Of a stretch of 64,000 nt of DNA, positions 1 to 64,000 are shown piece by piece (the stretch's first letter is position 1; each line of letters starts with the position of its first letter). Source of the stretch: a bacterium (GTDB taxonomy: Bacteria; SAR324; JACQKK01); assembly GCA_965240465.1 (NCBI GenBank), contig OZ251219.1, positions 1,152,001 to 1,216,000 of the forward strand. The letters run 5' to 3'. The position numbers were made by a program, and so were the translations under genes. The notes under the pieces are model-generated. The model saw only the letters and a program-made list of their open reading frames with translations, ran no database searches and was not told where the DNA came from.

Positions 1-250
1 TATAACTGGACGCAAGTTACGTCACTTGGGGAAATCTCATCAAGTGCTTTGTGTTACCCATTTACCTCAGATAGCAGCCCAAGGCGATAGTCACTTCTTG
101 GTGGAGAAATATGTGGAAAACGAACAAACTTTTTCTTCGGTACGCAATTTATCACCAGAAGAAAAGGTACAAGAGATTGCCCGATTACTCAGCGGAATGG
201 ATATTACCAAAAGCTCACAAGAGTCCGCCAAAGAAATGATTGGTGGTTAG
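1..250 (+). CDS. recN: DNA repair protein RecN, C-terminal fragment (truncated by window start)
   Basis: QVLCVTHLPQIAA...HFLVEK...EIARLLSG is the RecN C-terminal motif. Confidence 0.9.
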   Translation, partial: ITGRKLRHLGKSHQVLCVTHLPQIAAQGDSHFLVEKYVENEQTFSSVRNLSPEEKVQEIARLLSGMDITKSSQESAKEMIGG

Positions 251-354
251 TGTCTATAGTGTCGCAGAGAGAAAAAATGGACAAGCCACCCTGTTACCAT
301 TTATTAATTGCGTTAGGTGTCAGTTTAAGGCTTTATGTGTAAAGGAGCAAAAGC

Positions 355-1200
355 ATGAAAGGAGTAATACTAGCGGCAGGATATGGCACTCGTTTTTTGC
401 CAGCCTCTAAAACTATTCCTAAAGAGATGTTCCCTCTGCTGGACAAGCCAGCCATCTCTTTTATTGTAGATGAATTTATCCAAGCGGGGATTGATAAATT
501 TATTGTGGTGAGTTCTCGTCGCAAGAAAGTGTTAAATGACTATTTTGACAGGGATATTGAACTTGAGCAGTTTTTGAGCGGGGAAAAACGCAAGAAGATA
601 CTACCGCCTCAGATAGAGGTGACCTTTTTGTATCAAAGGCAGATGCTGGGGGCTGGCGACGCTCTGATGATGCTTGAACCATGGATAAATGATGAACCTT
701 TTGTGGTAGCCTATCCAGACGATATTCATGTGGGGGTTTCGCCTTTGAGTTCTCAGTTAATGGCGATGTATCAGCGGACTAATCGTAGTGTGTTGGCTTT
801 GCAGGAGACCGAGGGAGATATTTCTCGCTATGGGGTGGCTGCGGTGCGTTCTTGTGAGGGGATGGAGCTGGTGACTGAGTTGGTGGAAAAACCTGAGCCC
901 GGTTCAGAGCCTAGTCGTTTGGTAAGCTATGGACGATATTTGTTCACTCCAGATATTTTCACAGCTTTGCATCAAGCGCGAGAATATTATAGCGGGGCGG
1001 GGGAGTTTATTCAGGATCAAGCCCTGCAACATTTGATAACTGAGGGCAAAATAGCGGCGGTGCGTTTTGAGGGTCGGATATTGGATGTAGGTACTCCGCT
1101 GGGTTATTTGCAGGCGTCGGTGGAGTATGCTTTAAGTCGCCAAGAGTATCGGGAGCAGTTGCTGGCTTTTTTGAAAGAGGTGTCTGCTAGTCATCAATAA
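355..1200 (+). CDS. galU: UTP--glucose-1-phosphate uridylyltransferase
   Basis: GVILAAGYGTRFLPASKTIPKEMFPLLDKP, VEKP, GRYLFTP; SD AAGGAG upstream. Confidence 0.88.
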   Translation: MKGVILAAGYGTRFLPASKTIPKEMFPLLDKPAISFIVDEFIQAGIDKFIVVSSRRKKVLNDYFDRDIELEQFLSGEKRKKILPPQIEVTFLYQRQMLGAGDALMMLEPWINDEPFVVAYPDDIHVGVSPLSSQLMAMYQRTNRSVLALQETEGDISRYGVAAVRSCEGMELVTELVEKPEPGSEPSRLVSYGRYLFTPDIFTALHQAREYYSGAGEFIQDQALQHLITEGKIAAVRFEGRILDVGTPLGYLQASVEYALSRQEYREQLLAFLKEVSASHQ

Positions 1201-1272
1201 AGTTGAGGTAGCTGGGAATCTGGGTGGGGGTGATTTTTAGCAGAGAATGTTTTTAGGGGGTGGATATAATGA

Positions 1273-2604
<1,332 letters not shown>

Positions 2605-2614
2605 TGAGGCTAGA

Positions 2615-3186
2615 ATTGTCAATATGCGTTATGAATCTGCATTGTCAATATTCGTTATAAATCTGCATTGTGAATCTGCGTTGTCAATATGCGTTATGAA
2701 TCTGCATTGTCAATATGCGTTATGAATCTGCATTGTGAATCTGCATTGTCAATATTCGTTATGAACCTGCATTGTCAATATGTGTTATAAATCTGCATTG
2801 TCAATATTCGTTATGAACCTGCATTGTCAATATGTGTTATAAATCTGCATTGTCAATATGCGTTATGAATCTGCATTGTGAATCTGCATTGTCAATATTC
2901 GTTATGAACCTGCATTGTCAATATGTGTTATAAATCTGCATTGTCAATATTCGTTATGAACCTGCATTGTCAATATGTGTTATAAATCTGCATTGTCAAT
3001 ATTCGTTATGAATCTGCATTGTGAATCTGCATTGTGAATCTGCATTGTGAATCTGCATTGTGAATCTGCATTGTGAATCTGCATTGTGAATCTGCATTGT
3101 GAATCTGCATTGTGAATCTGCATTGTGAATCTGCATTGTGAATCTGCGTTATGAACCTGCATTGTCAATATTCGTTATGAATCTGC
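2615..3186. repeat. 13-bp minisatellite, 44 units, with higher-order 26/52-bp periodicity
   Basis: Contiguous variants ATTGTCAATAT(G/T)(C/T), GTTAT(G/A)AA(T/C)CTGC and ATTGTGAATCTGC; 572 bp = 44 x 13. Confidence 0.97.
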
Positions 3187-3187
3187 C

Positions 3188-4045
3188 ATGGACAAAAATC
3201 TCAGCCACATTTCCGACTCTGAGTGGAGGCATCAGCTGGCTATTTGGCTGGAAAATCTACAGCAGGCAGGGATGAAACACTTAAGTGGAATTCATCTTCC
3301 CCAGTCGCTGGCTACCATGAGCAAGCCTAAAGAGAAAATAGCTACGGAGGTTGCCTCGGTAGCACTGGAATCACTGCGGAGTGGCTCTAGTTTGGCTATC
3401 AAGAATTCTTCCTCTGCACCTGATAAGACTCCTGAAATTGAGGCAGATAATTTCATCTTAGACACTGGCGATAGCACCCTAGTGGCTGGAAGAGCTACAA
3501 CCATAGAGGACTTACACACCGCTTTTTCTGCTTGTACTCGTTGTCGCTTGGCACAAGGTAGGCATCAGTTGGTGTTTGGGGTGGGCAACCCTAATCCCCG
3601 CATTGTATTTATCGGGGAGGGTCCTGGTGCTGATGAAGATCAACAAGGCGAGCCATTTGTCGGTCCGGCGGGAAGATTACTCTCAGGGCTCATTTATGCT
3701 TTGGGGTTGGTCCGCGAGGATGTGTATATAACCAATGTGGTGAAATGCCGTCCGCCTTCAAATCGCAACCCTGCCGATGACGAAATAGCCGCTTGTCTGC
3801 CGATCCTCAAGCGACAGCTACAGCTACTCAACCCAAGATTGATTGTCGCCTTAGGAGCGGTGGCTTTCAAGGCACTTTTCCCTAATGCTGCAGGAATTAC
3901 TCGTGCCAGAGGCAAGCTCACTAAATTTGAACAATGGCCGCTACTGCCTACCTACCATCCTTCTTATTTGCTGCGTAAGCCATCGGCACTTGATGAGTGT
4001 TGGCAAGACTTTAGAGCAGCTTTTCAGCATACATACGGTAATTAG
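3188..4045 (+). CDS. Uracil-DNA glycosylase family 4 (Fe-S) with N-terminal extension
   Basis: CTRCRL, IGEGPG..ED..GEPFVG, TNVVKCRPP.NRNP, TYHPSYLLR. Confidence 0.95.
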   Translation: MDKNLSHISDSEWRHQLAIWLENLQQAGMKHLSGIHLPQSLATMSKPKEKIATEVASVALESLRSGSSLAIKNSSSAPDKTPEIEADNFILDTGDSTLVAGRATTIEDLHTAFSACTRCRLAQGRHQLVFGVGNPNPRIVFIGEGPGADEDQQGEPFVGPAGRLLSGLIYALGLVREDVYITNVVKCRPPSNRNPADDEIAACLPILKRQLQLLNPRLIVALGAVAFKALFPNAAGITRARGKLTKFEQWPLLPTYHPSYLLRKPSALDECWQDFRAAFQHTYGN

Positions 4046-4081
4046 TAGTCGTGCTTTTGGAGGGGGGCTACCGCATTATCT

Positions 4082-4336
4082 TTATGCTATGGAAAGTATT
4101 TTTCTGGGGCCATTACTCGGTGAAGGTGGTTTGTCTTTAAGCCAGTTTTTCCATTCCAGCTTGGTCATGCTGATGAATGCTGGGGGCATGTCACCACGGG
4201 AGAAGCCCAGTTCAAGTTTAATTTGTCCAGCCCGACGAATTCCCCAAAACAGCTGATGATTATTAACAGCAAATGATGGAATCCGAACCGCCCGTGAGGA
4301 ACGCTGGAAACGGTGCTGTGAGAATAACTCGCTCAT
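4082..4336 (-). CDS. Small hypothetical protein
   Basis: ATG-started 84-aa ORF fills the gap downstream of prs on the same strand; no recognised motif. Confidence 0.4.
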   Translation of the reverse strand: MSELFSQHRFQRSSRAVRIPSFAVNNHQLFWGIRRAGQIKLELGFSRGDMPPAFISMTKLEWKNWLKDKPPSPSNGPRKILSIA

Positions 4337-4370
4337 GCCATGCTAAGAGCAAGAATTACACCATTTGAGT

Positions 4371-5657
4371 TTAAGGCTTATTTTTGGCTGCAATGTTTTT
4401 TGCTGCAATGTTTTTTGCTGCAATGTTTTTGGCAGACAATGAAAAAGACATCTGTCCACGCCTTAGTTGTCCGTGGCGTTCATTTCGGGAGGAGTAATCA
4501 AGTTTATAGAATTCGCCTGCCGCAGAGGCAGCTAGTGGGCTGTAATAAAGTTCTTTAGAAGGAATTCCATCTTCCAGACAGCGATGCAGGGCATCAGCGA
4601 TCCAGGCTTCTATTTTCATGACCACCATTTTTTTTCTAAGTCTGCCTTGGTCATCCCGATTAAGCACGTTGGGCAGAGTGTTGGTGGTAATGAATTCGGT
4701 TAGGTAGGGAGAGGATAGGGTTTCTCTTCCTTCTGCGGAGATGTAGGTGTGGGTACAATAAAAGAATATTTTATTTGGACGGGTATCAGGATTTTCTACC
4801 AGCAATTTAATAGCTTTGTTAATGGTGCCTCCAGTGCGTACCATATCGTCTAGGATTACAACATTGCGGTTTTTTAATTGGCAGAGGTCTTTGATGGGGG
4901 TCATGGTTACGCGTCGCTGCCCGAGGCGTTTTTTTTCCAGCACTACCAGTTTGGAATTTTCCAGATTAGTTAATTCCTTAACCCGAGCAACGAATTTTTC
5001 TGCTCCTTGGTCAGGAGCTAGAAAAACCAGTTCTTCTCCTGTTTTGCTGTTAGATACGTTGTTTAAGATAAAGTGAGCTACCAAAGTAGAGACATCCAGA
5101 TTGATAAAGGCGGGTTGCGGCCGATTATTTTGATAGACATCGTGGTAGATTTCTCGCAGGACGGAGGGTTTGTGATTATGCACGGTGACTACTTGGTCTA
5201 CCCCGCTGATGTGTAGCATTTCTGCATATAATTTGGAGCTAAATGGTTGCCCATCAAACTTTTTTTGGTCAGCAGGTAAGAGCATTTGGGGGTGGTCGGT
5301 GGAGTGCGGACCGCGATCTTGGGCTGAGAAGAATAAATCTGGTTCTACCAGTACCACTTGGGAGGCTCCGTTTTCTTTGGCTGCCCGTGCCAGCAATAGA
5401 TTACGCATGGCCAGTTCTACCCGCGAATGATGAGGAGCAGAGGTAGAAATAATGTAGACTCGTAGCCCATTCAAGCCATTGCCGATGTTTTTCATATCCT
5501 TTTCGTCCACCAGAAAACGAGGACAGAATTCCGTGTTAGCAAAATTTTTAAGAGATATGAGGTCCGAGATTTCAATCTTCTGGTGGTAGTGATAAGCCAC
5601 ATCCAGCCCAAAGGAGGAATCCGTCCAGCTGCTGACAATAATGCTAGGGTGCGTCAT
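4371..5657 (-). CDS. prs: Divergent ribose-phosphate pyrophosphokinase-family protein
   Basis: NTEFCP, AAKENGA, FSAQDR, APDQGA, EKKR, VILDDMVRTGGT PRPP-binding loop, CTH, TTNTLP. Confidence 0.75.
   Translation of the reverse strand: MTHPSIIVSSWTDSSFGLDVAYHYHQKIEISDLISLKNFANTEFCPRFLVDEKDMKNIGNGLNGLRVYIISTSAPHHSRVELAMRNLLLARAAKENGASQVVLVEPDLFFSAQDRGPHSTDHPQMLLPADQKKFDGQPFSSKLYAEMLHISGVDQVVTVHNHKPSVLREIYHDVYQNNRPQPAFINLDVSTLVAHFILNNVSNSKTGEELVFLAPDQGAEKFVARVKELTNLENSKLVVLEKKRLGQRRVTMTPIKDLCQLKNRNVVILDDMVRTGGTINKAIKLLVENPDTRPNKIFFYCTHTYISAEGRETLSSPYLTEFITTNTLPNVLNRDDQGRLRKKMVVMKIEAWIADALHRCLEDGIPSKELYYSPLAASAAGEFYKLDYSSRNERHGQLRRGQMSFSLSAKNIAAKNIAAKNIAAKNKP
4381..4432. repeat. 15-bp tandem repeat (~3.5x) encoding KNIAA at the Prs C-terminus
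   Basis: TTTTTGCTGCAATGT repeated. Confidence 0.85.
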
Positions 5658-5715
5658 GCTTGGGTTTAGGCGATAAACATGGAAACGAACTACATTAAGA
5701 TGGATTGCATCTTTC

Positions 5716-6255
5716 CTAAACCAGGGAGGAGAGATGATGTTTTTTGTGAGCGGCCGCAGATTTTTCGGCTTGACGGCTACGATAATTTTTTAGAGCCTCG
5801 GTAAGCAAAGGGTTTTCTACCGCGATGATAGCTGCTGCGAGCAAGGCAGAGTTAATGGCAGCATCCAGCCCGACACAAGCCACGGGAATCCCAGGAGGCA
5901 TCTGGGCGACCGAGAGTAAGGCATCCAGCCCCCCAACCTGCCCAGCATTGATAGGCAGTCCAATGACGGGTAACACGGTTTGGGAAGCCACCACCCCTGG
6001 CAGAGCTGCCGATAATCCCGCGGCTGCGATAAACACCTTTGCCCCTCTTTGTTGACAGGCAACGATAAATTTTTCAACTCGTTTAGGGGTGCGATGTGCA
6101 GAAGCTACGGCTACTTGATGGGAGATTCCCAATTCATCTAAAACAGCCACCGCTTTTTCTACTATCATCAAATCGGATGCACTCCCTAAAACAATCCCCA
6201 CTTGCACCGCCGATGGCGGTGCAGAAGCGACAACATCTTTAGTATTAGAAGCCAT
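5716..6255 (-). CDS. purE: N5-carboxyaminoimidazole ribonucleotide mutase
   Basis: GSASD, SAHRTP, AAAGLSAALPG, GLDALLSVAQMPPGIPVA. Confidence 0.97.
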   Translation of the reverse strand: MASNTKDVVASAPPSAVQVGIVLGSASDLMIVEKAVAVLDELGISHQVAVASAHRTPKRVEKFIVACQQRGAKVFIAAAGLSAALPGVVASQTVLPVIGLPINAGQVGGLDALLSVAQMPPGIPVACVGLDAAINSALLAAAIIAVENPLLTEALKNYRSRQAEKSAAAHKKHHLSSLV

Positions 6256-7587
6256 TCAGAATCTTGCTAGAGCTTTCTGAGCGATGTCAGTACGGTAATG
6301 GGCACCTTGCCAATGGATGCTCTTAAGGCTATCATAGGATAAATCTACGGCTTTCTCCAATGTTTCTGCTTGGGCACATATTCCCAATACTCGTCCCCCA
6401 TTTGTCTGCCACTGAGTAGTATTGTTATCAGCAGTTTGGTTCTTTGAACAAGCGGTACCCGCATGGAATATCTTAGTGCGTTCATGCTTATTCGCCTGAG
6501 TAGTGCTAGCTCGCGATCGCAGGCTTTGACCTTGAGCATCAAGCCCTGAGATAGCTAAACCAGTTTTATATTTTCCCGGATAACCTTCACTACTCATCAC
6601 TACACAGGTAGCAGATCCTGGATGCCATAGTGGTTTTATTTCCTGCAACTTTCCCGTAGCTGAGGCATGTAGCAATTCCAGCAAATCGCTTTTCAGGAGT
6701 AACATCAAGGGCTGACATTCTGGGTCTCCAAATCTGCAATTATACTCCACCACAAATGGAAGATCCCGATAAAACATCAGCCCCACATAAAGCACCCCCC
6801 GATAATCAATCCCTTCTGCTTGTAGTCCTGCCATAGTAGGGCGAACGATGGTCTCTAGAATTTGTTGTTCTCGTGACTGGGTTATCAGCGGTGCGGGGGC
6901 ATAAGCACCCATGCCACCTGTATTGAGTCCCTGATCGCCATCAAACACGGGTTTATGGTCTTGGGCCACTGGTGAAAGCGAGTAATGCTTGCCATCGGTG
7001 AAAACAAAACAGGAGGCTTCTTCGCCAGCCAAAAATTCCTCTAGCAGTACCCGATTTCCTGCCTCGCCAAACCGACCACCTAAAATTTCTGCCAGCATGT
7101 AGCGGGCATCTGCCAAGTTATGATGAATACTTACCCCCTTGCCAGCTGTCAGTCCATCAGCCTTTAGAACATAAGGAGGACGCATTTGTTGCAGAAATTG
7201 CTCGGCATTTTCCAGCTGGGTGAAGGATTTCCCCTGTGCGGTAGGAATGGAGTGCCTTTGCATAAATGACTTAGCAAACCATTTACTACCCTCCAGCCTA
7301 GCAGCGTCAGCATTGGGACCAAACACCAAAATACCTTCTGCCCGAAGGACATCTGCTAATCCTGTCACCAAGGGTTTTTCGGGACCTATTACCACCAAAT
7401 CAATCCCTTTTTGCTTAGCAAATCTAACTTGCTCCCGAGAATTGGTTAACTCAACAATCTCAACCCCCTCACTCTGGATTGCATCACTACCGGGAGAGGC
7501 ATATAATTTCTCCAAACGAGCACTCTGACACAGCTTCCATGCCAATGCATGCTCGCGCCCTCCGCTTCCAATTAACAAAACCTTCAC
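6256..7587 (-). CDS. purD: Phosphoribosylamine--glycine ligase
   Basis: GSGGREHALAW, LEGSKWFAK, KADGL..GKGV, NTGGMGAY, EYNCRFGDPE. Confidence 0.98.
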   Translation of the reverse strand: MKVLLIGSGGREHALAWKLCQSARLEKLYASPGSDAIQSEGVEIVELTNSREQVRFAKQKGIDLVVIGPEKPLVTGLADVLRAEGILVFGPNADAARLEGSKWFAKSFMQRHSIPTAQGKSFTQLENAEQFLQQMRPPYVLKADGLTAGKGVSIHHNLADARYMLAEILGGRFGEAGNRVLLEEFLAGEEASCFVFTDGKHYSLSPVAQDHKPVFDGDQGLNTGGMGAYAPAPLITQSREQQILETIVRPTMAGLQAEGIDYRGVLYVGLMFYRDLPFVVEYNCRFGDPECQPLMLLLKSDLLELLHASATGKLQEIKPLWHPGSATCVVMSSEGYPGKYKTGLAISGLDAQGQSLRSRASTTQANKHERTKIFHAGTACSKNQTADNNTTQWQTNGGRVLGICAQAETLEKAVDLSYDSLKSIHWQGAHYRTDIAQKALARF

Positions 7588-7603
7588 TTGAAAATCTCGT
7601 CCC

Positions 7604-8206
7604 TTAAAACTGAAATGGCTCTACATCCTGCCTAGGCTGCCAAAGCACCTCTTTTGCTGCCGTTTGCTGAGAACACCAGCGCGCTAACACAAATAGCCAG
7701 TCAGACAAGCGATTCAAATACATCAATGCCAGCGATTTCCGCCCTCTGGACTTGGATTCTCTCTCCCAGCGAACGCAAAGGCGTTCTGCTCTCCGACATA
7801 TAGTGCGTGCCTGATGCAACTGAGATCCCAACCTTCCTCCTCCCGGTAGAACAAAGCTCTTCAAGGTGGGAAGTCTCTTATTCATGGTATCAATGGCATT
7901 CTCCAGCCAAAGGATGTCTTTCTCTTCCAGAGCGGTAGTACACGGCTCAGATATCGGAGTAGCCAACTCTGCACCTAAGTCAAATAATCTCTGTTGAACG
8001 GGTAACAAGGCAAGTCTCAACGCCCGCGATGATCCATTGCCATCGGGTACTGAAAGCGATATAACTAAGCCCAAGCTGCTATTCAGCTCATCTATTGTGC
8101 CACAGCACTCCAGCTGCAAATCATCTTTAGCTACCCTCTTTCCTCCCACCAGACTGGTGTAGCCACCATCCCCGCTCCTAGTATAAACCCTGTTTATGAC
8201 AACCAT
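7604..8206 (-). CDS. pduO: ATP:cob(I)alamin adenosyltransferase, PduO type
   Basis: VYTRSGDGGYT, GTIDELNS, FVLPGG, ARTICRRAER, YLNRLSDWLF. Confidence 0.93.
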   Translation of the reverse strand: MVVINRVYTRSGDGGYTSLVGGKRVAKDDLQLECCGTIDELNSSLGLVISLSVPDGNGSSRALRLALLPVQQRLFDLGAELATPISEPCTTALEEKDILWLENAIDTMNKRLPTLKSFVLPGGGRLGSQLHQARTICRRAERLCVRWERESKSRGRKSLALMYLNRLSDWLFVLARWCSQQTAAKEVLWQPRQDVEPFQF

Positions 8207-8245
8207 TAGTTTTTATTTCAAAAACTTCCCCCTGTTAATACTCGC

Positions 8246-9037
8246 TTATCCTTTGGATTTTAACCTCAGACGCAATATCCACAGTAGCCAAGTCACTCCC
8301 AATAGCAACATCGGGATGCTCAACAGCATTCCCATGGTCAGTGGCCCCCAAAGATAACCTAATTGCGGGTCTGGTATGCGAATAAATTCTATCCCGATCC
8401 GTACTGCTCCATAGCCTGCGAAGAAAGAAGCGGATACTACTCCTCGGGGGGGATTTTTGCGTGCCAGCAAAAATAGCAACAGAAATAGAAACACTCCTTC
8501 CAGCAAGGATTCGTACAGCTGGGTGGGATGACGAGGTAGCTGCAAAGAGTCTGACTTAAATATAACGCCCCATTCTCTATTGGTAGGTATTCCATATAGC
8601 TCTCCATTTATGAAGTTGCCTATCCTACCCAGAAACAACCCAACTGGTAACCAAGGAATAAAGAAATCACCGACTGATACAAAGTCTAATTTTTTTCGCC
8701 AGACAAATAATAATAAAGCTGTAATTACCCCTAATAGTCCGCCATGAAATGACATCCCTCCCTGCCATATTTTTAGCACCTGCAAAGGATCTCGCCACAG
8801 AATGCCTTCGCCATAAAACAGAGTCCAACCAATCCGCCCTCCTAGTAACACCCCAAGAATCAAGTACAGCATAAACGCATAGGAGTCATCTTTGCTGAGG
8901 TACCCTCCGTGACTAGATTTCCACTGCACCCAAATATGAAAACCCACAAATGAGATCGCATACATAAGCCCGTACCACATAACGCGGAAGATACCTATCT
9001 GAAATATTATGGGATCTAGGTCGTGGGTATAAATCAT
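8246..9037 (-). CDS. lgt: Prolipoprotein diacylglyceryl transferase
   Basis: WYGLMY, GGRIG, GGMSFHGG, GRIGNFINGELYG, RHPTQLYE, EFIRIPD. Confidence 0.97.
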   Translation of the reverse strand: MIYTHDLDPIIFQIGIFRVMWYGLMYAISFVGFHIWVQWKSSHGGYLSKDDSYAFMLYLILGVLLGGRIGWTLFYGEGILWRDPLQVLKIWQGGMSFHGGLLGVITALLLFVWRKKLDFVSVGDFFIPWLPVGLFLGRIGNFINGELYGIPTNREWGVIFKSDSLQLPRHPTQLYESLLEGVFLFLLLFLLARKNPPRGVVSASFFAGYGAVRIGIEFIRIPDPQLGYLWGPLTMGMLLSIPMLLLGVTWLLWILRLRLKSKG

Positions 9038-9234
9038 TATTGTACTTTGAAGAACATTCGGCAGCCTATTGTCAGGCGATTCCTAGCTAGTCTTTATTAT
9101 GTATACAGGCAGTCTTAGATTGCAAAACACAAATGGTGAAACACAAATGGTGATATTTAGCATTCCCATTTATGGAGGGGTTGAAAAAATACTTTCTCCC
9201 TCTTAATATAATAGTTATACAATGACATTATCAA

Positions 9235-9747
9235 TTGGGCATTATAAATTTACTGTTATTGGATTTTTTGCACTTTAGCCGCGGTTTCGCCATTATTACT
9301 CCAGACTACAATCATGCTGAGGATTACTCCGATACCGAATCAAGCAGTGCCGAGGGTAGTGCCGAGGGTAGTGCCGAGGGTAGTGCCGAGGGTAGTGAAG
9401 GTGCCGAGGCAAGTACTGACACCTCAGACGGTTTGCCTCTTTTTAGTCATGACATTCAGCTAGCAAGCAAGAATTTTACTATTTCCAGTAGCCGCAATGA
9501 AATTCACATTCGCAAGGTGGAAAGTTTAGTAGCTAGGGTTCATGCTCAGGTTACTGAGAAGCTAGGACGAGCATCATCTCTAAATGTAGCGTTGTTAACG
9601 GCTCTCAATTTGGCGGATCAGTTGATTGCCCTGCAGGAGTGCATCCAGCAACAAGACAGCAAAGAAAAGCTGACCATGCTGATGCAAGAATTGGACGAGG
9701 TGCTTAATTTGGAAGGTTCTACCTGGTCCAACGCAGATAGGTCTTAA
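9235..9747 (+). CDS. zapA: Cell division protein ZapA-like with acidic repeat-containing N-terminus (start uncertain)
   Basis: IQLASKNFTI...HIRKVESLV...VALLTALNLADQL followed by coiled coil. Confidence 0.65.
   Translation: MGIINLLLLDFLHFSRGFAIITPDYNHAEDYSDTESSSAEGSAEGSAEGSAEGSEGAEASTDTSDGLPLFSHDIQLASKNFTISSSRNEIHIRKVESLVARVHAQVTEKLGRASSLNVALLTALNLADQLIALQECIQQQDSKEKLTMLMQELDEVLNLEGSTWSNADRS
9346..9396. repeat. 12-bp in-frame repeat (SAEG x4) in zapA
   Basis: AGTGCCGAGGGT repeated. Confidence 0.9.
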
Positions 9748-11161
9748 ATATTCTTGCCATCCTAGGAGTGAAAGAGTATTTGCGATTAGCATCTGCTGCT
9801 TGACGGCAAATTTCCGCCAGGGTGGGATAAGGATGGATGGTATTACTGATGGTGCTAAGTGGCAGCTGATGCTGGATGACCAGGGTCAGTTGAGAGATTA
9901 TTTCTCCTGCGTGAGGCGAGATAAGATAAGCTCCCAGCAGAGTGTTTTTCTTAGTATTGACGATCAGTTTCAAGAAACCATTGGTGCTACCGTCTGTGAT
10001 GGCCCGGTCAATTTTGCTAAGAGGCAGTTTGACAACCCGATAAGGAAGGTTTTGTTGTTGTGTTTGGGTTTCGCTGAGGCCAGCGTGAGCGATTTCGGGA
10101 TCGGTGAAGATACACCATGGAACGGCGTGGTATTGGATTTTGCTTTTAACGGGTAGCAGGGCATTTTGAATGATAGTGCGTGCTTGCTGCCCTGCCATGT
10201 GGGTAAAGAGGTAAGGACCGGAGGCATCACCGCAAGCGAAAATGTTTTTTAGATTGGTTTGCATACGCTGATTTACGGTAATAAATCCTTGCTGAGTTTT
10301 AATTCCCAGTTCCTTTAGCCCAATATTTTCGGTGTTGGGTTTTCTCCCAGCGGCGACTAGGATTTTGTCAACCACGAGCGATTGTGGCTGCTGGTTATGG
10401 GGTTCAAGTTGAACAGACAGACGCTGACCTTGTTTTTGGACTGAGGTGACTGTGGTATTGGTGTAGATATTCAGCCCTTCTCCTTGGAGAGTTGTTTGAA
10501 GCGATTCGGATACATCGGGATCTTCGCGGCTTAGCAAGCGGGGCGAAGATCCTGCCAGATATACTTGGCTGCCAAGACGAGCGAGACTCTGCCCTAACTC
10601 AACCCCAATAGCCCCTCCGCCAATAACTAGAATAGTAGCAGGCTGGGTAGGATGGTAAAAAATGCTCTCATTAGTCAAAAAATCACTACCTGCCAAACCG
10701 GGAATATCGGGTATGGCTGGCTGACTGCCAGTTGAGATCAAGACGGATTTAGCTTTCAGGGTGATGGGTTCTTTATCGGGTGCGGTGACGGTCACCTGAT
10801 TAGGAGCGGTCAGTTTTCCTTGCCCTAGGAAGACATTCACCCCTAGCGATTGAAAGCGTTCCACAGAATCGTGCGGGGCGATGGTATCAACGGCATGCTG
10901 GACGTGCTGGATGACTTGTTTCCAGCTAATTTTTGGTTCTGCAGGAGGAAGCCCAAAACCTCCTTTGCGGGTAAGGTGGGCTTGTTTTGCACAGCGGATG
11001 AAGGCTTTTGAAGGAACACAGCCATAATTCAAGCAATCTCCGCCCATTTTATGTGCTTCTACTAGGGCTACTCGGGCACCTAGCCCAGCTGCTCCCGCAG
11101 CAGCTAATAAGCCTCCCGAGCCTCCGCCAATGATGATGATATTATAAGCAGATTTAATCAT
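9719..11161 (-). CDS. Pyridine nucleotide-disulfide oxidoreductase (LpdA/MerA-like class I)
   Basis: GGGSGG, GGDCLNYGCVPSK redox CxxxxC, GGGAIGVE, HPYPTLAE; no C-terminal Cys-Cys. Confidence 0.9.
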   Translation of the reverse strand: MIKSAYNIIIIGGGSGGLLAAAGAAGLGARVALVEAHKMGGDCLNYGCVPSKAFIRCAKQAHLTRKGGFGLPPAEPKISWKQVIQHVQHAVDTIAPHDSVERFQSLGVNVFLGQGKLTAPNQVTVTAPDKEPITLKAKSVLISTGSQPAIPDIPGLAGSDFLTNESIFYHPTQPATILVIGGGAIGVELGQSLARLGSQVYLAGSSPRLLSREDPDVSESLQTTLQGEGLNIYTNTTVTSVQKQGQRLSVQLEPHNQQPQSLVVDKILVAAGRKPNTENIGLKELGIKTQQGFITVNQRMQTNLKNIFACGDASGPYLFTHMAGQQARTIIQNALLPVKSKIQYHAVPWCIFTDPEIAHAGLSETQTQQQNLPYRVVKLPLSKIDRAITDGSTNGFLKLIVNTKKNTLLGAYLISPHAGEIISQLTLVIQHQLPLSTISNTIHPYPTLAEICRQAADANRKYSFTPRMARIFKTYLRWTR

Positions 11162-11850
11162 GTCATGGCTGAAGAAGAAAAAATGAAAACAAGCACCGCA
11201 GCTTGACTGATTGGGGAGGCACTTTTATCTGGCTTGTCGGGGTATTGATAAATGTCATGGAGCTGGAAGCCATATTTGAGAGGGTTTATTGCTAGGCATT
11301 TTCGGGAGTGTTGTTTTCCTTGCATTGAGAATAGCAATCCGTTGGGCTTTAGGAAAGAGGCTGCCAATTTAAGTTGAGTCGTCAGACTGGCAAATGCACG
11401 ACAGATTATCCCATCAAAAGACTGTTGCCAAGCAGCTTGTTTTTCGAGCTGGTCAGCGTTGTCACACACAATGGATACATTTTCCAATGCCAGTTTGCGG
11501 ACTACTTCGGTTTGAAAGGTAGTTTTTTTGTGTGAGGAATCCAAGCAGGTAATTTGGCAATTCGGCTGACAAATTGCGAGCAGCAATCCCGGTAGACCAG
11601 CACCGCTACCGATGTCTAGCCAGATTCGGGGTTTTGAAAAGAGAGGAGTTGTTTGTACTGCCAAGCAATCATAGATATGTCTTTGGAGCAGTCGTTCGGG
11701 GTGGAGGTCATGTTTAGAAATCAGATTGATGGAATTTCCCCAATGTAGCAACATGTTACAGTAGGTTTTGATGCGAGTCAGAGACAGCTCATCCAGGGTT
11801 AACCCCAGCCGTTGGATGAAAGTAGGGATGTGGTACAGTTCAGCGAGCAT
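11158..11850 (-). CDS. rsmG: 16S rRNA m7G527 methyltransferase RsmG (GidB)
   Basis: WGNSINLIS, RHIYDCL, LDIGSGAGLPG, DSSHKK, ICRAFA; start placed at ATG 11850 to avoid overlap with the upstream gene. Confidence 0.92.
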   Translation of the reverse strand: MLAELYHIPTFIQRLGLTLDELSLTRIKTYCNMLLHWGNSINLISKHDLHPERLLQRHIYDCLAVQTTPLFSKPRIWLDIGSGAGLPGLLLAICQPNCQITCLDSSHKKTTFQTEVVRKLALENVSIVCDNADQLEKQAAWQQSFDGIICRAFASLTTQLKLAASFLKPNGLLFSMQGKQHSRKCLAINPLKYGFQLHDIYQYPDKPDKSASPISQAAVLVFIFSSSAMT

Positions 11851-11896
11851 TCCAGACAAAGGAATTGTGGGGTCTGTGCTTACAAGTTGGGGAGGC

Positions 11897-13114
11897 TTAG
11901 AACGTTCCTTGGAGACCAAAGGAAGTGATTTTACGCTTGATGACATTGCTACTGGTTTCAGTAGATTCGCTATTGGGGACGTTTTTAGAGTCGTTACTAG
12001 AGGAGGTTTGTGAGGCGAGCAAGCTGATTCTATCAGTGATTTTGAAGCGGAGTCGGATTTTAGTTTCTTGGCGGTCGTCTTTGCGGATATTTTTGGTATA
12101 TTTGCGGACTTGTTGTTGGAAATTAACATTCAAGCTTAATTTTCCGATGGCACCCCGAGCATCTACGAGCAAGGTGTTGTAGTCGTACTTGGAGTCATCG
12201 GTGCCTTCTGAGTCGCTTCCAACGACGAAGCTGGGAGCAATAGAAGCCCTTAATTCTTTGTTCGCAAATCGCACTCCCAACTTTGCTCTTTGGGCGGATA
12301 CGGCAACCTTGCTAGTATCAGCGAATTTTTTTTGGTTTAAGTTAATATCTGCACCCGCTCCTTGACCTCCTAACAGGTATCGGCCAACGCCCCCAGCCAG
12401 AGTATAAGAATTGCTAACATAATAATCTTTTTCCCCGACATCTACATCGCCAAGGCTGAATGTAAATCGTAGTTGCGGGGATGTTTTGCGGAAGGTACTG
12501 CTGAGGCCAATCACGTAAGCATCTACATTGTAAGTATTAAATTCTTCTTTAGCATAGCTGGTGCTTTGCCCAGAGAAGAACATCTGCCCTAGGGAGAAGT
12601 TTTGTCCAAAAACGATACTGGTTACGGTGCGATTGGCTTCGGTGGAGGCAGTTTGGTCATCAACGGTGGTGGGATTGGAGTCCTTTTCTTGGTCAAATCC
12701 TAGGGAGAAAAACCTTTGGCTACCACGGCCTTTTTGCAGGGTTTCCGTTTTTATAGTTCGGATAATGAATATTTTTTTACTAACATTGCCTTTTTCATCG
12801 GTGGCGATAACCTTTACAGTGGTTTTCCGTCGTTTGAAGTTAAACAATTTAGTAACACTAACGATACGCCCTGGGACAATTTCTTGTTCTTTGCCATTGA
12901 TTTTCAATTCTGTTATTTTGTCGTCATCTACGACAACAAAGTCTACCAAGAGTTCGCCTCTCAAGACCTCGGTTCTTTCAGCCAGTTCCGATGAGAGTAT
13001 TCGGGGGGGAGTTAGCTCAGTAGGGAGGGCATCAGCTTTTTTTTGGGCTTGAGCAGGCGAAGTTAACCACAAGCTACATGCTAGCAAAGTGAGGGTAGCG
13101 AAGGAGAATTTCAT
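11897..13114 (-). CDS. Secreted hypothetical protein: Ig-like N-terminal domain plus probable outer-membrane beta-barrel
   Basis: Signal peptide (..SPAQA), VKVIATDEKGNVS beta-sandwich motif, alternating beta pattern, C-terminal GLQGTF. Confidence 0.6.
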   Translation of the reverse strand: MKFSFATLTLLACSLWLTSPAQAQKKADALPTELTPPRILSSELAERTEVLRGELLVDFVVVDDDKITELKINGKEQEIVPGRIVSVTKLFNFKRRKTTVKVIATDEKGNVSKKIFIIRTIKTETLQKGRGSQRFFSLGFDQEKDSNPTTVDDQTASTEANRTVTSIVFGQNFSLGQMFFSGQSTSYAKEEFNTYNVDAYVIGLSSTFRKTSPQLRFTFSLGDVDVGEKDYYVSNSYTLAGGVGRYLLGGQGAGADINLNQKKFADTSKVAVSAQRAKLGVRFANKELRASIAPSFVVGSDSEGTDDSKYDYNTLLVDARGAIGKLSLNVNFQQQVRKYTKNIRKDDRQETKIRLRFKITDRISLLASQTSSSNDSKNVPNSESTETSSNVIKRKITSFGLQGTF

Positions 13115-13317
13115 TTTTTGTAGATTTTTGGCTATCATCAGCATCCTTAGAAATGTTTCCAGCGAGAAGCTGTCCATTTGCTTCTCGCAAGGCGGGAGGC
13201 AACAAACAATTTCCTTGTCACATTCACAACAAGGAGACTTTGTAGTGTGTATATTCTTTTACAAGCAAAAAGCAATCTCTCATTATGGCTATCACACTTA
13301 AAATTTGGATTGTCCAG

Positions 13318-14220
13318 TTATTTGGATTGTCCAGGCGGTATCACGATAACGCCGTTACTTGGATCCTGAATGACTTTTATATTAGTTTTAAATTCATCTA
13401 TTTCTTCTACGATGGATCCGATAACATCCTTCACTGATTCAGTGGTAGAGGTGGCTTTTTCTTTTTTAGCATCATCTTCATCTTCATCGGGGAAGAAGAG
13501 CGAAGGATCTTCTAGGTCTTTGGGCTCAGCTTCTTTTAATTTAGCGGATTCCACAAATGAGTCCCCAGATTTGTCTTTAGAATCGGTTGGAGTGGGATCT
13601 TTGTCAAAAACCTTTTTTATTTCTTCCGAAGCGACACGTGGTTTTGCCAGTTGTCCATTAGTTGAGCCGCCTATGCTTCCTTCGTTGACTACCACAGCTT
13701 GGCTGAGGTCATTTTGTAGTTGTACCTGATCTTTTGATACAAATAGCACGGAATCACCATTACTGGCTACTTCTACAACATATTCGGTTCCTTTTATCCC
13801 TGCGACATAGTTAGGTGTTTTCACCGCAAAACGCTGTCCTTTACTAAGTGATTGCAGTGTTTTCAGACGGAAACGGCCGTACATGGCACGCAAACGACCT
13901 TGTATATTGTTTCTGGTGAATTGCTTGACCATAAAAACTGAATTGCTGTACAAAGTAATCTGAACTTGTCTCTGGTTTTTGGGCTTGAGTTGTACCAAGC
14001 CTTTTTGACCTACTTGTACGACATCGCCTTCTTCCACAGGAGAAATTTCAGGTGCTCGCAACAATATTTCTTTGTCTTGACGCACAATAGTGGCACTACC
14101 CTTCACAATGCGAATATCGGCATATTGGGCTTGTGCTAATGTTGAGTACGAAAGGCAGATTACCAACATTCCTAGAATGGTTGTAGCCAACAAGATGGAA
14201 TGGGTGGTGTTTCTCTTCAT
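13318..14220 (-). CDS. FecR-domain secreted protein with acidic tail
   Basis: Signal peptide, VKGSATI, GDVVQVG, FAVKTPNYVAGIKGTEYVV. Confidence 0.8.
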   Translation of the reverse strand: MKRNTTHSILLATTILGMLVICLSYSTLAQAQYADIRIVKGSATIVRQDKEILLRAPEISPVEEGDVVQVGQKGLVQLKPKNQRQVQITLYSNSVFMVKQFTRNNIQGRLRAMYGRFRLKTLQSLSKGQRFAVKTPNYVAGIKGTEYVVEVASNGDSVLFVSKDQVQLQNDLSQAVVVNEGSIGGSTNGQLAKPRVASEEIKKVFDKDPTPTDSKDKSGDSFVESAKLKEAEPKDLEDPSLFFPDEDEDDAKKEKATSTTESVKDVIGSIVEEIDEFKTNIKVIQDPSNGVIVIPPGQSK

Positions 14221-14461
14221 GATGATCTCTCATTTTTTCTTGGAATTATTTCAGAATTACTCTTCAGAATCATTTCAGAGCTCTTTTCCTTGAATAAGAA
14301 CCACCTATATTTTCCCACATTTAAGGCAATCAAGTCAAGTTTTTGGGTTAAGGGTTTTGCTAAGGGAGAGCTAAGGCATAAAATTGGATTATTTCTTTTC
14401 TTTCTTTCATTTAATTTATATTTTTTGGGTTAAGATCCAATTTTGGTCGTAGGTTTCAATT

Positions 14462-14866
14462 TTGCAACTGGAAATTCTTACTCGTGAAAAAGTGGTGTTA
14501 AACACCGATATTCTCTGGGTTAATTTGCCCGCAGAAAATGGAGAAATAGGGATTCTTCCCCAGCACGCACCCTTAGTAACCACTCTTGACTCAGGCGTGC
14601 TAAGCTATCAGCCAAATGGTAAAACTACTTTTGTGGCGGTTCATTATGGCTATGCCCGCATTGATGGAGAAAAAGTGATCGTCATGTGTAAAATGTGCGA
14701 ATTAGTGCCAGATATTGACCTAAAAAGAGCTCAGGAAGCCGAACAAAAAGCAGGAAAAACCATGCAGGAAATGTTTGCTGAACAAGCCTCGCCCGAGCAA
14801 ATGCAGGTTTATGCTGCTAAATTGAAGCGTGCCATCATAAGACAAAGTGCCTGCCAATCTGCTTAG
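14462..14866 (+). CDS. atpC: ATP synthase F1 epsilon subunit (orphan)
   Basis: LEILT, LPAENGEIGILPQHAPLVTTL, ID..RAQEA, LKRAIIR. Confidence 0.93.
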   Translation: MQLEILTREKVVLNTDILWVNLPAENGEIGILPQHAPLVTTLDSGVLSYQPNGKTTFVAVHYGYARIDGEKVIVMCKMCELVPDIDLKRAQEAEQKAGKTMQEMFAEQASPEQMQVYAAKLKRAIIRQSACQSA

Positions 14867-14901
14867 AGTGAAACACATAGCCAGATTTAAGTGAGATCAA
14901 T

Positions 14902-17571
14902 ATGAAAGCATTTCTTAGATTGCGACTATGGGTACGGATTTGTTTGGGATTTGGTGGCTTGGGATTATTCAGTTTGGGGTGGCTGTATATTACTCTGCCA
15001 TCCATTGATGCTTTAGATAATCCCGAGTTCAGTTTGCCGACCATCATTTACGATAGGCATGGCAATCGGGTAGATTCGTTGTACATAAAGCAGCGTAAGT
15101 TGGTGGAGTACGATGAGTTACCGCCTCATTTGATAAACGCACTGCTGGCGAAGGAAGATGCTCGTTTTATAGATCATCACGGGATTGACCCAGTTAGGAT
15201 TGTCAAGGCGGCGTGGGTAAATTTTTTGGCATTGGATGCTGTGCAAGGTGCGAGTACTTTGACTCAGCAGACGGCGCGTCAGTTTTTTCTTACCTTGGAG
15301 AAGACTTGGTCGCGCAAGTTTCGGGAGATATTACTGGCATTAAAGATAGAGCGTAAGTTCAGCAAGAAGCAGATAATCACCTTGTATTTGAACAAGGTCA
15401 ATTTTGGGGATGTCTGGGGAGTGTCGGCGGCGGCGGAGCATTATTTCGGCAAGGAGGTACAGGAATTGAATCTAGAAGAAGGGGCTACTTTGATAGGGCT
15501 ATTACCGGCACCCAATTTGTACAAGCCTACTAGGAATCCTCATTTAGCCTTGAAGCATCGCAACATTGTACTTCAGCGGATGGAAAATGAAGAGGCAATT
15601 AGTAATTTGGAATACTTGGCGGCGATAAAGCGTCCTCTAAAGATCGCGGCTGGCAAGGAGGATGTATCCAAGGCAGCTTCTTATTATGTAGAGCTGGTAC
15701 GTCGCAGATTGCAGGAGAAATTCGGAAGCAAAAAACTTTATGAGGGAGGCTTACATGTCTACACCTCCATGTCCTTAGATTTTCAGCGAGCTGCGTATAA
15801 AGCACTTCTCAATGGAGTAAGGGAAATAAACATTAGGCAAGGATATCGTCCTACCGAGGAGTCGGTGCAATTGAAGGGCTCGCAGAACAAGGAGATTTTC
15901 GCCAGCCTGAATCCCAGCCTCCCAGACGGTTCTGTTAATGGGATGGAAATATTCATTCCCGAAAAGAGATTTAATGCGGTAGTGGTGTCACTAAATTCTC
16001 AGCAAGCACTCTTGCAGTTTTCTGCTCAGCATCAAGGACTGCTATTGCTCAATGATGTCAATAAACGCTGGAAGATCTTGCTTCGCTATCAAGGTTCTAA
16101 ATTACATCAAGAAACATTTTCGTCTCTTGCCCGAGCGATGAAATTAGGTAGTCTCGTTCAGGTTATCGCCTTGGATAAAACGCAAAATGGCATAAGACGC
16201 TTCCAATTACATCAATATCCCTTAGCCAATGGAGCGGTCTACGCGGCAGATCCCAACAGCGGTGAAGTGCTGGCAATGGTAGGCGGAATACGCTTTGGTC
16301 GCTCTCAAGGTGAAAGTGAGTTTATACGAGCTACCCAAGCTCAAAGACAGCCCGGTTCTGCGTTTAAGCCCATAATATACGCGGCTGCCCTAGATGAAGG
16401 CTTTACTCCAGCCACCATCCTAGATGATAGCCCACGTACCTTTGTGTTACAGACAGGTAAGAAGCATACTCCTCAAAACTACGATCAACGCTTCTTGGGG
16501 TTCGTTAGTTTGCGCGATTCTTTAGTTCGCAGTAGGAATGTGCCTACCGTGCAGCTGGTACAGAATATAGGTGTAGATAGAGTAATTGAGTATTCTCGCA
16601 AGTTTGGTATTTCCACTCCTATTCCTAGGGAAGGCCTGATTGCCTTGGGTACTCATTCAGTTAAATTATCCGAACTCACCCGTGCCTATGGCGTGTTTGC
16701 CTCAGGAGGATACCTTGCCAAGCCCATCTATATCCTTCGCGTTGAAGATAGTGATGGCAAAATTCTGCTTGAAAATACACCAGAAAGCGAAGAAATTATT
16801 TCTCCTAGCACGGCTTTCTTAATTACCGATATACTCCGTGATGTGGTTAGGCGTCCCTCAGGTACTGCCTATCGTGCCTTGCGAGGACTAAATCTGCCCG
16901 CGGCAGGTAAAACAGGAACTACCCAAAATTACACTGATGCTTGGTACATCGGCTTTTTGCCTCAGCTCATCGCAGGGGTGTACGTCGGCATAGATGACCA
17001 CCGCAAATCGTTGGGTTCTTATGAAACTGGCTCACGGGCGGCGGCTCCAGTTTGGAAGAACTTTATTGCACAGATCTCATCGCTATTGACCGTTGAATCC
17101 TTCTTGCAACCTAACTCTGTGGTGACTCATCGTGTCAGCAAGAATGGACAATTCATCACTAGGTGCGATGAACAAACTGAACAACGCTATGAACTCTTTA
17201 AGCAAGAATCCATCCCGCCACGCAACAAAAGTGCTTGCGATGTCCTACCTAACATTGCCAAAGGACCGCCACCGCAGTCATCGGATGGCTATGACACGGA
17301 TGGCTATGACACGGGTGACAATGACACGGGTGACAATGACACGGATGACAATGACACGGATGACATAGATCAGCTGGAAGAAGCTGATCTCGCTGAAATT
17401 GATGAAACAAATGATCCTATCGGTGAAGATGCTGATTCTGCCAAGGATGACAACACCGATGAGCAGCTACCCGAAGAAGAGCTGCCCGAAGAAGAGCTGC
17501 CCAAAGAAGAGCTGCCCAAAGAAGAGCTGCCCAAAGAAGATCTGCTCGAAGAAGAGGATTTCCAGCTTTAG
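14902..17571 (+). CDS. mrcA: Penicillin-binding protein 1A (class A PBP) with acidic repeat tail
   Basis: EDARF..HHGID, GASTLTQQ, RKFRE, RQPGSAFKP (SxxK), SRN, KTGT. Confidence 0.95.
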   Translation: MKAFLRLRLWVRICLGFGGLGLFSLGWLYITLPSIDALDNPEFSLPTIIYDRHGNRVDSLYIKQRKLVEYDELPPHLINALLAKEDARFIDHHGIDPVRIVKAAWVNFLALDAVQGASTLTQQTARQFFLTLEKTWSRKFREILLALKIERKFSKKQIITLYLNKVNFGDVWGVSAAAEHYFGKEVQELNLEEGATLIGLLPAPNLYKPTRNPHLALKHRNIVLQRMENEEAISNLEYLAAIKRPLKIAAGKEDVSKAASYYVELVRRRLQEKFGSKKLYEGGLHVYTSMSLDFQRAAYKALLNGVREINIRQGYRPTEESVQLKGSQNKEIFASLNPSLPDGSVNGMEIFIPEKRFNAVVVSLNSQQALLQFSAQHQGLLLLNDVNKRWKILLRYQGSKLHQETFSSLARAMKLGSLVQVIALDKTQNGIRRFQLHQYPLANGAVYAADPNSGEVLAMVGGIRFGRSQGESEFIRATQAQRQPGSAFKPIIYAAALDEGFTPATILDDSPRTFVLQTGKKHTPQNYDQRFLGFVSLRDSLVRSRNVPTVQLVQNIGVDRVIEYSRKFGISTPIPREGLIALGTHSVKLSELTRAYGVFASGGYLAKPIYILRVEDSDGKILLENTPESEEIISPSTAFLITDILRDVVRRPSGTAYRALRGLNLPAAGKTGTTQNYTDAWYIGFLPQLIAGVYVGIDDHRKSLGSYETGSRAAAPVWKNFIAQISSLLTVESFLQPNSVVTHRVSKNGQFITRCDEQTEQRYELFKQESIPPRNKSACDVLPNIAKGPPPQSSDGYDTDGYDTGDNDTGDNDTDDNDTDDIDQLEEADLAEIDETNDPIGEDADSAKDDNTDEQLPEEELPEEELPKEELPKEELPKEDLLEEEDFQL
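17283..17553. repeat. Two 15-bp in-frame repeat blocks (DTDGY/DTGDN; EELPK) in the PBP1A tail
   Basis: GACACGG(A/G)TG(G/A)C(T/A)AT and GAAGAGCTGCCC(G/A)AA repeats. Confidence 0.88.
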
Positions 17572-17585
17572 ATGTTGCCCCAAAC

Positions 17586-18245
17586 TTAGGGCAAGGTATT
17601 GAAGCGGTATCCGATGCTGAGTCCGCTCATTGATGTTGTTCCGTTACGCTGGGCGGTTTTTATGCTGGGGATCAGGCGAACAGAAAAGCGGATGGCTAGT
17701 TTGGATTTAGGGTGTTCGTAGCCTATGGCGGTAAGAAGTCCTATTTCATAGCTAGGCTTTTCTGTTTGGGTTTTGCTCTTGAATTCAGAGGTTGCATTTT
17801 TTGAAGCGTAGGTTTCAGATACCAGTACTGGTCCGCTAGCAAAAAAGAATTCTCTACTCCAGAAACGTAGTTCAGTACCGAAGCTCTGCAAGTTGTATTG
17901 GAGGTTTGGCAGTTCTGGTTTTTTATTTTCGTGGTTGATAGAGGTGCGGTTGGGTTTGCCAGATATGCTCTCTAAGAACAGGTACAGTGAAAGCGAGTTT
18001 TCATAGATGAATTGATAGCCTAGTTCCAATCCTGTTGCAGTACCTTTTGTAAGATAGGTTTCTTGGGGTGGTATATCGGTGACTTCGAAGAAATCTGTGG
18101 TGGGGCTTCCAGTGAATTCTCCTGATGAAGTATATGAATAAAAGGGCAGAGCAATAGAAATCCCCCTCCAAGGCTGAGCCAAAACGGCGGCTGGTAGCGA
18201 TAGGATGGCTATAGCTATGAGATATGTTTTTAATATGTGTTGCAT
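17586..18245 (-). CDS. Small outer-membrane beta-barrel protein, paralog 3
   Basis: Signal peptide, AQPWRG, GLELGYQF, C-terminal SIGYRF. Confidence 0.7.
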   Translation of the reverse strand: MQHILKTYLIAIAILSLPAAVLAQPWRGISIALPFYSYTSSGEFTGSPTTDFFEVTDIPPQETYLTKGTATGLELGYQFIYENSLSLYLFLESISGKPNRTSINHENKKPELPNLQYNLQSFGTELRFWSREFFFASGPVLVSETYASKNATSEFKSKTQTEKPSYEIGLLTAIGYEHPKSKLAIRFSVRLIPSIKTAQRNGTTSMSGLSIGYRFNTLP

Positions 18246-18289
18246 TGGAGTTCTTTTTTTGCGGGGCGGTGAGGTTTAGAATGTGCCGA

Positions 18290-18961
18290 TTATCTTCGTC
18301 CCCAACGGTAGCCGATGTTGAATCTGAGAGAAGATAATTTATTTACCTGTCGGTCTTCAGATATCAGTTTGGAGGTAGAGCGTTCGGATAGTCGTAGTGT
18401 CAGTCCCAGTTTTGGGATTTCGGTTCCTACTGAGTAAATCAGGCCTGACTTAGGTTCTGTTTTTATTGAGGTGGAGGTTATGATGTTTTCATTTATGTTT
18501 TTTATCTCGTAAATTTCTTCTATGTAGACAATTCCCAGTCCGATATAAAGTGCCTCCATCCATAAGCGAGTTTCTAATCCTGATCCCTTTTGAGTATATC
18601 CTAGGTCTTGGAAATTAGATTCTTTTCTATCGTATGATTCAAGAGCTAAGGAGGAAGGTTTTCCTGATAATTCATCTAGGAAATAGTAAATGGAGTAATG
18701 CGGTACTGGTGCATGTTGATAGCCTATCTGGAATCCAGTTCCATCGCCTAAGGTGCTATAGGTGGCTGTGTCGATGGTTTCTAGGTTGGTTTTATAACCA
18801 AAGAAGGTGCTTTGTTGGGTGAATTCCCCACTTGAATCGTAGTTTCCGCTGGTCCAAGAAACAGAAAATCCAGACCACGGCTGTGAAAAAGAATCCTCCG
18901 GTAATAACAATAGTCCAATAAAACTGGCGATGATAACACCAATAATGTTTCGGAGGAGCAT
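18290..18961 (-). CDS. Small outer-membrane beta-barrel protein, paralog 2
   Basis: Signal peptide from ATG 18961, SQPWSG, GFQIGYQH, C-terminal NIGYRW. Confidence 0.7.
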   Translation of the reverse strand: MLLRNIIGVIIASFIGLLLLPEDSFSQPWSGFSVSWTSGNYDSSGEFTQQSTFFGYKTNLETIDTATYSTLGDGTGFQIGYQHAPVPHYSIYYFLDELSGKPSSLALESYDRKESNFQDLGYTQKGSGLETRLWMEALYIGLGIVYIEEIYEIKNINENIITSTSIKTEPKSGLIYSVGTEIPKLGLTLRLSERSTSKLISEDRQVNKLSSLRFNIGYRWGRR

Positions 18962-19069
18962 TAAGTTACAATCTCTGGTGAAGGGCTGTAGGAAACACAA
19001 CTCCATTGTACCACAGAGAATATCCTTACACAAGGAACGCTGACTAGTCATCCGATCAAGAAACCAGCC

Positions 19070-19182
19070 CATGCTAGCGACCGAGTAATTCTCATGCCAG
19101 CGACCGAGTAATTCTCATGCTAGCGATTGAGTAATTCTCATGCCAGCGACCGAGTAATTCTCATGCTAGCGATTGAGTAATT
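19070..19182. repeat. 23-bp tandem repeat x5
   Basis: CATGC(T/C)AGCGA(CC/TT)GAGTAATTCT, contiguous with no spacers. Confidence 0.95.
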
Positions 19183-19191
19183 TTTTGTGGT

Positions 19192-19857
19192 TTAGCTTCC
19201 CCATCGGTAGCCTATGGCTAGTAGGTTGTATTTTGTGGAGCTTATTCTTTCTGCGGTCACCAAGTTTTTAACGGAACGCACCGAAAACCTTACTGTTATG
19301 CCATAGACATAATTTTCATATCCCAAGGATGGAAAAGCGGTCAGTTTGCCATCCATACTTTTGGGTAAGAAGGATAATATTTCATCAGTGCCATCCTTTA
19401 GGCGGTGTTCATCTTGTATCCTAGCTACTCCTATGGCTCCGTAAAAGCCTCTTGACCAATAACGACCTTCTGTGCCGAATGCTCTTACGCGGTACGATAA
19501 ATTATCCAATCTATTTTCTGTTCCTTCCTGGTCCCTGGTTATTATATCATCGCCCCCCGAAAAGCCATCAGCAAATAAGTACAGGGAGGCATGCTTACTG
19601 AGTACAAACTGATAACCCAAGTCCAGCCCTAATCCATTTCCTTTGACCTGGAAGGTATCGCCACTGGAAACCTGAACGCCAAAGAAATCACTCTCTCTAC
19701 GGAACGCTCCATCTGCTGAATAGTTGCTATTTACCAAAGCAAGAGAAGGACCCTCCCATGGCTGCGCGAGCACCCACATCGGCAACAAAACCAGTCCTGC
19801 TAAGCTAGCAATGACGGCCTTTGGCAGACATTTGGATTTTACGGCATGTAGTTTCAA
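19192..19857 (-). CDS. Small outer-membrane beta-barrel protein, paralog 1
   Basis: Signal peptide, AQPWEG, GLDLGYQF, C-terminal AIGYRW. Confidence 0.7.
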   Translation of the reverse strand: MKLHAVKSKCLPKAVIASLAGLVLLPMWVLAQPWEGPSLALVNSNYSADGAFRRESDFFGVQVSSGDTFQVKGNGLGLDLGYQFVLSKHASLYLFADGFSGGDDIITRDQEGTENRLDNLSYRVRAFGTEGRYWSRGFYGAIGVARIQDEHRLKDGTDEILSFLPKSMDGKLTAFPSLGYENYVYGITVRFSVRSVKNLVTAERISSTKYNLLAIGYRWGS

Positions 19858-20114
19858 ATAACAAAGGGCTTAGCTAAGGATTGAAGCAACAATGGAAGGG
19901 GAACGCTTAAAAAACCATAACTCGGGAGCATTATTTTCTGCACTTAAGAGCAGTGTTTTTACTTCTTTTTCATTCATTATCCATCCATTCAACTTAAATA
20001 AAATAAACAAAGTCTCTCAAAGACCTTCCCACTACCAGAACGCTACCGATACGCTGTTAGTGGGAATTAGTCTAGTCTTTTTTATCTGCTAATGAAAAAA
20101 AATAGTTTTTGTTG

Positions 20115-22001
20115 TTATAATTCGAGTCCACTGTCACTTTTGTTACCAGAGACGTCATCAGTATTGGTGTTATTATTTGTTCCAATATCTGGAATAGTAT
20201 CATCTGGATATCTATTGTTCTTGACCACTCCCGCGGATTCGTTCACCCCTACCAGATAACCCATCTTGGCATCGGAAGGAAATCTTTCAAAGATAGTGGG
20301 AGGAAAAACAATGTTATATTCAACAGTGCCTGTGTTGCTACCTGCTATTCCACCGAAAGTGTATCCACCCCTGGTTGCTCCAGCGACAGTCTTTTCTGCA
20401 GTACCTCCTACAAAGGTAGCACCCTGTACCACATTGATCCCATTAATGGTGCCAGCATTTTCCCCTACTATGCCGCCCACCAAGTACTCATCGTTGGCAT
20501 CAGTAGGTACTTTCAGGGTAGAATTAGTAACTCTCACCCCGCTAACAGTAGCAGTATTCGTGATAGCCCCAGCCAAGAAACCTACCTTAACAGTTTGTCT
20601 TAATAGCCCTACTATATTTTTGGCTGTAAGTGAGAAATTATCAAAAATCAAGTTTTTCACTGTACCACCTTTAATCTTGGCAAAGAAGCCAGTGAAACCC
20701 CTTTTTGCATTATCCCTACCACTTGCCCTACCACCTGGATCGGCATCCGAACGGTTTTGTACATCCATGATTACCAAGTTGTTAATGGTAAATCCTTTGC
20801 CATCAAACATGCCTGAGAAGTCCTCAATAGGAGTAAAAGGATCCCTAATAGGAGTAAAAGGATCCCTTCTTGGGGCATTAATGTCAGCGGTTAATTCATA
20901 GCCAGTACACTTGGTTACAGGGCAACCTGTAGTTAAGGTTTCAACTGAACCTCTTTCTGTTATTACTTCAAGGCTGAATCCAATCGAGACATCAGGCGAG
21001 CCATCAGGGATTCCTAACAGTCCCGCATAGTCGCGTATTTCAATCAGACCATTACCATCATCGTCTAGGTCTTCCCGGTTGCCAAAATTGTCGCCATCAT
21101 CATCACGTTTGCAGCTAAAGGTAGTATCGCCTGCTAGTCTTATTTCGTTATATCCGACAGTGCACCCTAGTGATTGTACATCTTCTTTGCTGAAATCACG
21201 CTGTTCAACAGGGCCTTCTTCCACATGGCCTTCCCCCCCAGTGTCTATTTTTAGCCTAGTGCCAAAGATAGAAAAATCAAGGCTAGCTTGGCGGCCAACA
21301 GCAGAGATATTTTTCTTGCTCAGTACCCTGCCATTAAAATCAGTGGTAGAAACGTCAAATATCTTTTCTCCTTCAAATTCAACCTGCTTATTGATGGGAC
21401 AGGAATTGGCAGGCCTGTAAAGGTTGCTATCACAGAACAATGGATCTAGGTGCACTCGCACCTGTCCGATTATGGCATCGGAAGTGTATTTGAGGTTGCC
21501 TTCTTTATCTTTTCCCAGCCCGATCCAGGTAAGGGTACTTTTTCGGTCGTTGATATCGCTGGTAAAGGTAGTGAAAATATAATCGCCATCTTCATTCTCT
21601 TCCACTACACTGCGAGTGCCAAATACTGCTAGGAAGGATTCTCCTTCGGGAGCTTTCACACTTACAATGTTGCTCTTGCTGGGAAGTTTTATGACTGTGA
21701 AATTGCTGAGGTTTGTCTTTATAAATTCTGACAAACCTTCTAAGTTGGGATCTTCAATATCTACTACAGCAGCAGGAATTGATTTAGGCAAAAAGCCTAC
21801 CAAAATTGATTTTATGGCTTCAGGATCCTCAACACCTTCAATTCCTAGGACCGGGCTTTTGAGTGCTTGGGGTTCTTCTTGTATATTTTTATTGCCTATT
21901 TGCAGGTTGCCCAGGTCAATTACGACACCATCCTCAACATAAGAATTGGAGCAACTACCGATTAAAAACAAAGCTAATGATAATGTTAGTATTGGTCGCA
22001 T
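20115..22001 (-). CDS. Surface lipoprotein with GLUG-type repeats (adhesin-like)
   Basis: Lipobox MRPILTLSLALFLIGS-C, DDDGNGLIEI, GCP..CTGYEL, FDGKGFTINNL, VGGIVGEN, FGGIAGSN. Confidence 0.75.
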   Translation of the reverse strand: MRPILTLSLALFLIGSCSNSYVEDGVVIDLGNLQIGNKNIQEEPQALKSPVLGIEGVEDPEAIKSILVGFLPKSIPAAVVDIEDPNLEGLSEFIKTNLSNFTVIKLPSKSNIVSVKAPEGESFLAVFGTRSVVEENEDGDYIFTTFTSDINDRKSTLTWIGLGKDKEGNLKYTSDAIIGQVRVHLDPLFCDSNLYRPANSCPINKQVEFEGEKIFDVSTTDFNGRVLSKKNISAVGRQASLDFSIFGTRLKIDTGGEGHVEEGPVEQRDFSKEDVQSLGCTVGYNEIRLAGDTTFSCKRDDDGDNFGNREDLDDDGNGLIEIRDYAGLLGIPDGSPDVSIGFSLEVITERGSVETLTTGCPVTKCTGYELTADINAPRRDPFTPIRDPFTPIEDFSGMFDGKGFTINNLVIMDVQNRSDADPGGRASGRDNAKRGFTGFFAKIKGGTVKNLIFDNFSLTAKNIVGLLRQTVKVGFLAGAITNTATVSGVRVTNSTLKVPTDANDEYLVGGIVGENAGTINGINVVQGATFVGGTAEKTVAGATRGGYTFGGIAGSNTGTVEYNIVFPPTIFERFPSDAKMGYLVGVNESAGVVKNNRYPDDTIPDIGTNNNTNTDDVSGNKSDSGLEL

Positions 22002-22226
22002 AACAGACCTCCCATTTGTGTAAGTGATATTTTTTATAAGAGATTTGTACAATAAAGAAGAACTAGTACTCCAAAGAGATGGCACCATTATACATGTTTA
22101 TGGGGCATCAGGCAAGTCTTTTAAGACCATGGTCATGTTTTGGGTATTTCTTTATAAGCTGATGGATTATATTTCAGTGTAGACAAGTGTAAATGAGCAG
22201 GTATAGGCAAGATTTGGAGTCGGTTA

Positions 22227-22859
22227 ATGGATGTTGAAGGGTATCAGGTGTTTGCGATTTTAGGACATTTGAGCGAGGTTTTTTTGCGTCTTTACGGGTG
22301 GCTGATAGTGATATCTGTTTTGATGACTTGGGTACAGCCAGACCGATCTAATGTATTGGTGAGGTGGGTGTTTAGGGTTACAGAGCCTTTTATTGATTGG
22401 GTGGGGGGATGGCTCCCTAGGAAGATTAATCAATTCAGAGCGTATTTGGCTTTGTTGCTTGTTTGGAATTTGGGTCGTGTATCTGGGGGGATGTTGAGTA
22501 GTTTCGGCTTATTTTTGGGAGGGGAATTAGCAGCGAGATTTTTGGTGATACGTTTGGGGGGATATTTTGCGGTGTGGATTTTATCGGTGCTGAGTTCTTT
22601 ATTGGGATTTTTGATTTTGTTATTGCTGATTTGGTTTGTGCTGACCTTAATAAGGCCATCATTATCCAATCGGTTGGTTCAGATATTGGCTATGTTGGTG
22701 GATCCATTTATCAGTCCTGTTCAGAAGAGGTTTTCTAGTTGGTGTTGGATTGGTCGGGTAGATATTTCTCCATTATTGGTATTGTTATTAGGGTGGGTGA
22801 TATCTTTTGCGGTGGATTGGCTAATTATTTGGGGGTACACCTTGAGTACTGCGGGATAG
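22227..22859 (+). CDS. yggT: YggT family membrane protein (two YggT repeats)
   Basis: LMTWVQPD..N.LVRWVFRVTEP; LVDPFISPVQK...IGRVDISPLL. Confidence 0.85.
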   Translation: MDVEGYQVFAILGHLSEVFLRLYGWLIVISVLMTWVQPDRSNVLVRWVFRVTEPFIDWVGGWLPRKINQFRAYLALLLVWNLGRVSGGMLSSFGLFLGGELAARFLVIRLGGYFAVWILSVLSSLLGFLILLLLIWFVLTLIRPSLSNRLVQILAMLVDPFISPVQKRFSSWCWIGRVDISPLLVLLLGWVISFAVDWLIIWGYTLSTAG

Positions 22860-22987
22860 GTCAGGGGGGTGGGGTACATATGTTCTGGAAAACACTTGAC
22901 GTGCTACCCATGCTTAAGCTATGATAGGCATATTGGTTTAGGCGATATTGGATTGCCTTTGTGTTCTGTTAGATACACTGTTGGCCT

Positions 22988-23704
22988 ATGTCTATTTGGA
23001 TTCGCTTCCGCTGCGAGAACGGCGATTGTTTCCTGGCGAATGCAGAGCAAACCCATTTGTTTTTCAAGACTGATCCTGCGGAGATTAGTATACTTCCTGC
23101 GGGTCAGACGGATGCTTTTGGACAGAAAATCCAGCCGCTCTATGTTTTCAATTGTGAGAATTCAGAGCAAGTTCATGCAGCTGAAGACTTGATTTTTGAG
23201 GCACTCTGTCATCAGAAATCGGTTACCATCAGCCTTGAGGTTCTGGATGAGCATGCGGAATATCTTAGTCATGTGCATGGGATTCGCATGGTGTTGGAGT
23301 TAATTCATCAGGGTAGCATTCGTATTCCGGTTAATGTTGACATTCCTCAAGAGAAGGAGCTTTTTATGCCTGAGGACGACCATGAGGAATCGGAAATAAA
23401 GCAATTTGAGCGTATTTTGTCTACCTATCTCCATGTTCCCTCGGATGTTTTACGCGAGGCTTGGAAGCTAAAAGCCCAGATTAACAAGGATAGTAATATT
23501 CATTTTACCATCCAATGGGATCTTGAAGATTGCAGTGAACATGGTGCACACGAATACTGGAAGGTGTGTACTCTCCCAGATCGTTCTTATCGCTTTAGAG
23601 AAGACTACAACCAGTTGGCTACAGACTTGGTACGCAAAGAGGGGTATCGCTGGGAAGACCTTTCCAATATTGCTACTAAGACGGGAAATCCAGCCCATTC
23701 ATAA
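22988..23704 (+). CDS. Hypothetical protein
   Basis: 238-aa ATG ORF with protein-like composition filling the gap. Confidence 0.65.
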   Translation: MSIWIRFRCENGDCFLANAEQTHLFFKTDPAEISILPAGQTDAFGQKIQPLYVFNCENSEQVHAAEDLIFEALCHQKSVTISLEVLDEHAEYLSHVHGIRMVLELIHQGSIRIPVNVDIPQEKELFMPEDDHEESEIKQFERILSTYLHVPSDVLREAWKLKAQINKDSNIHFTIQWDLEDCSEHGAHEYWKVCTLPDRSYRFREDYNQLATDLVRKEGYRWEDLSNIATKTGNPAHS

Positions 23705-23839
23705 CCGAGCCGCTAGCATGAGAGGAGGGGGTGGTGGTATCCGTTTTGAGAACCTCACTGGGAGGTTTTGTGAAGCTTGGAGCTATGTAGCTAAGAGTTA
23801 TCAGAAGATTTATCGGGATTATTTGTTAGATTGAGGGAA

Positions 23840-26161
23840 TTATTCACGCGGGGTGTCATCAAGTGGAATTATAAGGTCATAGTTTGAGTTTGGAGATAAA
23901 GCCTCGGCATGGCTAATTTCCCGAGCATGTAGTTTTACATTTTCGGACAAATTAATTCTCTGTAGGGCATTTTTGCCAGAATAATTGAAAGATAATCCAC
24001 CGACCCCATTGCTAAGTGCGGCATCAATTTTCTGTTTGATGATCTGACAGGCTTGCTTATTTTTTGCAGATTCAGCACAGAGAACAAGTTCTTCAGAAGG
24101 AATATGATAAGAGCTCTCAATTGCATGATTTTTAAGAGAATCAATACATTTATGCAAGGTATTCATGTTTGCGGTTGGTGGAAATTCTAGCAGTACCCTA
24201 TTAAACACATTTCTTATAGGAACGATTTTTCGGATAAGAGTAGAACATTGATTTTGGGTTTTTAAGTTTTTTGCATCCAGCCACAAATGGGAATTATAAT
24301 TGCTAGCTGCCTCAGCGACTTCGGTTATAGTCAAGCCATTTCTTGGTGATGGAGGATGGTTGACCCATATTTTGTTATTATCAATCTCAATATCAATCTC
24401 AATGCATCCAGAGCTAAGAGATCCTGTAAGTACTTTTTGGATGGTATTTGAGCTATGGAGGCACACGGGATTATCCCTAGTTTGTGCGAGTACAAAGTTC
24501 TTGGTTTCATAATCGGTAACATCTTTATATTGTTTATTTTGGGTAAAATCTGAATCTTCAATGCTGATCGCAGAAAATCCATTTTTTAATTTTCTTACTA
24601 ATATCGGTTCAAGTTTTCCTTTTGGCATGGCAATGGTTTTTGATGAAAGTACTGCTTTCATAATAATAGGAACATCACGCAAGGTTTTAATTTCTTTTGA
24701 AGACAAATATTTTTTAAGTTTATATTTATTTTCGCCAAGAATGGATTGGGCAGCATTATTAATAAACAAAATTAAGGGAATCCGTATCATAGAGTGTACA
24801 AATCTACTGGAATCATGGCGAGAACTTTGATAAATATCATCGCCATGATCAGAGAAGTATAACAGCACAGCTGGAGTATCTAGTTTCTTAATAAGATTAA
24901 TTGCTCTAGCGATATTGCTATCAATATACTTGATGACAGAATCGTAATCGTTAACGCTTTTACGACTTATATATTTGGATAATGCATCATCTTCTAGATT
25001 GCTAAATAATTCTTTGTATATATTGCTAAAATTTGGGACATTATTTTCATAATATGGGAAATGTCCAGCATAAGAATGTAGAAATATCACTGAAGATTGC
25101 TCTTCTTTTTTGCTAAGGTATTTTTCTAGTTGTGTCAATAAAAGGTCTCCATCAAGCGGTAAATCACAATATTTTGCTAGGTTTCCTAATAATTTATGAC
25201 ACTTACCACCGTATTTTTCTTTATCAACAGACCCAAATATGAAGAAAGAAACATAGTTATATGTTCCTGTTTTGCCTTGGTTAGAAACCAGTTCGGTTTT
25301 TATACCGCTTGCTTTTAAGATATCAACAATTGAAGTTCGTTTTTTTTGAAAGATTGTTTTAATTTTATCTTCATTATTTTTTTTGTCATAAGGCACAGAT
25401 AGTGCTTCAAGCAAAGATTGCGATGTATGTGTGTGTGTAGCGAGGTAGTTTTGCCCTAACATTAAGGAATTATTTTTATTAAGATTTGAAATATTAGGAG
25501 TGGTATCCCTATAATATCCATAGACTCCCATGTTTTGGGAAGATGTTGATTCTCCTATGTAGACGACCAGCTTTATAGGAGTTTGATGAGGAATAATTTT
25601 ATCGGCTAGTATTTTTTCAGATGTAAAATTATTTTTAATTCCAGCAACTTCTTCATTTGCTTGTTTTCTTAGATGTGCTAATCCCCATGCTTGCGGCACA
25701 AATGAAATTAAGCCGATAACACAAATGTAAACAATAATACATAATATAAATCTCCTAGATTTATCATCCTTAGAACCAGAAGTTATACTGATAATATATT
25801 TTAAGGCATATGAGACTATAATAGCATATAATGAAGCGACAGCGAAGAATTCTAAGGCGAGCATGGTCCTTCTGGGGTTTATAATTATGAATTTAAATAA
25901 TTCTTTTACATAAACCACTAATTCTGTGTAATTAGGTGATATTGTTTCTGCAAGAGAATCAGTTGCGATGTTAGATAAGTATCTAAGAAAAATATCTATA
26001 TATTTTAACCATACAAAAGATAGTACCAACAAAATTGCCCTAATTAATCTTGATTTGACTAAATAGAAAGCCCCCAGAATAACTGCCGAAACAATAGATC
26101 TTTGTAGCCAATTAGGATAGTAGGTTAAGTAATTTATAAAGCTATAAATATAATCAACCAT
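23840..26161 (-). CDS. Phosphoethanolamine-transferase/sulfatase-family membrane enzyme with C-terminal phosphodiesterase-like domain; AT-rich
   Basis: N-terminal TM helices, IGESTS, TTPNI, THTSQSL, HSYAGHFPY, YDSVIKYID, FSDHG; C-terminal HSSNT..IEIDI..VNHP..LWLDAK. Confidence 0.8.
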   Translation of the reverse strand: MVDYIYSFINYLTYYPNWLQRSIVSAVILGAFYLVKSRLIRAILLVLSFVWLKYIDIFLRYLSNIATDSLAETISPNYTELVVYVKELFKFIIINPRRTMLALEFFAVASLYAIIVSYALKYIISITSGSKDDKSRRFILCIIVYICVIGLISFVPQAWGLAHLRKQANEEVAGIKNNFTSEKILADKIIPHQTPIKLVVYIGESTSSQNMGVYGYYRDTTPNISNLNKNNSLMLGQNYLATHTHTSQSLLEALSVPYDKKNNEDKIKTIFQKKRTSIVDILKASGIKTELVSNQGKTGTYNYVSFFIFGSVDKEKYGGKCHKLLGNLAKYCDLPLDGDLLLTQLEKYLSKKEEQSSVIFLHSYAGHFPYYENNVPNFSNIYKELFSNLEDDALSKYISRKSVNDYDSVIKYIDSNIARAINLIKKLDTPAVLLYFSDHGDDIYQSSRHDSSRFVHSMIRIPLILFINNAAQSILGENKYKLKKYLSSKEIKTLRDVPIIMKAVLSSKTIAMPKGKLEPILVRKLKNGFSAISIEDSDFTQNKQYKDVTDYETKNFVLAQTRDNPVCLHSSNTIQKVLTGSLSSGCIEIDIEIDNNKIWVNHPPSPRNGLTITEVAEAASNYNSHLWLDAKNLKTQNQCSTLIRKIVPIRNVFNRVLLEFPPTANMNTLHKCIDSLKNHAIESSYHIPSEELVLCAESAKNKQACQIIKQKIDAALSNGVGGLSFNYSGKNALQRINLSENVKLHAREISHAEALSPNSNYDLIIPLDDTPRE

Positions 26162-26249
26162 AGGCTATATTTTTGTAAATTTGCGGTGCGATCACCACAT
26201 AAATTGTATAATATGATGTACAGACGGCTTCCCACGCCTAGAACTACGC

Positions 26250-26654
26250 TTAAAGATTGCGATAGTGTGCCAGATAAACAACCGCGGTGATCAAAATCAA
26301 GGTGAGAATATGTACCGCCAATATCAGTGGCTGAATATATCGCTTGGCGGAGAGTTGTTGGTCTATGATCAAGCCGCAGGCGATCAAAAGTAGAACTAAA
26401 ACGAGCTTCCAATGTAGCCATTTGGCGGTAGTTAGTAGTCCTAGTTGCCATGCCTGCCAGGTACCTAAGCTCAGCGTTACCGCTAACATGGGATAGTAAA
26501 TGAATTTCTGGATGCGGAATTGTATCTCTTTCACTCCCTGTGCCTCCGTCTGAGACAAGCGGCGTTGCATGAGCATCATTAGGGATTGCAAGAATAAGGC
26601 TCCGACAGTAAGCATGCCAAAGGTAATGTGGAAGGTGGTTAGTATTTTTTCCAT
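26250..26654 (-). CDS. Small four-TM membrane protein
   Basis: Hydrophobic helices, N-terminal H-I motif and WLHWKL as in DUF2269/CopD-like proteins. Confidence 0.6.
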   Translation of the reverse strand: MEKILTTFHITFGMLTVGALFLQSLMMLMQRRLSQTEAQGVKEIQFRIQKFIYYPMLAVTLSLGTWQAWQLGLLTTAKWLHWKLVLVLLLIACGLIIDQQLSAKRYIQPLILAVHILTLILITAVVYLAHYRNL

Positions 26655-26764
26655 GCAGATTTGTATATTTAGGGTGAGATCCTTGCTAAGGTGAAGGTGT
26701 ATAAGTGGTCGCAACAATAGATATAGTAATCACAGGGGAACACAGAAAACAAGATGATGCAATC

Positions 26765-26910
26765 ATTCTAGGTCATACTAGGTAATTCTAGGTCATACTA
26801 GGTAATTCTGAGTCATCCTAGGTAATTCTGAGTCATCCTAGGTAATTCTGAGTCATCCTAGGTAATTCTGAGTCATACTAGGTAATTCTAAGTCATCCTA
26901 AGTCATTCTA
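26765..26910. repeat. 20-bp tandem repeat (~7x) built from 10-bp subunits
   Basis: TTCT(AG/GA)GTCAT(A/C)CTAGGTAA repeated. Confidence 0.93.
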
Positions 26911-27011
26911 AGATTGACAATAACTGGCAATAATGAAAAAATTGGTGTAAAGTAGCGGGATAGAGGCAACAAATCCGTACCCAATAAGGCAGTACCCAAT
27001 AAGGCAATACC

Positions 27012-28184
27012 ATGAAGCTTCCTTCCTTAACCATTAGAAATTTTACCCTGAAGTTTCCCATCATTCAAGGAGGCATGGGAGTAGGCATATCTTGGGATAA
27101 TCTGGCTGGTGCAGTAGCAAAAACAGGTTGCGGAGGAACGGTATCATCGGTGGGTACTGGCTACTGGAATACCAAAAAGGTGAAGCTAATCAATGGCCGA
27201 CCCTTGAAACCTGAAAATTTTAGCAATTCTGAAAATCTTTGCGCGATCATCAAAAGTGCCATGAGTAAATCCAAAGGCAATGGTGCCGTGGGAGTGAATA
27301 TCTTGTGCGCGGTTACCGATTATGCCCGCCAAGTAAAAGACTCCGTACGAGCTGGAGCTAGGTACATAATCAGTGGGGCGGGCCTGCCTCTGCGGTTGCC
27401 CGAATACGTGAACAAAGCCGATATCGCCCTGATACCAATAGTCTCATCTCCGCGAGTTTTAGACCTGCTTTGCCGCCGCTGGAAGCGTTTTGGTCGCTTG
27501 CCAGACGCGGTCGTGCTTGAAGGACCAAAATCGGGCGGTCACCAAGGATATTCCTACGATCAATGCTTGATGGAAGAATTTCAGCTGGAAAAAGTTACCC
27601 CAGGAGTGCTGAAAGCTTGCAAACTCTGGGGAAATATCCCGCTGATAGTGGCTGGAGGAGTCTGGAATAAAAAAGATATTGAAAAATTCATTGATATGGG
27701 TGTCTCAGGCGTCCAAATGGCAACCAGATTTATCGGTACCCACGAATGCGATGCCTCTCCAGTATTCAAACAGGTGATCATCAATGCCAAAAAATCAGAT
27801 ATCCAGCTGATCAAATCCCCAGTTGGTTATCCCGCTAGGGGCGTAGTCACTACCCCTCTGGTCAGACGCGTATCTTTGGGTGTTAGACCGAAGATCCCTT
27901 GCATCTCAAACTGCGTTACCCCCTGCAACCACGGCACCGAATCCAACAAGGTCGGCTACTGCATCGCCGATTCCCTATCCGATGCTTGGCTCGGACATGT
28001 GGATACTGGACTATTCTTCAGTGGCTCCAATGGCTATCGCATCAAAGAACTGGAATCAGTAGAAAGCGTCATTGGCAAACTGGCAGGAAATATTGCAGAT
28101 CCAAAAAACTGGGAAGATCAAGAAATAGCCGAAGACATCACTCCGCCCGTGCTCCCCCCAGTAGCATCCATAGGACTATACTAA
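27012..28184 (+). CDS. Nitronate monooxygenase/FabK-family flavoprotein, FabX-like
   Basis: IQGGMGVGISWD.LAG, GAGLP, EGPKSGGHQG, QMATRF, SPVGYPAR, CISNCVTPC...GYCIAD Cys cluster. Confidence 0.85.
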   Translation: MKLPSLTIRNFTLKFPIIQGGMGVGISWDNLAGAVAKTGCGGTVSSVGTGYWNTKKVKLINGRPLKPENFSNSENLCAIIKSAMSKSKGNGAVGVNILCAVTDYARQVKDSVRAGARYIISGAGLPLRLPEYVNKADIALIPIVSSPRVLDLLCRRWKRFGRLPDAVVLEGPKSGGHQGYSYDQCLMEEFQLEKVTPGVLKACKLWGNIPLIVAGGVWNKKDIEKFIDMGVSGVQMATRFIGTHECDASPVFKQVIINAKKSDIQLIKSPVGYPARGVVTTPLVRRVSLGVRPKIPCISNCVTPCNHGTESNKVGYCIADSLSDAWLGHVDTGLFFSGSNGYRIKELESVESVIGKLAGNIADPKNWEDQEIAEDITPPVLPPVASIGLY

Positions 28185-28193
28185 GCTCCTGAT

Positions 28194-28315
28194 TCCCCCC
28201 GCCATCCGTTATAGCCCGTATTTTCATCCCCCGCCATCCAGCCCGTATTTTCATCCCCCGCCATCCGTTATAGCCCGTATTTTCACCCCCCGCCATCCAG
28301 CCCGTATTTTCATCC
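28194..28315. repeat. ~27-31-bp tandem repeat x4
   Basis: CCCCCGCCATCC(GTTAT)AGCCCGTATTTTCA repeated. Confidence 0.9.
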
Positions 28316-28370
28316 TGAACCTGCCATTCCTTCCCAACCCTCACACCTTGATGACCAAAAGCACGCTCGC

Positions 28371-28796
28371 ATGGTGGATACCAGCGGTAAGAAGCCTACC
28401 ACTCGCTTGGCACGAGCTAGGTGCTACCTAAGCATCTCTGCCACACTGACAAATCACCTGCACGCCCTCCCTAAAGGCGATGCCTTTTCTGTCGCCCGAA
28501 TTGCGGGCATTCAAGCTGCCAAACAGACCAGTCAATTGATACCTCTTTGCCACCCCCTTCCCCTGGAACACATCCAGATAGATATCACCCTCCAGAAAGC
28601 AGAACACCGAATACTGATTGAAACTTCTGCCAGTGCTACTGCTAAAACGGGGGTGGAAATGGAGGCTCTTACTGCAGCTGCGGTAACTGCTCTCACTTTA
28701 TATGATATGTGTAAGTCGGTGGATAAGGGGATGACTATCGGTAAGCTGCAGCTGATAGAAAAATTAGGCGGTAAGAGCGGACACTGGCACCGATGA
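28371..28796 (+). CDS. moaC: Cyclic pyranopterin monophosphate synthase (true start probably further upstream)
   Basis: MVD.S.K, KGDAFSVARIAGIQAAK.TS.LIPLCHP, TGVEMEAL, YDMCKSVD, KLGGKSG. Confidence 0.96.
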   Translation: MVDTSGKKPTTRLARARCYLSISATLTNHLHALPKGDAFSVARIAGIQAAKQTSQLIPLCHPLPLEHIQIDITLQKAEHRILIETSASATAKTGVEMEALTAAAVTALTLYDMCKSVDKGMTIGKLQLIEKLGGKSGHWHR

Positions 28797-28926
28797 TTTT
28801 TTGCAGATAATTTTTTGCAGAAGTACTTAGTTCTTGCTTATTAACCGATAAGCATGGATATTGAGGGGGTTTGCCCGCTTTATTTTAGGCTGTAGGGGGA
28901 GGTATTATTTTTTACCAGAGTTTAGC

Positions 28927-29922
28927 ATGTCTGGATTTCATGTAGCGATTGTTGGTGCGACTGGTGCGGTAGGGCAGACGCTATTGGAGGTGCTGAAGCG
29001 TCGTGAGTTTCCAGTATCTAGATTGACCTTAATGGCATCGGTTAGTAGTGCTGGTGGCAGGCTATCTTTTGCGGGTGAGGAGATTATCTTGCAGCGGCCT
29101 AGTCGGGAGGCATTTCGGGGAGTAGAGATTGCTTTTTTTTCGGCAGGGTCTAGTTGTAGCCGAGAATTTGTTCCTTGGGCACAAGCGGCGGGGGCAGTGG
29201 TGATAGACAATTCCAGTGCTTTTCGCTTGGACCCTCAAGTGCCCTTAGTGGTTCCAGAGATTAATAGTCATGTTGTGAGTAGTCATAGTGGGATTATTGC
29301 CAATCCTAATTGTTGTACGTTGGCTTTGGTGGTGCCATTGGCACCTTTGCATCGGGCTTTTGGTATTAGGCGAGTGGTAGTGTGTACCTATCAGGCTGCC
29401 AGTGGTGCGGGTAGTCGTGCTATGGATGAGTTACATAAGTCATCGGCAGCTTATTTGGAAGAGAGGGAGTTTAGTCCGAGTATTTTTCCTTATAATCCTG
29501 CCTTCAATCTTTTTCCTCATAACAGCGATATGCAGTCCAGTGGGTATTGCGAGGAAGAAGAAAAGATAATTCAGGAAACGCAAAAGATAATGGAGGATGA
29601 TGCCATCGCCATTACGGCTACCTGTGTGCGAGTGCCAGTCATGCGAGCTCATTCGGAGGCGGTGAACATGGAGTTTTCGCGAGCGGTATCGGTGAAGCAG
29701 GCACGGGAGGTTTTACGGGGGTCTGCAGGGGTGCTGTTATTTGAAGAGCCAGAGAATAATCGTTGGGCGACGCCCTTGGATGCGAGCGGTCGGGATGAGG
29801 TTTTGGTAGGACGCCTAAGGGAGGATCAATCTCAAACGGACACCTTGGACATGTGGATTGTAGCGGATCAATTGCTTAAGGGAGCGGCCTTGAATGCGGT
29901 TCAGATTGCTGAGTTGCTGTAA
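28927..29922 (+). CDS. asd: Aspartate-semialdehyde dehydrogenase
   Basis: VAIVGATGAVG, IDNSSAFR, IIANPNC, YQAASGAG, TCVRVPV..AHSE, LLKGAALNAVQI. Confidence 0.97.
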   Translation: MSGFHVAIVGATGAVGQTLLEVLKRREFPVSRLTLMASVSSAGGRLSFAGEEIILQRPSREAFRGVEIAFFSAGSSCSREFVPWAQAAGAVVIDNSSAFRLDPQVPLVVPEINSHVVSSHSGIIANPNCCTLALVVPLAPLHRAFGIRRVVVCTYQAASGAGSRAMDELHKSSAAYLEEREFSPSIFPYNPAFNLFPHNSDMQSSGYCEEEEKIIQETQKIMEDDAIAITATCVRVPVMRAHSEAVNMEFSRAVSVKQAREVLRGSAGVLLFEEPENNRWATPLDASGRDEVLVGRLREDQSQTDTLDMWIVADQLLKGAALNAVQIAELL

Positions 29923-29942
29923 TTTTTTATTTATTGAGCGGT

Positions 29943-31067
29943 ATGAATACAATTAAGCATTTTCAGCTTGGCACTTCTGGGGTACTGATATTATCTAATG
30001 GGAGGGTGTTTCGCGGAATGTTGAGGGGTGCGATCAGGTCTATTTCTGGGGAGGTTATATTTAACACTTCCATGACTGGGTATCAGGAGATTCTTACCGA
30101 TCCTTCATATTACAAGCAGATTGTCACTATGACATGCACTCAGATTGGCAATTACGGCATAAATGAAGAAGATGATCAATCTCGGCAGCCCTTTGCGGCG
30201 GCTTTGGTTATGCGAGAATTGAGTCCGATAGTGAGCAATTGGCGTAGTAGCATGAGTTTAGAGGAATACGCCTTAAAGCATGGCATTCCGTTGCTGGAGG
30301 GCATTGATACTCGTTCCTTGGTGATTGCCATTCGGGAGGAGGGTGCTGTTCCTGGGCTGCTGGCACCAGCAGATGAGGCTCCTATTGATCAACTTATCCA
30401 AAAAGCCCGACAGCTTCCGTGCATGGAGGGTCAGAGTTTGGTATCTGGTGTTAGTACTAAGGCTACCTATACTTTAGCATCTAAGGAGAATTTATTTCGG
30501 GTGGTCGCTTATGATTATGGCATCAAGCAAGGCATTCTGGATAGATTACAGCAGCAAGGTTTATCGGTGGAGGTGTTTCCCTTTGATACCAGTCCTGAGG
30601 TAATTTTGGAAAAGAAGCCCGATGGATTATTTCTTTCTAATGGACCTAGCGACCCTGAAGCTCTTACTGAGGCTGTTAGGAACATCCGAGCTTTACTGGG
30701 TCGGGTGCCTATTTTTGGCATTTGCTTGGGATGTCAGTTATTGGCTTTGGCTTTGGGGGGACGTACTTATAAGCTGAAATTTGGGCATCATGGTGTTAAT
30801 CATCCTGTTATGCGATTACAGGATCGTCGGGTGGAGATAACCAGCCAAAATCATGGCTTTGCGATCACAGAAGATAATCTCCCCGCCCAGATATGTATCA
30901 CACACCGCAATCTGAACGACCAAACCATAGCTGGTATTCAATCTACTGAGTATCCTGCTTTTGCGGTACAGTATCATCCTGAGGCTAGCCCTGGCCCTCA
31001 TGACTCTCGGTATTTATTTCAGCAATTCACGCAATTAATGCGAGATCATTCTCGGCAGTTGGCTTAG
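29943..31067 (+). CDS. carA: Carbamoyl-phosphate synthase small subunit
   Basis: GEVIFNTSMTGYQEILTDPSY, LSNGP, GICLGCQ, TSQNHGF, QYHPEASPGP. Confidence 0.97.
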   Translation: MNTIKHFQLGTSGVLILSNGRVFRGMLRGAIRSISGEVIFNTSMTGYQEILTDPSYYKQIVTMTCTQIGNYGINEEDDQSRQPFAAALVMRELSPIVSNWRSSMSLEEYALKHGIPLLEGIDTRSLVIAIREEGAVPGLLAPADEAPIDQLIQKARQLPCMEGQSLVSGVSTKATYTLASKENLFRVVAYDYGIKQGILDRLQQQGLSVEVFPFDTSPEVILEKKPDGLFLSNGPSDPEALTEAVRNIRALLGRVPIFGICLGCQLLALALGGRTYKLKFGHHGVNHPVMRLQDRRVEITSQNHGFAITEDNLPAQICITHRNLNDQTIAGIQSTEYPAFAVQYHPEASPGPHDSRYLFQQFTQLMRDHSRQLA

Positions 31068-31128
31068 GATTTTTTATTTATTAGGTGGTGGTGGTGGTGG
31101 GGGGGTAGATTAGTTTTTAAGGTTTTAT

Positions 31129-31177
31129 TGGCTTTGTGAGATGGCTTTGTGAGATGGCTTTGTGAGATGGCTTTGTC
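31129..31177. repeat. 13-bp tandem repeat (~3.6x)
   Basis: TGGCTTTGTGAGA repeated. Confidence 0.85.
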
Positions 31178-31246
31178 ATGTCCATGATTTTTGTTGACAT
31201 TGGGATCTAATATATCAAGAATGGCGGGTAGGTTAGGGATGTTTAA

Positions 31247-31380
31247 TTTCGGCTGTGATTTTCGGCTGTGATTTTCGGTTGTGATTTTCGGTTGTGATTT
31301 TCGGCTGTGGTTTTCGGTTGTGATTTTCGGCTGTGGCTTATGGCTATGGCTTTCGGCTGTGGCTTATGGCTCTCGGCTGT
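31247..31380. repeat. 13-bp tandem repeat (~7x) with degenerate tail
   Basis: TTTTCGG(C/T)TGTG(A/G) repeated. Confidence 0.9.
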
Positions 31381-31404
31381 TGTCTTCGGGCAAGGTTTTT
31401 AATT

Positions 31405-32481
31405 ATGAGAATTTTTAGTGTGTTTCACAGGTTGATGTTACGAGCATCGGTAGTGTCCTTGTTGGTGGGAGTACTATTGGCTTCTTGGACTACGATGGCT
31501 GTAGCTCGCGGTTTGAAGGGTGCACCTGCTCCCTTTGATAAAGGAGGCGTTAAAGTGGCGTTAATATCATTGGTGAGTAGCGGTGATTTTTTTCAGGCTT
31601 ATCGTAGCGGCGTTAAGGCTCAGGCGAGGTCCTTGGGTATCAAATTAAAAATCCTTGATGCTAGGAATGACCCAGCTATCCAAGGGGATTTAATGGAGCA
31701 AGCCATCAATAAAAAATACGATGGAATCATCATTGACCATGGCTTAACAGAAGTATTGTCACCACTGGTGGATAAGGCAATAAAGGCGGGCATTGAGGTG
31801 GTTGTCTTTGATGTTGATGTGAGTAATCCTAAAGCAATCCAAATTGAACAAAGTGATCACGCACTGGCACGTCTAGTATTGGAACAAGCCGTAAAAGATA
31901 ATGGCGTTAAATTTAGTGCTGGCTATGTGTATGTACCAGGATTCGCTCCTACCGACCGCCGTGATGAAGTCTGGCGGGAGTTCAAAAAAACCTACCGGGG
32001 CATTAATGAAAAGGCTCGTTTTGGGGCAATTAGCGACACCACCGCAACAACAGTTGCCGATCAAGCAGCCGCAGTTTTTCGAGCTAATCCAGACATCAGC
32101 GTGGTATTTGCTCCCTATGATGAATACGCCAAAGGCGTAAAACTCGCTGTTGATGAAGCAGGTATTAACAATCGGGTAAGGATTTATAGTGCCGATATAT
32201 CCACCACCGATATTAGACTGATGAAAGAAAAAGATAGTCCCTGGGTAGCCACCGCGGCTACCAATCCCGTGGTGGTAGGCCGAGTTAGTGTTCGCGCGGT
32301 AGCTTTGCTGATCGCAGGTGAAAGACCGAGCAAAAAGCTCGTTGTTCTTCCTGCTTTGGTGACTCAAGAACAGCTACGCACCAGTGGCATTAATAACATG
32401 CGTACTCTGGCTAAGAAAATATTCTCCTTTGGCAAAGCTAAAATCGCTAATCCAAACTGGATTCCAATCCCCAAACGTTAA
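31405..32481 (+). CDS. Sugar ABC transporter substrate-binding protein (RbsB-like), orphan
   Basis: Signal peptide, GDFFQAY, QAINKKYDGIII, VVVFD, APYDEYAKG. Confidence 0.85.
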   Translation: MRIFSVFHRLMLRASVVSLLVGVLLASWTTMAVARGLKGAPAPFDKGGVKVALISLVSSGDFFQAYRSGVKAQARSLGIKLKILDARNDPAIQGDLMEQAINKKYDGIIIDHGLTEVLSPLVDKAIKAGIEVVVFDVDVSNPKAIQIEQSDHALARLVLEQAVKDNGVKFSAGYVYVPGFAPTDRRDEVWREFKKTYRGINEKARFGAISDTTATTVADQAAAVFRANPDISVVFAPYDEYAKGVKLAVDEAGINNRVRIYSADISTTDIRLMKEKDSPWVATAATNPVVVGRVSVRAVALLIAGERPSKKLVVLPALVTQEQLRTSGINNMRTLAKKIFSFGKAKIANPNWIPIPKR

Positions 32482-32629
32482 CTGAATGTCAGTAGGAATT
32501 CCGTGCGTGTTATGCAGCTCTGGACAAACAGAGAGACCCAATGCCTGGACCCGATGCCTGTTGGGGCTGTCAAGTTTGACCTGTGCCGATAAAGAAGCTG
32601 TTTAGAAAAGGCGAGCAGATAAGTGAAGA

Positions 32630-34717
32630 ATGGCCAATAATAAGCGTCGTTTGAAGAGGGTGGATAAAGGGGAGAAGGGGATGGGAAGTGCGAGGAGTGG
32701 GGGTGCGAGAGGGGAGGGTTCGGAGGTGAGAGGGGGGAGTGGGGGTGCGAGAGGGTCGGAGGTGGATAAAGGAGAGAGGGGAAGGGAGAGAGGGTCGGAG
32801 GTGGATAAAGGAGAGAGGGGGGGTGGGGGTGCGGGGGGTAAGAATGCGGTTAAGCGTAAATCTTTGTTTAAGCAGGGGAATAGGGGGGGGGTATTGATGG
32901 TGCATCGGAATGGCTTTGGTTTTGTCAATGTGCCTGAGTTGCCCCGAGATTTATTTATTCCTCGTCGCCATCTGTCAGGAGCAATGGATGGCGATGGAGT
33001 GGAAGTAGAGATGCTACCGAGCAGGAAGGGAGGAGGAGGGGGTGGGGGTTCGGCAGCCAAGATAAGCAAGATTATTTGGCGGAAACGCACGTATGTGCGG
33101 GGGCGAATGCGGAAGGAAGGCAGGAGTTGGTTGCTAGAACCGCTTAATAAAAGGCTACCCTGGATGTATGTTGATGGAGTAGCTACCAGTACTAAAGAAG
33201 GGACTTTGGTGAGGGGACGCATCAGCGAGTATCCGAGTTCAGGAGGGTACGCTAGGGTGCAGTTTGAGCAGGTTATTTCGGAAGCCCAAGACATCCATGC
33301 CCTTTCGGCTCATATTTTGGACGATTTAGAGATTCGCCAGCATTTTCCCTCAGAATGCGAGGTCGCTGCTAAGGAGCTGAAGCAAAATCCTCCCGATATT
33401 AGTGGCCCCCATCGCTGTGATTTGAGGCAGCTTCCCTTTATCACCATTGATGGAGAATCTGCCCAAGACTTTGATGACGCCATTCACTTGGCAACCGAGG
33501 GCAAGAATTGGCGGTTGCGAGTAGCCATTGCCGATGTGTCTGCCTACCTCCCAAGCGACAGCCCGATTGATAATGAAGCCCGTCGGCGTGGTACCAGTGT
33601 CTATCTGCCAGATACGATGGTACCCATGTTACCGCGTGTTTTGTGTACCGATTTGTGTAGTTTAGTTCCTCATCAAGCTCGCGCGGTAATGGTTTGCGAT
33701 ATGCTCATCAACGGCAAGGGAGGGCGTATTAAGTATAGGATATATCATGCGACTATTATTAGCCAAGCTCGTTTGACCTATACTCAGGTGCAATCTTTTT
33801 TTAGTGATTCCGATGATTTGCCAAGAACTGCGGTTGGGGATTCTTTTGCACCCATGCTATCGGATATGCGGGAGCTCGCCCGCGTATTGCGTGAGTTAAG
33901 ACATGAGCGAGGGGCGTTAAATTTTGATTTTAGTGAGCCTCAGTTACAACTTGATAAACAAGGACGTCCCATCGGGATTGTTCTCAATAAGCCCACCGAG
34001 GCTACCCAGCTGATAGAGCAATTTATGCTGGAAGCCAATGAGACCACCGCTGTTCATGCCTTGAAGAATCGCTTGTCAGTGCTATTTCGGGTTCATGAGC
34101 CTCCGCCTACTGATAAGCTCCCAGAGGTGCTAGGGCAGCTAGAGAATTTTGGCATTTTAGCTACTGAGAAAGATTTGAGAAAGCCTAAGAAATTGCAAGA
34201 GTTATTAGTTCAGGCTCAGCAGCATCCTCTTTCTGAGACCGTCCAGTTGATATTACTTAAGAGCATGTCCCAAGCGGTGTACCATCATAAGAACATTGGG
34301 CATTTTGCCCTCAATGCTAGTTACTACACTCATTTTACCTCGCCGATAAGGCGTTACCCAGACCTGATACTCCATCGTGCCATTAGTGCGAGGCTATTGA
34401 ATAAGCCTCTTTTGCGATTATCGGGTGTGGAAGGATTATTATTATCTCAGGCTGAGCGTAGTGCTGCTACGGCGGAGCAGAGCATCAATCGGCTGTATCA
34501 GATTGTTCTTTTAGAGCCTCAGTTGGGAAGAACTTTTTCGGCTACCATTGCTTCAAGGAATGACTACGGACTTAATTTGCAATTGCATTCTCCGCCTGTG
34601 CGAGGATTTATGCCGCTCACTTCGGCTACGAGTACCAATCTTCAGGCTGGGCAAGATATTTCCTGCGTGTTGGTACGTGCTTCCCGAGCAGATTTGGAGC
34701 TAGAATTTTCTCTGTGA
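32630..34717 (+). CDS. rnr: Ribonuclease R (RNB family) with low-complexity G-rich N-terminus
   Basis: HRNGFGFV, ITIDGESAQDFDDAI, RGTSVY, IEQFMLEAN, YTHFTSPIRRYPDL. Confidence 0.93.
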   Translation: MANNKRRLKRVDKGEKGMGSARSGGARGEGSEVRGGSGGARGSEVDKGERGRERGSEVDKGERGGGGAGGKNAVKRKSLFKQGNRGGVLMVHRNGFGFVNVPELPRDLFIPRRHLSGAMDGDGVEVEMLPSRKGGGGGGGSAAKISKIIWRKRTYVRGRMRKEGRSWLLEPLNKRLPWMYVDGVATSTKEGTLVRGRISEYPSSGGYARVQFEQVISEAQDIHALSAHILDDLEIRQHFPSECEVAAKELKQNPPDISGPHRCDLRQLPFITIDGESAQDFDDAIHLATEGKNWRLRVAIADVSAYLPSDSPIDNEARRRGTSVYLPDTMVPMLPRVLCTDLCSLVPHQARAVMVCDMLINGKGGRIKYRIYHATIISQARLTYTQVQSFFSDSDDLPRTAVGDSFAPMLSDMRELARVLRELRHERGALNFDFSEPQLQLDKQGRPIGIVLNKPTEATQLIEQFMLEANETTAVHALKNRLSVLFRVHEPPPTDKLPEVLGQLENFGILATEKDLRKPKKLQELLVQAQQHPLSETVQLILLKSMSQAVYHHKNIGHFALNASYYTHFTSPIRRYPDLILHRAISARLLNKPLLRLSGVEGLLLSQAERSAATAEQSINRLYQIVLLEPQLGRTFSATIASRNDYGLNLQLHSPPVRGFMPLTSATSTNLQAGQDISCVLVRASRADLELEFSL

Positions 34718-34724
34718 GTATTTT

Positions 34725-35777
34725 TTATCTAGCAGCTTGGGCTACGTTATTTTTGTCGTAGATTTTGAAATCGCCCATTATGACCCATTTACCTTGGGGT
34801 CGGTTGGGATCTGCCTCAATGGTGAAAGTTCCCATTCTACCGGCTTCAAATTTTTCATATATTTCGCCCTGCATTTGACCAGTGCTGAGCAGATAAGTGG
34901 CGTAGTAGGTCAGGTAGCCGAGGTCGCGGAAATCCCAGAGGATAAATTTAGGAATGCAACCGTTGAGGGTATTTTCAAGCAGGTCTTTGGGTAGTCCCAA
35001 GCCTGAAACTCGCACTTTTTTGCAGTTTCTTTTATATTTAACTGCTTGGGCGGCTATCTTGGTGCCTAATACAGAAGGAGAAATAATAAGTTCCAGCAAG
35101 GGGTATTTATCCAGCAAAGCAAAGACGAGGTTATAGACTAGGGTAGGGTCATTATTGCCATAGACGATGTTCAGCAGTTTAATTTTGCCATATTTTTTAT
35201 TTTTGAATTCTTTTTTAATGTCTTTGATCCAGGCATTTTCTTGGGCGTTATTAGGGGAAGTAGCTAATATGACTACTTCACCAGATTTTTTAACGAGAGA
35301 GAGGCTTAGCTTTGCGATAGCTTCGCCCAGAAGGGAGAGATCCACAGGTGATATGAATAAATCTTCATTTTGGGCGGAGGGAATGGGAGTTTCCCAAGTT
35401 ACTATTTTCACTCCCTTTTTTTGGGCTATTGCAGCTGAGGGAACAATTCGATCTCCAGCGTTGTTGGCAAGCATGATGCCGTCTTTGCCTTGTTTGGCGA
35501 AATTTTTCACTGATTTTATTTGTTCTTCGGTACTATCTCCGCTGGAAACCCCAAAAAATATCAGTTGCCCCCGATTATTGAGATAGGTATGAGCTTCTTG
35601 AGCACCTTCATTAACTTGATCAAAGATGACCATGGAGATGAATTTCGGTAGTAGCACTAGGTCAGCTTTTTCACCCTTTTTTGCAGAGATTGTTTTTGCT
35701 AAGGTTGATGAACTTACTCCGCAGATTAGGTAAATTGTTAGGGAGATAGCCAAGCTAATGAGAACGAGTTTTTTCAT
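34725..35777 (-). CDS. Rhamnose/AI-2-type ABC substrate-binding protein (RhaS/LsrB-like), orphan
   Basis: LLPKF..FDQVNEGAQEA, QENAWI, VSGLGLP, FILWDFRDLGYL, FEAGRMG. Confidence 0.8.
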   Translation of the reverse strand: MKKLVLISLAISLTIYLICGVSSSTLAKTISAKKGEKADLVLLPKFISMVIFDQVNEGAQEAHTYLNNRGQLIFFGVSSGDSTEEQIKSVKNFAKQGKDGIMLANNAGDRIVPSAAIAQKKGVKIVTWETPIPSAQNEDLFISPVDLSLLGEAIAKLSLSLVKKSGEVVILATSPNNAQENAWIKDIKKEFKNKKYGKIKLLNIVYGNNDPTLVYNLVFALLDKYPLLELIISPSVLGTKIAAQAVKYKRNCKKVRVSGLGLPKDLLENTLNGCIPKFILWDFRDLGYLTYYATYLLSTGQMQGEIYEKFEAGRMGTFTIEADPNRPQGKWVIMGDFKIYDKNNVAQAAR

Positions 35778-36004
35778 TTATGCTTCCATTTTTGAGGTTG
35801 TGTTAGTTGCCCCCGATTATTGAGATTTGACAGCTAGCAATATTTATCATGATAATTCCCAGAACATCTTGTAGCTATGATACAGAAATAAGATTATCAG
35901 TACAAAAGACTTTTTATTTTTAGTTATTTTTGCTAGAAGTGCTGGTGATATTTTTTTATATTTGCTTATTTTAGTTATCCTATTTATCAATGAACGCCTA
36001 AGCC

Positions 36005-38773
36005 ATGCACCTTGTGATTGTAGAGTCTCCAGCGAAGGCACGTACGGTTTCGCGTTATTTAGGCAAGGATTACGTGGTGGAGTCCAGCATTGGGCATGTG
36101 CGTGATTTGCCTCAATCGGCAAAGGAGATTCCAGCCTCCCTGAAAAAAGAGCCGTGGTCCCGCTTGGGTATTGATATTACCAATAATTTTCAACCTTTGT
36201 ATGTGATCCCTGAAAAAAAGAAATCTCATGTACAAAAACTAAAACGACTACTGAAAAATGCCGATAGCTTGTACTTAGCTACTGATGGTGATCGCGAGGG
36301 AGAATCAATCAGCTGGCATTTGCGAGAAGTACTTCAGCCTAAGGTACCAGTATCCAGATTGGTGTTTCATGAAATTACCTCCAGCGCGATTGAAGAATCT
36401 CTGAAAAATCCCCGTGATATAGATCAGCGTTTAGTTCGTTCTCAGGAAACTCGTCGGGTGCTGGACCGCCTGTACGGTTATGAAATATCTCCCATTTTGT
36501 GGCGAGTGATCGGCTCAGCTCGTTCTGCAGGGCGAGTGCAAAGCGTAGCGGTTCGTCTGACAGTGATGCGTGAACGCGAACGTATTAAATTTTGCTCGGC
36601 ACAATGGTGCGATATCCAAGTAGAACTGGAAATTGATGGACAATCGTTCACCGCAGTACTGCAATCGGTTGATGGTAGGCGTCTAGCGGTCAGCAAGGAT
36701 TTCTCTGATGCCGATGGTCAACCCCTCCCCCCCCCTCCTCAATCCCAATCCCCTCAATCCCAATCCCCTCAATCCCAATCCCCTCAATCCCAAGAACTAT
36801 TGTGGCTGAAAATCTCTGATGCCAATTCACTCGCCCAGCAATTGAAACAAGCCAAATGGCAGGTAAGTGAGGTGCAAGATAAACCCTTCTCATCTAAGCC
36901 GCCACCGCCATTTATAACTTCTACTTTGCAGCAACAAGCCAGCGGAAAATTGTATTTCTCACCCCGAAAAACAATGCAAATAGCCCAAAATCTCTACGAA
37001 CAAGGTCACATTACCTACATGCGTACCGATTCTACTACTCTGTCTCAGCAAGCACTAAAGGCCATTACCAGCCAAATTAGTGCTCTCTTTGGCAATGAGT
37101 ACCTTCCCGCCTCGCCACGAAAATACACCAGTAAGGTGAAAAATGCCCAAGAAGCACACGAAGCAATTAGACCCTCGGGCAGTCAATTCAAAAAACCCGA
37201 ACAACTAAACTTATCAAACGATGAACAAAAGCTGTATAAACTCATCTGGCAACGCACTCTGGCATGCCAAATGAAAGACAGCCTAGGCACCCGAACTCAA
37301 ATTCTTATCAATGCCCAGCTCAATGATAAAAAAATCGCCCTGTTTCATGCCAACGGTCAGGTCATAAAATTTCAAGGCTGGCTAAAAGTAATGTCCACAA
37401 CAGGCAATGATAATCAACAAGTTCCTAATCAACAAGTTCCTAATCAACAAGTTCCTAATCAACAAGATCCAAATACGCCAGCTCCCGAACTAACTAAAAA
37501 ATCCCCTCCCAGTCAGGATAAACTTCTACCCCCCCTCAAAAAAGGCGATACCCTGCAAGCTGGCAACCTTCAACCCCGAGAACACGCCACTCAGCCGCCT
37601 CCTCGCTATAATGATGCATCCTTAATTAAGGAGTTAGAAAGTCGGGGGATCGGTCGGCCGAGTACTTATGCATCCATTATAGACACTATTTTGTATAGGG
37701 GTTATGTGCTGAAGAAGTCATCGGCATTGTTTCCGACTTTTACCGCTTTTGCGTTGGTGCAGTTGTTGGAGCGTCATTTTTCGTCCTTGATTGACTTTGA
37801 TTTTACGGCTCGCATGGAGGACATTTTGGATGCTATTTCCCGAGGTGATGCCGAGTATTTGCCATATTTAGAGGGATTTTATCATGGCTCTGAGCGTTTA
37901 TCGGGATCTTCCAAGGAGGTTATGGAGAAGAAGTTTCCAGTGAGTTTGGTGGGTTTGAAGCAGATGTTAAAAGCGGAGATTAATGCTCGGGAGGTATGTT
38001 CGTTATCTTTATTGGCGGGCGAGGATTTGGATGTAGTGGTGAGGGTTGGTCGTTGGGGTCCATTTTTGGAAGACAGCGAAGGCAAGCGAGTGTCTTTACC
38101 GCCTGAGATGGTTCCTGATGAGTTGACTATTGAGCGGGTGAATACACTGTTAGAGCAACAGACTGCTGGGGGATCTTTGGGGAAGGATTCTAAGAGTGGG
38201 AAGACGGTGTTTTTGAAGAATGGTCGTTATGGTCTCTATGTTCAGTTGGGAGAGACAGGTGAGGAGCCGAAGATGAAGTCGTTGTTGCCAGATCAAGTTT
38301 CTCAGGATTTAACCTTGGAGGATGCTTTGCGATTATTATCTTTACCTCGCGAGGTGGGGGAATCTGGAACGGGGGAGATGATTTTAGCTGATTATGGTCG
38401 TTATGGTCCTTATTTACGTTGCGGGAAAGAGACTCGTAGTTTGGAGGATCACCAGTTGATTTTCAGTTGTACTGTTGCTGAGGCTGAGGCTGTGTTAGCG
38501 AAGCCGAGGGCAGTTCGTCGGGTGACTGTTTTACATTCTTTGGGGAAGGATTCTGGTGGCAAGGAGGTAAAAATTTGCTCGGGGAGGTATGGTCCTTATG
38601 TTACTGATGGCGATATTAATGCTTCTCTTCCAAGGGGTCAGGCTCCTGAGGAGTTGAAGTTGGAAGAGGCTTTGGAGTTATTGCGTGCCAAATCAGCTAA
38701 GGGACCTGCTACCAAGAAATATGGTCGCCAAGTCAGAAGAGGCGGAAAGACTACCGCAAAAGGTCGGTACTGA
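36005..38773 (+). CDS. topA: DNA topoisomerase I with C-terminal Toprim_C repeats
   Basis: LVIVESPAKA, ATDGDREGE, SAGRVQS, ITYMRTDS, QEAHEAIRP, GIGRPSTY, repeated GR(W/Y)G(P/L)(F/Y). Confidence 0.98.
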   Translation: MHLVIVESPAKARTVSRYLGKDYVVESSIGHVRDLPQSAKEIPASLKKEPWSRLGIDITNNFQPLYVIPEKKKSHVQKLKRLLKNADSLYLATDGDREGESISWHLREVLQPKVPVSRLVFHEITSSAIEESLKNPRDIDQRLVRSQETRRVLDRLYGYEISPILWRVIGSARSAGRVQSVAVRLTVMRERERIKFCSAQWCDIQVELEIDGQSFTAVLQSVDGRRLAVSKDFSDADGQPLPPPPQSQSPQSQSPQSQSPQSQELLWLKISDANSLAQQLKQAKWQVSEVQDKPFSSKPPPPFITSTLQQQASGKLYFSPRKTMQIAQNLYEQGHITYMRTDSTTLSQQALKAITSQISALFGNEYLPASPRKYTSKVKNAQEAHEAIRPSGSQFKKPEQLNLSNDEQKLYKLIWQRTLACQMKDSLGTRTQILINAQLNDKKIALFHANGQVIKFQGWLKVMSTTGNDNQQVPNQQVPNQQVPNQQDPNTPAPELTKKSPPSQDKLLPPLKKGDTLQAGNLQPREHATQPPPRYNDASLIKELESRGIGRPSTYASIIDTILYRGYVLKKSSALFPTFTAFALVQLLERHFSSLIDFDFTARMEDILDAISRGDAEYLPYLEGFYHGSERLSGSSKEVMEKKFPVSLVGLKQMLKAEINAREVCSLSLLAGEDLDVVVRVGRWGPFLEDSEGKRVSLPPEMVPDELTIERVNTLLEQQTAGGSLGKDSKSGKTVFLKNGRYGLYVQLGETGEEPKMKSLLPDQVSQDLTLEDALRLLSLPREVGESGTGEMILADYGRYGPYLRCGKETRSLEDHQLIFSCTVAEAEAVLAKPRAVRRVTVLHSLGKDSGGKEVKICSGRYGPYVTDGDINASLPRGQAPEELKLEEALELLRAKSAKGPATKKYGRQVRRGGKTTAKGRY
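36736..36792. repeat. 15-bp in-frame repeat (PQSQS) within topA
   Basis: CCTCAATCCCAATCC repeated ~4x. Confidence 0.9.
37411..37466. repeat. 15-bp in-frame repeat (NQQVP) within topA
   Basis: TAATCAACAAGTTCC repeated ~3.7x. Confidence 0.9.
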
Positions 38774-38930
38774 AATAGGTCGGTACTGAAATAGGTCGGT
38801 ACTGAAATAGGTCGGTACTGAAAGAGGTCGGTACTGAAAGAGGTCGGTACTGAAAGAGGTCGGTACTGAAAGAGGTCGGTACTGAAAGAGGTCGGTACTG
38901 AAAGAGGTCGGTACTGAAATAGGTCGGTAC
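38761..38930. repeat. 16-bp tandem repeat (~10.6x) beginning on the topA stop codon
   Basis: AGGTCGGTACTGAAA(T/G). Confidence 0.97.
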
Positions 38931-39003
38931 CGAAGAACAAAGAAGAAACCGTAGCAGTCGGAAAGTGATTAATTTTACGGGGGGGGGGTCGTTTGTATTT
39001 AGG

Positions 39004-39071
39004 CGGGTTGGATGTATATTCGGGTTGGATGTATATTCGGGTTGGATGTATATTCGGGTTGGATGTATATT
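39004..39071. repeat. 17-bp tandem repeat x4 abutting the recJ stop
   Basis: CGGGTTGGATGTATATT. Confidence 0.93.
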
Positions 39072-40846
39072 CAGGTTGCGGTGCTTAGGTTATTTGCGGG
39101 TTTACTACTGGATTGCATTTCATTGACGGTCAGCAGTATTTTTCGTTGTCCGCGGAATTCATTAACGCTAGTTTGTACGTAGTAGTGATCGGGGTTATTG
39201 TTATGCCATTCATCGTATTGATTCCAGGCGATCATTTCTGCTTTTGGTCCAATGGTCCATTTTAGGTGTCGTTCGTTGATGTTGGTGGGGTTTGAGGGCA
39301 GGACTTCATTATCGAGTAGGAAGCAGGGGTTTTCATTACCGTTGCCGAAGGGAGCAAGGCTATTAATTTGTTCAGCCAGTTCTAGGTTGATAGCCTGTTT
39401 ATTCAAGGTTTCTTCAAAGAGATTCACTGTGGTGCTACTTTTGGAGGCTTGTTCGGCACAGGTTTCGGTGAATATTTTAGTGAATTCATCAAGTTGATCA
39501 GCAGCTACCAGACATCCGCTGGCAAAGATGTGTCCTCCCATATTCAAGGTGAAGCGTTCGGCGGCGGCGGTGGCAGCATGGACATTATAACCTGGGAGTC
39601 CGCGGGATGACCCCTTGTAATTTCCTTGGTTATCGAGAGTAAAGACTAAGGACGGCTTTTCAAAATGATTTACCAATCGGTTAGCAAGAATGCCTAGTAC
39701 TCCTTGGTGGAATTTGTCTATCACCACTAGGGCGGGGTTTTTATTGAGTCCTTCGGCGGTGATTTTTTTCAGGGCGAGACTAAAATTTTGCTTTTCAATT
39801 TCTCGGCGGGCGGTGTTGAGTTTATCCAGTTTGTTGGCTAGTAGGTTGGCTTTTTTGGGATTATCTTCCAGCAGTAGTTCTAGTCCGAGTTGGGCATCTT
39901 GCATGCGTCCAGCGGCGTTTATTCTGGGTGCGATCACAAAGGATATATCACGACCGTTCAGCATGCCATTTTTAGGTTCTATCCTTATTGTTGATAACAA
40001 GGCTGCGATTCCAGCCCGATTTTGTTTAGAGAGTTCTCGCAGTCCGTGATACACCAAGATTCTATTTTCTCCATTTAGTTCCACCATATCTGCGATGGTT
40101 CCCAAGGCTACTAGGTCTAGATACTCTCTTAGGCGAGGGATTTTATCATCATCCCAAAAGCCATCACGACGCAATAAGCTTCTTAGAGCACACATCAATT
40201 TGAAGACCACTCCACAACCTGCCAAGTGCTTGAATGGGTACTTACACTGCGGGAGATTAGGATCTACCACGATTCCGGGGGGAATTTTCTGGGGGGCGAC
40301 ATGGTGATCGGTCACGATGGTGTCTATTTTGGCTGCTTGTAGTTTAGCTATTTGAGGAGCTGCCGAGATGCCGTGGTCAACGGTTACGACCAAGCGAGCT
40401 TGTTTTTCTATCAGGAGGGTTACGGCTTTATCTCCGAGTCCATGTCCGTGTACAAAGCGATTGGGAACAAAGCCTTCCACTTTTGCATGGCAGATTTTGA
40501 GGAAATCCACCAGCAGGGCACAACTGGTGATGCCATCCACATCATAATCTCCCATCACCACGATGAGTTCCTTATTTTTTACGGCTTTTAGTAATCTGGT
40601 AGCGGCTTCTTCAACGCCGAACATCAGGAAGGGATCCAGTAGATTTTCCAGACTAGGTTGCAGGAAGGCACGTACTTCGGCTGGATTTTTCAAGCCTCGC
40701 CTTAGTAGTACTCGGGCTACTACGGGGAGTACTCCTATTTCTTTGGCGATGTCCTCTACGGCTGAGGAAGAGGGTTGTTCTTTGGCTTGCCACAGGATTG
40801 TTTTTAGTTTTTCAAGTTCAGCATCATCAGCAGTTGATTTTGTCAT
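39071..40846 (-). CDS. recJ: ssDNA-specific exonuclease RecJ
   Basis: GDYDVDGITS, TVDHG, TDHH, LGTIAD, PRINAAGR, GGH, APFGNGN. Confidence 0.97.
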   Translation of the reverse strand: MTKSTADDAELEKLKTILWQAKEQPSSSAVEDIAKEIGVLPVVARVLLRRGLKNPAEVRAFLQPSLENLLDPFLMFGVEEAATRLLKAVKNKELIVVMGDYDVDGITSCALLVDFLKICHAKVEGFVPNRFVHGHGLGDKAVTLLIEKQARLVVTVDHGISAAPQIAKLQAAKIDTIVTDHHVAPQKIPPGIVVDPNLPQCKYPFKHLAGCGVVFKLMCALRSLLRRDGFWDDDKIPRLREYLDLVALGTIADMVELNGENRILVYHGLRELSKQNRAGIAALLSTIRIEPKNGMLNGRDISFVIAPRINAAGRMQDAQLGLELLLEDNPKKANLLANKLDKLNTARREIEKQNFSLALKKITAEGLNKNPALVVIDKFHQGVLGILANRLVNHFEKPSLVFTLDNQGNYKGSSRGLPGYNVHAATAAAERFTLNMGGHIFASGCLVAADQLDEFTKIFTETCAEQASKSSTTVNLFEETLNKQAINLELAEQINSLAPFGNGNENPCFLLDNEVLPSNPTNINERHLKWTIGPKAEMIAWNQYDEWHNNNPDHYYVQTSVNEFRGQRKILLTVNEMQSSSKPANNLSTAT

Positions 40847-41091
40847 GTGTTTTCGGCGATGTATCGGTGTTAAAGAATTATCAACGCGTTTATTGTGTCT
40901 TTTATAATCCTTTAACGCAATTATTTTTTTATAATAAGGAAACATTTACTTTTTTTAAGTTAATATAAATTCTGCCCGATATTTTTGATACTTAAAAGTA
41001 TAATTCAATTTCTTAATGGGTTAGCATGTGGGTTAGCACGTGGGTTAGCATGTGGGTTCGTGGGTGATTATCGCATATTAAAGGGAGCATT

Positions 41092-41559
41092 ATGACTAAG
41101 GCATATTTTGGAGCAGGTTGTTTTTGGGGTGTGGAAGAGACTTTCCGCCAGTTGAGAGGGGTTAAATCTACTTCGGTGGGTTATGGGGGTGGTCATCAGG
41201 ACAGTCCTAATTATCAGCAGGTGTGCAGTGGAGGCACTGGGCATGCCGAGCTAGTAGAGGTAGAATACAACCCTGTTGAACTGCCTTATGATAAATTACT
41301 CGGTGTGTTTTGGAAGTGTCACAACCCGCTGCAGCATAATCGTCAAGGAGCGGATGTTGGTACCCAATATCGCTCGGTGATATTTTACACTGATGGATCC
41401 CAAGCCCAAGTAGCTAAAAAATCAAAGGAGGAGCTACAAAAGGGTTTCAAGTCTCTGGGGCAGTCTATTGCTACTAAGGTAGAAGCGTTCAAGAATTATT
41501 ATCTAGCTGAGGATTATCACCAGCAATATGTTGCCAAGCGGAACTCCAAAAGAAGATAG
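41092..41559 (+). CDS. msrA: Peptide-methionine (S)-S-oxide reductase
   Basis: GAGCFWG, TGHAE, GTQYRS, AEDYHQQY. Confidence 0.98.
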   Translation: MTKAYFGAGCFWGVEETFRQLRGVKSTSVGYGGGHQDSPNYQQVCSGGTGHAELVEVEYNPVELPYDKLLGVFWKCHNPLQHNRQGADVGTQYRSVIFYTDGSQAQVAKKSKEELQKGFKSLGQSIATKVEAFKNYYLAEDYHQQYVAKRNSKRR

Positions 41560-41616
41560 GGGAGGCGGGGAAAGAAGATAGGGGAGGCGGGGGAAGAAGG
41601 TAGGGAAGGCGGGGAG
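41551..41616. repeat. ~22-bp purine-rich repeat x3 starting on the msrA stop
   Basis: AAGAAG(A/G)TAGGG(G/A)AGGCGGGG. Confidence 0.8.
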
Positions 41617-41617
41617 A

Positions 41618-42820
41618 TTAATTGCGTTTTTGTATCAAGTTAAGACAGGCTTTGGCGATGGCATCGGCAGAGTTACTATGATGAAGAGTAGCGATTTGTT
41701 TTTCCATTTGCAGTCGGCGGCGGTGGTTGGTGAGCAGCTGGAGGATGGTTTCTGCCAGTTGAGAAGGATTTAGCTCTGCTTCTTCGAGGATTAGTCCTCC
41801 CCCTGCCTCAGCAATTAAACGAGCATTGGCACGCTGATGGTCTCCACTGCTTCTGCTCAGCGGAGTCAACAAACAGGCACGACCAGCAGCACACAACTCC
41901 GCGATGGCACTCGCACCAGAACGACTATAAACCAAATGACTCTCCCATAATGCTTGAGTTATGTCATCAATGAAAATTTCTACCCGACAACTAAGATTAT
42001 CTCCAGCCACTTTTTGCCAACATCGCTGAACGAACTTAAAATCGGCAGTGCCAGTTTGATGCAACACGCTCAGCTTTAGTCCACGAGCTCTCTCAGCCAA
42101 TATAGGTGCAGCTTTAGCAAGATTGATATTCAGCAAATGTGCCCCCTGACTGCCTCCAAGCACCAGCAAATGTAAGCGATCGCCCTTGGGACGGCTACGA
42201 CCCCTAAGAGCGATAATCTCACCTCGCACAGGAGTTCCAGTAACTAGGGAGCGAGGAAACTCCATTCCTGCCGCGGGAACAAAGGCTAGGTTAACCCATC
42301 TTCCTAGCAATCGGTTGGTTATGCCAGCAGCTACATTTTGTTCCTGAATGGCAGTCCCTATCCTAAACAAACAAGCAACCGCCAGCATCGGACCCGAGGC
42401 ATATCCGCCCACACCCAGCACTAAGGCAGGTCGCCAACTGAGTAACAACCACACACATTGACCAAAGGCAATAGGAAGCATCAGCAACACTAAGCACTTT
42501 CTCCAAAACCCTACCCGATACCAACCTCGCACTAAAATACAATGCAATCGCCAACCCTTAGCTGGTGCCAAACGAGCCTCTACTCCCCAGCGAGTACCCA
42601 CAAAACGAACTTCTACATCACGATGGCATACCAAGGACTCAGCCACCGCTAAGGCAGGAAAAAAATGCCCTCCAGTACCACCTCCAGCGATAATAATACG
42701 TACCCGATTCTTCGGGAGGTTTGTAGCTACTGGTGAACGGGGATGGCGAGGCACTGGCGATGAAGTTGGCGATAAAGTTAGCGATGAAGTTAGCGATGAA
42801 GTTGGCGATGAAATTGGCAA
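41618..42820 (-). CDS. murG: UDP-GlcNAc:lipid I N-acetylglucosaminyltransferase (start uncertain, within repeat)
   Basis: AGGGTGGHFFP, GGYASGP, EQNVAAGITNR, TGTPVR, GGSQGA, RSGAS, HQRANA. Confidence 0.97.
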   Translation of the reverse strand: MPISSPTSSLTSSLTLSPTSSPVPRHPRSPVATNLPKNRVRIIIAGGGTGGHFFPALAVAESLVCHRDVEVRFVGTRWGVEARLAPAKGWRLHCILVRGWYRVGFWRKCLVLLMLPIAFGQCVWLLLSWRPALVLGVGGYASGPMLAVACLFRIGTAIQEQNVAAGITNRLLGRWVNLAFVPAAGMEFPRSLVTGTPVRGEIIALRGRSRPKGDRLHLLVLGGSQGAHLLNINLAKAAPILAERARGLKLSVLHQTGTADFKFVQRCWQKVAGDNLSCRVEIFIDDITQALWESHLVYSRSGASAIAELCAAGRACLLTPLSRSSGDHQRANARLIAEAGGGLILEEAELNPSQLAETILQLLTNHRRRLQMEKQIATLHHSNSADAIAKACLNLIQKRN

Positions 42821-42895
42821 TGAAGTTGGCGATGAAGTTAGCGATGAAGTTAGCGATGAAGTTGGCAGTGAAATTAGCAGTGAAATTGGCAGTGC
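42756..42895. repeat. 12-bp tandem repeat (~11x) at the ftsW-murG junction
   Basis: (G/A)GC(G/A)(A/G)TGAA(G/A)TT repeated. Confidence 0.92.
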
Positions 42896-42917
42896 AGCTA
42901 TCAGCAGAAAGTTAGTG

Positions 42918-44138
42918 CTAGCCTGTCATGTGTTTGCACTTTTCATCAAAAGGATCAATCGGAGGCTGATTGCCATAACGGCTGATACTCAACAATAATC
43001 CAGTAGCCAACAGATGAAAAGTAATGGCACTACCCCCATAGCTTAACAAGGGAAGTGGCAAGCCCTTAGTGGGAATTAAGCCCATCACCACCGCCATATT
43101 TATCCAGATTTGCAACGAGAACAAACAAGCAATCCCATAAGCCAAATGACGACCAAATCCATCAGCAGTCCGCAAAGCCAAACGAAAAACCCGCCACAAC
43201 AAAAAAACAAATAAAGCGATCACCAGCCACACTCCCAGCAAGCCAAGCTCCTCACCCATAATGGAAAATATGAAATCCGTATGGGCATCAGGCAAAAAAA
43301 ACATTTTTTGCTGGCTATTTCCCAATCCCCGACCAAACCAACCCCCACCTCCCAAAGCCAAATAACTTTGGATTATCTGAAATCCAGAATCTAAACGATC
43401 AGACCAAGGATCCAAAAAAGCCAACAATCTTCTCAAACGATAAGATTGCTGAAATATTAGCCAAGTTCCCAAAGCCCCCAAAGCCGCCATACCCAGCAAT
43501 AAATGACCGGGTTTTCCCCCGCCCGCAAAAACCATCAACATCAAAACTAAGGCTATCAACACCATGTTACCAAAATCAGGCTGCCTCAAAACCAATAGCA
43601 AAAACAGGCTGGCTAATATCAAATTGGGAGCAATACCACGCAAAAATAAGGTGACCCGCTCTGGACGACGATCTAAATAAGATGCCATGTGCAGTACCAA
43701 AATCAACTTCAATAACTCCACTGGCTGAAATCCCAAAGGACCAAAACGCAACCAACGACTAGCCCCACCCGACTCATAACCAATGCCCGGTATTAAAACC
43801 ATCACCAATAATAAAAAAGTCACCAATAACCCTAACGGAATCCACGCCCGTACCCGATGATAAGATACTCGCATCACCAACAACATGGCTACCAAACCAA
43901 CCCCCATATGAAAAAAATGAGCCCGCAGGAATATCAAACTACTGCCATATAAACGCTCCGATAAAGGAGCACTGGCACTGTATATCATCAATGAACCCAG
44001 CATCAGTAACAGCAAGGTTATCACCAAGATAGGTAAGTCATAGCCATGCTGCCGATACCAAATCAAGTATTTTTGGTAGACTTTTTTAATAGACCAAATC
44101 AAGTTTTTTTGGTAGACCAAATTAAATATCTTAGTCAT
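42918..44138 (-). CDS. ftsW: SEDS peptidoglycan polymerase FtsW
   Basis: MIYSAS, GASRWL, FQPVELLK, QPDFG, FLDPW, LPDAHTDFIFS..GEELG, PTKGLPLPLLSYGGS. Confidence 0.96.
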   Translation of the reverse strand: MTKIFNLVYQKNLIWSIKKVYQKYLIWYRQHGYDLPILVITLLLLMLGSLMIYSASAPLSERLYGSSLIFLRAHFFHMGVGLVAMLLVMRVSYHRVRAWIPLGLLVTFLLLVMVLIPGIGYESGGASRWLRFGPLGFQPVELLKLILVLHMASYLDRRPERVTLFLRGIAPNLILASLFLLLVLRQPDFGNMVLIALVLMLMVFAGGGKPGHLLLGMAALGALGTWLIFQQSYRLRRLLAFLDPWSDRLDSGFQIIQSYLALGGGGWFGRGLGNSQQKMFFLPDAHTDFIFSIMGEELGLLGVWLVIALFVFLLWRVFRLALRTADGFGRHLAYGIACLFSLQIWINMAVVMGLIPTKGLPLPLLSYGGSAITFHLLATGLLLSISRYGNQPPIDPFDEKCKHMTG

Positions 44139-44221
44139 CAGTTTTTAGTAAGAGGCAGTTTAGGCAATTTTTTGGTTTTTGGTAGACCAAATTAAATATC
44201 TTAGTTATCAGTTATCAGTTT

Positions 44222-45685
44222 TTAGTTATCAGTTGTTAGTAGGTGGCAATTTATGCAACGTTTTAGCCAGTTGCAGTTTGTTTTTTGGCAGTCCACCTGA
44301 GTGCCTTGGAGTGCGAGTACAAATCTTTCTAGGTGTGCAGAGCGTGAGGCTTTGAATCCGAGTACTGCTTTTGGTGTGTTCCAGTGGTTAAGGGCTTGGA
44401 GCAGTTGTGATGCCGAGGAGAAGGTTTGGAGTTTTTTTTGGATGCTGGTCGGAGCTATTTTTTGTAATCCTTGGGCTAGTCCTGAGTTTTCGGGATCGTA
44501 GACGAGGTAGGCGTTCAGTGATGTCGGGAGTTGTTGGGCGAGGATTTGGCAGCTATTGGCGAGTCCGTCTTCCAGTTCGTTGCAGGGTCCGATGACGAGT
44601 ATTTTATGATCTTCGGGTCTTAGGGCGAGGGTTTGGGAGAGGGCGATGATGGTTTCGGGGCTGGCGTTGTAGGTATCATCAATGAGGGTGGCTTTTTCAT
44701 GGCTTTTTGAGAGTTGCATACGCCCTGGTTGTTGAGGATGCCAGTTATTTAGGTGTTGGAGGCAATCATCGGGCAGGTTTAGAGCACGGCAGACTCCCCA
44801 AGCGGCGAGCATGGGCAAAGAGCCGAAGGATCCTGGGATACCTGCTTGCAGCTTGAGTTTGGTTTTTTGATGGACGGCAGTAAATTGCTGATATCCTTGG
44901 GGATTATATTGGAGGTTGGTGGCGTGGAAATCGCTTTGTTGAAGTCCGAAGCTTTGTATTTTGGTATTTTTGGGAGAGAGTTTGCGGGCTAGTTTTCCTA
45001 ATTTTTGGTCGTGAATGCTCCAAAGAGCAGTTCCTTCGGGTTTTAGGCAGGAGAACAATTCGGCTTTGGTTTGATAGATGATCTCTTGAGTTCCGAAGAT
45101 GCCTATATGGGCGTGTCCTACGTTGAGGAGTACGGCTATTGTGGGTGGGGCTATATCGCAGAGGAATTTTATATCACCTGCTTTACGGGCGGAGAATTCT
45201 AGTATTAGGGCGCGTTGGTTGCCGTCTAGGTTTAGGAGGCTGAGTGGTACTCCGATTTCATTATTGAGGGAGGCGGGGGTTTTGAGTATGGGCAGGGCTT
45301 GGGACACCGCATGAGCGACCATTTCTTTGGTGATTGTTTTGCCGTGGCTACCACTGATGGCTACTACTGGCGGGTTATGTAGCTTGAGCAGTTCTCGTGC
45401 CATTGAGGCGAGGGCAGTAGCGGTGTCATTGGTTTGAAGGATTGCACCTTTGAAGTGTGGCAGTTGTATTTTATGGTCGGTGATGAGCAGTTTTATTGTG
45501 GAGAGATGAATTTGTTGAAGGTGTTGATGGGCGTCGCCGTGTGATGTTTTGAAGGCGAAGAAGATTTGCTCTTGCTTTAATTTGCGAGTGTCATAAGCGG
45601 TTCCAGAGAGGTTTTTATGAGGTTCGCTGGGTTTTTGTATCCAGTGTCCGTGGGAGAATTTTTGTGCTTGGGATGGTGTGATCAC
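44222..45685 (-). CDS. murF: UDP-MurNAc-tripeptide--D-Ala-D-Ala ligase
   Basis: YDTRK, AISGSHGKT..KE, NNEIGVPLSL, AHIG.FG, GRM, IDDTYNASP, KASR. Confidence 0.92.
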   Translation of the reverse strand: MITPSQAQKFSHGHWIQKPSEPHKNLSGTAYDTRKLKQEQIFFAFKTSHGDAHQHLQQIHLSTIKLLITDHKIQLPHFKGAILQTNDTATALASMARELLKLHNPPVVAISGSHGKTITKEMVAHAVSQALPILKTPASLNNEIGVPLSLLNLDGNQRALILEFSARKAGDIKFLCDIAPPTIAVLLNVGHAHIGIFGTQEIIYQTKAELFSCLKPEGTALWSIHDQKLGKLARKLSPKNTKIQSFGLQQSDFHATNLQYNPQGYQQFTAVHQKTKLKLQAGIPGSFGSLPMLAAWGVCRALNLPDDCLQHLNNWHPQQPGRMQLSKSHEKATLIDDTYNASPETIIALSQTLALRPEDHKILVIGPCNELEDGLANSCQILAQQLPTSLNAYLVYDPENSGLAQGLQKIAPTSIQKKLQTFSSASQLLQALNHWNTPKAVLGFKASRSAHLERFVLALQGTQVDCQKTNCNWLKRCINCHLLTTDN

Positions 45686-46365
45686 GGGCTAGTTCTGGTG
45701 GAGCGTAGGTAGGGGCGAAGGAACAGATATAGCATCAATGCGAGCAGGGACAGGTATAGGTAGGCAAATCTTTTCAGGTTGAGACCTTGTATGGTGAGCA
45801 TCAGGTCGTATCCGCCGTGGGCGATGATGGCTATGAGTAGTCCTGAGAGCATGAACAGATATTTTGCCCATCCATTTTTTGTATTGGAGCTAAAGGATAT
45901 TCCTATTCCCAAGGGGATGCTGAACAGTGCATGAGCGGGGATGGTAAGTACGCTGCGAAGCAATAGTACGGGGGTTCCGAAGCGTTCTAGATAGAAGATA
46001 TTTTCCACCACTGCGAAGCTGGTAGCTACGGCTACGGCAGCCATTATTGCGTGAGGGAGGGGTCGTGTATGGCGAGGGTTAAACAGCAGAATCAGCACTA
46101 GCCATTTGGAAAATTCTTCATTTAGTCCGACGCACAATCCCCAGAAGATGCTGTAATGCCAGAGATTATTGGCACCGTCCCAGAACAGAGTTTCTTGCTC
46201 TACGAGATTGTTAAGCGACAGAGCCAGCAATGCCGACAAGGCACCGCCAAGTACCAGCCAAATGATAAATAAGGGATTGCGTCCTTGCCAGTTTCCGCGA
46301 CTAAGTAGCCACCATATTAGCATTAAAGCGGGTGCTAGCGCGATAGTGAACAGCCATAAATTCAC
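45682..46365 (-). CDS. PrsW-family intramembrane glutamic protease
   Basis: GLNEEFSK, FAVVENIFY, PAHALF, AHGGYD. Confidence 0.88.
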   Translation of the reverse strand: MNLWLFTIALAPALMLIWWLLSRGNWQGRNPLFIIWLVLGGALSALLALSLNNLVEQETLFWDGANNLWHYSIFWGLCVGLNEEFSKWLVLILLFNPRHTRPLPHAIMAAVAVATSFAVVENIFYLERFGTPVLLLRSVLTIPAHALFSIPLGIGISFSSNTKNGWAKYLFMLSGLLIAIIAHGGYDLMLTIQGLNLKRFAYLYLSLLALMLYLFLRPYLRSTRTSP

Positions 46366-47696
46366 AAAGATAATCCTTCAGATCCCATATTTTGCAGCTC
46401 CATATTTTGTAACAAATACTGGGTTATTTTTTGCCATTTATCCTCCAGTTTAGCATCTATTCGGGCTGCTTCCAGCGATTGTCGTGCCAGAGGAAAGTCT
46501 CCCTGAGCGATTGCCAACAAGCCCAGCATCACCCGAGACAAAGGCCAGCGTGAGGGATTATCGCGCAGCATTTCTTTTAGATCCTTGATACCTCCTTGTA
46601 ATATTTCGCGGCTGGGTAGCTGCTTGATAGTCCACAAATAGCGAGCATATGCCTCATTCTCTCGTTCTTGAGCAATGTAGATCAGCCCCAGATTAAGGTG
46701 TACATAAAGTAAATTAGGATTTAGCACCAGGGCTTGGCGACTGTAAAAATCGGCTTCGGTGTAATTGCCTAGTATGTAGCTTACCCAGCCCAAATTTCCC
46801 AAGGCAAAATAATTATTAAAATGTAAAACCACTTCCTTATATGAATTGGCAGCTTTTTGCATGTAAAATGGAGCATAAATAGACAAACCATCTGCTTGCA
46901 ATTGATACCCTTTCTCGTAATGCACGTTAGCCAGTGCCTGATGCAATTCCGCCCGCTTAGCTAAGTCATCGGCTTGATCAAGACCACGATTCAAAATCCG
47001 CACCGCTCCATGATAATCGCCCGCACTCCTACTCAAGCCACTTCCTGCAATCACATGATGGTCTATGGAGCCAGAATTGGTTTGTAGAGGCCCCCAAACT
47101 CCGTAGCGTTTTAGGAGAATCTCCCAGCGCTTATCTAGGGTTCGCCTAGTAAATTGAGGTACTATTTCGCCATCAGATTCTGAAAAAATCCCAAACTTGC
47201 TCGCCCGTTTCTTCAATCCGTCCCACCACTGACGCATATCGGAGTACGGTGCCTCAGTTTCTTGTTGTGGTCGGTCATTGCTAATAAAGCGTTCCCACCA
47301 GTGCTTTCCTTCTTCTTGCCCAATCGAAAAACTTAACTTCAGTGGCTCTGGAACCCTAGGAAAAACCAAAAATAAAAACATATAAACCAATAACACCGAA
47401 CCCAACATCCCCCACATCGCCCAACTAGAAGATTGCAAATTCTGCTCTGTCCCAGCCTGACGCCACCAACCCGATGCCCTACGAAACTCACCCAAGGCAA
47501 CACGCCACGAACTGCTCTTCAAAAACGCATTAGCCTTAGAATAATGCACAACAGCATTATCCTCGGCACGTATTCCTCTCATCCCCCATCTCCATCGCCG
47601 CAAACGATCAAAAAAACCCTTCCAGCCAATTAGGCGTCGTTTTAGTGAATCTAGCTCTGCCATTCTTGCACCATACTTGCGTTGTCCTGTTCTCAC
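46362..47696 (-). CDS. Membrane-anchored TPR-repeat protein
   Basis: Single TM; ALGNLGWVSYILGNYTEA..YSRQAL.LNP....HLNLGLIY TPR pattern. Confidence 0.75.
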   Translation of the reverse strand: MRTGQRKYGARMAELDSLKRRLIGWKGFFDRLRRWRWGMRGIRAEDNAVVHYSKANAFLKSSSWRVALGEFRRASGWWRQAGTEQNLQSSSWAMWGMLGSVLLVYMFLFLVFPRVPEPLKLSFSIGQEEGKHWWERFISNDRPQQETEAPYSDMRQWWDGLKKRASKFGIFSESDGEIVPQFTRRTLDKRWEILLKRYGVWGPLQTNSGSIDHHVIAGSGLSRSAGDYHGAVRILNRGLDQADDLAKRAELHQALANVHYEKGYQLQADGLSIYAPFYMQKAANSYKEVVLHFNNYFALGNLGWVSYILGNYTEADFYSRQALVLNPNLLYVHLNLGLIYIAQERENEAYARYLWTIKQLPSREILQGGIKDLKEMLRDNPSRWPLSRVMLGLLAIAQGDFPLARQSLEAARIDAKLEDKWQKITQYLLQNMELQNMGSEGLSL

Positions 47697-47800
47697 TCAG
47701 CTCGCCTACATTAAGCTCTACCACTACCTCTATTTTGTATTAAAAGCATGGGGCTGTCTAGTTTTGTTTATGGAGCAGAATCTACTAGGCACTTAGTAAA

Positions 47801-47829
47801 TTGACAATCAGGCGTTTTAAGGGTATATT
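47801..47829 (+). promoter_or_regulatory. sigma70-type promoter of the membrane protein/ImmA cassette
   Basis: TTGACA-17 bp-TATATT; a second TTGACA at 47856. Confidence 0.65.
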
Positions 47830-47940
47830 TGGGGAAGTCCCCCCACAAATCGGTCTTGACATATCTCAGCATTGTATTATAGAAAGGGGGGCAAAGCTTC
47901 TTATAGGAGTTCTAAGAAATGGTTATGGTAGGCGGTAAAA

Positions 47941-48435
47941 ATGAAATGGTGGGAATTAGTGTTGACGCTGGTGCGGGCTTTTGGTTGGGTGTTGGGTATA
48001 GGTGCTATATTTTTTCTTGCTCCCTTATATACAAGATATGTTTCCTTGTATTTAACACCAAAAGGAACGTTTGATGATAATGTTGCTTCCACGCTTTCAG
48101 TTCAACTTGCTATGCTCCAGCTGGGTCTGACAGCATTTGGGATCAGCATAGCAGTTTTAGCCATTTTTGGTTTTAAGATCATAAAAGAGGAGGCTGTTAA
48201 AGTAGCAGAAGAGAAGGCTGATGAAGTGGCAGAAAAGAAGGCTGGTAAAGTGGCAGAAAAGAAGGCTGGTAAAGTGGCAGAAAAGAAGGCTGATAAAGTA
48301 GCAAAAGAAGTAGCTGGTAAAGTAGCAAAAGAAGTAGCTGGTAAAGTAGCAAAAGAAGTAGCTGGTAAAGTGGCAAAAGAAGTAAGAGCATCAACGCAGT
48401 TTAAAGACTATTCTGACGACGATATACCTTTTTAA
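47941..48435 (+). CDS. Two-TM membrane protein with charged helical repeats and SSB-like C-terminal DDDIPF
   Basis: Two hydrophobic segments, (KVAEKKAG)/(KVAKEVAG) 24-bp repeats, ends DYSDDDIPF. Confidence 0.75.
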   Translation: MKWWELVLTLVRAFGWVLGIGAIFFLAPLYTRYVSLYLTPKGTFDDNVASTLSVQLAMLQLGLTAFGISIAVLAIFGFKIIKEEAVKVAEEKADEVAEKKAGKVAEKKAGKVAEKKADKVAKEVAGKVAKEVAGKVAKEVAGKVAKEVRASTQFKDYSDDDIPF

Positions 48436-48475
48436 TAAAATTATTGCAGAACAAATTTTTAGTGAGAACAGTGAA

Positions 48476-49111
48476 ATGGTAATGTCACATAAAGAAGCTT
48501 TTGGTATTATAGAGAAATATCACCGAGAAAACTCCTACCCGCCAGTAGATGTGGTAGAACTTGCAAGAAGGTTTGGGGTCAAGGAAATTAATAAATTCAG
48601 TGGTGCAGGTGCAATAGACCCCGAAAGTTTATCTAGTATTATAGATTCTATTAAGATAACGCTTAATCAAATGGAGGCAAAGTATAAAAGTAATAGAGTA
48701 TCAGGATATGTTCGTAGAGTTGACAAAGATAACGAGAATGAAGGGTATATTATTGGGGTAAATCAAGATGATGCAAAAGTAAGACAACGCTTTAGCATAT
48801 CCCATGAAATTGCCCACATTGTTCTACATAGTGCTCTTATTGGTGATGGGATAAAGGATATGATTAATAAAAAAATTGGTTCTGATGATAGTAAAAATGG
48901 TGTGGATAAAAATGAAGAAAATTACTCCCTATACAGAAGTGGTTTGTCTAACTCTGTGGAGACCAGTGCAAATGATCTCGCGGCTAGAATCTTAATGCCA
49001 TTAAAATTTATTGAAGAGGCGATAAAAAGTGGCGTGAAAGATATACCAGCTCTGGCAGAATTGTTTGGGGTTTCTGAGCAGGCTATGACAATAAGAGTAA
49101 AAAAACTTTAG
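48476..49111 (+). CDS. ImmA/IrrE-family Zn metallo-endopeptidase
   Basis: PPVDVVELA, RQRFSISHEIAH (HExxH), ETSANDLAARILMP, LAELFGVSEQAM. Confidence 0.92.
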   Translation: MVMSHKEAFGIIEKYHRENSYPPVDVVELARRFGVKEINKFSGAGAIDPESLSSIIDSIKITLNQMEAKYKSNRVSGYVRRVDKDNENEGYIIGVNQDDAKVRQRFSISHEIAHIVLHSALIGDGIKDMINKKIGSDDSKNGVDKNEENYSLYRSGLSNSVETSANDLAARILMPLKFIEEAIKSGVKDIPALAELFGVSEQAMTIRVKKL

Positions 49112-49228
49112 GAATTTTAATCCCGCCCCGATGTCAACAACTCTCCCCTGAGTGATCCCTTTGCAATGGGCTTCCTATCGGGAGGCGGGGGGCGGGGGGT
49201 GTTGCTATTTAAGATAGGCGGGGGTGTG

Positions 49229-51292
49229 CTATCTAAGATAGGCAGCGTTGGTTTTCAGGGTTTGGTTGAGCATCTGCAGGAATTCCGCGGGTGTGGATAC
49301 TACTCCTGCATGCCTCCAGAGGATGGTGTTATCGGGGGATAGGATGACGTAGTAGGGCAGGGCGATGGTTTGAAAGCGTTGGAGTTGGAGTTCTTGGTTG
49401 GGTATTTGGTAGGGGCCGCCATCGGTATAGAGTTTTGCGAGGGCGAATTTTTCTTTGAAGGTTTGATGGATTTCAGGGTGTGAGAAGATTCGTGCTTCCA
49501 TCCAGCGACAGTTGATGCAGGTATAGCCAGTGAAGTCCACAAAGACAGGTTTTTTCTGGCGGCGAGCTTGTTGTAGTGCTAGGGCGAGGGTTTCGTTCCA
49601 GGGCAGATTGTGGGAGGAGAGCTGATTGATGGATCTAAATTGACGAGCTTGTTTTCGGTCAGGGTTTATTTTTGTTGCCAGCGAGGCGGAATTATCAAAG
49701 GGAGGGAGATAGGCTTCCACATAGGAGTTGAGAATATATCCGTTGGCACCCAAGACAAAATAAGCAGCCAGCCCCGCAAAACCAGCCGCAAATAGCAGTC
49801 GCAGCTTAGATAAAGACAAGTGCCGCCCAATAAAGGGCAAAGGCGGAAACCCAATAAGAATCACGACAGCTATTCCCGTCAGGACGCTCCACATTATCAG
49901 CAAGTTAGAACGAGTGAGCAATCCCCAGCCCCAAATGAGGTCGGCATTACTGATGAACTTTAAGGCAGCCATGAGTTCAACTAAGCCCAAAATGGATTTG
50001 AATAAGGTCATCCAAGCTCCGCCCTTTCCTTGCATGAGGCCCAACAGGCGCGGCGACATGGAAATCAGTACAAACGGTAATGCAAATACAGCCGAATAAG
50101 TAAGCATTCCGATGAGCGGCCAGAAAGTCTGCCCCTGAGTAGCCGCCAGTAGTAGAGTCCCCACAAATGGCGCGGTGCAAGTAAAAGAAGTTATCGCAAA
50201 TGCCATCCCCATAAGAATAATCCCCCCCGTACCCTTGATGTTCTGCGACCATCGCACAAAACGATTGATGAAATTGTTGGGTAGCGAAAAATTAAAAAGT
50301 CCCAGTAAAGAAAATCCAAATAAAATAAACAAACACCCAATCACCAAATTAACCAGCGGATGAGACGCAAAACGCAAAATGCCAGTAGCTCCAAACAGAA
50401 CAGTAGCTCCAAAACCCAAGGAGGTAATGCTGAATACAATTCCCAAACCAAAAACTAGCACTAATTTTAATCTGACCCGAGTAGGATTCTCCGATTCCAC
50501 GCCATCAGACCGCAAAAAGAAAGATACCGTGATGGGAATCAAAGGAAATACACAGGGCGTCAACAAGGCGAATAATCCAAAACTGGCAGCCAACAGAAGA
50601 AACTTCCACACTCCGCTAAATAAAATTGCCTGCATGTTATCAGGACTAGCATGTAAGCGTCCTTGCTTGTCAATAAGGTCTACACTCCGCTCCATGTAAG
50701 CCTGAGCAGGACGCACCTCACCCGCAGACAGATTCACAATAGCTAACAGTTCTCTGGAAATAGGTCGGGTGCAATATTCATCGCTGCAAACCTGCCAATT
50801 TATTCTCAAAGGAATGCTCGTAGGACCATAAGACGGCACGTCCTGGGGTACTTGAAAATTTTGGTAAAACCGAGCCGTGTTCTTATGTAGTGCCAAAGGA
50901 ATTGCAAAAGCAGGATCCTCCTCTAACAAGGGATTGGTCTCATATGCCTCCCCTAGCACTCTCATGCTGGTATCGCTGACAATTAACTTGCTCGGCGGCG
51001 GAGCAAAACGGCTCTCAGAGGGTATCAAAGAGTAAATATGCCAGCCGCGCACAATGTTCACGGTAACCAATACCCGAAAATGCTCACCAGGATGAACTTC
51101 CCTCGGCTCGGTGGAGGTCGTAAAATGAACCAACTTACTAGGAAGAACCTGACGCGGATTCTGTAACCCCACCCCCTCAGCACCACGAAAATCCGCCTCC
51201 TTACCCAAACCCGCCCTAGGTAAAACCAAAAATCCCAACAAGGCTAGCATCAGCAACCGAGAACCAACCTGATTGCTGTGCTTAAACTTCAT
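49229..51292 (-). CDS. dsbD: Thiol:disulfide interchange protein DsbD family
   Basis: GWHIYS, QVCSDEYC, LTPCVFPLIP, FTCTAP, VDFTGYTCINCRWME. Confidence 0.92.
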   Translation of the reverse strand: MKFKHSNQVGSRLLMLALLGFLVLPRAGLGKEADFRGAEGVGLQNPRQVLPSKLVHFTTSTEPREVHPGEHFRVLVTVNIVRGWHIYSLIPSESRFAPPPSKLIVSDTSMRVLGEAYETNPLLEEDPAFAIPLALHKNTARFYQNFQVPQDVPSYGPTSIPLRINWQVCSDEYCTRPISRELLAIVNLSAGEVRPAQAYMERSVDLIDKQGRLHASPDNMQAILFSGVWKFLLLAASFGLFALLTPCVFPLIPITVSFFLRSDGVESENPTRVRLKLVLVFGLGIVFSITSLGFGATVLFGATGILRFASHPLVNLVIGCLFILFGFSLLGLFNFSLPNNFINRFVRWSQNIKGTGGIILMGMAFAITSFTCTAPFVGTLLLAATQGQTFWPLIGMLTYSAVFALPFVLISMSPRLLGLMQGKGGAWMTLFKSILGLVELMAALKFISNADLIWGWGLLTRSNLLIMWSVLTGIAVVILIGFPPLPFIGRHLSLSKLRLLFAAGFAGLAAYFVLGANGYILNSYVEAYLPPFDNSASLATKINPDRKQARQFRSINQLSSHNLPWNETLALALQQARRQKKPVFVDFTGYTCINCRWMEARIFSHPEIHQTFKEKFALAKLYTDGGPYQIPNQELQLQRFQTIALPYYVILSPDNTILWRHAGVVSTPAEFLQMLNQTLKTNAAYLR

Positions 51293-51392
51293 AATACTTT
51301 ATGATAACATGCAGAAAATTACTCTTGGACTAAACTTACAACTAATTAGCTTCTCTCACCTCTTATTTTGATCCTAGCCCTCTAAGGAATAA

Positions 51393-52691
<1,299 letters not shown>

Positions 52692-52761
52692 TTGAGGTCT
52701 AAAAAAGGGATATTTAAGCTCATCCCCCCTTACCACCCCCCACCCCCCCCCCAAGCAAAGC

Positions 52762-53148
52762 TTATCCAGCTAGCTGAATCAATTCAATTGGGTAGCTATC
52801 AGGGTCTCTCACAAAGGCGATCACCGAACCCCCAAATTTCATGGGTCCGGGTTTGCGATAGACATCAACGCCGCCGACCTCCATTCTGGCACAGGTCTCA
52901 TAGATGTCTTTCACCCCGATGGCAAGGTGTCCCCAGCCATCTCCTTGGGAATAATCGGCTTTCTGATCCCAGTTAAAGGTGAGCTCAATCTGGGAACTGG
53001 CAGGTAAATTATCATAGCCAAGGAAGGTTAAAGTAAAGCGTCCCTCGGGGTACTCCTTTTGGCGAAGTACCTTCATCTGCAGGTACTCGGTATAAAAAAC
53101 AATAGACCGATCTTGGTCGCGAACGCGTATCATCGTGTGTAAAAACAT
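52762..53148 (-). CDS. gloA: Lactoylglutathione lyase (glyoxalase I)
   Basis: LHTMIRV, FTLTFLGY, IELTFNW, GHLAIGV, AFVRDPD.Y.IELI. Confidence 0.95.
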   Translation of the reverse strand: MFLHTMIRVRDQDRSIVFYTEYLQMKVLRQKEYPEGRFTLTFLGYDNLPASSQIELTFNWDQKADYSQGDGWGHLAIGVKDIYETCARMEVGGVDVYRKPGPMKFGGSVIAFVRDPDSYPIELIQLAG

Positions 53149-53238
53149 AGCCTTATACCGTCTAGATAACCAATTCGCCAGCCTCGCCTATATTAATCAG
53201 CCTCGCCCAGCCTCGCCCAGCCTCGCCCTCCATAAGCG

Positions 53239-54357
53239 TTAGATGCCCAGTGCTTGTTTGGGGGGAATGTAGTCTAGGTCTTGTGCTTGGGCGACTGCTT
53301 GACAGGTTAGTTTTCCTTTATGGATGTTCAGCCCTGAAAGCAGGTTGGGGTCTTCATGCATGGCAGCCCTTGGTCCTTTGTTAACCAGCGCGATGACAAA
53401 GGGCAGGGTAGCATTACCAAGGGCATAGGCAGAAGTTCTAGCGACGGCCCCTGGCATGTTAGCCACGCAGTAATGGACGATGCCGAGTTCGGTGAAGGTG
53501 GGATCTTCATGGGTAGTCGGGTAGGAGCTTTCAAAGCAGCCGCCTTGGTCAATGGATACATCCACGATGGCGGAAGCGGGTTTCATGAGAGCCAACATGT
53601 CGCGGGTGACCAGTTTTGGGGCTTCGGCACCAGCGATTAGTACTGCCCCGATTACGAGGTCAGCACTTTTGAGGGAGCGTTCCAGATATTCTTGGTTGGA
53701 GTATATGGTTTCCAATTTACCACCGAATACGGTGTCTATAATTGCCAATCGCGAAAGTGAATGATCCAGAATGGTCACCCGAGCCCTCAATCCCATTGCC
53801 ATGAGGGCTGCGTTGGTACCGACTACTCCGCCTCCCAAAATGAGCACATGAGCTGGCGGCACCCCAGGGACTCCGCCTAGCAACATGCCCGAGCCTCCAT
53901 GGGCTTTTTCCAAGCAGAACGCTCCTGCCTGAACGGACATGCGTCCAGCTACTTCGCTCATGGGGGCGAGCAAGGGCAATCCGCCTTGGTAGGAGGTCAC
54001 GGTTTCATAGGCGATTGCGGTACATTTACTCTTTAGCAATCCTTGCGTTTGAGGGGCATCGGGGGCTAGGTGAAGATAGGTGAACAGGGTTTGATCTTCT
54101 CTCAGCATTGCAATCTCGGATGCCTGAGGCTCTTTTACTTTGATCACCAATTCGGCATTATCAAAGACTTCTTTTGCGGTTCCCACCACACTTGCTCCTA
54201 CCTCGCGGTAGACATCATCATTACAGCCAATTCCAATCCCGCAGCTACTTTGGGTTATGACCTCGTGTCCATTATGTACCAACTCTCTCACGGCAGCGGG
54301 TGTCAGGCCTACTCGGTGCTCTTGCACTTTAATTTCCTTGGGTACTCCTACTAGCAA
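53239..54357 (-). CDS. ald: Alanine dehydrogenase
   Basis: GVPKEIK..EHRVGLTP, KVKEP, FTYLHLA, PMSEVAGR, IDQGGCFE, YCVANMPGAV. Confidence 0.98.
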   Translation of the reverse strand: MLVGVPKEIKVQEHRVGLTPAAVRELVHNGHEVITQSSCGIGIGCNDDVYREVGASVVGTAKEVFDNAELVIKVKEPQASEIAMLREDQTLFTYLHLAPDAPQTQGLLKSKCTAIAYETVTSYQGGLPLLAPMSEVAGRMSVQAGAFCLEKAHGGSGMLLGGVPGVPPAHVLILGGGVVGTNAALMAMGLRARVTILDHSLSRLAIIDTVFGGKLETIYSNQEYLERSLKSADLVIGAVLIAGAEAPKLVTRDMLALMKPASAIVDVSIDQGGCFESSYPTTHEDPTFTELGIVHYCVANMPGAVARTSAYALGNATLPFVIALVNKGPRAAMHEDPNLLSGLNIHKGKLTCQAVAQAQDLDYIPPKQALGI

Positions 54358-54529
54358 GATTTATTCTCCATTGGGATGTGATAAAAATAACAGCTTAAAT
54401 TGCTCAGATTAGATAAATAAACAGATCAAATATAATTAATAAGCAACATGCAAATCCGACAGGTACTACACTCCAGCTATTTTTGCAAAAGATTATTATG
54501 GGGTAGCCCAAGATACTAGAAATCGCGGT

Positions 54530-54844
54530 CTAACGATAAATCTTATCACTAGGATACACCAGTCCCATTTTTTTACGAGCCAGATGCTCTATGTACTGGG
54601 GATCATTTTTAAGAGCCTTGATTTGCCAAATACGCGTGATTTTTTTTTGTTTGAGGTTTTGGATATTTTGCTGTTGCTGGGAGATTTGTTTTTTCAGGTC
54701 GCGCTGAGCGAGCCAGCCGTATCGCCCTAATATCAGGATGGCGAGTAGCCCTCCTAGTAGTGCCAGGGCGGAGTATTTCAGCATCCTAGCTGTTAATAAA
54801 GCGAGGGGTTTTTTTTTCCAAGCCTTAAAAATATTGGGTAGCAT
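54530..54844 (-). CDS. ftsB: Septum formation initiator (FtsB/DivIC family)
   Basis: TM, G.YG, coiled coil, LKNDPQYIEHLARKKMGLV. Confidence 0.85.
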   Translation of the reverse strand: MLPNIFKAWKKKPLALLTARMLKYSALALLGGLLAILILGRYGWLAQRDLKKQISQQQQNIQNLKQKKITRIWQIKALKNDPQYIEHLARKKMGLVYPSDKIYR

Positions 54845-54847
54845 TGG

Positions 54848-55075
54848 TTAGTTTTTTTTACCTTGCAAGAAGGACTCTTGTTCTTTGGGGGAGAGAGTAG
54901 CTACAAATCTTTTACAGGCGTTGCTGATTCTTTGAGCAGCTCGCTTTGAGTTTCCAAATGATTCCCACTCACCGAGGGCGTGGTCTACGCTTTGCCTTAG
55001 TTTGTGATGGGCGGGGTAATTGTAGAACGGATTATTATTTGATATTTGGTACGAGATGTCAGAGTTGATTTCCAT
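54848..55075 (-). CDS. Small hypothetical protein
   Basis: 75-aa ATG ORF with SD-like AAGGGA; ends 3 bp before ftsB. Confidence 0.6.
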   Translation of the reverse strand: MEINSDISYQISNNNPFYNYPAHHKLRQSVDHALGEWESFGNSKRAAQRISNACKRFVATLSPKEQESFLQGKKN

Positions 55076-55129
55076 AAGCTTTCCCTTTCTTGATGATGGA
55101 TGTTTTTAGTTGAATAAATTAAAGCACTA

Positions 55130-55195
55130 AAATAAATCTCGCAAATAAATCTCGCAAATAAATCTCGCAAAGAAATCCCGCAAATAAATCCCGCA
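55130..55195. repeat. 13-bp tandem repeat x5
   Basis: AAATAAATC(T/C)CGC. Confidence 0.88.
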
Positions 55196-55228
55196 GAGTA
55201 ATTCTCAGCGGGATGACTTCATATTTTT

Positions 55229-55837
55229 TTAGTAATTCCCTCCACTTCTTCCTCTTCTCTCTCCATCCTGTTCACCCTCAAGGCCGCCTTTTTCGCTTAA
55301 CACTTTGTCTAGCTCCTGTTGTTTTTCTGGAGGCAGGAGGATGTATAGATCTTTTAGGGCTAGAGTACTCTCGTTGAATTTTTGTAATCGGGATTGTAAT
55401 ACTTGGAGTTTCAGGGAGAATTTTTCAGGGGCATCAGTCGTGGTTCTCATTCGTTGACAGAGAGACTCATTTGGTTGAAATGCCAAGCTCAATTTTTCGC
55501 TAAAATTGCGAAAGGCTTTTTCTTGATCTTTGCCCTCAACTTGGAGTAGCTCTGACAATTTCCTTATTTTATTTTGACCTCTGACGGTAAACGCTACAGA
55601 ACAGGTTCCATAAGGAAATACTAAGAAATCCTTCTTGTAATTGTTACCATCAAGACGCTTATCAAAGCTGCGTTTCTTATCAAAGCTGCGTTTCTTATCA
55701 AAGCTGTGTTTCTTATCATCGCCACGATTTGCAAATGCAGAGGTCAGAAAAAAGGTGATAAATACCGCAATGATAATTTGAACATAACCTTTAGAAAAGA
55801 ATTTACGGATGCTATCCGATAAAGATGAACTAGCCAT
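55229..55837 (-). CDS. Exported helical protein, possibly Spy/CpxP (LTXXQ)-like
   Basis: N-terminal TM/signal, DKKRSF 18-bp repeats, LKDLYILLPPEKQQELD motif. Confidence 0.55.
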   Translation of the reverse strand: MASSSLSDSIRKFFSKGYVQIIIAVFITFFLTSAFANRGDDKKHSFDKKRSFDKKRSFDKRLDGNNYKKDFLVFPYGTCSVAFTVRGQNKIRKLSELLQVEGKDQEKAFRNFSEKLSLAFQPNESLCQRMRTTTDAPEKFSLKLQVLQSRLQKFNESTLALKDLYILLPPEKQQELDKVLSEKGGLEGEQDGERRGRSGGNY

Positions 55838-55900
55838 GATGGATTCCTTTTATTGATATTACTAAAAAACAAACATATAAACTGCGATTACACGCAACAG

Positions 55901-55973
55901 TGGAGACGAGGAGAATCGAACTCCCGACCTCGGCATTGCGAACGCCGTGCTCTCCCAACTGAGCTACGTCCCC
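55901..55973 (-). tRNA. tRNA-Ala(CGC), CCA not encoded
   Basis: GGGGACGTAGCTCAGTTGGGAGAGCACGGCGTT-CGC-AATGCCGAGGTCGGGAGTTCGATTCTCCTCGTCTCCA; G3:U70 identity pair. Confidence 0.97.
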
Positions 55974-56207
55974 AGTATGTCCCTAGGTCTGAATGCGAGG
56001 CTATACCAATAAATAATAAAAAGCAAGGGGGGTAGGAAATTTTATTAGGTAGTTATCAGGTGGTGGTGGGGGGGGTATTAAGTGTGGATTAAGGAGGTAA
56101 GGGTTTAGAGTACCTAATGTATCTTAAATATAGTATGGTGGATGCCTTAATTACCTCAAGACGGTTTATTGGGGAGGTGATTTAGATATTTTGTTTTGGG
56201 TATTTTT

Positions 56208-58595
56208 ATGAATATCGCCAGGGCGTGTTTTGATGGACGCGTTTCAGAGATAGATAAGCAGATTATTGAGGAGGAATTGCAGATTCTGGAGAGTATGCGT
56301 GGTTTTTTTCATTCAGCTGAGGGTCATTCTGAGCGGATGCTAGATGATGAGATGCTATGGTTGCGTGATTCCATGGCTGAGTCGAGTAAGGATGACCAAG
56401 CTCAGTTGATGGCACAGCTGATATCGGTTTCTGAGTTAGCCAAGCAGAGAGTTACTCCGATGGAGAGTGTTCAGGAAGGCACGCCTTATTTTGGGCATTT
56501 ACGCCTGAAGCAGGAGGGTAGGACTCGTGATGTGCTGATAGGCAATGCTAATTTGATGAGGAGTGAAGCCCCCATGCCGATAGTGAATTGGCATAGTTCC
56601 CCAGTGAGTAGGGTATTTTATTGTTATCAGGAGGGGGATTTATTTGAGGAGAGTTTTGGTGGTCGTTTGGTGGATGGCGAGGTACTGGTACATAGGCGGT
56701 TGGTGATTGAGGGTGGTTTGCTATTGAGGGTGGAGTGTTTGCGGGGTCGTTTTCAGTTTATGGATGGTTGTTGGCGTCGGGTGAAGGAGCATCCTCTTAG
56801 TTTGACGGGTGGAGAGTATTCAGCTCTTCGTCCGAGCAAGGACAAGCCTAGTTTGGGGATTCAAGCCAGTGTTTCAGGATTGAGTGATCGTCGGCTGGCG
56901 AATATAACGGGTCTGCTGGATGAGTCTCAGTACGAGTTAATCACCGATGCTGATAGTCAGGTGATGGTAGTGGATGGCGGGGCGGGTTCTGGCAAGACGA
57001 CGGTAGCTTTGCATCGGCTAGCATTTTTATCTCAGCACGACCCTAAGCGATTTGTTCCTAGGCGGATGATGGTAGTGGTTTTCAGTGCTGCGATGGCATC
57101 CTATATTGAGCATTTTCTGCCTGCTCTGGAGGTACACAAATGTCGGATAGAGGTATATGAGAAGCTGGTAGAAAATTTAAGAAAGCGTCATTTTCCTAAG
57201 TTGCCAGCCGAGTATCACAGTACTACTACGGGTTTGGTTTGGCGTTTTAAGCATAGTTTTGTTTGTCAGGAGTTATTGCTTCGGGCTGCAAGCGAGCGGG
57301 CTGCCGAATGGGAAGCCGACCTGAGAGAAGCACTAGGTGAAGCTCCGCAGACTGAAATCTTGCTGGAGGGCTGGCGTAGATCGTCTTTTGAGTTCATTGC
57401 TCTGAGACCGCGAATGTTTGTTCGGTGGCTGGAAAATAAGGATCCAGAGCGTCCTTCGCCGCCAGAGCTGGATTATCTTTCCAAGCAGAGATTGCAAAAA
57501 GCACTGCAGCCCTTTGAACGGCTAGTCACAAAACCAGAGCACTTCGTACTGGATATCTGGTCGGAAAGCTTTCTTAGCCATGTCAAACTAACCGAACTGC
57601 TTAACAAAATCGCCCCCGATGCCTATACTCCCCAGCAAATCAGGGAACTACACCAAAAACTGTTCTCTGGATATAGCACCTTGCAAGATTGGCTAGAATG
57701 GAAATCGGAAACACCGACCGATGATCAATTATCAGGCAGCTTTAAGCTGGGTAAGGGAACTGCTCCCATTAAACCGCAATTCTACCGAGAAGACGATACC
57801 ATATTGCTATCATTATATCAGTCGCTTGTGGGACCACTACAAGAACACCGACAACCACTTAAACTCGCACATATCACCATAGATGAAGCTCAAGACTTCA
57901 GCCCGCCAGAATTGAAAATGCTCCTAAATATAGCGGAAAAACCCTTCTCCCTCACCCTGGCTGGCGATACCGAACAACGCGTTATCCTCCATCAAGAACC
58001 CAAGGGGTGGATACCCATGCTACGCGAAATAGGACTGGAAAATCATGCCAACCTCCGACGACTAGAAGTCGGATACCGCGGCACTGAACCGATTATCAAT
58101 TTCTCCCGCAAAATACTCGGACACCTCCACCAAGGACATCCTTGGCGTGCCATTCGGGGCGGACCTCCTGTTCTATTGCTGCAGTCCAAGCAAACAGGAT
58201 TCGGACCTGCCATCTCCTTTATTGCTCCTATCCTTAAAAGCCTCCAACAACGAGAACCACATGCTACCATCGCCCTCATCGCCAGAGAAGAACAAGAAGC
58301 TCAAGATTATCATCAGGGCTTACTCAATGCCGATGTCCCCAAACTTAGGCTCGTGCTGGATTACAATTTCTCCTTCCAAGCAGGCACCGACATCACCACC
58401 ATCACCCAAGTTAAAGGACTGGAATTTGATTATGTACTCATCCTCAACGTAAATCAGCAAAACTGGCACGATGATGACCACTCCCGATTTCTCCTCCATG
58501 TCGCCGCTACCAGAGCAGCTCATCAACTCTGGCTCATCTGCTGTGGAACTCCCTCAAAACTGCTGCCTGATAACTTACACACTTATTTATTCTAA
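56208..58595 (+). CDS. HelD-like superfamily-1 helicase/ATPase (UvrD/Rep related)
   Basis: PYFGHL, VNWHSSPVSRVFY, GGAGSGKTTVALHRLAFL, IDEAQD, GDTEQ, KGLEFD, LHVAATRA. Confidence 0.85.
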   Translation: MNIARACFDGRVSEIDKQIIEEELQILESMRGFFHSAEGHSERMLDDEMLWLRDSMAESSKDDQAQLMAQLISVSELAKQRVTPMESVQEGTPYFGHLRLKQEGRTRDVLIGNANLMRSEAPMPIVNWHSSPVSRVFYCYQEGDLFEESFGGRLVDGEVLVHRRLVIEGGLLLRVECLRGRFQFMDGCWRRVKEHPLSLTGGEYSALRPSKDKPSLGIQASVSGLSDRRLANITGLLDESQYELITDADSQVMVVDGGAGSGKTTVALHRLAFLSQHDPKRFVPRRMMVVVFSAAMASYIEHFLPALEVHKCRIEVYEKLVENLRKRHFPKLPAEYHSTTTGLVWRFKHSFVCQELLLRAASERAAEWEADLREALGEAPQTEILLEGWRRSSFEFIALRPRMFVRWLENKDPERPSPPELDYLSKQRLQKALQPFERLVTKPEHFVLDIWSESFLSHVKLTELLNKIAPDAYTPQQIRELHQKLFSGYSTLQDWLEWKSETPTDDQLSGSFKLGKGTAPIKPQFYREDDTILLSLYQSLVGPLQEHRQPLKLAHITIDEAQDFSPPELKMLLNIAEKPFSLTLAGDTEQRVILHQEPKGWIPMLREIGLENHANLRRLEVGYRGTEPIINFSRKILGHLHQGHPWRAIRGGPPVLLLQSKQTGFGPAISFIAPILKSLQQREPHATIALIAREEQEAQDYHQGLLNADVPKLRLVLDYNFSFQAGTDITTITQVKGLEFDYVLILNVNQQNWHDDDHSRFLLHVAATRAAHQLWLICCGTPSKLLPDNLHTYLF

Positions 58596-58650
58596 AAAAC
58601 AACCCATCCCTCACCTCACCCTCACCTCACCCCCCATCCCCCCTGAGAAC

Positions 58651-58679
58651 TTGACAAACCGATTGCCATTCCCTATACT
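58651..58679 (+). promoter_or_regulatory. Near-consensus sigma70 promoter driving the putative large ncRNA
   Basis: TTGACA (58651-56), 17 bp, TATACT (58674-79); no + strand ORF downstream. Confidence 0.8.
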
Positions 58680-58685
58680 CGCCTT

Positions 58686-59360
58686 ATCGGGACATTTTTT
58701 ACTCAAACTGCAGTCTTGCCAGACTAGTAGGCAAGCATGGATTAAAAAATGCTCTGAATACTGAATGAAAGGGAATGGGAAGTGACCACCTGAGGTTCCG
58801 TCAATACCGAAGGGTGGATCATACATGCCTTATGATGAGCTATGATCTTAATCGGTTACTTTGCTTTAATTGCAATTTGGCATGTGCAATGACGAGGAAG
58901 ATGAGGAGGTGGACTGCACCGTAATCTCTTCTCCCCTCCGCTAATGAGCAGAGTTTCTGCCATTAAGGGAAACGCGGATTAAGCAGTCGGCAGAAACAAT
59001 GGGGAGTGAAAACTCCGAAGGTCGTGAAACGCGGTTTCTGTTTTCTGGTGAGTACCTAGTCTGGTAGATTTTGGGTGCTTATCCGATGAATATATTTCAC
59101 GCCTAAGACCGAGCTGGGACTGGCATTGTCAGTCCTGATATCATCAGTCCGCTAGCTGCCAGAGCAAGTGCGAGATTGTAAGTCTCGGTCTACTGATTAG
59201 CAGTACCGTTTGGGTATTTGCTAGCGGAGCGGAGGTTGTCATTGCACACCGTAAGCTACCGTGGGGGGCTGGGAGGAAATGCCATCATCTCCGTGGAAAG
59301 AGAATAATGGAGCAAGCAATGACATTCCCCATCTCTTTTATTCTGCTCCTTTAGTTTTTT
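58686..59360 (+). ncRNA. Putative large (~670 nt) highly structured non-coding RNA of unassigned class
   Basis: Own promoter, no credible ORF, nested long-range helices 58763-79/59328-43, 58883-95/59236-48, 58935-42/59228-35, 59149-56/59220-27, 58989-97/59034-42, many local hairpins, U-rich 3' end. Confidence 0.75.
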
Positions 59361-59370
59361 TATTACCGCC

Positions 59371-61260
59371 CTACACTTCATCAACCTGCTCAGATCCATT
59401 AGCACCCGAGACATCAGTTTTTTTATAAGTTTCAATATTTGTTTTAGGCGGTAGTTTTTCCTTAGCTGCTGGTTTATTTTTTGTTTCACCAAATATTATT
59501 TTAATTTCTCTAATAATATTTTCTTTGCTTTTAGCCAACCCTTCAGGATCAGACATTAATGTTTCTATATCTGGATAAGATGCTAATTCTATAATAAAAC
59601 TATTAACGACACCTATATCAATATTTTTACTACAACCTTGAAGATTACTAAAATGAGGATCATTTTTTATTAGGTATGTAACCTCATCTTTATCAAATAT
59701 CTGTTCTATTTTTTTCCCATGTTTCAAATGATTAACTTGAACATTACATTCAGGATCCTTTGAGATATTATCACCAGAATCATTCCCTGCGTTGTCGTCA
59801 TCTAGCAAGCAATATACTTTTTCTTTAGGACAAAAAAATGAAGATATGAAAGATTCCATACTTGTAGTACCAGTCATGGGTATTATCCCAAAATCTTCTC
59901 CACTATCAACAGTGGATAAAGCATAATAATCTGTTATTCCCTCAACAACAACTATCTTATCTTTTGTAAAAGCCTCTTCAAGTAAAGAAGGTACAGAACC
60001 TAAAGCATCTCTTATTGGCTGAAAAGCCTCATCTTTCCCTTTTTTATGTTCTAGCGAGTGAGTTAATTTTATATTACTATCATCTTTTATGTCTCTATGA
60101 CATGTCATTGTTCTTGATAGAAATGCTTTTTGTAATAAATGTTGATAGTGAGTGGTATATACTACAAAATTTTTCTTTGCTAATTCTTTTAGAATCTTAC
60201 CTAAGGCTACTTGCGAAGAAGCATGTAAATAACAACCTGGTTCATCTAATAAATAAATAACACCATTCTTATTTTTCCTATAAGAGAAGGTTTTGATAAT
60301 GAGGTTAAAGAACCATAAAAAACCTCTACTTCTTTGATCAAGATCAAAATCACTACTTTTTTTATTAATAATCTCTTTTTTATTAACAGTCTTTTTTTCC
60401 TCAACAGTCTCTACAATTCCAATATTAATCTCACCATTTTCACGAGATAATTCAATTTCTAATTTACTTTTAGACGAAACATCCTCAATCTTTTGTAAGT
60501 GATCCCATTCTTCTCTTAATTCATTGTTAAAATTAGTAGCTATGGTACGTAGTTGTTTCTTACCTATATTCATAATATTACTACCAAAACTTTCAAGTAT
60601 TCTCTTAAATGTCTGGAATGAATAATCGTTATAACCTTTATTGTTCTCTTTAGGAATTCCTATAGGACTACTTATCTTATCTACATGATAATCGTAATAA
60701 ACCATACGAGGAAGTCTTCTGATAACACTTTTATAGAAATTTATATCAAGATCATTTTCACTGAATGATTTAAATTCACCTATTTTAAATTTATATTCAG
60801 GTTTTTTATCATTTCCAATAGTTCTTGTAATTTCAATGGTATTATTTTTAGGTATCGCTTCACGGAAATTATCTACTGCATCTGTCCAGCTACTATTAAA
60901 GCTACCAATATCATTATCAACATCTTCAAAAGTATATTCATGATCTTCATCATCTGGTACTTTATAGTTTAATCTTAAAAAAACATCCTTTAAATCTTCT
61001 TTTGTGCAAGAAATCTCTGCACATATGATTGCTTCCTCCCTCTCATCATAGTTATAGCGGTTAATAATATTTGTGAGGTGTTTATACCTTACATCATCAT
61101 CATCATTTCTATAATCAAAAGCCAACATAGCTTGCAGTATGGTCGTTTTACCGCATTCATTTATGCCGATGATGGGAACAGCACCATTTTCACCTAATTT
61201 AACTTCTAAATCTTCAGATATTGCTTTGTATTTTCTAATGATGAATTTTTTGTAATGCAT
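59371..61260 (-). CDS. OLD-family ATP-dependent nuclease (ABC-type ATPase + TOPRIM); AT-rich
   Basis: Walker A GINECGKT, signature RSRGFLWF, Walker B LLDEPGCYLH, TTH, TOPRIM VEGITD and DDDNAG. Confidence 0.88.
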   Translation of the reverse strand: MHYKKFIIRKYKAISEDLEVKLGENGAVPIIGINECGKTTILQAMLAFDYRNDDDDVRYKHLTNIINRYNYDEREEAIICAEISCTKEDLKDVFLRLNYKVPDDEDHEYTFEDVDNDIGSFNSSWTDAVDNFREAIPKNNTIEITRTIGNDKKPEYKFKIGEFKSFSENDLDINFYKSVIRRLPRMVYYDYHVDKISSPIGIPKENNKGYNDYSFQTFKRILESFGSNIMNIGKKQLRTIATNFNNELREEWDHLQKIEDVSSKSKLEIELSRENGEINIGIVETVEEKKTVNKKEIINKKSSDFDLDQRSRGFLWFFNLIIKTFSYRKNKNGVIYLLDEPGCYLHASSQVALGKILKELAKKNFVVYTTHYQHLLQKAFLSRTMTCHRDIKDDSNIKLTHSLEHKKGKDEAFQPIRDALGSVPSLLEEAFTKDKIVVVEGITDYYALSTVDSGEDFGIIPMTGTTSMESFISSFFCPKEKVYCLLDDDNAGNDSGDNISKDPECNVQVNHLKHGKKIEQIFDKDEVTYLIKNDPHFSNLQGCSKNIDIGVVNSFIIELASYPDIETLMSDPEGLAKSKENIIREIKIIFGETKNKPAAKEKLPPKTNIETYKKTDVSGANGSEQVDEV

Positions 61261-61339
61261 AGCTTAGACCTCTATTAATGAGCTGTTTTATGTAAGTATA
61301 GGACTAGATACTTTTATTGTAAAGCTATGCATTACTTAC

Positions 61340-63259
61340 TTATTTAGGTTCTTTCCAAGCCCCGTGCGTTTTAATTAGTTCTACTAGACGAGTTACAGCT
61401 TGCTCTGCGGGTACGCCTTTTTCCACGCATTGCTGCCCCTTATAGAGATTGATTTTCCCAGGGGCACCGCCTACATAACCGAAGTCGGCATCAGCCATTT
61501 CGCCTGGTCCGTTGACGATACATCCCATGATTCCTATTTTCAATCCTTTGAGATGTGCGGTTTTGGCTTTGATGCTGGCGGTGGTTAGTTGGAGGTCAAA
61601 GAGGGTTCTGCCGCAGGAGGGGCAAGAGATGTAATCGGTTTGGAAGGTTTTTAGTCTGGCGGCTTGCATGAGGGTTTGACAGAATACGGATTCGGGGCTT
61701 TGGGGATTATCGTTGGGACAGATGATTGCGTCCAAGTAGCCGTCAACGGCGAGGGCACCGACTTCCACTGCGGTTTGGATGGAGGTATCTTTGGGGGCGA
61801 GTTGAGGCAATCGGGCTGCGATGAGCCAATCTAGCCCGAGTTCTTGGAGGTAGAGGATGAGACGGCGAGCGGGTTGTAGGCAGTAGGGAGCATCCAGTAC
61901 GAGCATACCTCTGTGGGGTTGATGTTTTAGGTTTTCTAGTAGGTAGGGGAGGTTTTGCCAGTCATCGGGTGAGATGAGCAGACAGAGGGGGTAGTTGAGA
62001 GAGGCGAGTTCGGGTGCGAGGGAGAAGGGGTATAGTCGCGGTAGTGGTGGTTTGGCGAGGAGTGGGGAGGGAGATTGTAAGCTAGTGCAGTTTGCGATGT
62101 GTGCGTCAAAGACCTCTTGTTTGTGGAAGGAAGGGAGTGAGAAGTGGGTTGGCGAGGCGGATGTTTGTGAGGCGGATGTTTGTGAGGAGGATGTTTGTGA
62201 GGAGGATGTTTGTGCGAGCAATGCGACTGGGTTTTGGTAGCCGAGGGATAGTTTTCCTAGTTGTATGGAGCGAGTTTTTCGTCTTTGGAAGGTTGTTGGT
62301 GGGAGCCATGGTACATTTTTCCAGTGGGGTCCTTGTGAGACGCTGTGGACGGCTTGGATGATGGCATTAGCGACGGGGATTTCGTTTTCAGAGGGTTCGG
62401 TGAGTGATACTCGGATGGTGTCTCCGAGTCCATCGGCTAGGAGGGTTCCGATACCTAGTGCGGATTTACATCGTGCTTGGAGTCCGTCTCCGGCTTCTGT
62501 TACGCCGAGGTGTAGTGGGAAGTCCATATTTTTGGCGATCATATCTTTTGCGAGTAGTCGGTATGCGGCCACGGCGACCAAGGGATTGGAGGATTTCATT
62601 GAGACGATGACGGATTTGAAGTTATTTTTTTGGCAGATGAGGAGGTATTCCATAGCACATTGTACCATTCCCTTTGGAGTGTCTCCCCAGCGGTTGAGGA
62701 TGCGGTCAGAGAGCGAGCCGTGGTTGACTCCGATTCTCAAGGCGCGTTGGGATTGTTGTAGTTTTTCTAGGAGAGGTTGGAAGGTTATTTGGACGCGTTG
62801 GAGTTCTTCTTTATATTGGGAGTTGGTATATTCTCGCAGTTGGAAGCGTTTTTGGTCTACGAAGTTCCCTGGGTTGATACGTACTTTTTCCACCCATTGG
62901 GTGCAGTTTAGTGCTAGTGCGGGGTTGAAGTGAATATCGGCAGCTATGGGCATGGTTATGCCGTTCATTTTTTTGCGAATGAGGGGCAATGCTTTTAGGT
63001 CTCGCCTAGTGGGAATTGTAATTCGCACCAGTTGACAGCCCGCGGTTTGTAGCCGTTGCATTTCCGCGATGACTTGGGAGACATCGGTAGTGGGGCTGGT
63101 CAGCATGGATTGCACGCAGATAGGAGCGTTTCCTCCGATGACCAGATCTCCTACCTTAACCTCTCTGGATGCCCGACGACATACCGCCAAAGAACGCATA
63201 AATAATCCTAAGTGTGTCAAGTTTGTGTTGAAGAGTACTAGTTTATCTTGTAATGCCAT
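61340..63259 (-). CDS. ispG: HMBPP synthase IspG, long three-domain type (start may be ATG 63199)
   Basis: VQSM, ADIHFNP, RINPGN, RIGVNHGSL, PLHLGVTEAG, GDTIRVSL, SCPSCGR, MGCIVNGPGE. Confidence 0.97.
   Translation of the reverse strand: MALQDKLVLFNTNLTHLGLFMRSLAVCRRASREVKVGDLVIGGNAPICVQSMLTSPTTDVSQVIAEMQRLQTAGCQLVRITIPTRRDLKALPLIRKKMNGITMPIAADIHFNPALALNCTQWVEKVRINPGNFVDQKRFQLREYTNSQYKEELQRVQITFQPLLEKLQQSQRALRIGVNHGSLSDRILNRWGDTPKGMVQCAMEYLLICQKNNFKSVIVSMKSSNPLVAVAAYRLLAKDMIAKNMDFPLHLGVTEAGDGLQARCKSALGIGTLLADGLGDTIRVSLTEPSENEIPVANAIIQAVHSVSQGPHWKNVPWLPPTTFQRRKTRSIQLGKLSLGYQNPVALLAQTSSSQTSSSQTSASQTSASPTHFSLPSFHKQEVFDAHIANCTSLQSPSPLLAKPPLPRLYPFSLAPELASLNYPLCLLISPDDWQNLPYLLENLKHQPHRGMLVLDAPYCLQPARRLILYLQELGLDWLIAARLPQLAPKDTSIQTAVEVGALAVDGYLDAIICPNDNPQSPESVFCQTLMQAARLKTFQTDYISCPSCGRTLFDLQLTTASIKAKTAHLKGLKIGIMGCIVNGPGEMADADFGYVGGAPGKINLYKGQQCVEKGVPAEQAVTRLVELIKTHGAWKEPK
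62154..62215. repeat. 15-bp in-frame repeat (QTSSS/QTSAS) in ispG
   Basis: GAGG(C/A)GGATGTTTGT x4. Confidence 0.88.
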
Positions 63260-63295
63260 TTTATAGCTAGCAGATGCAAGTTTATGGTTCAGCGG

Positions 63296-63343
63296 TTTTG
63301 CGAATCTTTTGGCGAATCTTTTTGCGAATCTTTTTGCAGATCT
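63296..63343. repeat. 12-bp tandem repeat x4
   Basis: TTTTGCGAATCT variants. Confidence 0.8.
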
Positions 63344-63440
63344 TTTTGTGATGTTTCAGCTGGTTTAGTATTAGATTTAGGACTACATATTGCATTACAA
63401 ACGAGCGTTAACTGCCTTTAATAGTAGAGAGTTTGAGGTT

Positions 63441-64000
63441 ATGAATACTAAACGAGTAGCGATAATTTTGGGAAGTTGGTATTGTTTGGGGTTGCTGCTG
63501 GGAGTAGGAAATGCGGCCGCGAAAACGGATAAAGCAGCCTATCGGATGATGCAGATAGTCTATGCAGAGGAGAAGAAGCATAGAACTCGGGACGTGGTGA
63601 TGGAAATGGTGGTTCGGGATGTAAAGAAGCGTGAGCGTCGCTATTATTTTCGTAGTCGCAAGTTGCAGGAGTTGCCTACTTTGAGCAAGACCATGGTTCG
63701 TTTTTTTCGTCCTACCAGCATCAGTGGCACTTCTCTTTTGAGTTGGAGGAATGATAGGAAAAACAAGATCAGTCAGTGGCTTTATCTACCTGTGAGCAAG
63801 AGTGTTCGGCAGCTAAGTTCTCGGGATGGCAATGGTAGCTTTATCGGCTCCGAGTTCAGCTATGCCGATATGGCAGGACGCCAGCTAGATCAGGATAAAC
63901 ACACCGCTTTACAAAGAACGGGCAAGCTTTTTTTTATTCAGAGCGTTCCCAAAAGCAAGGCCGATGCCTACTCCAAGATTGTTCATGTGATAGATATTCA
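63441..64000 (+). CDS. Outer-membrane lipoprotein-sorting protein (LolA-like), truncated by window end
   Basis: Manual translation: signal peptide, MVRFFRP...GTSLL, QWLYLPVSKSVRQL, SFIGSEFSYADM; SD GAGGT. Confidence 0.85.
   Translation, partial: MNTKRVAIILGSWYCLGLLLGVGNAAAKTDKAAYRMMQIVYAEEKKHRTRDVVMEMVVRDVKKRERRYYFRSRKLQELPTLSKTMVRFFRPTSISGTSLLSWRNDRKNKISQWLYLPVSKSVRQLSSRDGNGSFIGSEFSYADMAGRQLDQDKHTALQRTGKLFFIQSVPKSKADAYSKIVHVIDI

Follow-up and report, generated by a model that had tools for sequence, protein, structure and literature searches.

Sequence analysis of a two-gene cassette pairing a membrane protein that carries an SSB-like tip with an M78 peptidase

Why would a small membrane protein, encoded just upstream of a zinc peptidase in a SAR324 bacterium, end in the C-terminal tip of SSB? 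The two genes lie in a 64,000-nt stretch of DNA (here, the window), and the original prediction was that they form a membrane-tethered SSB-tip decoy with its peptidase, possibly an undescribed defense or stress-signaling module. This raises two questions: what kind of module the two genes make, and whether the tip belongs to the module or to this copy of it.

The locus

We located both genes in an AT-rich islet (Table 1), with a GC content of 0.33 to 0.41 across 47.75 to 49.1 kb and 0.44 to 0.52 in the flanks. The immediate neighbors encode a TPR protein and DsbD, the latter convergent and downstream of the peptidase, and the wider flanks encode a Mur ligase, PrsW, the TPR protein, DsbD, and enolase. 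No DNA match to the islet stretch turned up in 20 relatives, and in a genome of the same genus (G001) the flanks are found at separate places. We detected no convincing flanking direct repeats or att-like duplication around the islet, no Xre or HTH genes in the islet or the flanking ORFs, no regulated immune operon or mobile element in the flanks beside the cassette, and no family match for a 45-aa ORF at 47801. Based on its AT richness and its absence from the 20 relatives, horizontal acquisition as a self-contained two-gene module is the best explanation for the cassette.

The cassette has a promoter-like site of its own, as originally predicted, although its assignment as a promoter is by consensus match only. 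The site matches 11 of 12 consensus positions and is the best of 10 promoter-like sites in the region, compared with 3.5 ± 1.8 in shuffled sequence. Two runs of a single sample, possibly the source of the assembly, were the only ones listed as containing the stretch, and no RNA run was among those listed. Their Logan contigs cover 48342 to 49191 and 48342 to 49250 with zero differences, so the tail of the first gene is not peculiar to this assembly. The repeat region within that gene is broken up in these short-read contigs, and the repeat number is therefore that of this assembly only.

Table 1. Features of the cassette and its surroundings, in window coordinates
Feature	Position	Strand	Basis
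AT-rich islet holding the two-gene cassette, between housekeeping genes	47700..49115	.	GC, comparison with relatives, flanking genes
Promoter-like site TTGACA-17-TATATT	47801..47829	+	Consensus match only
Gene 1, 164-aa two-TM (2TM) protein of an unnamed family, predicted membrane effector	47941..48435	+	ORF
Transmembrane helical hairpin, residues 1-77, predicted N-in/C-in	47941..48171	+	AF2 helices, positive-inside count
Repeat-expanded K/E/A/V helical stalk, 24-nt (8-aa) tandem repeat, ~8 copies	48183..48382	+	TRF
SSB C-terminal tip DDDIPF, at the end of disordered residues 153-164	48415..48432	+	Sequence
Gene 2, 211-aa M78 (ImmA/IrrE/CapP-type) zinc peptidase, no HTH or sensor domain	48476..49111	+	Profile matches
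HEIAH zinc-binding and catalytic motif	48803..48817	+	Sequence

The peptidase and its membrane partner

Gene 2 is the sole M78 gene in the genome and matched Pfam PF06114 (Peptidase_M78) over residues 81 to 208 with 62.1 bits (E 5.8e-17), above the cut-off of 22. The PADLOC capP profile (7.3e-20) aligned only over positions 29 to 150 of 242, and the PDB matches were to residues 79 to 176 of 301 in IrrE (3dte, 8.1e-13) and to residues 63 to 176 of 291 in CapP (7t5t, 1.6e-11). Because only the peptidase core of these proteins aligns, gene 2 lacks their C-terminal sensor domain. Pfam identified no HTH domain in gene 2, and we found no adjacent or fused Xre-type partner, in agreement with the prediction of an HExxH, ImmA/IrrE-like peptidase with no Xre gene nearby. 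The HEIAH motif occupies residues 110 to 114 and is followed downstream by E162-x-x-A165-N166. In a 48-sequence alignment, E111, H114, H118, E162, and A165 were invariant and H110 and N166 nearly so. We take the HExxH motif and the downstream Glu of the E..AN motif to be the metal and catalytic residues and, based on the alignment, conclude that the catalytic residues of gene 2 are intact.

Gene 1 matched no Pfam, NCBIfam, PADLOC, or PHROG family, and we found neither PF00436 (the SSB OB fold) nor another DNA-handling domain in it. Its AF2 model (pLDDT 85) is all-helical, with helices at residues 2 to 38 and 47 to 152, and presents the stalk as an extension of TM2. TRF resolved the stalk repeat at period 24 with 8.3 copies and 90% matches, seven of the copies being in register. 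Across 40 family members, K+R averaged 2.0 on the N-terminal side of TM1, 1.2 in the loop, and 3.3 past TM2. Based on this positive-inside count and the AF2 disorder, we predict a disordered tail that lies in the cytoplasm, a location in line with the original prediction; the two TM helices, the repeat-expanded stalk, and the DYSDDDIPF end that it described are also present, the protein reading ...FKDYSDDDIPF up to its stop. A complex prediction for the peptidase with gene 1 residues 76 to 164, run with no controls, scored 0.00 and is evidence neither way.

Look-alikes of gene 1 in the ESM Atlas were confined to unnamed clusters (scores of 0.89 to 0.90), and a word-based homolog search returned only three weak matches (P0002 to P0004; E 1e-4 to 2e-3). 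These three share the 2TM layout with AEKVA repeats, and their C termini read GDDE or KWP. A profile of the gene 1 family reached much further, to 2561 cluster representatives (E<=1e-3, clusters at 50% identity). The analysis thus defines a large protein family that is unnamed in any library searched.

Distribution of the pair

In the cassette, the 2TM gene stops 40 nt before the peptidase start. We counted a 2TM-family ORF as directly upstream of a peptidase of this subfamily when the gap fell between -40 and +60 nt, and the two genes often overlap. This arrangement was present at 54 of 80 genome loci, 38 of which had fed the 2TM-family HMM, and at 39 of 80 independent metagenome loci, where the others were at contig ends (8), in other arrangements (29), or without a complete peptidase ORF (4). 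Searched with phmmer, gene 1 alone matched 35 of the 54 upstream ORFs at E<=4.3e-4. No recognizable 2TM partner was found at 23/80 genome loci and 29/80 metagenome loci, and many peptidases of the subfamily stand without any upstream partner. On viral contigs, searched with the peptidase alignment, we found 19 peptidase loci, and among the 13 examined only 1 or 2 had a 2TM partner, with one clear case (contig L111). The prediction that the two genes would be linked elsewhere therefore holds, and we conclude from these comparisons that genes 1 and 2 form a real, conserved, linked pairing that is widespread and unnamed. This tight association of the gene 1 family with an HTH-less M78 peptidase is defined here together with the family itself.

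Some of the related loci extend beyond two genes. A Beta_protein gene (PF14350, 2e-41) lies just downstream of the peptidase at 24 of 81 related loci, with PADLOC "beta" scores of 2e-36 to 1e-47, and seven loci also carry "cll" (5e-36) and seven an IS1595 transposase. The related peptidases match PD-Lambda-2_B, and their Beta proteins match PD-Lambda-2_C. The defense-like context anticipated for the cassette is thus borne out in a subset of loci, where P4-beta/TIM-B and cII genes are linked to the pair. PF14350 gave no match in the genome studied here, a search in which the control genomes were silent too, and neither the window copy nor its nearest relative in the phylum (G064) and other closest relatives have a TIM-B gene.

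The SSB-like tip

The host SSB ends in ...DPYVDDDIPF, so that 7 of its last 8 residues are identical to those of gene 1 (Y-x-DDDIPF). We rejected recent copying from the host's own ssb gene as the origin of the tip because all six tip codons differ at the third base. Of the genome's 10421 stop-to-stop ORFs with 50 aa or more, only two contain DDDIPF, SSB and gene 1, both at the extreme C terminus, and among the five DDDIPF-stop matches in 88 genomes of the phylum gene 1 is the sole non-SSB one. The host genome encodes RecO, which is a known SSB-tip client. The chi subunit (PF04364), another candidate client, was not found in the genome; this family was detected only in two proteobacterial controls.

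The acidic-IPF tail was originally expected to be conserved among homologs, and it is not. None of 234 unique relatives ends in PF, and the nearest relative, in G064, where the same pair occurs, ends in NDEIIY. Six copies of the peptidase are present in that genome, and four have a 2TM partner. We also rejected a shared "acidic + terminal aromatic" tail motif: aromatic frequency drops from 0.037 upstream to 0.023 in the last six residues, and just 4/234 family tails have an aromatic last residue. Since the homologs lack the acidic-IPF tail, the module as a kind is not the "SSB-tip decoy" first proposed, and since the DDDIPF tip occurs in 0/234 relatives, the module evidently works without it. 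By its sequence, the exact C-terminal docking peptide of SSB is particular to the window copy and was acquired onto a family module.

On viral contigs, DDDIPF-TAA also closes ORFs that Pfam does not call SSB. The 79 viral ORFs with this ending comprise 21 SSB, 2 DUF669, 2 Pam3_Gp34, 1 DnaB_C, 1 UPF0547 below its cut-off, and 52 without a family; a hydrophobic segment was combined with the tip only in a 68-aa ORF (L311) among those examined. An SSB tip on a non-SSB phage protein, such as prophage DUF669, has been noted previously (PMC13687109), and this remark in the accessible text of that paper was the only one found in the literature on membrane-anchored or non-SSB tip mimics. Because non-SSB viral ORFs end in DDDIPF, the tip is a portable motif in mobile elements. 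The many viral ORFs of this kind suggest that SSB-tail mimicry is common there, which makes a bait on the host side plausible.

Proposed mechanism and alternatives

We consider it somewhat probable, from gene content and sequence, that the cassette is a TIM-B-less, toxin-antitoxin-like or abortive-infection module in which the 2TM protein is the effector, the peptidase is the switch, and the tip links the module to the SSB interactome. For this cassette, toxicity, cleavage, topology, and tip binding are all things that we infer. Gene 1 would form a two-helix hairpin in the inner membrane, from which a long helical stalk extends into the cytoplasm and ends in a flexible tail. Its family takes the "effector" position ahead of a small M78 peptidase that lacks an HTH. 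The 2TM protein may be a membrane-permeabilizing effector analogous to P4 Gop, and the cytoplasmic peptidase may be a proteolytic switch that either trims the stalk or tail to release activity or restrains the effector. The window copy would then be the minimal, TIM-B-less form of the module, with its tip connected to the SSB interactome on a stalk of ~75 residues.

That the tip works as a bait or decoy is a tentative proposal, which we place a little short of probable. It could be a membrane-tethered bait for SSB-tip-binding proteins of the host, an invading phage, or a plasmid; these proteins, once bound, would gate the protease or the effector. A bolder version, which we regard as doubtful, is that the SSB-Ct bait lets an otherwise generic module of 2TM effector and protease sense the hijacking of genome maintenance. 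Proteins of phages or plasmids that dock on the host SSB tail, such as recombinases, helicases, and nucleases, would attach to a tip that the rigid stalk keeps ~10 nm from the membrane, and this would gate M78 cleavage and, in turn, membrane permeabilization. A functional tip would be the first known case of the SSB docking peptide in membrane-anchored form and a natural experiment showing that effector tails are swappable recognition motifs. If the sensor is real as well, it would amount to decoy-based immune sensing that relies on a short linear motif, and the variable tails of the large gene 1 family could be interchangeable "bait" peptides.

The same module could carry the tip as a neutral coincidence, an acidic tail that happened to end in IPF and has no link to SSB partners, on a cassette that functions just like its relatives. 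We judge this somewhat unlikely, although the absence of the tip from all 234 relatives fits it, and the four paralogous pairs in G064, with four unrelated tails of which two are basic, indicate little constraint on the tail. Acidity is general among the family tails (D/E make up 33% of the last six residues), which makes a chance DDD run likelier. The tip was also singled out post hoc from a very large scan; our rough estimate for ~250,000 scanned windows at average composition is ~0.25 chance non-SSB DDDIPF ends, which is not negligible. Even at family tail composition, however, the chance of a DDDIPF end is 7e-8 per protein and 2e-4 over the 2561 representatives. The match also reaches the Y at position -8 of the host SSB, no second non-SSB case occurs in the 88 genomes, and the tip sits exactly at the free C terminus of a predicted disordered segment, a requirement of SSB-Ct function. 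Nor are the tails simply junk, since subfamilies keep conserved motifs such as ELEExFDPxDxGER.

Other alternatives change the roles of the two proteins. The polarity may be reversed, such that the M78 peptidase is the toxin, cleaving essential host or phage proteins, and the 2TM protein acts from the membrane as its antitoxin or sequestering partner. This finds a precedent in PD-lambda-2, where the M78-bearing protein B is reported as toxic alone and rescued by the upstream A (PMC9519451), and the 2TM gene precedes the peptidase gene, often with translational coupling between the two, which is the usual antitoxin-first order; the TIM-B preprint also allows the metallopeptidase "as an alternative effector" (10.64898/2026.10.19.760177). 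We nevertheless consider reversed polarity unlikely: the slot upstream of the metallopeptidase in TIM-B systems holds the known toxins HigB, RES, and Gop (10.64898/2026.10.19.760177), P4 Gop, with the same architecture as gene 1, is reported as the toxic partner (PMC9122126), and the many subfamily peptidases that are partnerless upstream are hard to square with an unguarded toxin. It is improbable that gene 2 is instead an ImmA/IrrE-type switch that cleaves an unlinked Xre-type repressor on DNA damage, with the 2TM protein merely modulating or localizing it. Its sequence does resemble those of IrrE, CapP, and ImmA-type peptidases, and an SSB tip would suit a link to DNA damage, but the islet and flanks lack an HTH gene, gene 2 is a catalytic core with no sensor domain, and the conserved partner over 93 loci is a 2TM protein rather than a repressor. 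Most improbable is a remnant phage lysis or superinfection-exclusion cassette made of a holin-like 2TM protein with a charged tail and an accessory protease. The architecture is like that of class II holins, three relatives weakly match Phage_holin_3_6 (E 1e-3 to 0.035) and one SieB, and L111 carries one clear pair; yet every holin and SieB match is below its Pfam cut-off, no lysin or other phage gene lies nearby, and a 2TM partner is rare at the viral peptidase loci. To our knowledge, M78 peptidases are not muralytic, which also counts against a phage remnant.

Comparison with known systems

With SSB itself, gene 1 shares the exact DDDIPF at a free, disordered C terminus (compare the SSB-Ct described in the accessible text of PMC5872125), but it differs in being membrane anchored and in lacking an OB fold. 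Viral copies of the SSB-Ct are borne by DUF669 proteins, a DnaB-like helicase fragment, Pam3_Gp34-like proteins, and many unassigned ORFs. Gene 2 shares the M78 catalytic core of the ImmR/ImmA, DdrO/IrrE, and CapH/CapP pairs. Unlike those repressor-protease pairs, the cassette has no gene for an HTH substrate, and its conserved neighbor is a membrane protein; its flanks hold neither a CapH-type HTH gene nor a regulated immune operon such as CBASS. The Brucella ZnMP, as described in the accessible text of PMC7379133, belongs to a classical Xre plus M78 pair and was set aside as a different pairing.

Because a P4-beta/TIM-B gene follows the peptidase at 24/81 loci, we place the pair beside the gop-beta-cII, PD-lambda-2, and TIM-B systems. 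P4 Gop has 133 aa, two hydrophobic helices, a charged helical stretch, and a polar tail, an architecture like that of gene 1, and it is reported to come first in an operon whose later genes regulate it (PMC9122126; 10.1101/2023.04.06.535777). It is reported to be toxic without beta, and gop-beta-cII to defend against lambda and P1 (PMC9122126). Homologs of beta and cII occur in loci related to the cassette, but P4 gop-beta-cII has no peptidase gene and the window has no beta or cII. Gop and the gene 1 family have no detectable sequence relation (hhalign probability 0.3%), and gene 1 has no PADLOC match. PD-lambda-2 of Escherichia coli has a toxin-like gene first, then an Xre-M78 fusion, and then a gene like P4 beta (PMC9519451), the same order of small toxin-like gene, M78-bearing gene, and P4-beta-like gene as in the longer related loci. 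Its upstream gene is HigB-like and its peptidase Xre-fused, whereas the cassette has a 2TM protein, no HTH, and no third gene.

In gene order the cassette also resembles TIM-B systems, which comprise an effector, an optional metallopeptidase, and TIM-B, with effectors that include Gop (predicted 2TM), a second family named "2TM-B," HigB, RES, and others (10.64898/2026.10.19.760177). Both have a small 2TM protein upstream of a metallopeptidase, and 24 of 81 related loci continue into Beta_protein, with seven also carrying a convergent cII-like gene. This bioRxiv preprint of October 2026 was the only report found on a 2TM plus ImmA/IrrE pairing. The original description of the module as undescribed is thus only partly true: operons of 2TM effector, metallopeptidase, and TIM-B are already in the preprint, but its accessible system description carries no SSB tip. 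The "2TM-B" family is distinct from Gop and was compared with the gene 1 family by description only, as given in the accessible part of the preprint. Because the window copy and its closest relatives lack TIM-B, the rules of TIM-B systems may not transfer to them. Placed in this company, the cassette would extend the gop-beta-cII/PD-lambda-2/TIM-B group to a minimal two-gene form that current defense finders would miss.

Results

The 2TM gene and the peptidase gene recur as a pair

The cassette consists of a gene for a two-transmembrane (2TM) protein ending in DDDIPF (gene 1) and a gene for an M78 peptidase (gene 2), both of which looked near-orphan in word-based searches. A six-frame search of 88 genomes of the phylum recovered a gene-1 relative in G064, a 2.4-Mb genome of the same class (E 1.8e-10), where a 2TM protein of 137 aa that contains KEVA repeats precedes a 161-aa M78 peptidase. 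Scanning genome contigs with a peptidase alignment confirmed 334 relatives among 600 pattern matches, and the best 80 of these 334 came from Alpha- and Gammaproteobacteria, Acidobacteriota, Brachyspira, Chlamydiae, Bdellovibrio-like bacteria, and other lineages. A gene-1-family ORF ended −40 to +60 nt from the peptidase start, often overlapping it, in 54 of the 80 loci, as counted with an HMM trained on 38 of these same upstream ORFs; 23 loci had no such ORF, 2 were at a contig end, and 1 had no peptidase ORF. Independently of the HMM, phmmer with gene 1 alone matched 35 of the 54 upstream ORFs at E≤4.3e-4 (55-sequence database). Eighty metagenome loci outside the model comprised 39 dyads (2TM-family gene directly upstream of the peptidase gene), 29 other arrangements, 8 contig-end cuts, and 4 loci without a complete peptidase ORF. 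Several of the other arrangements had hydrophobic upstream ORFs that missed our criteria, so the dyad shares are lower bounds. The linkage anticipated by the original prediction was thus found in both sets. Of the 19 peptidase loci detected on viral contigs, we inspected 13, and only L111 had a clear 2TM partner and L113 a weak one.

Within the phylum, the peptidase subfamily was patchy (8/88 genomes at E≤1e-10) and was not found in G001, a genome of the same genus. G064 encodes six copies, four of them with 2TM partners that carry four different tails, two of these basic; one G064 peptidase carries an in-frame TAA. The cassette region had no DNA match in 20 relatives, its flanks are housekeeping genes, and these flanks lie ∼680 kb apart in G001. 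Together with the patchiness, these observations point to a small self-contained unit acquired horizontally.

Cassette DNA

Both ORFs described originally, with their DDDIPF end and HEIAH motif, and the promoter, by consensus match alone, were recovered (see the table). The AT richness noted originally was also evident, with GC of 0.33 to 0.41 over 47.75 to 49.1 kb versus 0.44 to 0.52 on both sides (whole genome, 45.4%). The promoter scan returned 10 promoter-like sites in the region versus 3.5 ± 1.8 in shuffles, and a scan of the cassette region found no terminator-like site. Two runs of a single sample, which may be the assembly's own source, gave contigs that covered 48342-49191 and 48342-49250 with zero differences, reproducing the tail and the peptidase gene; the repeat region was split into short contigs, and the repeat number is therefore that of this assembly alone. 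The ORF antisense to the repeat is almost certainly an artifact of it. The similar start contexts of the two genes may stem from a translation-initiation region common to both or be left over from a duplication.

Features of the cassette and loci referred to in the text
Feature	Location	Strand	Description
Gene 1	47941..48435	+	ORF, 164 aa, C terminus FKDYSDDDIPF
Gene 2	48476..49111	+	ORF, 211 aa, HEIAH at 48803-48817
Promoter-like TTGACA-17-TATATT	47801-47829		11/12 consensus positions, top-scoring site of region
Stalk-coding 24-nt tandem repeat	48183-48382		8.3 copies, 90% matches
Antisense ORF	48197..48394	-	65 aa, leucine-rich, antisense to repeat region
G-rich 24-nt direct repeat	49196-49243		2 copies, 83% alike, each with short palindrome; between cassette and DsbD gene 3′ end, overlapping DsbD stop
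Start contexts, genes 1 and 2	47916-47950; 48467-48484		Alike: GAAATGGTxATG / TGAAATGGT
ORFs adjoining the genome's ssb	L001 1835..2451	+	Long, overlapping, proline-rich repeats (PLPTSLHPSCQPLLPLLQPSAPY...); gene or DNA repeat
G064 peptidase loci	L207, L215 (=L012), L216, L217, L218, L219
Three-/four-gene loci	L051, L054, L058, L067, L074, L089, L092, L100 and others
Viral DDDIPF-TAA loci	L220-L338, e.g., L282:2-718:+, L227:704-1420:-, L272:221-718:+
Viral ORF with hydrophobic segment	L311:304-507:-	-	68 aa, one hydrophobic segment, acidic tail ending EEDDDIPF

Protein families and predicted topology

Gene 2 is an ImmA/IrrE-type peptidase, as originally proposed: it matched PF06114 with 62.1 bits (cut-off, 22), its best PADLOC match was capP (7.3e-20) followed by RmrA models, and a 48-relative profile matched PDB entries for IrrE (3dte, 8.1e-13), an IrrE orthologue (8slm), CapP (7t5t, 1.6e-11), and an HTH-peptidase (9vzy). 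The aligned part is the catalytic core alone (capP profile positions 29-150/242, IrrE residues 79-176/301), and family and PDB profile comparisons found neither an HTH nor a C-terminal sensor domain. All 48 aligned sequences share E111, H114, H118, E162, and A165, and nearly all also share H110 and N166. Gene 2 is the sole M78 gene of the genome and has no predicted membrane segment; the peptidase would be cytoplasmic, on the same side as the gene-1 tail.

Gene 1 had no meaningful match in Pfam, PADLOC, NCBIfam, or PHROG. In a library clustered at 50% identity, its family profile matched 2561 representatives at E≤1e-3, of which 811 passed E≤1e-10, and the conservation lies in TM2 plus the juxtamembrane helix. 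From an alignment of 40 sequences, AlphaFold2 (pLDDT 85) modeled helices at residues 2-38 and 47-152 joined by a short loop, suggesting that TM2 runs on as a ∼75-residue stalk; the final 12 residues are unstructured (block pLDDT 58 and 51). Across 40 family members, K+R averaged 2.0 over the 15 residues preceding TM1 and 3.3 over the 20 that follow TM2, against 1.2 in the loop. Based on the positive-inside rule, we infer with moderate confidence that both ends, and hence the tail, are cytoplasmic, in agreement with the predicted orientation. Three weak protein matches to gene 1 (P0002-P0004; 231-261 aa) have a disordered N terminus, two TM helices, AEKAEEVA-type repeats, and a similar stalk architecture, without the SSB tip.

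The SSB tip is specific to this family member

The hexapeptide DDDIPF corresponds to the SSB-Ct (PMC5872125). The host SSB ends in ...DPYVDDDIPF and gene 1 in ...KDYSDDDIPF, so that 7 of the last 8 residues are identical. Only 2 of 10421 ORFs in the genome contain DDDIPF, both at the C terminus, and back-translated DDDIPF plus stop matched five times in the 88 phylum genomes: at four SSB genes (G000, G001, G008, and G082; in G001, at the 3′ end of its SSB match) and at gene 1. A recent copy of the resident ssb was ruled out because all six tip codons differ at the third position; the gene-1 codons conform to the AT-rich islet. The conservation of the acidic-IPF tail that the original prediction proposed as a check did not hold: not one of the 234 unique relatives compared ends in PF, and only 4 end in an aromatic residue. 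This set comprised 149 representatives, the metagenome dyads, and 46 distinct ORFs from genome loci, G064 among them. Family tails are acidic, with D/E at 33% of the six terminal positions and a mean net charge of −2.8 over the last 20 in the 149 representatives, and they include motifs typical of subfamilies (for example, ELEExFDPxDxGER, EEWRD, and DYGxAAG).

Since DDDIPF was singled out of a very large scan, where we estimate ∼0.25 chance case over some 15 million proteins at average composition, it could have arisen by chance, but at family tail composition the probability is 7e-8 per protein and 2e-4 over 2561 representatives, which makes this unlikely. A functional tip gains further credence from being free, disordered, C-terminal, and predicted to be cytoplasmic, from a match that reaches the aromatic residue at −8 common to the phylum's SSBs, and from its portability among mobile elements. 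SSB-Ct docking depends on a C terminus of this kind, with a role for the terminal carboxylate and Phe. One client of the SSB tip in E. coli, RecO, is encoded by the host; Chi was not found in the host genome by a family search that matched only two proteobacterial controls. On balance, binding of SSB-tip clients by the gene-1 tip is a real possibility, at slightly under an even chance.

DDDIPF-TAA occurred in at least 119 viral-contig loci, with 117 ORFs of ≥40 aa. Of 79 searched against Pfam (78 with full flanks plus L311), 21 were SSB, 2 DUF669, 2 Pam3_Gp34-like, 1 a DnaB-like helicase fragment (DnaB_C), and 1 UPF0547 below the cut-off; the other 52 had no Pfam family, and some of these may be divergent ssDNA-binding proteins. 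Small families of ∼75-85 aa recurred among the viral ORFs. Phages seem to have borrowed the SSB tip widely, and a 2026 paper noted it on prophage DUF669 proteins (PMC13687109). The L311 ORF may represent a second membrane-associated SSB tip; the literature searched, which took in text of the TIM-B preprint cited below, yielded no report of a membrane-anchored one.

Discussion

If the tip binds clients, the ∼75-residue stalk would hold it as bait roughly 10 nm off the membrane, where host repair proteins, or phage or plasmid proteins normally docking on SSB, could bind it. A bound client might shield the tail or make it accessible to the peptidase, and in either case invasion or DNA damage could thereby lead to membrane permeabilization.

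Related loci place the dyad among larger modules. A Beta_protein (TIM-B) gene (∼358 aa; PF14350, 2e-41; PADLOC 'beta', 2e-36 to 1e-47) follows the peptidase in 24 of 81 related loci, a convergent PADLOC 'cll' gene (5e-36) comes next in 7, and an IS1595 transposase adjoins 7, giving three- and four-gene forms (2TM-M78-TIM-B, plus a convergent cII-like gene). The tail motif tracks the subtype, with FDPxDxGER and EEWRD accompanying TIM-B and VTELTEEEKGE occurring without it. Neither our cassette nor the G064 copies have TIM-B, nor do the peptidases most similar to gene 2; PF14350 had no match in our genome in a search that was silent in every control genome too. Based on gene position and analogy, the cassette is, with moderate confidence, a minimal two-gene form in which the 2TM protein would be the membrane effector and the peptidase its switch, with an abortive-infection or toxin-antitoxin-like role held at similar confidence. 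The main rival at the module level reverses this polarity, as in E. coli PD-lambda-2 (a HigB-like gene, an Xre-M78 fusion, and a P4-beta-like gene), where the M78-bearing protein is reported to be toxic alone and the third gene necessary for defense (PMC9519451). The two-gene form without TIM-B, with the 2TM protein as putative effector, had no description as such in the literature covered, text of the TIM-B preprint included.

The peptidase family and TIM-B-type systems are already known; none of the four libraries searched contains a model of the 2TM family. Phage P4 carries beta and cII together with gop in its three-gene gop-beta-cII locus, which is reported to protect against lambda and P1, with Gop toxic without beta (PMC9122126); a phage accessory gene reportedly triggers it (10.1101/2023.04.06.535777). 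P4 Gop (133 aa) shares the architecture of the gene-1 family without detectable sequence relation (hhalign probability, 0.3%). An October 2026 preprint unifies these loci as "TIM-B systems," whose listed effectors include Gop (predicted 2TM membrane-permeabilizing), a second family named "2TM-B," HigB, RES, a caspase, and others (10.64898/2026.10.19.760177). We set its "2TM-B" beside the gene-1 family by text description alone, without asserting identity, and the three-gene loci found here fit the preprint's description of TIM-B systems.

Follow-up and report, generated by a model that had tools for sequence, protein, structure and literature searches.

What is encoded at positions 58686-59360 of the window (the whole 64,000-nucleotide stretch of SAR324 DNA that was analysed)? 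A sequence-only reading had proposed a large ornate noncoding RNA with its own sigma-70 promoter, either a new RNA or a very diverged relative of OLE, and had drawn a list of helices for it. We have addressed the question by comparing the locus with its paralogues in the same genome, with known RNA families and with other sequence collections.

A seven-member family with a conserved promoter

The element (58651-59343) is one of seven paralogues in a genome of 1.6 Mb, found by blastn and by a covariance model of the family (R1) that retrieved these seven copies from the genome, with scores of 43.8-200.9 bits, and no further ones. Two size classes are apparent, five long copies (core of 552-590 nt) and two short ones (221 and 251 nt). 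Identity between the window copy and the other long copies is no more than 68-69%, but length and invariant sequence blocks are retained. Since the long copies c2, c4 and c5 are near-identical, the family amounts to about five independent sequences, a small effective sample, and because it is known from a single genome all comparisons are between paralogues. Together the copies take up about 4 kb of this reduced genome, which, with most long copies lying beside lipoprotein arrays (see below), argues for a real organism-specific role. Two features flank the structured part:

58651..58679, + strand: sigma-70-type promoter TTGACA-17-TATACT, 11/12 consensus positions, inside the extended motif CTTGACAAAC
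59350..59365, + strand: U-rich tail, window copy only and unconserved; no terminator-like site was called there

The promoter, already recognised in the sequence-only reading, was confirmed in 7/7 copies, all of which keep the -35 box TTGACA, the 17-nt spacer length and a TAnAnT -10 box. The extended motif CTTGACAAAC occurs 10 times in the whole genome, seven of them at the family RNAs and others upstream of rpsA and ssb. From the spacing to the -10 box, transcription would start at ~58686. The 3' end of the transcript probably lies near the 3' strand of the closing helix P1, and similarity between copies breaks off directly after CUUUCAUUC. The U-rich tail noted before is indeed present in the window copy but absent from the others, which continue into C-rich or repeat sequence. 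With such a strong promoter the RNA should be abundant, if expressed; the stretch is contained in two sequencing runs, both from one study, with no RNA run listed. The stretch indeed holds no long ORF. The overlapping ORFs are of 32-97 aa, and their frames are disrupted from one paralogue to another by indels of 1, 4 and other lengths that are not multiples of three. A small coding ORF was rejected on these grounds.

The region was searched with cmscan against all 4227 families of Rfam 15. No hit was obtained at the gathering threshold, and at E<=10 positions 58500-59500 gave only four unrelated matches (15.9-18.9 bits), while the loci of five copies gave six unrelated ones, none recurring. 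None of the models for OLE, ROOL, GOLLD, HEARO, raiA, RNase P, tmRNA, introns or retrons was among these sub-threshold matches, in agreement with the earlier remark that the region lacks the hallmarks of tmRNA, RNase P and introns. The idea of a diverged OLE-like RNA found no support in these searches. Identity with RNase P RNA or tmRNA was rejected, the region matching neither model and the canonical genes being located elsewhere (225900-226344, RF00010, 256.8 bits, and 1475815-1476194, RF00023, 159.6 bits, respectively), as was a divergent SRP or rRNA fragment, for which Rfam gave no match. The 6S model found nothing in the whole genome, a weak test given that it detects only 5 of 14 control genomes.

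No relatives were recovered outside this genome. The numbers of homologues were zero for blastn in 60 relatives, for R1 in 150 relatives and for a second covariance model built from all seven copies (R2) in the 87 other genomes of the phylum that were searched. In the same-genus genome taken alone the best R1 score was 9 bits (E = 4), and the lack of the RNA there implies that it is not essential to the genus. The pattern GAGGAGGTN{3,9}TGCACCGNAATCTCT was found neither in genome contigs (185,579 species genomes) nor in viral contigs (2.9 million contigs). Its single match in metagenome contigs lies within a long ORF where the other conserved elements are missing, and was therefore read as chance. 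A looser pattern, TGACGN{6,14}GGAGGTN{3,9}TGCACCGNAATC, had three matches in genome contigs, approximately the chance number and none scoring with R1, and zero in viral contigs, as had two patterns specific to the long form. Nor did blastn in distant mode find any match among 50,697 phage and 72,556 plasmid records, although the collections searched may omit the records of the window genome itself. In the literature, the RNA is not described among titles and abstracts on large or ornate ncRNA, SAR324 and multicopy pseudoknotted ncRNA.

These searches support the view that the family would constitute a new class of large structured RNA, previously undescribed and present in no other sequence searched. 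Of the two possibilities raised initially it is thus the "new large RNA" that is favoured, by the seven paralogues, the conserved promoter, compensatory pairing and the lack of an Rfam family. Paralogy, promoter conservation and the lack of a match to a known family are direct observations, as are the covarying helices and pseudoknots presented below, and a genuine structured-RNA gene family, with predicted expression, appears very probable. That the family is confined to one lineage, that its members are highly structured ncRNAs with independent transcription, and that they form a new class without detectable relative is in our opinion probable too, with less assurance.

Predicted fold of the core and of the long-form domain

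A way to examine the fold within a single genome is offered by the paralogues themselves, since seven diverged copies supply internal covariation without other genomes, and the short copies are natural versions that delimit a minimal core for structural work. This core comprises P1, PA, PB, one X module and the 3' tail:

58763..58779 with 59328..59343, + strand: P1 closing helix, end of the conserved element, forms in 7/7 copies
58782..58822, + strand: PA hairpin, with invariant loop UGAGGUUC..GUCA that is predicted to form PK1
58799..58805, + strand: PK1 strand a (PA loop CGUCA(A)U), partner 58889-58894 (AUGACG)
58889..58894, + strand: PK1 strand b AUGACG, within a conserved GCAA(A/G)UGACG element
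58823..58885, + strand: PB hairpin of variable length (ACATGCC/GGCATGT stem), with covariation
58894..58931, + strand: X1 module, in the order helix, GA-GGA-GGU, loop, ACC-GUAA, helix

The 5' core was modelled with 34 pairs over the seven copies, and 97.0% of cells were paired versus 30-47% with slid partners, a percentage that is inflated because this alignment was fitted to the structure of the model. Changes on both sides affected 14 of the 34 pairs, a number matched by 0 of 500 shuffles. P1 has a duplex energy of -22.5 to -30.8 kcal/mol in the seven copies; in the long ones it is 99% paired, three of its pairs have changed in both strands, and indels in one strand are matched in the other. 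The seven pairs of PA are 100% paired in the seven copies, and at five of them both partners differ when long forms are compared with short ones. PB is 96% paired and all seven of its pairs have changed on both sides. The five pairs of PK1 (94% paired, duplexes of 5-6 bp in 7/7 copies) include one compensatory pair, U-A in the long forms and C-G in the short ones, and it is this single pair that suggests PK1. Within X1, GAGGAGGU and UGCACCG(U/A)AAUCUCUU are invariant in 7/7 copies, and its helices (5 and 6 of the 5'-core model) are 98-100% paired with one compensatory pair. Its 3x4 internal loop may be a sarcin-ricin or loop-E type motif, which would make the module a putative protein-binding S-turn.

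The long copies carry about 290-330 nt more than the short ones, including a second X module. The additional features, together with the leader and the 3' part of the core, are the following:

58684..58761, + strand: 5' leader hairpin with an inner hairpin 58713-20/58726-32, pairing in the five long copies
58932..59223, + strand: long-form-only domain, missing in both short paralogues
~59117-59190, + strand: variable expansion region, 20-40 nt indels between copies
59224..59262, + strand: X2 module, second GGAGGU..ACCGUAA copy, with a loop GUCAUUGC that is predicted to form PK2
59238..59245, + strand: PK2 strand a (X2 loop GUCAUUGC), partner 59316-59323
59316..59323, + strand: PK2 strand b GCAAUGAC, partner 59238-59245
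59280..59312, + strand: conserved 3' hairpin CCAU-CA-UCUC ... GAGA-AUA-AUGG, 100% paired

PK2 was counted on a MAFFT alignment that was not fitted to any structure; its eight pairs are 97.5% paired versus 22-60% when slid, three of the eight have changed on both sides, and duplexes of 7-8 bp are present in 7/7 copies. The X2 of the long forms aligns with the X1 of the short ones, the GGU/ACC pairs being invariant and the flanking helix having one compensatory pair. The 3' hairpin is almost invariant and for this reason uninformative about covariation. Invariant blocks of the long-form domain are AUUAAGGG..AAACGCGGAU, GCAGAAAC/GUUUCUG (58990-97/59034-41) and GAAGGUCGUG. The sequence of the leader varies, its helices 1-4 being 82-100% paired in the five long copies with four pairs changed on both sides. 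In the full long-form model, whose consensus was built from the same sequences used for counting (which inflates the paired fraction), the 198 pairs are 95.4% paired versus 39-45% when slid, and 21 of them have changed on both sides versus 4-8. Pairing is therefore kept among homologues through two-sided changes (blastn, pair counts), as the sequence-only reading had asked to be checked. Compensatory changes support P1, PA, PB, the X module and the two pseudoknots as elements of the predicted fold.

How do the helices drawn from the window copy alone compare with this fold? The seven main complementarities do all exist there as stated, namely H1 of 14 bp, H2 of 16 bp with one bulge, H3 of 13 bp, H6 of 7 bp, and H4, H5 and H7 of 8 bp each. 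As a conserved fold, the list survives only in part. H2 (P1) and H6 (PB) are conserved and covarying among the five long copies, and H7 and the GGAG/CTCC hairpin are conserved in comparison with the four other long paralogues. H1 is retained as a hairpin, but with a register and a sequence that differ between copies. H3 (58883-95/59236-48) shows only one-sided changes and competes for bases with the two pseudoknots, which covary across the long and the short copies; H4 has an uncompensated C.U in three of five copies and overlaps the conserved GGAGGU motif; H5 (59149-56/59220-27) has a 2-nt gap, an A.C mismatch and, in one copy, a deleted 5' strand. As we read the alignment, the sequences of the c2 group are incompatible with the hairpin at 59191-205, and an alternative covarying hairpin (59198-207/59213-23) takes its place.

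Folding energies are consistent with a structured RNA. The + strand of the window copy reached -235.7 kcal/mol (z = -3.56), a value that none of 20 shuffles equalled; the - strand folds similarly well (z = -3.99), so that folding energy alone leaves the strand undecided. G.U pairs in the model number 25-36 per copy versus 0-7 A.C, an excess that fits the promoter strand. The short forms gave z = -6.75 and -8.78 (100 shuffles each), the latter value being inflated by a tandem repeat.

Genomic context and possible roles

The preferred reading is a folded RNA acting in trans. RNA synthesis would start at the strong housekeeping-type promoter, and the transcript would comprise a variable leader hairpin followed by the core closed by P1. 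The PA loop would reach the conserved AUGACG element (PK1) and the purine-rich X module (helix-GGA-GGU[loop]ACC-GUAA-helix) would send its loop to the 3' tail (PK2), giving a compact double-pseudoknot fold. The folded particle might then serve as scaffold or decoy for a protein partner recognising the invariant X module, with one site in the short forms and two in the long ones. We infer trans action and protein binding, while the scaffold or decoy mechanism specifically is put forward tentatively, as a possibility somewhat short of even. Roles as mRNA, riboswitch, guide or retroelement RNA are not thought likely.

An RNA that works with no protein partner at all, whether as a large ribozyme or as a homo- or hetero-oligomeric particle made of RNA alone, in which case the PK1 and PK2 pairs could also form between molecules, is unlikely in our view. 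Its size, invariant blocks and double-pseudoknot core do resemble those of large ornate RNAs; in PMC12286853, GOLLD, ROOL and OLE are reported as homo-oligomers, RNA-only multimers. The copies have no consistently adjacent gene that could code for a partner protein. Moreover, the loops of the long forms (CGUCAU and GUCAUUGC) are cross-compatible with both acceptors (AAUGACG and GCAAUGAC), which is why the 13-bp helix H3 could also be drawn. However, the pseudoknots of the short forms use unrelated sequences, GUCAC/GUGAC and GCUAUUGC/GCAAUAGC, and the cross-compatibility looks therefore like a peculiarity of the long forms.

The copies are flanked by genes for lipoproteins, a helicase, an ATPase, Smr, UvrB and HutH. 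In four of the five long copies the RNA starts 63-140 nt downstream of the stop codon of a GLUG-repeat lipoprotein ORF that runs in the same direction; 46 ORFs of this kind were counted in the genome, one of them solitary and the rest grouped in five clusters. This adjacency is left unexplained by a purely trans housekeeping role. It could indicate a cis-acting element of the lipoprotein arrays, be it a structured insulator or 3' boundary, an element that affects processing or stability, or a cassette of promoter and leader by which the next lipoprotein gene is driven or attenuated. The two copies that have a same-strand lipoprotein gene next downstream (c2 and c5) precede it by ~190-225 nt (a coordinate estimate) of C-rich spacer, as such a cassette might. 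Several observations go against it. The downstream gene is convergent at c1, c3, c4 and s6, so that three of the five long copies face an unrelated gene (OLD-like ATPase, Smr or UvrB), which argues against cis regulation. The window copy and both short copies have no adjoining lipoprotein gene and two lipoprotein clusters have no copy. The common context of the near-identical c2, c4 and c5 may stem from one segmental duplication, and a conserved promoter belongs to the RNA itself. The duplexes predicted with the translation-initiation regions of 16 lipoprotein genes do not exceed in strength those predicted with 60 control genes (mean energies of -35.7 to -41.5 and -39.2 to -44.3, respectively). 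We regard a cis-acting element as distinctly improbable. A riboswitch or cis-regulatory leader was rejected, the position not being constant upstream of a related same-strand gene.

The multicopy, dispersed distribution also evokes a selfish or mobile element, as RNA or DNA (an ORF-less group II intron, a retron, DGR or DRT ncRNA, an omega RNA or a non-autonomous repeat). Along these lines, the window copy has defence-like neighbours, on one side a gene for a UvrD-like helicase and on the other one for an AAA_15/AriA/Old-like ATPase, and the family is absent from the sister species, including the syntenic sites by gor (73% identical) and uvrB (76% identical), both present there with no large intergenic gap beside them; hutH was not found in that species. 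Against this stand the zero matches to reverse transcriptase (PF00078; the control search was positive in three genomes) and to TnpB (PF07282) in the genome, a single contig that is 83.6% complete by marker count, the lack of intron, retron and HEARO matches even at E<=10, and the lack of matches in the phage, plasmid and viral collections. Furthermore, the conserved unit starts at the -35 box, upstream of the transcript, which excludes copying via RNA; the flanks, read by eye, have no terminal repeats or target duplications; and the copies are old (68% identity) and covarying, pointing to selection on the fold. A mobile origin is thus very unlikely. A MITE or DNA-level inverted repeat was rejected, since the promoter strand, the G.U excess and the pseudoknots speak for selection acting on the RNA. 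So was a TnpB/IscB omega RNA, on a genome search with the TnpB domain PF07282 (no match) and on the identity of the neighbouring genes, which include no RNA-guided nuclease. A base-pairing sRNA, guide or antisense RNA was discarded as well, no recurring complementary target having been found; blastn-short of the seven RNAs against the genome gave only chance-level matches of 14-20 nt (E = 0.05-3.4), none recurring meaningfully.

Least probable of all, and very unlikely, is a ribosome decoy in which the invariant GAGGAGGU of X1 (7/7 copies), with a second GGAGGU or UGAGGU in the X2 of the long forms and a strong promoter of a type shared with rpsA, would mimic a Shine-Dalgarno sequence and titrate the 16S rRNA 3' end or 30S subunits, since in the covariation-supported fold the motif is not free (its GGU pairs with ACC, 100% kept in 7/7 copies, and its GGA lies within the internal loop) and no conserved start codon or ORF follows it.

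Comparison with known RNA systems

To our knowledge, few bacterial RNAs that are both large (over 500 nt) and intricately folded have been described, most of them with no function assigned, and any further class could prove to be a ribozyme, an RNP machine or an assembly of RNA alone. Classes confined to one uncultured lineage escape surveys that require many genomes. Here the two predicted pseudoknots are open to experimental testing. A more ambitious combination, in which this would be a new double-pseudoknotted class working as a catalytic or self-assembling RNA or RNP particle and tied to the expression, export or variation of the GLUG lipoproteins, is rather unlikely; if true, no ornate RNA before it would have been connected with a system of cell-surface proteins.

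Among known systems OLE RNA (RF01071) is similar in being a stand-alone ncRNA of the ~600 nt class with intricate helices and invariant nucleotides (PMC9723947, PMC12054373). The family described here differs in giving no match to the OLE model at E<=10 and in its two covarying pseudoknots. OLE is found in Bacillota, with one copy per genome, whereas here there are seven paralogues in two size classes and the host comes from a small phylum, represented by 88 genomes in the collection searched. ROOL and GOLLD are likewise large and highly structured, can be highly expressed and often reside in prophages. In contrast, the present RNAs match neither covariance model, do not lie in a phage context and found no counterpart in the phage and viral collections, are confined to one genome, and most of the long copies lie beside lipoprotein genes rather than in prophages.

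RNase P RNA and tmRNA are comparable in size, long-range pseudoknots and conserved single-stranded blocks, but differ in that their canonical genes are elsewhere in the genome and their models do not match the region. HEARO omega RNAs and retroelement ncRNAs are also structured, pseudoknotted, multicopy and often lineage-restricted; unlike in HEARO, retron msr-msd, DRT or group II systems, the genome lacks TnpB and reverse transcriptase and no model matched, the conserved unit includes the upstream promoter, and there is no guide-like variable end with genomic targets. CsrB/CsrC, RsmX/Y/Z and 6S resemble the family in having several paralogous genes per genome, each with its promoter, and in a repeated purine-rich GGA unit whose copy number varies between paralogues (here one X module in the short forms and two in the long ones). 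CsrB/CsrC and RsmX/Y/Z are simple hairpin arrays and 6S is one long irregular helix, none of them known to have a conserved tertiary fold, whereas the family described here, which has no Rfam match, has a closing helix, two predicted pseudoknots and long invariant blocks.

Seven copies in the host genome

The candidate large structured RNA (58651-59343, + strand) lies in the gap (58596-59370) between two convergent genes. Only short ORFs (32-97 aa) overlap this stretch, in keeping with its description as ORF-free in the sequence-only reading.

Features of the window around the RNA
55901-55973, -, tRNA gene (Rfam, 64.1 bits), 2.7 kb upstream of the RNA
56196-58595, +, UvrD-like helicase (best PADLOC matches RTasHel, NERD+UvrD and GajB)
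59371-61260, -, AAA_15/AriA/Old-like ATPase (AriA 73.9 bits, Old 53.4 bits)
61340-63259, -, IspG (GcpE) homologue, 639 aa, with a low-complexity insertion (SSSQTSSSQTSASQTSAS)

The flanking convergent genes are a defence-like pair in an arrangement unlike the canonical Gabija or PARIS operon. The insertion in IspG fits the tendency of this genome to in-frame repeats.

In the host genome (a single contig of 1,599,138 bases, 45.4% G+C), blastn with 58640-59370 as query found four further full-length copies, each sharing 68-69% identity with the window copy (c1), and two extra 46-nt matches to the most conserved block. Both short matches belong to complete, shorter versions of the element (s6 and s7), with the promoter, closing helix and conserved blocks common to the long copies (c1-c5). 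The core bounded by the closing helix spans 552-590 nt in the long copies, and 251 and 221 nt in the two short copies. Exactly these seven places, and none besides, match a covariance model built on the 5' core (R1): the long copies score 200.9, 199.2, 197.9, 180.3 and 151.9 bits, and the short copies 54.6 and 43.8 bits. Since c2, c4 and c5 are nearly identical to each other and c1, c3, s6 and s7 are each distinct, the copies amount to about five independent sequences. tRNA-like matches also lie within ~3.5 kb of c5 and s7; three of seven copies is not clearly above chance. Tandem repeats are also present around several copies, and the leader of s7 (L007 ~1205-1400; genome ~1328355-1328550) has about ten head-to-tail 16-nt units (GCATTAGAACATGCAA) between the promoter and the closing helix.

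The proposed promoter, TTGACA-17-TATACT, is present at 58651-58679 and agrees with the consensus at 11 of 12 positions. It is kept in all seven copies (TTGACA, a 17-nt spacer and a TAnAnT -10 box), and the conserved unit starts slightly upstream of the -35 box. Because sequence upstream of the transcript is also conserved, the copies must have spread as DNA, without an RNA intermediate. The extended promoter motif CTTGACAAAC occurs just 10 times genome-wide, seven times at RNA copies; two of the other three occurrences are upstream of rpsA and ssb; it looks like the strong housekeeping promoter type of this organism. Between this promoter and the ssb start codon (genome ~607100-607800, -) is a ~600-nt tract of G-rich tandem repeats, each unit being ~95 nt long; in the same-genus genome the ssb promoter and leader start are retained and the repeats are absent.

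The + strand folds at -235.7 kcal/mol, versus a mean of -204.3 (sd 8.8) for 20 dinucleotide shuffles (z = -3.56), and none of the 20 folded as well in this suggested check. Since the - strand reaches z = -3.99, folding energy alone cannot decide the strand. The excess of G.U pairs (25-36 per copy) over A.C (0-7) in the consensus long-form model agrees with the promoter-bearing strand. C-rich tracts, made of CCCTCACCTCACC-type repeats and runs of 8-10 C broken by A-runs, border the RNA genes at 58596-58645 and in the 3' flanks of c2, c4 and c5 (L002, L004 and L005); they might be Rho-loading sites or slippage products.

Architecture and covariation

The short forms represent the minimal plan of the RNA. 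A variable leader hairpin is followed by the closing helix P1, a hairpin (PA) whose loop makes pseudoknot PK1, a hairpin of variable length (PB), the block GCAAGUGACG, one X module (GGAGGU..ACCGUAA) whose loop makes pseudoknot PK2, a variable hairpin region, the 3' tail and the 3' strand of P1. In the long forms a first X module (X1) has a short closed loop, an additional domain of ~290-330 nt comes next, and PK2 is made by the loop of the second module, X2. The extra domain has its own invariant blocks, such as AUUAAGGG..AAACGCGGAU, GCAGAAAC/GUUUCUG and GAAGGUCGUG.

We have aligned the 5' core of all seven copies with R1 (alignment A6). Standard pairs fill 97.0% of the cells of its 34 pairs, a percentage inflated by the fitting of A6 to the R1 helices, versus 30-47% after sliding the 3' partners by 1-3 columns. 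Changes on both sides are seen in 14 of the 34 pairs; on each of the five measures, all 500 column shuffles fell short. Compensatory pairs make up five of seven in PA (100% paired) and all seven in PB; the X1 stem is nearly invariant, with one. PK1 joins the PA loop to a conserved element upstream of X1 (CGUCAU/AUGACG in long forms, CGUCAC/GUGACG in short ones); its five pairs are 94% paired, one of them compensatory, a count that is an independent test because PK1 is absent from R1. PK2, between the X-module loop and the 3' tail, pairs GUCAUUGC with GCAAUGAC in the long forms, GCUAUUGC with GCAAUAGC in s6 and GCCACUGC with GCAGUAGC in s7. In a plain MAFFT alignment (A9) its eight pairs are 97.5% paired versus 22-60% slid, with three compensatory pairs and a single C.A mismatch, in s7. 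P1 forms in all seven copies (-22.5 to -30.8 kcal/mol); among the long ones, three of its pairs are compensatory and the indels on its two strands match. The whole long-form model (RNAalifold with imposed constraints, five sequences) has 198 pairs, 95.4% paired versus 39-45% slid, 21 of them changed on both sides versus 4-8, an advantage expected to some degree since the model was derived from the same five sequences. As far as sequence comparison goes, these data establish a genuine selected RNA fold in seven genes, each with its own predicted promoter.

All seven main complementarities of the sequence-only reading form in the window copy where it had placed them, and P1 (58763-79/59328-43, its H2), PB (H6), GGCAGAAAC/GTTTCTG (H7) and the GGAG/CTCC hairpin are conserved among the long copies. 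Every long copy could form the 13-bp helix (58883-95/59236-48), but this helix varies on one side only and competes with PK1 and PK2, using up the acceptor of the first and the loop of the second. These strands are not mutually complementary in the short forms, whereas PK1 and PK2 covary, and for this reason we have taken the pseudoknots to be what is conserved; the helix can be no more than an alternative conformer specific to long forms. Other proposed elements were lost in the comparison: three copies have a C.U in CCTCCGCT/AGCGGAGG that is not compensated, and this helix overlaps with the GGAGGU motif of X2; CCGCTAGC/GCTAGCGG is peculiar to the window copy, and the U-rich tail, present there, is not conserved. 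The hairpin at 59191-205 gives way to UAGCAGUACC/GGGUAUUUGCUA, a hairpin whose covarying counterpart in the c2 group is UAGUGGCAUC/GGUAGCCACUA (helix 27 of the long-form model).

Known families and relatives

Rfam 15 (4227 families) gave no match at the gathering threshold in the RNA region and, at E<=10, just four unrelated weak matches there and no recurring family over the loci of five copies, so the suggested novelty stands. Canonical RNase P RNA and tmRNA are at other loci of the host genome. With no reverse transcriptase and no TnpB in this genome, the readings as an intron, retron, DGR, DRT or omega RNA fall away. None of the seven RNAs has complementarity to the rest of the genome above chance, and the parts of the literature consulted held no description of the RNA.

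No homologue was found by blastn in 60 relatives, by R1 in 150 relatives or in the same-genus genome searched on its own (best 9 bits), or in 87 other genomes of the phylum by R2, the covariance model from all seven copies. In 185,579 species genomes, pattern scans gave no match and then three chance matches rejected by R1; 241 million metagenome records gave one, inside a long open reading frame and judged chance, and 2.9 million viral contigs (four patterns) and phage and plasmid records gave none. Since the patterns reach only close relatives and many of the genomes are incomplete, the absence holds for the sequences searched. The sister species, a distant one (Gor 73% and UvrB 76% identical as proteins), has no large intergenic gap at the two syntenic sites examined.

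Genomic neighbours and possible role

The host genome has 46 ORFs with GLUG-type repeats (Pfam GLUG) and a common C-terminal motif, in five clusters and one lone gene.

GLUG ORFs in the host genome (G000) outside the window, with examples
~313-351 kb, cluster
~699-716 kb, cluster
~797-812 kb, cluster
~871-909 kb, cluster
~1344-1357 kb, cluster
530 kb, lone gene
L002:2309-3580, -, example
L003, upstream of position 1438, example

The products are exported lipoproteins with a common signal peptide (MKKLSLLS..LASCGG) and a CGQ..DFVQC C-terminal motif, many with thrombospondin-type DxDxDG repeats; the five arrays are co-oriented. The size of the family is striking in a 1.6 Mb genome. Of the five long RNA copies, four begin 63-140 nt past the stop codon of a GLUG ORF on the same strand, a placement that by our rough estimate a random site would have with a chance of ~0.2%. 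The link is unlikely to be chance, even counting c2, c4 and c5 as one duplication event; it may stem from co-amplification inside the arrays or from a functional connection. The window copy and both short copies have no such placement.

The mechanism that we tentatively prefer is that the RNA might act in trans, as a scaffold or decoy. Four other readings are its main rivals: that the RNA alone forms a catalytic or self-assembling particle, that it is a cis-acting element belonging to the lipoprotein arrays, that it is a selfish element, or that it is a Shine-Dalgarno decoy. As a trans-acting scaffold or decoy, the RNA would be recognised at its invariant X module, of which the short forms have one and the long forms two. 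The layout of this module is helix-GGA-GGU[loop]ACC-GUAA-helix, and the 3-by-4 internal loop beside the GGU/ACC stem may resemble a sarcin-ricin or loop-E (bulged-G) motif.
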